Shown here piece after piece: positions 1 through 5,868 of a stretch of DNA of 5,868 nucleotides. The notes below the pieces were generated by a model that worked only from the letters and a program-made list of their open reading frames with translations, searched no databases and was not told where the DNA came from. Source of the DNA: a virus. Each line of letters opens with the position of its first letter. Within the stretch, counting starts at the first letter, position 1. Position numbers and translations under genes: made by a program. The stretch is taken from positions 1-5,868 of IMG/VR virus record IMGVR_UViG_3300045988_003943; one strand, written 5' to 3'.

Positions 1-55
1 AAGCCGTGCTCTTCGAAAGATTTTGTAAAAGCGCTCTTGCCAAAGCCTGTGACCG
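1..55. repeat. Terminal redundancy: 1-55 is identical to 5814-5868 (circular genome, unit length 5,813 nt)
   Basis: Exact 55/55 match between the two window ends. The VP1 reading frame is continuous across the implied junction. Confidence 0.95.
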
Positions 56-1250
56 ACATTGCCGCTACGTTGCCCTGTGGGCTTGTTTCCGTTGTGCCAC
101 TTGTCTGGATTACCTGGTTCATGTTAATCATGATTCGGTCGCCGCCCAGATATTCAGGAATCTGCACCGTTTTGTCGCTGATGCGTGTCCGGAACAAACT
201 GTAAATTTGTTCCCTGTACCTACTGCCGCCTCTGGCCAGTTCTTCAAAGTATTTCTGTACCTGAAATGCCTGTCGTAACTGGTTTATGGTTGCACCGGTT
301 GCTTGGCTTAAATCCGCCCCCATCCATGCACTGCCGTTGTTTAAGCCTCCGCTGTAAAATGTTCTAAATGGAGATGTTTCACCTTCACCCAGGACGTCTG
401 TTTTACCGATTTCTACCTGTTGTCCCGTCGTTGGCGTTCCTGTTGTAAAATAGGTTGCTGTTCCGAATGGCGCTATTGGATTTCGGTATGTCCATGGCGT
501 TTTAAGTTCTTTTTCTTTGTATCCGTAGATAGGCGCATTGCCCAGCATTGGAATTGTTACGCTTTCTGCCGAACGCTGAGGTGAGGGCAAAGTACTGCTG
601 AAATAGTCGTGGAAGCGGTTCACCGGTAGAGGTCTGCCGCCTGTGTATGCTTCCTGCAGAATGGTTTCTAGCGTTGCGTCTTTGCCGCTGTCCTTATAGT
701 CTACATCTGCGTCTTTGTCCGTGTTGATTGCCGGGTTGTCCACGTTCTGGTCCCGGAACCACTCGTTCCAAATCTTGACGTATGCGCGGATAGGAAGCGC
801 GTTGATATCCAGTTCACCGGTTTCGCCAATGATTTTCGTTGGAACGCCCATATAGTCGAGAATGCTGTTTTCCTGTGGGAATTTGTTTTCTGCTGTGCCG
901 CCTTTGATTTTCAGCTGTGGAATAGTGTATTCGGTCTGCTGTACCCATGGATCATCTGTGACTTCGCCCATAAATTCCTTCCAGTGTTCCCACAAAATAC
1001 GGTTAGGACAGAAGAAGTAATAGTAATCCAAGTAACAGTTATCCATTACCGGGAAGATAGGCGTGCTCATGCGCACCAGTCCGACGTTGTCGATTGAAAA
1101 TGTGTCACCGGGAAGCACTTCATCGACGTAGAAAGGAATAAGCTGGCCTGCATCGAATGTCAGCTTGATGTCTTGGTCACGTTTGAAACGACTTCGCGTG
1201 ATTTCCAAGTTCGGCACTTGGTTGAAATGTGCTTCGTTGTTTCGTTTCAT
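1..1250 (-). CDS. VP1: Major capsid protein VP1, N-terminal part (ATG at 1250 reading down to position 1; the ORF continues in frame across the circular junction into 5813->5345)
   Basis: Reverse-complement translation from ATG 1250-1248 gives MKRNNEAHFNQVPNLEITRSRFKRDQDIKLTFDAGQLIPFYVDEVLPGDTFSIDNVGLVRMSTPIFPVMDNCYLDYYYFFCPNRILWEHWKEFMGE..., the classic N-terminus of gokushovirus-type Microviridae VP1. The frame stays open to position 1 and is in phase with the 5345..5813 segment: codon 2,1,5813 is TTT, and unit length 5813 is congruent to 2 mod 3. SD AAGGAG lies ~10 nt upstream inside the end of VP3, and the VP3 stop overlaps the VP1 start as ATGA. Confidence 0.9.
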   Translation of the reverse strand, partial: MKRNNEAHFNQVPNLEITRSRFKRDQDIKLTFDAGQLIPFYVDEVLPGDTFSIDNVGLVRMSTPIFPVMDNCYLDYYYFFCPNRILWEHWKEFMGEVTDDPWVQQTEYTIPQLKIKGGTAENKFPQENSILDYMGVPTKIIGETGELDINALPIRAYVKIWNEWFRDQNVDNPAINTDKDADVDYKDSGKDATLETILQEAYTGGRPLPVNRFHDYFSSTLPSPQRSAESVTIPMLGNAPIYGYKEKELKTPWTYRNPIAPFGTATYFTTGTPTTGQQVEIGKTDVLGEGETSPFRTFYSGGLNNGSAWMGADLSQATGATINQLRQAFQVQKYFEELARGGSRYREQIYSLFRTRISDKTVQIPEYLGGDRIMINMNQVIQTSGTTETSPQGNVAAMSVTGFGKSAFTKSFEEHG

Positions 1251-1738
1251 TCTTTCTTCTCTCCTTTCATTTCGTCAACCACTGGTTTTTCTTCAACCAC
1301 AGGTTTTTGATTCATTCCCAGTGCTTCCATCCAGTCTGCCGTGCCAAATCCTGCAATGAACTTGTCAACGTCATTATCGAATTTTTGCTTAATTTCTCGC
1401 GGCAGTTTATCCCACGTCTGTTCTGCCTGAATCATCAGATTCTGTGCTTCAGCTAGCGTGCTCGGCATGTTCGTGAAATCCTGCGGTTCTGCATCGCTCA
1501 GCTGTGCGCCCAGCTTTTGTACAATGCTCGGGTCAAAAGCTGCGCGGTTGATGATGTTTTCAATTTTCGTTTCTTCGAGATAGCTCTGTATCTCTGCGTC
1601 TCTGTCTATTTCTTCATCTTGCACAAGGCTTTTGTTTCCCTTGTTATCGTATGTCCAACGAAAAGTAAGGCGGGTTTTCCTGCCCGCCTCCGTCTCTTTT
1701 CGTTCTTTCTCGTTATGATTTGCTCGAGTAAAGAACAT
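1247..1738 (-). CDS. VP3: VP3 internal scaffolding protein (163 aa)
   Basis: The C-terminal half DFTNMPSTLAEAQNLMIQAEQTWDKLPREIKQKFDNDVDKFIAGF fits the gokushovirus VP3 signature (..F..LP..IR..F.ND...F..F), which I recall from memory. There is a strong SD: AAGGAGGAAAAAATG. Stop TGA overlaps the VP1 ATG as ATGA at 1250-1247. Confidence 0.7.
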   Translation of the reverse strand: MFFTRANHNEKERKETEAGRKTRLTFRWTYDNKGNKSLVQDEEIDRDAEIQSYLEETKIENIINRAAFDPSIVQKLGAQLSDAEPQDFTNMPSTLAEAQNLMIQAEQTWDKLPREIKQKFDNDVDKFIAGFGTADWMEALGMNQKPVVEEKPVVDEMKGEKKE

Positions 1739-1749
1739 TTTTTCCTCCT

Positions 1750-2013
1750 TTAGATTACTTCCAAGTCTACAGGCGGGTTTGCTTTGCTTTTGCCGTCCTG
1801 CAGTTTGTGCTTGTCGTTCCAGTATTCGCCGCTTTCATCGTCGAACGTTGCGACTTTGAATAGCGTGTAGTCTTTGGCGTTCTTGCGCAGCTGGTTTTCG
1901 TCGTTGCACGCGTCTTTGAATGCCCGGACTGCCGTGCCGTCGTTTACGCTCTCGAACCCGCCCATGAACTGCTCTGCGATGTTGTCGCGGACGCTGTAAA
2001 TGTTGTGAATCAC
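1750..2013 (-). CDS. Hypothetical protein, 87 aa (GTG start), compositionally atypical with high GC3
   Basis: GTG at 2013 is preceded by SD GAGGAGG 9 nt upstream. There is strong codon periodicity with about 75% G/C at third positions (AAC, GAC, TTC, GGC, ATC), versus A/T-rich third positions in VP4, VP1 and M15. Stop TAA is at 1752-1750, immediately before the VP3 SD. The product is MIHNIYSVRDNIAEQFMGGFESVNDGTAVRAFKDACNDENQLRKNAKDYTLFKVATFDDESGEYWNDKHKLQDGKSKANPPVDLEVI. Confidence 0.6.
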   Translation of the reverse strand: MIHNIYSVRDNIAEQFMGGFESVNDGTAVRAFKDACNDENQLRKNAKDYTLFKVATFDDESGEYWNDKHKLQDGKSKANPPVDLEVI

Positions 2014-2112
2014 AGTCTGATGCCTCCTCGCATAGGTTTTGCCGAAAGGTTGATTGCTTTCGTTTTGTTTGCGGTCTTGTTGTAGATTTTTGCATCCTTC
2101 CGTCGCTTGACC

Positions 2113-2340
2113 TTAGTACGCTTCTTCATCGTTTGCCCCTCTTCTCATCAGTTCTATTTCAATACTATTTGCAAAGTCTTTCATTTGCCAGATTTCTTCA
2201 ATCAGCTTTTTTGCGTCTTCTTTTTTTTCGACTTTGCGGAGCATTTTGTATTCGTTGTCTATTTCCTTGTATTTTCGTTTTAGCAGTTCTTCTAGCGCCG
2301 CTTTGGGGGTGTCTCTTGCATTCCATGTCGTTCTTGTCAT
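2113..2340 (-). CDS. Hypothetical protein, 75 aa, highly charged and predicted alpha-helical
   Basis: ATG at 2340 has an excellent SD: AAAAGGAGTAAACCATG. The product MTRTTWNARDTPKAALEELLKRKYKEIDNEYKMLRKVEKKEDAKKLIEEIWQMKDFANSIEIELMRRGANDEEAY has no TM segment and no motif I can assign. It may be a VP5-like accessory protein. Confidence 0.6.
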   Translation of the reverse strand: MTRTTWNARDTPKAALEELLKRKYKEIDNEYKMLRKVEKKEDAKKLIEEIWQMKDFANSIEIELMRRGANDEEAY

Positions 2341-2343
2341 GGT

Positions 2344-2466
2344 TTACTCCTTTTCTTTTTCGTTTGCGTAATCGCGAAGTGCATGGTAGATTTCGTCCAG
2401 CTTTTCAAGAATGTTCATCATGATTTTGATAGCTTCCTTGACGTCCTTGATGGAGATCAGTGCCAT
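2344..2466 (-). CDS. Hypothetical small protein, 40 aa (MALISIKDVKEAIKIMMNILEKLDEIYHALRDYANEKEKE), not in the supplied ORF track
   Basis: ATG at 2466-2464 lies 2 nt after the M15 stop and is preceded by SD AAAGGGGGTG. Stop TAA is at 2346-2344, 3 nt before the next ORF, and its 3' end carries that ORF's SD (GAAAAGGAGTAA). Tight operon packing supports it being translated, but its short length keeps it uncertain. Confidence 0.45.
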   Translation of the reverse strand: MALISIKDVKEAIKIMMNILEKLDEIYHALRDYANEKEKE

Positions 2467-2468
2467 TT

Positions 2469-2858
2469 TCACACCCCCTTTCTGTATTTATTTTCTCGCA
2501 CGTCTATGTGCACAAAATTACTGTATCTGATTACTCCGCCGCCTAATTCGCCGAGCACCTTGCTCGCATATTCTGCCACCTCCTTGCTATTGTGTTTTTT
2601 TACCACAATGTCGGCCGCCATGCCTTTTACATGATAGCTGTTTTTTGCACCGCCTACTTTTGCGTTCCATGTTGGTGTTCTGTATCCTGAATTGATGATT
2701 ACTGGTTCGTTAAAGTGTTCTCTGATTCTTTCTAAGACTGCGAGTAGTTCAGGTGCCCACAAAAATTCTTTTGTTCCGTCTTTGCATCTAAACTCTTCTG
2801 CTTTGAAGTGCTGCGTTAATCGGTCGTTGTTTGTTTGGTTTAGGATTGCTGTACTCAT
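2469..2858 (-). CDS. Peptidase M15_3 family (zinc D-Ala-D-Ala carboxypeptidase-like) cell-wall hydrolase, putative lysis enzyme (129 aa from ATG 2858; the ORF track starts 3 codons earlier at GTG 2867)
   Basis: The sequence ...FLWAPELLAVLERIREHFNEPVIINSGYRTPTWNAKVGGAKNSYHVKGMAADIVV...GGGVIRYSNFVHIDVR carries the M15 signature: SGYR, then N..VGG, then S.H..G.A.D (H and D zinc ligands), then FVH.D (third His). ATG at 2858 is preceded by SD AGAGGTGG at 6-nt spacing. There is no signal peptide and no TM segment. Confidence 0.8.
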   Translation of the reverse strand: MSTAILNQTNNDRLTQHFKAEEFRCKDGTKEFLWAPELLAVLERIREHFNEPVIINSGYRTPTWNAKVGGAKNSYHVKGMAADIVVKKHNSKEVAEYASKVLGELGGGVIRYSNFVHIDVRENKYRKGV

Positions 2859-2879
2859 TTTGACCACCTCTTGTTTGTA

Positions 2880-2907
2880 TTTTATATTTTTCTGTTCGCT
2901 TTGTCAA
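2880..2907 (-). promoter_or_regulatory. Candidate sigma70-type promoter on the minus strand: -35 TTGACA (2907-2902), 16-bp spacer, -10 TATAAA (2885-2880), pointing into the M15 gene
   Basis: Perfect -35 hexamer and a 5/6 -10 hexamer at canonical spacing in the AT-rich region. The predicted TSS at about 2872 is just upstream of the M15 SD. It lies downstream, in the transcription direction, of the terminator at 3353-3321. Confidence 0.4.
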
Positions 2908-2957
2908 GGTTTTTTGTAAAAAATTTTGGCAAAGCAAACAGATGCCCGCGGCAGGCG

Positions 2958-2995
2958 TTTTTAACATTTTCCACAGACTTTTCAACATTTCCACA
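2958..2995. repeat. Iteron-like direct repeat copy A TTTTTAACATTTTCCACA (2958-2975) plus partial copy TTCAACATTTCCACA (2981-2995)
   Basis: Motif TTTTTAACA-(A)-TTTT(TT)-CCACA recurs at 3062-3082. The CCACA/TTCAAC/CAACAA submotifs recur through 2958-3140. Confidence 0.7.
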
Positions 2996-3061
2996 TTGTT
3001 AAACTTTAGCATAACAGAGTGCTGCCGTATTGGTGTATATTCGTTTCAACAATTCAACAAC

Positions 3062-3082
3062 TTTTTAACAATTTTTTCCACA
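3062..3082. repeat. Iteron-like direct repeat copy B TTTTTAACAATTTTTTCCACA
   Basis: Near-identical to copy A at 2958-2975, differing by 1-nt and 2-nt insertions. It is preceded by the tandem CAACAATTCAACAAC. Confidence 0.7.
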
Positions 3083-3180
3083 AGTTTTTTACTAAAAAAA
3101 ACGCATATCTTCGTTGTAAATTATTGCTTTTCAACTTTTAAACTGTCTCTACTACTACTCCTACAACAAGTATATAAATA

Positions 3181-3248
3181 ACACGCATGTGTGCGCGTGC
3201 GCGCGCGTGCGCGTTTCGTGCGCGTGTGCGCATGTGCGCACATGCGTG
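3181..3248. repeat. GC island of two perfect alternating purine-pyrimidine tracts (34 nt at 3181-3214 and 32 nt at 3217-3248), predicted Z-DNA-forming, with 10-bp terminal inverted repeats
   Basis: acacgcatgtgtgcgcgtgcgcgcgcgtgcgcgt / tt / cgtgcgcgtgtgcgcatgtgcgcacatgcgtg. RY alternation is strict within each tract, broken only by TT. CACGCATGTG (3182-3191) is the reverse complement of CACATGCGTG (3239-3248). GC is about 65% against about 25% in the flanks. It contains TGCGCA x2, CATG x3 and GCGCGC. Confidence 0.9.
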
Positions 3249-3254
3249 AAATAA

Positions 3255-3281
3255 GGCAGCCCCTAAGTTAGGGGCGCTGCC
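3255..3281. repeat. GC-rich hairpin (~11 bp stem with a 2-nt bulge, 3-nt loop)
   Basis: GGCAG-CCCCTA-agt-TAGGGG-cg-CTGCC. Outer arms 3255-3259/3277-3281 and inner arms 3260-3265/3269-3274 are complementary. CTAGGGG at 3283-3289 is an alternative partner for CCCCTAA. Confidence 0.7.
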
Positions 3282-3288
3282 GCTAGGG

Positions 3289-3312
3289 GTGTGTCGTGAG
3301 ACACACACTTTT
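3289..3312. repeat. Hairpin GTGTGTC-gtga-GACACAC followed by TTTT
   Basis: 7-bp stem (3289-3295/3300-3306), 4-nt loop, then acTTTT at 3307-3312. This is terminator-like on the + strand only, and there are no + strand genes. Confidence 0.6.
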
Positions 3313-3320
3313 GATTTAAT

Positions 3321-3354
3321 AAAAAACTCCATACCCTAAAGGCATGGAGTTTTA
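3321..3354 (-). terminator. Rho-independent-type terminator hairpin (bidirectional) downstream of VP4
   Basis: Stem AAAACTCCAT (3323-3332) pairs with ATGGAGTTTT (3344-3353), with an 11-nt loop containing an extra CC/GG pair. The minus-strand RNA reads AAAACUCCAU-loop-AUGGAGUUUUUUAUUAAAUC, a stem followed by a U6 run. It lies 60 nt after the VP4 stop. The GC core is only 6 bp, so strength is moderate. Confidence 0.5.
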
Positions 3355-3364
3355 AATCTTATTT

Positions 3365-3412
3365 TGTCATCAAGCCAAGTACCCGCCTTGTCAGGTACTT
3401 GGCTTGATGACA
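3365..3412. repeat. Perfect 19-bp inverted repeat (hairpin with 10-nt loop) abutting the VP4 stop codon
   Basis: tGTCATCAAGCCAAGTACC (3365-3383), then spacer cgccttgtca, then GGTACTTGGCTTGATGACa (3394-3412). The right arm ends 2 nt before the VP4 TAA at 3414-3416. It would be a very stable stem-loop in virion ssDNA and in mRNA. Confidence 0.9.
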
Positions 3413-3413
3413 C

Positions 3414-4430
3414 TTACATAGTTCCGGCCATTTTTCTAAACTTGTGAATTTTACGTTCCTGCGCTGATAAATAGCTTTCAAGCTTAATATCTGTTTGTTC
3501 CATCTTGTTTTTGGTTGAATCCATGGATTTTTGTTGCCTTTGTCGTTTGATTTCCCATAAACGTTCGGGGTCTTCTGCTTCCATCTGTTTTTCAAAGTAA
3601 CGTGGTATTGCCGCTCTTTTACCGTTGCTTAGCTGAATGTAACCTTTTTCCCAGATCTCTTCTTTGTGTTGTAGATAGTATTCTTCACCTAGACCCGGCT
3701 TTAAACTCATCATTGCGAATGGTGGCCTTAATCCTCTTTTGATGTGCTCCATGGTTTCATCACCAATTTTTTTTGTTACATAGCCTGCCGTGTAGCTGTA
3801 TGCTTTGTTTGTCGCTGGTTCGCTCATGTTGTGGATACCATACGGCCAGCATTTTGTTATGCGTGTGTCCGTGTAGTATCCTTCTTTGCTGAGTAGTCTG
3901 TACGGCTCTAGCTTTTCTGGATTGTAATTGAACAAAATCAGATGATAGTGCGGTCTCCCGGTGTGTTCTCCGTATTCACCAGCACAGAAATAGCGTATTC
4001 CCGGCCCTGCGGCCTTTCTGAGACGCTTTAGAAACTTCTGAATGTCCTCATACCATAACGTCTGATTCTCCTTTAAATCGCCTTTCTGCCGCTTGTAGAG
4101 TGCTCCGCGTATTACTTCGCCTGTTTCGTGGTTAACGCCCGGTATGTTTTTATCATCATATGTTAATGTGACAAACCATACTGAGTGCGGTTTACTTGTC
4201 TTTGCTTCCATTTCAATTCTGCAAGCCCAGTCTTCTCTTTTGCGGATTCTGCACCCGATGCATTGCCCGCATGGAATTAGCATAACGTCTTTTCTGTAAA
4301 TTAAATCTTCATAGGTTAAATCAGGATTTTTTGCCCTTTCAACGGCAAAGCGCCGGAGCGTGTAAACACGTCCCGACGCTTCGCGGTCGTCTGGCACATA
4401 AAACCTGATAAGAGGTTTATAACATGCCAT
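3414..4430 (-). CDS. VP4: VP4 replication initiation protein (rolling-circle HUH endonuclease, 338 aa)
   Basis: Motif I is WFVTLTYDD (FuTLTu). Motif II is the HUH motif PHYHLILF. Motif III is YSYTAGYVTKKIG (catalytic Tyr followed by K). There is an N-terminal Cys cluster PCGQCIGCRIRKREDWACR. The start ATG overlaps the VP2 stop as TAATG, and the stop is TAA at 3416-3414. Confidence 0.9.
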   Translation of the reverse strand: MACYKPLIRFYVPDDREASGRVYTLRRFAVERAKNPDLTYEDLIYRKDVMLIPCGQCIGCRIRKREDWACRIEMEAKTSKPHSVWFVTLTYDDKNIPGVNHETGEVIRGALYKRQKGDLKENQTLWYEDIQKFLKRLRKAAGPGIRYFCAGEYGEHTGRPHYHLILFNYNPEKLEPYRLLSKEGYYTDTRITKCWPYGIHNMSEPATNKAYSYTAGYVTKKIGDETMEHIKRGLRPPFAMMSLKPGLGEEYYLQHKEEIWEKGYIQLSNGKRAAIPRYFEKQMEAEDPERLWEIKRQRQQKSMDSTKNKMEQTDIKLESYLSAQERKIHKFRKMAGTM

Positions 4431-5332
4431 TATCTTAAATAATCACCCGGCTTTCTTTGCTGTCCATAGCTTCCCGTTTTGTCTGTTGCTTTGATTGCGC
4501 GGTCTGTTGAGCCTGCAACTCTCTTTTGTGCTTTGCCTGCGTCGTAACTTGGTTCTGCTACCTTGTCCGTTACAACTTCTACGTTTTTTTTCAGCTCTTG
4601 CCAGCTCTTGCCGCTGTTTGCTCCTTGCTGGAAATAACTGCTTACTCCCTGCGCAAGGTTGATACTGTCGCTGAAACTGCCGTAACTGTTGGAACTGAAT
4701 GCCGGGCTTCCCAATGCGCTGATGCTTGCCGCGCTTGTGCTTCCTAGTCCTACGCTTGCACCGCCTACGCTTCCAGCACTGCCTCCGCCCATTGCCGCGC
4801 CTCCGTTGAGTGCCGCCAAAATTGGGTTGATTCCTGCGGCTCTCATGTCTGCAACGGCTCTTTGGTATGCGGTACTGCTCATGTGCTCTTGCCACTCTCG
4901 ATTAAGTGCGGCTTCTGCAGAGTTGTAAGCCATGGCTTCACGCATTAGGTCAGCGTTCATTCGTCCTTGCTTGTTCATCATCATACTGTTAAGCAGGCCT
5001 TGGAATCCACTTCCTGCCATGTTGTAGATTCCTTGTGCGCTCATGCTTCCCAGATTTCTGAGCCATCCGCTAAGTTCTGTGTTTCGGTTTGTGCTGTCGT
5101 TCGTTCCTCCTGAACTTTCGCTGTGGCTGTTTCCATAGCTCCAGTTAGAACTACTGCCTCCTCCTGCTGTCCAGCCTTGGTTTTGGCTGAAATTGAACTT
5201 GTTACTTGCGTCGAACTGTTGCTGATTTTGACTTAATCCTTTGAACTGGTTGTACAGATTTCCGAATGTTCCGATTAAGTTTCCGGCTGTGCCCATTATT
5301 TTTAATGCTGTTCCCAGTCCTCCTAGTGCCAT
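4430..5332 (-). CDS. VP2: VP2 minor capsid / DNA pilot protein (300 aa)
   Basis: It sits immediately downstream of VP1, as in gokushoviruses. The VP1 stop TAA is followed by a perfect SD: TAAGGAGGTATTTAAATG. The core segment NSAEAALNREWQEHMSSTAYQRAVADMRAAGINPILAALNGG matches the conserved motif of Microviridae VP2 (ERMS.TAYQRA..DM..AG.NP), which I recall from memory. The flanks are Gly/Ser/Asn/Ala-rich low-complexity regions. Confidence 0.8.
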   Translation of the reverse strand: MALGGLGTALKIMGTAGNLIGTFGNLYNQFKGLSQNQQQFDASNKFNFSQNQGWTAGGGSSSNWSYGNSHSESSGGTNDSTNRNTELSGWLRNLGSMSAQGIYNMAGSGFQGLLNSMMMNKQGRMNADLMREAMAYNSAEAALNREWQEHMSSTAYQRAVADMRAAGINPILAALNGGAAMGGGSAGSVGGASVGLGSTSAASISALGSPAFSSNSYGSFSDSINLAQGVSSYFQQGANSGKSWQELKKNVEVVTDKVAEPSYDAGKAQKRVAGSTDRAIKATDKTGSYGQQRKPGDYLR

Positions 5333-5344
5333 TTAAATACCTCC

Positions 5345-5868
5345 TTAGTGATGGTCGATTAAGCCGGGAACGGAATACATTGGCATTGGCCTTACGGTTG
5401 TGTTTTTTACAAGGAAGTCTGCGATAAACTGTGGTTCGTTTACCTTGTCTTCAACGGCCAGAGTTCGCGCGATTTCTGCACTTCCTTCTTTCATCCACTC
5501 TTGACTGAGTGCCGGTGTTTTGGTGTAGTTGTCACCATAGTGCCAACTGTCCAGCGTTCCGGTCGCATTGGATCGGAACGCACCACAGATGCGGTTTGGC
5601 TTCATGCGATAATCCGCCCACGCCTCTTGGTAGCCAAATGCTTCGTTGTCGGTTTCCGTGCCCTGTGCATAGAGTTCTTTTTTCAGTACTGCTTGCTCTC
5701 CCAGATTTGCGAAAACAGGGAAATAATAGTCCAGCTTGTTTTTTCTGCTGAACATGCGTTCCAAACCCTGCTGGTATGTGTGGTCATGGCGTACACAGCA
5801 TACGCCAATAACAAAGCCGTGCTCTTCGAAAGATTTTGTAAAAGCGCTCTTGCCAAAGCCTGTGACCG
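5345..5868 (-). CDS. VP1: Major capsid protein VP1, C-terminal part (stop TAA at 5347-5345); bases 5814-5868 duplicate 1-55
   Basis: The frame is open from the window end down to TAA at 5345-5347. Translation reads ...FEEHGFVIGVCCVRHDHTYQQGLERMFSRKNKLDYYFPVFANLGEQ...GYQEAWADYRMKPNRICGAFRSN...RPMPMYSVPGLIDHH*, a typical VP1 C-terminus. It joins in frame to the 1..1250 segment, giving 572 aa in total. The ORF track start at 5764 is only an internal TTG. Confidence 0.9.
   Translation of the reverse strand, partial: VTGFGKSAFTKSFEEHGFVIGVCCVRHDHTYQQGLERMFSRKNKLDYYFPVFANLGEQAVLKKELYAQGTETDNEAFGYQEAWADYRMKPNRICGAFRSNATGTLDSWHYGDNYTKTPALSQEWMKEGSAEIARTLAVEDKVNEPQFIADFLVKNTTVRPMPMYSVPGLIDHH
5814..5868. 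repeat. Second copy of the terminal redundancy (duplicate of 1-55)
   Basis: Identical to 1-55. Confidence 0.95.

Follow-up and report, generated by a model that had tools for sequence, protein, structure and literature searches.

Separable candidate modules for replication and transcription in the large non-coding region of a gokushovirus genome

The window analyzed here, the whole 5,868-nucleotide stretch of IMG/VR record IMGVR_UViG_3300045988_003943, represents the circular genome of a gut gokushovirus, 5,813 nt long, followed by a 55-nt terminal duplicate. We lean, with modest confidence, towards interpreting its large non-coding region as a control region for phage replication and transcription that is built of separable modules and does not constitute a single complementary-strand origin. 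Gokushoviruses are among the most abundant phages of guts and oceans, and to our knowledge none of their replication origins has been mapped so far; the literature we searched contained no description of the elements of this region.

Results

All genes of the window lie on the - strand, and the non-coding region (Table 1) occupies the gap between the VP4 stop at 3414 and the start of an M15-peptidase gene, which is either an ATG at 2858 behind a GAGGTGG ribosome-binding site or a GTG at 2867. The gap thus measures 546-555 nt, or ~9.4% of the genome. A previous sequence-only reading of this DNA had described a large and highly structured non-coding region here, and each of the features that it listed was recovered and beat shuffled controls. 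The ssDNA folding that it had suggested gave stable structures on both strands (z = -7.9 for the - strand and z = -10.3 for the + strand), with 0 of 100 shuffles being as stable. Its description of the region as unusually large holds for Microviridae generally but not for the gut clade, in which such a size is normal: the largest ORF-free gap has a median of 441 nt among gut-clade genomes versus 204 nt among environmental gokushoviruses, a rough measure that is unreliable for the window itself because of spurious ORFs inside the region. The comparison with relatives, likewise suggested by that reading, located equivalent regions that are non-coding there too and in which the stem of hairpin H covaries. 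Distant relatives were gathered by VP1 alignment starting with the VP1 of phiMH2K; starting with the VP1 of the window gathered close relatives only.

Coding capacity of the gap was considered and rejected, as the internal ORFs had no Pfam match and their frames break among relatives. A tRNA/tmRNA scan of the non-coding region found none, and an Rfam scan returned no family at the gathering score, with only sub-threshold miRNA matches located on the alternating tract.

Table 1. Features of the non-coding region and the adjoining VP4 gene (positions in the window).
Feature	Position	Strand	Description
Whole non-coding region	2859-3413		between VP4 (Rep) stop and M15-peptidase start; from gene map, Pfam, and folding
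Predicted sigma-70/sigma-A-type promoter	2879-2907	-	TTGACA-N17-TAAAAT, 11/12 consensus positions; toward peptidase and late genes
AT-rich imperfect palindrome	2891-2942		25-nt arms, 84% complementary; overlaps promoter -35; z = -4.9, -5.1
Element E, AT-rich oriC-like module	2955-3181	+	distal box clusters, proximal box pair, spacer, trios, AT-rich end
Distal DnaA-box-like repeats	2958-3082	+	two clusters, 2958-2995 and 3043-3082
Proximal tandem box pair	3128-3144	+	TTTTCAAC/TTTTAAACT, degenerate here; family consensus TTTTCAAC/TTTTCCACA
Spacer	3145-3148	+	GTCT, 4 nt, between proximal box and first trio
DnaA-trio-like repeats	3149-3163	+	CTA CTA CTA CTC CTA (3'-GAT-5' on lower strand)
AT-rich end of E, putative unwinding element	3164-3181	+	CAACAAGTATATAAATAA, 83% A+T; reverse strand TACTTGTTGTAG
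Alternating-tract palindrome	3182-3248	+	two perfect 32-nt pyrimidine/purine tracts, 3182-3213 and 3217-3248
GC-rich double hairpin	3256-3306	+	GGCAGCCCC..GGGGCGCTGCC, then GGGG and second hairpin
Terminator-like hairpin and T-run, VP4 transcript	3317-3353	-	13-pair stem, one G.T, -10.9 kcal/mol, z = -6.7
Hairpin H	3365-3413	+	19-bp stem, loop CGCCTTGTCA (3384-3393), 3' motif TGACAC (3408-3413)
VP4 rolling-circle Rep	3414-4430	-	Pfam PF23343, E = 4.6e-19; HUH motif HYHLI, paired tyrosines YTAGY

Hairpin H

The perfect 19-bp inverted repeat that the sequence-only reading had placed against the VP4 stop is the stem of hairpin H (3365-3383 / 3394-3412), which folds with z = -10.5. Hairpins of this type, with a CTTG loop and a TGACAC flank, were found in 234 genomes and occur across Gokushovirinae. 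Compensatory changes were present in 6/6 scored pairs of the stem, the loop CTTG is invariant in all 37 of the 37 aligned hairpins, and the flank TGACA is at least 90% conserved. The family loop reads TACTTGATA, whereas the loop of the window has kept only the CTTG core of the family motif and has drifted to CCTTGTCA. Because the family loop matches the gene A cleavage site of phiX174, CAACTTG^ATA, inside which the phiX174 record has its viral-strand origin annotated (at 4306), H is by analogy probably the nick origin for rolling-circle (viral-strand) synthesis. Its conservation across phages of very different hosts also appears a better fit to a site for a phage Rep than to a host-specific priming site.

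The likeness to the phiX174 viral-strand origin (gene A site CAACTTG^ATATTAATAAC) consists of the 8 nt, ACTTGATA, shared with the family loop, and of an enzyme, VP4, that is an HUH Rep with paired tyrosines. In contrast to H, whose motif sits in a hairpin loop antisense to all genes, the phiX174 site lies inside gene A and forms no hairpin. Display of the nick motif in a hairpin loop, as in H, is found in many HUH systems; the plasmids pT181 and pMV158 have their nick sites in hairpin loops, and double-strand origins of the pC194/pUB110 type contain CTTGATA. In the literature we searched, no cleavage has been demonstrated for any gokushovirus.

The orientation of H departs from the phiX174-type rule, by which the motif lies on the gene-sense, packaged + strand. 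In the gut clade, the motif is antisense to the genes in 102/102 detected copies, and by eye the same holds for the genomes of class C (defined below). Chp2, phiMH2K, SpV4, and 52-54 of the 80 environmental genomes carry the motif on the coding strand.

Element E

Element E is the best-conserved part of the region, and its internal order is strongly conserved in the alignment. It is ~70% identical across 50 GenBank gokushoviruses, is present in at least 120 IMG/VR genomes, and keeps ~70% identity in well over 150 gut gokushoviruses. Among genomes chosen by VP1, it was found in 51 of 56 from the clade versus 0 of 80 environmental ones. The element aligns at 68-86% identity where merely 25-50% of the genome aligns as DNA, and it stays ~70% identical while VP4 drops to 34-50% identity. 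Outside of microviruses, three matches to viral contigs and three to bacterial genomes were dismissed as chance similarity to Thr-rich coding repeats; one further match came from a microvirus contig that binning had assigned to a bacterial genome assembly, and a search of plasmids gave no matches.

The direct repeats noticed earlier in this AT-rich segment are borne out as ~10 copies of TTYMACA, exclusively on the + strand, with ~8 DnaA-box-like repeats in E. The repeat consensus is TTTCAACA, with TTTCCACA making up 13% of copies, and across the family TT[CTA][AC]ACA occurs at 8-12 nt spacing with a mean of 8.2 copies per E on one strand versus 0.5 on the other. In the window, TTTTCCACA at 2967 and 3074, both among the distal repeats, are the sole perfect TTWTNCACA sites of the genome. 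Six sites with at most 1 mismatch lie in the distal repeats, all on the + strand (binomial P = 1e-4), and E holds 6 of the genome's 23 near-boxes. The trios form the sole (CTA)3 of the genome, against 0.026 expected from shuffles, and are invariant in the family, for which the consensus of the proximal part runs TTTTCAAC, TTTTCCACA, 4 nt, CTACTACTACNNCTAC, and then AT-rich sequence. The AT-rich stretch of the window is short, ~18 nt, and gives way to a very GC-rich tract; the family mean A+T over positions +15 to +45 is 70%.

E is found in both orientations relative to the genes. We sorted genomes by orientation and position of E into classes A (100 genomes), C (25 genomes), and B (3 genomes), counts that are phylogenetically non-independent and reflect a few rearrangement events. 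In classes A and C, together 125/128 classified genomes, E points toward H with its AT-rich end, and in class B (three to six genomes) it does so with its repeat side. Occurrence in both orientations fits a function at the level of the duplex, as a signal read on ssDNA should not tolerate it. The orientation of E was also considered as the setter of the packaged strand and rejected, since base skew is equal in the 'same' and 'anti' classes. Two other identities were looked for: the complement of the repeat, TGTTGAA, mismatches the Spo0A box, TGTCGAA, at a consensus C, and inspection of the region by eye gave no convincing match to an XerCD dif-like site.

Resemblance of E to bacterial origins

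The bacterial unwinding system is defined as tandem boxes, a ~4-bp spacer, at least 3 trios (consensus 3'-GAT-5'), and then the unwinding site, with the DnaA-box having at most 2 mismatches to TTATCCACA and the tandem second box at most 4, on the strand of the trios and 0-16 bp upstream of them (PMC8287927). The trio of C. difficile is CACCTACTACTATTACTACTA (PMC7561715). In the Bacillus chromosome origin the trio is CTATTACTATTACTACTA, and TTATCCACATATCCACAGGACCTATTACTATTACTACTA followed by an AT-rich run lies just before dnaN. Element E has at least 3 trios in a row whose middle base on the bound strand is A, a 4-nt GTCT spacer, and a box offset of 8 nt, equal to that of TTATCCACATATCCACA in the Bacillus chromosome origin (TTATCCACATATCCACA-GGAC-CTA); the sequence beyond the trios is AT-rich over a shorter stretch than in Bacillus. 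With regard to the boxes themselves, the family consensus falls within 2 mismatches and the window genome does not. The proximal boxes of the window, TTTTCAACT and TTTTAAACT, mismatch TTATCCACA at 3 and 4 positions (TTWTNCACA at 2 each), while the commonest proximal box of the family, TTTTCCACA, has 1 mismatch, and 69/130 stay within 2 mismatches at the fixed offset. At position 6, where the DnaA-box consensus is C, most repeats of E carry A, and TTTTCAACA has 2 differences from TTATCCACA.

Taken by its arrangement of boxes, spacer, trios, and AT-rich end, E looks like the unwinding layout of a bacterial oriC. B. subtilis incC (DnaA-boxes #6/#7, trios, and AT-rich region) and C. difficile oriC2 share with E the upstream same-strand 9-mers, tandem pair, spacer, trios, and AT-rich DNA. 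Unlike these, E resides in a 5.8-kb ssDNA phage away from dnaA/dnaN, its repeat is mostly TTTTCAACA rather than TTATCCACA in a dense array at 8-12 bp, a GC-rich alternating palindrome comes directly after its short AT-rich part, and its proximal boxes are degenerate in this genome. Recruitment of DnaA by mobile replicons is familiar. The origins of lambda, P1 oriR, pSC101, and F combine a few DnaA boxes with iterons of their own initiator, and in the DnaA-box-hairpin 'ABC primosome' DnaA is recruited by a mobile replicon. The phage would resemble these as a mobile replicon that draws host DnaA to DnaA boxes, a role that is predicted for E; we know of no box-spacer-trio unit described in any of these origins. 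Our literature search retrieved no paper on DnaA-trios in a phage origin, and none on DnaA boxes in Microviridae.

Hairpins between E and H

The two perfect alternating purine/pyrimidine tracts reported by the sequence-only reading pair with each other as a 32-pair hairpin, with G.T pairs, on the + strand only, where folding yields -35.6 kcal/mol (z = -4.1) as compared to -26.7 (z = -1.5) for the - strand. Such a palindrome adjoins E in 84/100 class A genomes. On the H-motif strand, the opposed bases of the palindromes of 83 genomes comprise 1361 Watson-Crick, 371 G.T, and 7 A.C pairs. The two GC-rich hairpins of that reading are likewise present, at 3256-3282 and 3289-3306 (z about -4.2 to -4.6); the double hairpin was found in 9/138 genomes, always on the + strand (H strand), and its second stem covaries. 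The ssoA CS-6 motif TAGCGW is absent within 2859-3413.

From their sequences, the palindrome and the GC double hairpin are plausible as the remaining candidates for a complementary-strand origin. G4 oric, the phiX174 PriA (n') site, the filamentous-phage (-) origin, and the plasmid ssoA/U/T/W origins are, like this region, stable hairpin clusters in non-coding DNA of rolling-circle replicons, and the strand-specific, lineage-variable hairpin cassettes of such origins have counterparts in the middle hairpins. The region differs from them in being without their sequence signatures, per the TAGCGW and Rfam scans, and in containing H and E, which are of another kind.

Transcription signals

The promoter named previously is present as given in Table 1. 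In relatives, a promoter with at least 10/12 consensus positions lies beyond the repeat side of E on the same strand in 92/131 and on the other strand in 9/131. The hairpin/U-tract terminator of the sequence-only reading was also found, with its stem at 3323-3353 and then a T-run (TTTTTTATT, TTTTTT) on the - strand; a simple terminator scan did not list this hairpin. Judging by its sequence, it could be bidirectional. E sits between this predicted terminator and the next predicted promoter.

Discussion

We propose a scheme that joins the observed sequences, conservation, covariation, geometry, orientations, and strand asymmetries to a set of predicted protein-DNA interactions. By analogy to phiX174 and to plasmid nick sites in hairpin loops, VP4 Rep would nick the loop of H to start and end rolling-circle synthesis. 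E would work on the double-stranded replicative form, where host DnaA may bind the same-strand 9-mer array and extend from the proximal tandem pair onto the CTA/GAT trios, such that the adjacent AT-rich end melts. Opening at E could help H to extrude and be nicked; alternatively, it could load the host helicase, and the replicative form would then be copied like a small chromosome. The palindrome and GC double hairpin would be interchangeable cassettes that preferentially fold on the H strand and are candidate primers of the complementary strand, while the terminator would close the VP4 transcript and the consensus promoter would restart transcription beyond E. Nicking of the H strand by VP4 would send the rolling-circle fork head-on into transcription, which counts against this explanation.

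The sequence-only reading had proposed the region as prime candidate for the complementary (-) strand origin; on this account, the entire hairpin cluster would be read on the packaged strand by host primase, PriA, or RNA polymerase. Its placement of the region within replication control stood, and the whole-cluster assignment did not: H appears to be a Rep-type origin hairpin, E is oriC-like, and only the middle hairpins remain candidates. We hold the whole-cluster account to be possible but on the unlikely side. The hairpins are stable well beyond shuffled controls, the palindrome and the GC double hairpin are strand-biased, either in their folding or by being confined to one strand, and the middle hairpins differ by lineage in the manner of the interchangeable single-strand origins of rolling-circle plasmids. 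A CTA run also lies 5' of the palindrome, CTA being the initiation triplet favored by Firmicute primases. However, this account leaves the best-conserved parts unexplained, namely H, with its Rep-type nick motif, and E, which is largely unstructured in folds and occurs in both orientations; nor was a known single-strand-origin signature found by Rfam or, in the region, by TAGCGW. If instead a phage protein, be it VP4 or a small DNA-binding protein, used the TTTCAACA repeats as its iterons, with their DnaA likeness being coincidental, the repeats would serve as a copy-number/regulatory site or as the binding half of a rolling-circle origin. Direct-repeat arrays beside the nick site are typical of rolling-circle plasmid origins, and most of the repeats depart from the DnaA box in one of its consensus bases. 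At the end of E, the conserved CTACAACAAGT again contains the CAACA core, and the reverse strand of this site, ACTTGTTGTAG, resembles the H-loop variants CTTGTTGTA of phiMH2K and others. Set against this, the much slower divergence of E than of VP4 favors a conserved host partner, and the box offset, 4-nt spacer, trios, and AT-rich end are jointly close to oriC; we regard the iteron account as improbable.

A transcriptional role for E seems more doubtful still. E could be upstream activating or bent DNA, a DnaA-regulated operator of a late promoter, or the promoter of a small structured antisense RNA (3182-3357), and several observations point this way: T-tracts recur at 8-12 bp spacing, a TATAAT-like sequence follows the trios in many relatives, and class C genomes have E ~60-90 nt before the VP4 start. 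The G.T pairs of the palindrome would become G.U in + strand RNA, and the terminator-like hairpin is possibly bidirectional. Yet no -35 element was found at the right spacing in E, the AT-rich part after AAGT is variable in sequence and register, a separate consensus promoter serves the downstream genes in classes A and B, and an Rfam family match is absent. We consider it very improbable that E is either a mobile cassette of selfish or neutral nature, such as a miniature transposon or debris of recombination, or a concealed gene for a small protein. A cassette would account for the presence of E in both orientations and at two genomic positions, as well as for the E copy of MG945388, which is 69% identical and in opposite orientation between flanks that are 85% identical, but there is exactly one E per genome, always next to VP4 and H (a second match in genome L129 is a terminal duplicate), its internal order is strongly conserved, and searches of bacterial genomes and plasmids found it absent from them. 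As for a gene, a 79-codon ORF spans E in the window, but the ORF frames shift or break between relatives and have no Pfam match.

Under the modular reading that we favor, the subfamily-wide origin hairpin, with its covarying stem and invariant loop, would offer a precise nicking target and a sequence marker of the origin-bearing strand. If DnaA acts on E, small ssDNA phages can co-opt the host initiator, and a large gut clade is concerned; such a dependency, if true, would bear on host range, carrier states, and the opening of rolling-circle origins.

The inverted H and the strand asymmetries further call into question the view that packaging of the coding strand is universal in Microviridae, which matters for the interpretation of strand-specific viromes and mutation biases. 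We tentatively raise, while ourselves somewhat doubting, the possibility that the gut clade and a few unrelated environmental lineages package the mRNA-complementary strand ("negative-sense" Microviridae), and that the clade acquired a DnaA-box/DnaA-trio unwinding module beside its inverted origin hairpin, which would open the replicative form or allow mini-chromosome-like replication in a carrier state. Against antisense packaging, the hairpin of phiMH2K is in sense orientation and yet the skew of this phage is +0.30. Codon-usage effects are a possible source of skew, replication would run head-on into transcription, and the function of the hairpin is putative. Antisense packaging is supported by the inversion of H and its flank relative to the genes in every clade member detected and by the excess of G.T over A.C pairs on the H-motif strand of the non-coding palindromes (371 versus 7). 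At four-fold degenerate sites, the H-motif strand is strongly T-rich, with a coding-strand AT skew of +0.56 in the clade, and environmental genomes with a sense hairpin have a mean skew of -0.21, with T>A in 73% of them. In each of the three unrelated environmental genomes whose hairpin is inverted, A outnumbers T (Mann-Whitney P = 0.003).

Genome Organization and the Non-Coding Region

The window is a circular gokushovirus genome of 5,813 unique nt out of 5,868; its first 55 nt (1-55) recur exactly at 5814-5868, which we rejected as a biological repeat and read as the mark left by assembling a circular genome. The nearest GenBank records are microviruses of pig faeces, at ~85% identity, and all recognisable genes lie on the minus strand. 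The M15 peptidase is a known horizontally acquired gene of gut gokushoviruses, with its nearest homologues there from Faecalibacterium (PMC3394797). The peptidase gene and the TTGACA/TATAAT promoters point to a Firmicute-type host.

Genes and non-coding features of the window
Feature	Position	Strand	Details
VP4 (Rep)	4430-3414	-	PF23343
VP2	5332-4430	-	
VP1	spans junction of circular genome	-	
VP3 (scaffold)		-	
VP5		-	
M15 peptidase	2858-2469	-	M15_3, E = 1e-26; strong GAGGTGG ribosome-binding site
AT-rich palindrome	2891-2942		25-nt arms
Element E	2955-3181	+	AT-rich
Insertion in E	3021-3042		22 nt, GCTGCCGTATTGGTGTATATTC
Trios of E	3149-3163		(CTA)3
Loop-like site at end of E	3163-3176	-	TACTTGTTGTAG
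GC double hairpin	3256-3306		two GC hairpins
Weak loop-motif copy	~3307-3320		CTTTTGATTTAAT
Terminator-like hairpin	3323-3353	-	T-run after hairpin
Hairpin H	3365-3413	+ (motif)	19-bp perfect inverted repeat, 3365-3383 / 3394-3412

The sequence-only reading had proposed 2870-3413 (544 bp) as an unusually large, structured non-coding region and the prime candidate for the minus-strand origin. The stretch from the end of VP4 to the first codon of the peptidase measures 546-555 nt. This is large when set against the whole family, but such a size is ordinary within the gut clade, i.e., the gut gokushoviruses related to the window. There is no conserved ORF, in agreement with the region being non-coding, and neither a tRNA nor any Rfam family at threshold was found in it. 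The microRNA families mir-297, mir-3149, and mir-466 at 3179-3251 (46, 36, and 30 bits versus gathering scores of 85-100) were rejected, their E-value hits being artefacts of a CG/TG alternating hairpin. The structural elements that had been described were all recovered, including two 32-nt tracts in which pyrimidines and purines alternate perfectly, ~10 same-strand TTYMACA copies as iteron-like direct repeats, and a minus-strand promoter matching 11/12 consensus positions. When folded as single-stranded DNA, the whole region far surpasses shuffled sequence (z = -7.9 and -10.3), as does each hairpin on its own. The evidence best supports a replication-control region built of modules: a subfamily-wide origin hairpin (inverted here), a clade-specific oriC-like unwinding module, hairpin cassettes that are strand-specific, a terminator, and a promoter. 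The modules' sequence patterns, conservation, and geometry are direct observations; every protein interaction with them, like the packaged strand, is inferred. The sequence-only observation thus holds and its interpretation is supported in part: the region is probably linked to replication, but it is modular and not one origin, with the middle hairpins as the remaining complementary-strand candidates.

A Conserved Hairpin as a Candidate Nick Origin

Hairpin H lies 5-40 nt past the VP4 stop in the clade, with the same orientation relative to VP4 in 102/102 cases. Its stem sequence is variable and its loop conserved, reading CCTATCAAGTAAGG on the coding strand or TACTTGATAGG on the opposite strand; the window's own loop has drifted to CGCCTTGTCA. 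Equivalents with the loop (C)TACTTGAT or TACTTGTT and the 3' flank (G)TGACACC are found in Chp2, phiMH2K, and SpV4, and 52-54 of the 80 phiMH2K-like environmental gokushoviruses also have an equivalent, the motif strand being the coding strand in all of these. Across an alignment of 37 diverse copies, all 6 scored stem pairs have compensatory changes, CTTG is invariant, and TGACA is at least 90% conserved. In the phiX174 record, the viral-strand origin is annotated at 4306, within CAACTTG/ATA, and VP4 carries HUH and paired-tyrosine motifs. Taken together, the conserved hairpin and loop, the phiX174 origin motif, and the VP4 motifs suggest that H would most simply serve the subfamily as its rolling-circle nick origin. 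No cleavage at H was described in the literature searched.

On the motif strand of many relatives (L013, L017, L024, L026, L046, and L047), the loop motif ((C)TA(C/T)TTGATAGACTGAATAGACTGATACATGG) recurs in unstructured form ~60-70 nt 5' of H, and the window has only a weak counterpart.

Base Skew and the Packaged Strand

Compared with classical isolates, the clade has H and the adjoining flank turned around relative to the genes. On the coding strand, AT skew at sites with four-fold degeneracy is +0.56 (sd 0.07) in the gut clade (n = 54), versus -0.21 in environmental genomes with H in the sense orientation (T>A in 73%) and -0.34 in Chp2. phiMH2K, with H in the sense orientation and a skew of +0.30, is an exception to the pattern. 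Three mutually unrelated environmental gokushoviruses, all without element E, have H antisense to their genes and A>T at these sites (L213, +0.76; L253, +0.28; L261, +0.15), which differs from the sense-H environmental genomes (Mann-Whitney P = 0.003). The coding strand of the genome and its clade (L144-L199) is extremely A-rich and T-poor, both overall (A 36%, T 18%) and at four-fold degenerate sites (A ~41% versus T 10-16%), unlike the T-rich coding strands of Chp2 or phiX174-type phages. The H-motif strand thus tends to be the T-rich strand, matching the expectation for a strand that spends time single-stranded, and the non-coding palindrome has the same bias. The inverted H, the T-rich motif strand, and the palindrome bias together suggest that the strand packaged by the clade may be the one antisense to its genes.

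An oriC-Like Element

Element E carries, on one strand, a family mean of 8.2 copies per element of the repeat TTTCAACA (variant TTTCCACA in 13% of copies) at 8-12 nt spacing, and the family consensus of its 3' end is TTTTCAAC/TTTTCCACA/NNCN/CTACTACTACNNCTAC/AACAAGTTATATAATA. The bacterial origin unwinding system consists of a DnaA box (TTATCCACA), often as a tandem pair, a ~4-bp spacer, and at least three DnaA-trios of consensus 3'-GAT-5', followed by the unwinding site (PMC8287927). In C. difficile, three DnaA boxes come ahead of the trio 5'-CACCTACTACTATTACTACTATGA-3' (PMC7561715). A Bacillus chromosome found in the plasmid collection has TTATCCACATATCCACAGGACCTATTACTATTACTACTA and then an AT-rich run, immediately ahead of the downstream gene; its strand relation, 8-nt box offset, and 4-nt spacer are all the same as those of E. 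The window's trios are the sole (CTA)3 in the genome (0.026 expected), and one strand of E holds the genome's two perfect TTWTNCACA sites together with 6 of its 23 near-matches (P = 1e-4). The window's own proximal box pair is degenerate (TTTTCAACT and TTTTAAACT). E is best read as a clade-specific oriC-like unwinding module of DnaA-box-like repeats and DnaA-trios, on which DnaA would act.

The window's insertion, absent from all aligned relatives, sits in the spacer separating two box clusters, and the sequence at 3250-3260, just past the palindrome, is complementary to the first 11 nt of the insertion. Read on the reverse strand, the conserved end of E differs very little from the loops of the origin hairpins of phiMH2K (CTACTTGTTGTAA) and several environmental genomes (CTTGTTGTA), and it could give Rep another site to recognise or nick within the putative unwinding element. 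In the window this site lies on the coding strand; in classes B and C (described below) it is antisense.

Distribution and Orientation of Element E

With the region alone as a BLAST query, its hairpins were alignable in close relatives only; E was retrieved at ~70% identity from 50 GenBank gokushoviruses, where the locus is unannotated save for "hypothetical protein" in two. A 23-nt pattern from E matched at least 120 IMG/VR contigs, which were microviruses of 4-6.2 kb apart from three chance matches in Thr-rich genes. E is present in 51/56 clade genomes, picked by capsid similarity only, and in 0/80 of the environmental genomes; it was not found in plasmids, nor in bacterial genomes bar one mis-binned microvirus contig.

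E is found in either orientation with respect to the genes. Among non-redundant genomes, 100, including the window, have VP4, H, and then E with its CTA strand antisense (class A); 3 have E in the sense orientation downstream of VP4 and H (class B); and 25 have E on the sense strand, H 29 nt later, and then VP4 (class C). In class A as in class C, E has its AT-rich end towards H, at median distances of 104 and 29 nt, respectively. In a close relative, MG945388 (L004), 1253-1466 and window 2947-3177 have flanks that are 85% identical around E copies that are 69% identical and oppositely oriented, and the GC alternating tract in MG945388 now adjoins the repeat side of E. The arrangement looks more like modular replacement by recombination than like a simple inversion, and E would thus be exchanged as a module. 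E also lies between the terminator-like hairpin and a conserved promoter; this position and the occurrence in either orientation fit an element acting on duplex DNA and do not fit a signal read from one strand.

Middle Hairpins, Terminator, and Promoter

The alternating-tract palindrome follows E in 84/100 class A genomes and, in the window, forms 32 consecutive pairs on the plus strand only (-35.6 kcal/mol, z = -4.1, versus -26.7, z = -1.5, on the minus strand). On the H-motif strand of 83 genomes, its opposed bases comprise 1361 Watson-Crick, 371 G.T, and 7 A.C oppositions. The GC double hairpin, found in 9/138 genomes, is on the H-motif strand every time, with covariation in the second stem. 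In other lineages, different inserts occupy this position. The palindrome and the GC double hairpin are left as candidate complementary-strand origins, and no known signature of such an origin was found in either. The terminator-like hairpin has a single wobble pair on the minus strand, which, with the T-run, suits a terminator of the VP4 transcript.

The AT-rich palindrome near the peptidase gene overlaps the -35 element of the late promoter and is common to some relatives (L002, L009, and L010). It could be an operator, or a duplex promoter mimic on single-stranded DNA.

Follow-up and report, generated by a model that had tools for sequence, protein, structure and literature searches.

This locus raises the question of why a small phage genome should carry, within its only large non-coding region, a stretch of uninterrupted purine-pyrimidine alternation far longer than any other in the same sequence. 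The DNA analysed here (the window, 5,868 nucleotides, positions 1 to 5,868 of IMG/VR record IMGVR_UViG_3300045988_003943) represents a gokushovirus (Microviridae), and since the first 55 bases are repeated at the window end the genome is circular, with a length of 5813 nt. All of its genes are located on the minus strand (hereafter the coding strand), with Pfam matches to the Microviridae F capsid protein, Rep (VP4; 3414-4430, minus strand), peptidase M15 (2469-2867, minus strand), the Chlamydia-phage-type scaffold VP3 and ORF5/VP5, and no recombinase gene was found among them in the list of open reading frames or by Pfam. The nearest database records, at about 86% identity, are uncultured gokushoviruses from pig and human faeces. 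The element lies in the single large intergenic region, which extends from the VP4 stop to the peptidase start (2868-3413), and we found no description of it in the literature collection searched, which was incomplete. A 64-aa open reading frame (3138-3332, minus strand) crosses the element and is regarded here as spurious, as its start falls inside a terminator-like hairpin and neither a conserved frame nor other evidence supports it as a gene; a preliminary interpretation made from the letters and reading frames only (the sequence-only reading) had likewise taken it to be non-coding.

The element (3182-3248) is an imperfect palindrome of alternating purines and pyrimidines, in which two arms of 32 nt (3182-3213 and 3217-3248) are 78% complementary and are separated by a 3-nt loop. 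Run detection resolves the alternation into a first tract of 34 nt (3181-3214), which reads as (YG)n on the plus strand and (CR)n on the coding strand, and a second tract of 32 nt (3217-3248), both exceptionless and parted by the TT at 3215-3216. The loop, which includes this phase break (3214-3216), is TTT on the plus strand and AAA on the coding strand, the centre of the element being CACG-AAA-CGCG (CACGAAACGCG). Alternation of this strictness over 34 and 32 nt is, as had been proposed, well beyond chance: the next-longest alternating run in the 5.8-kb genome is 11 nt, and the longest run in 500 shuffles had a mean of 12.6 and a maximum of 20. The GC content of the island is 0.69, and outside the spacer its steps are limited to GC, CG, TG, GT, CA, AC and AT, with 15 CG, 12 TG and 5 CA steps in the tracts.

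Several details of the sequence-only reading require amendment. The palindromic sites TGCGCA (twice, at 3227 and 3235) and CATG (three times, at 3186, 3231 and 3241) are present as listed, but GCGCGC, counted once, occurs as two overlapping copies at 3199 and 3201; this density of restriction sites is a by-product of the CG-rich alternation. The 10-bp inverted repeat that was thought to bound the island (3182-3191 and 3239-3248) is real, but it is only the perfect base of the longer 32-nt imperfect inverted repeat. The flanks had been described as about 25% GC, which holds on the left (0.26 over 3081-3180) but not on the right, where the GC content is 0.47-0.60 and the region is made up of four hairpins.

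Both tracts far exceed the uninterrupted CG- and CA/TG-rich alternation of at least about 8-12 bp that serves as a sequence criterion for Z-DNA. Their behaviour under torsion was calculated with a simplified one- and two-run statistical model of the SIBZ type for a 5813-bp circle, using B-Z energies from the literature (PMC3024258). The modelled cost of the B-Z transition is 17.9 kcal/mol for tract 1 and 17.2 kcal/mol for tract 2, with a predicted onset at sigma of about -0.03 to -0.035, within the physiological range. The probability of Z-DNA at the element rises from 0.13 at sigma -0.030 (mean 2.3 bp in Z) to 0.94 at -0.035 (21.5 bp), and is 1.0 at -0.040, -0.050 and -0.060, where the mean number of base pairs in Z is 27.3, 54.4 and 61.8 respectively. 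The element outcompetes all other sites in the window genome, the best of which are 14-16 bp long, and in this respect the initial description of the island as Z-DNA-prone is borne out by the model, which identifies it as the only such site. Versions of 43 nt (L016) and 36 nt (L163) are predicted to switch at about the same superhelical density. Effective superhelicity in vivo is near the predicted B-Z threshold, and Z-DNA formation may therefore need transcription-driven supercoiling. Extrusion of the window element as a cruciform would cost about 55 kcal/mol, which is not repaid until sigma reaches about -0.07, well beyond the onset of Z-DNA; with arms that are 78% complementary, we rejected the cruciform as the double-stranded form, which leaves Z-DNA as the alternative structure to be expected from the model in double-stranded DNA.

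When single-stranded, the element is predicted to fold back on itself, as had also been anticipated. The plus strand forms one uninterrupted hairpin (-35.6 kcal/mol, z=-4.4, with 0 of 200 shuffles as good), and the coding strand a branched fold (-26.7 kcal/mol, z=-2.0). Arm mismatches that are A.C on the coding strand become G.T on the plus strand, which can consequently fold as a perfect 32-bp hairpin, and it is the antisense strand that has the more stable fold in all 68 of the sequence variants described below. The A:T ratio of the arms (2.4:1) is nevertheless within the range implied by the genome-wide AT skew of the coding strand, and an unrelated hairpin downstream of VP4 has the same strand bias, so that the asymmetry needs no special explanation. 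Special selection for CA over TG on the coding strand was dropped as a candidate because the ratio falls within this range.

In the coding sense the element is preceded by a series of hairpins, starting with a perfect 19-bp hairpin directly after the VP4 stop (3365-3412, minus strand; inverted repeat I2, 100% complementary), for which 75 homologues were found; it is kept in relatives with covarying stems, and in the same genomes as the element it accumulates substitutions of all kinds. This is followed by a terminator-like hairpin with a T run, downstream of VP4 (3323-3353, minus strand; inverted repeat I3), by the hairpin GTGTGTC-GTGA-GACACAC (3289-3306), detected in a consensus scan, and by a GC-rich hairpin immediately upstream of the element (3255-3281, minus strand; inverted repeat I8), which the consensus scan classes as terminator-like. 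On the other side, a pure A/T spacer (3171-3180), represented by the same A/T stretch in most relatives, separates the element from a conserved 22-mer (CTTGTTGTAGGAGTAGTAGTAG; 3149-3170, minus strand). The 22-mer pattern CTTGTTGTAGNNGTAGTAGTAG is found in more than 120 IMG/VR microvirus contigs, and in most of them it is 10-25 nt from the alternating element. It forms the head of an AT-rich non-coding module (2950-3148, minus strand) with an array of iterons in one orientation, which read TGTKGAAA in the module sense and TTTCMACA on the plus strand. Five copies of TTTCMACA are present at 2968-3082, all on the plus strand, compared with 0.7 expected, and relatives have a mean of 6.8 copies per module, compared with 0.4 in the rest of the genome. 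Comparison with relatives revealed no conserved reading frame in the module, and a 79-aa open reading frame across it was rejected as spurious for this reason. In 29 of 123 genomes the module is flipped with respect to the genes, and the element is present with either orientation; in the close relative L003 the inversion breakpoint abuts the element. A strong promoter (TTGACA-17-TAAAAT; 2907-2879, minus strand) was located by consensus scan. The element adjoins DnaA-box-like repeats and sits among other conserved hairpins.

Of 127 related genomes, about 95 have a counterpart of the element at the corresponding position (91 with a paired element, and three or four in which it is unsplit or cut by a contig end), in 68 sequence variants, so that the recurrence envisaged by the sequence-only reading is well documented. 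All four of the GenBank relatives examined have an alternating GC tract at the same place, although its sequence differs. The remaining genomes, about 31 of the 127, show background alternation only, which implies that the element is either intact or wholly absent; decayed copies were not found. The typical architecture is of two near-equal arms around a short A-rich loop, ranging from 16/17 to 32/34 nt, with 20/21 the commonest arrangement and the longest arms in the clade of the window; across the 68 variants the lengths of the two arms are correlated (r=0.76). The spacer is AA in 30 of the 68 variants, and the A:T count of the spacers on the coding strand is 109:19. Length variation of the contingency type, which had been suggested, is not apparent, since the arms are constant among close relatives (all 32-33/34 nt in six close relatives of the window); moreover, the tract is a mixed series of CG, CA, TG and TA rather than the pure repeated unit of a microsatellite or contingency locus. 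L003 is exceptional in having arms of 48/33 nt, one of them lengthened by 15 nt of unpaired (CA)n-like sequence, and L004 possesses a single in-phase tract of 45 nt. The element is absent from the cultured gokushoviruses phiMH2K, Chp2 and SpV4, all three of which were checked, and given that it is also absent from about a quarter of the relatives it is dispensable.

A search of all IMG/VR (2.9 M contigs) with the pattern (CR)8-AA-(RC)8 retrieved 51 contigs, all of 4.2-6.4 kb. Seven of these are loci already in the comparison set, and of the 44 new loci 38 match both VP1 and VP4 of microviruses, the other six matching weakly or only one of the two. The same pattern yielded 2 microviruses among the 120 matches listed in a metagenome scan, although most of those matches look like (CA)n microsatellites and are uninformative about specificity. 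BLAST with the element alone recovered nothing from the phage collection, its sequence being masked as low-complexity. With the linked 22-mer as the query, 185,579 species genomes yielded 26 matches, none of them a prophage and one a free microvirus contig. The presence of the element in more than 90 independent phage genomes from several datasets, and the failure to find a bacterial or prophage copy in these searches, run counter to the earlier suggestion that it might be captured host DNA or a contaminant. It is a widespread and easily recognised non-coding landmark of many gokushovirus genomes.

Most of the new IMG/VR matches belong to a gokushovirus-like group with genomes of 4.2-5.0 kb, whose VP1 is 35-40% identical to that of the window. 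In this clade the element is in frame within the final codons of VP4, 22 nt ahead of the stop, and the peptide that it encodes is variable (THARARNAHARA, TRARARNAHAHA, THARAQSAHARA, THARARSAHARA and others), the changes arising mostly via transitions that keep the alternation. Two clade members that were found via protein rather than by the DNA pattern also carry the element, with changes such as Arg to Gln and with their sole transversion in the spacer. One VP4, at 43% identity, lacks the element. Variation of the peptide while the alternation is kept indicates that the constraint is on the DNA and not on the protein.

To examine the nature of this constraint, each element and 150 nt of flank were set against the nearest neighbour in a minimum spanning tree with 62 edges. 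In the arms transitions run at 4.7% and transversions at 0.58%; the corresponding rates at flanking G/C positions, including those in other hairpin stems, are 6.3% and 4.2%. Transversions are thus depleted about 7-fold in the arms (Fisher p=8e-12), with the qualification that nearest-neighbour comparisons are not phylogenetically independent and that alignment of low-complexity sequence could hide changes as gaps. A transition rate close to that of the flank, combined with depleted transversions, suggests that the sequence drifts by transitions while changes that break the alternation are removed, and on the evidence of these alignments the purine-pyrimidine alternation is under purifying selection.

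Comparison of the arms with each other indicates that their pairing is also maintained, as a second and weaker constraint. Watson-Crick opposition of the arms is 69% in register, 59-61% when they are slid by two and about 50% further out, and in an alignment of 13 sequences 80% of cells pair in register as against 66-75% when slid by 2. Changes on both sides affect six pairs in register as against one when slid, the covariation score was reached by 0 of 500 shuffles, and there are 6-7 compensatory double changes where about 2 are expected. On the coding strand A.C accounts for about 25% of the opposed bases (G.T on the plus strand), and one arm position is mismatched on the coding strand in 12 of the 13 aligned sequences, mostly as C.A. 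It is possible that pairing contributes part of the transition/transversion signal, as a hairpin that tolerates wobble-type (G.T or A.C) mismatches admits mainly transitions. The alternation survives in four situations (without a partner to pair with, over in-phase loops, within a coding region and across deep divergence), and the neighbouring hairpin changes freely in the same genomes, which argues that the property under strongest selection is the one that Z-DNA needs. The near-freedom of transitions and the depletion of transversions, an unusual pattern that extends even into a coding region, point to selection on DNA conformation rather than on sequence.

The explanation that we favour, albeit tentatively and at somewhat below even confidence, is that the tract serves in cis as a conserved structural element of the DNA in the replication/transcription control region, where it would form Z-DNA in the replicative form and a hairpin in single-stranded DNA. 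The same control region holds the post-Rep hairpins, the iteron-bearing AT-rich module and the main promoter. In the negatively supercoiled replicative form the element would pass from B-DNA to left-handed Z-DNA beyond a sigma of about -0.03 to -0.035, and this flip would absorb roughly 6-12 of the approximately 33 superhelical turns of a 5.8-kb circle, by virtue of which the element would serve, alongside the origin/promoter module, as a torsional switch or buffer and would block read-through; the process so tuned may be Rep nicking, promoter activity or priming. Once the genome is single-stranded, the arms would pair as a very stable hairpin, probably too stable for SSB to melt, in the company of the other intergenic hairpins. 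Neither the conserved phase break at the centre nor near-equal arms or covariation would be required of a device that relied on Z-DNA alone, and these features point to the hairpin; that fold-back pairing also matters is shown by the equality of the arms, by the covariation and by the A-rich loop of odd length, and a dual-state element is favoured on this basis. The more specific proposal, that gokushoviruses possess a naturally selected Z-DNA switch that sets or senses the torsion of a 4-6 kb circle beside the origin/promoter module, is possible but rather unlikely. The closest parallels for this proposal are the engineered (CG)n/(CA)n Z-DNA inserts in pBR322 derivatives that were used to calibrate B-Z energetics (SIBZ, PMC3024258), which belong to the same sequence class, are of comparable length (26-32 bp, as against 34+32, 20+21 or 17+17 in the element) and share with it an onset, here predicted, at moderate negative superhelicity. 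Unlike these inserts, the element is natural, is conserved across divergent phages with its alternation under purifying selection, and is split into arms by an out-of-phase A-rich loop, and its Z-DNA is a prediction.

By analogy with other Microviridae, the main rival to the dual-state element would be a complementary-strand origin of the G4 type, in which an SSB-resistant hairpin on the packaged strand enables the host primase or primosome to start the conversion of ssDNA to dsDNA. The alternation would then be inherited from a (CG)n-like ancestor, with only wobble-type transition intermediates tolerated. The two near-equal arms, the A-rich triloop, the covariation and the excess of compensatory double changes all speak for such an origin, as does the position of the element among conserved hairpins and beside DnaA-box-like repeats. 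In addition, 13 of the 68 variants have at their centre, on the coding strand only, a canonical GCGNAGC/GCGNNAGC mini-hairpin, of the kind that marks the primase start of G4, St-1 and alpha3 and resists SSB (PMC13037366), and it is a general presumption that intergenic hairpins conserved in microviruses serve as primosome sites (PMC9865509). Hairpin I of the G4/St-1/alpha3 complementary-strand origin, which is primase-dependent and contains the GCGAAAGC / GCGTTAGC mini-hairpin (PMC13037366), resembles the element in being a non-coding GC-rich stem-loop within an intergenic hairpin cluster of Microviridae, with a purine-rich loop of 3-4 nt on the coding (presumed viral) strand, and 13 of the 68 variants match its core exactly.

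In contrast to hairpin I, however, the stems of the element are 16-32 bp long, strictly alternating and, on the presumably packaged coding strand, mismatched to the extent of about 25%; for that strand only the branched fold is predicted. The window itself has a non-canonical loop, CG-AAA-CG, and its centre does not form the canonical mini-hairpin; primase use is known for the G4-type origins and hypothesised here, and the carriers of the element are Gokushovirinae, a different subfamily. An origin hairpin also leaves the unpaired alternating extension of L003 unaccounted for, does not explain why the element keeps its alternation when the neighbouring conserved hairpin takes all kinds of substitution, and is difficult to reconcile with the many relatives that lack the element. 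Other systems offer looser parallels: the phiX174 primosome assembly site (the n'/PriA hairpin; PMC9865509) and the single-strand origins (sso) of rolling-circle plasmids and ICEs are strand-specific hairpins within non-coding DNA of rolling-circle replicons and are required for second-strand synthesis to begin, but neither has sequence similarity to the element or shows alternation, and their function is demonstrated whereas that of the element is putative. On balance we consider a priming origin of the G4 type to be conceivable, though doubtful.

It is distinctly unlikely that the element is a non-functional by-product of mutation, either a compound (CG/CA)n microsatellite or a palindrome that extends itself by slippage or fold-back synthesis. 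The microsatellite-like (CA)n extension of one arm in L003 and the variation of arm length among clades would fit such an origin, as would the extra 10 bp at the base of the stem in the window clade, which are perfectly symmetric, as fold-back copying predicts. Slippage would, however, purge transitions and transversions alike, whereas transitions occur near the flank rate and transversions are 7-fold depleted; close relatives share the same length, copies in decay were not encountered, another clade retains the element within a coding region, and among viral contigs it is restricted to genomes of microvirus size.

A structured RNA, or a single-stranded function, on the plus strand of the window, antisense to the genes, is very improbable. 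The attraction of this explanation is that the mismatches become G.U or G.T wobbles within a perfect 32-bp hairpin, that the greater stability of the antisense strand extends to every variant, and that the recurrent coding-strand mismatch (12 of 13 sequences) mostly becomes a G.T wobble when read on the plus strand. As set out above, the asymmetry follows from composition and the bias is shared by the unrelated post-VP4 hairpin. There is no convincing plus-strand promoter upstream of the element and no U-tract after it, and in the Microviridae cycle no single-stranded stage is expected for the viral minus strand. A known RNA family was likewise rejected, as Rfam gave sub-threshold hits only, to TG-repeat miRNA hairpins (the best being mir-297, with 46 bits against a threshold of 90), an effect of low complexity.

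Marginally less probable again is a role as intrinsic terminator or insulator, with the element closing a series of terminators that separates the VP4 transcription unit from the promoter that follows. In the consensus scan the coding-sense stem and its tail TATTTATATA are classed as terminator-like, T-rich tails follow the element in several relatives, and its location between terminators and the TTGACA-17-TAAAAT promoter would be suitable. Against this, the clade of 4.2-5.0 kb has the element inside VP4, ahead of the stop and without a T run, a T run immediately behind it is missing from many gut relatives, alternation is not needed for termination, and the A.C mismatches weaken the hairpin in coding-sense RNA.

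Least probable of all is a target for site-specific recombination, whether of the dif/XerCD kind or at the edge of an invertible segment: some enterobacterial gokushoviruses do integrate via a phage dif motif, which is similarly short, conserved and non-coding and whose XerC arm GGTGCGCATAA contains a GTGCGCAT stretch also present in the tract (PMC7062461), and the adjacent module is inverted in some relatives with a breakpoint abutting the element in L003, but the element has neither the 11-6-11 architecture nor a XerD arm, its best match to dif is 15/28 (18/28 being the best in the genome, and shuffled genomes giving a mean of 16.8 and up to 20), the 22-mer scan of species genomes turned up no prophage, the genome lacks a recombinase gene, and the element occurs irrespective of module inversion. 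The sequence-only reading, which had raised such a target, had itself doubted the resemblance to a XerC arm, rightly in view of the shuffled controls, and its designation of the tract as a mutation and recombination hotspot is conjectural, as would be any causal connection between the tract and the inversion of the module in some relatives.

Microviruses count among the most numerous gut phages, and we know of essentially no cis-acting replication signals described for them outside phiX174 and G4. If the Z-DNA switch is real, the element would show clearly that, in a bacterial virus, purifying selection acts on the potential to form Z-DNA, and would provide a natural, genetically tractable system in which to study the role of Z-DNA in bacteria. 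If instead the hairpin is what matters, the element would locate the long-sought complementary-strand origin of the gokushoviruses. In either case, the element and the iteron module together mark where the origin region should be sought when these phages are annotated or engineered.

Downstream of the VP4 gene in the window, the alternating purine-pyrimidine (RY) element is adjoined by a non-coding AT-rich module of approximately 220 bp (2950-3170, - strand sense), which carries a conserved 22-mer at its head. Among the genomes compared, which include loci L009-L128, the orientation of this module with respect to the genes is the same in 94 and inverted in 29. For example L003, a close relative of the window, belongs to the inverted set, its module occupying 1270-1466 with inversion breakpoints at TATATAAC... 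and ...GTTAAATA. The position and polarity of the RY element are nevertheless constant, whichever way the AT-rich module points. A variation in placement is observed in one clade, whereby the entire intergenic region is located between VP2 and VP4 rather than after VP4.

The module contains an iteron-like array of TTTCMACA, represented on the + strand of the window by five copies in a single orientation (2968-2975, 2980-2987, 2988-2995, 3044-3051 and 3075-3082), compared with 0.7 expected. Across 114 modules the reverse complement, TGTKGAAA, averages 6.8 copies per module at fixed positions, as against 0.4 in the remainder of the genome. Two of the five window copies match the relaxed DnaA-box pattern TTWTNCACA; our literature search, conducted in an incomplete library, found no paper connecting the Microviridae with DnaA boxes.

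Sequences resembling DnaA boxes also appear in the second clade, the 4.2-5.0 kb gokushovirus-like genomes in which the RY element lies inside the last codons of VP4. Here a covarying hairpin comes after the RY element, and beyond it lies a long hairpin (L163 1600-1655, and at the corresponding position in most 4.2-5.0 kb members of the set L159-L202). The right arm of the long hairpin contains tandem GTGGAYAACC boxes, within which CGTGGATAA matches the DnaA box at 8 of 9 positions. Owing to TTACCCAC in the left arm, the coding strand has an A.C mismatch in this hairpin; in L163 the stem is a perfect pairing of TTATCCAC with GTGGATAA. The long hairpin may be comparable to DnaA-box hairpins that serve DnaA-dependent priming.

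Immediately past the VP4 stop codon, the window carries a perfect 19-bp hairpin (3365-3412, - strand) with the loop motif CTGACAAGG. In relatives the stem covaries freely and a CTATCAAG-like loop motif is retained. The reverse complement of this motif, CTTGATAG, may be likened to the core of the phiX174 origin nick site.

The A.C stem mismatches are in keeping with the composition bias of the coding strand, which in the window (- strand) is strongly A>T, the AT skew of the + strand being -0.3 to -0.45. The coding strand of cultured phiMH2K has the composition A 35, C 28, T 19 and G 18, and those of Chp2 and SpV4 show G>C, with T equal to or slightly greater than A. Codon bias, mutation bias and a difference in the packaged strand are all candidate causes.

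A near-consensus sigma-70-type promoter, TTGACA-17-TAAAAT (2879-2907, - strand, 11 of 12 matches), is predicted just before the ribosome-binding site, AGAGGTGG, and coding sequence of the peptidase M15 gene. An additional 39-residue open reading frame absent from the gene list, MKKRTKVKRRKDAKIYNKTANKTKAINLSAKPMRGGIRL (2010-2129, - strand), encodes a highly basic product that looks like a candidate small J/VP8-type DNA-binding protein of gokushoviruses. The exact 55-nt terminal redundancy (1-55 = 5814-5868) is what assembly of a circular genome leaves behind and gives a unit length of 5813 nt; VP1 spans the circular junction.

Within the AT-rich module, a 69-bp segment (2953-3021) has 90-94% identity to MZ821031 and KX513877, gokushoviruses that are dissimilar to the window outside this piece. 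Because such identity occurs in otherwise dissimilar genomes, the comparison suggests that the module has been swapped among lineages, or that it is under unusually strong constraint.
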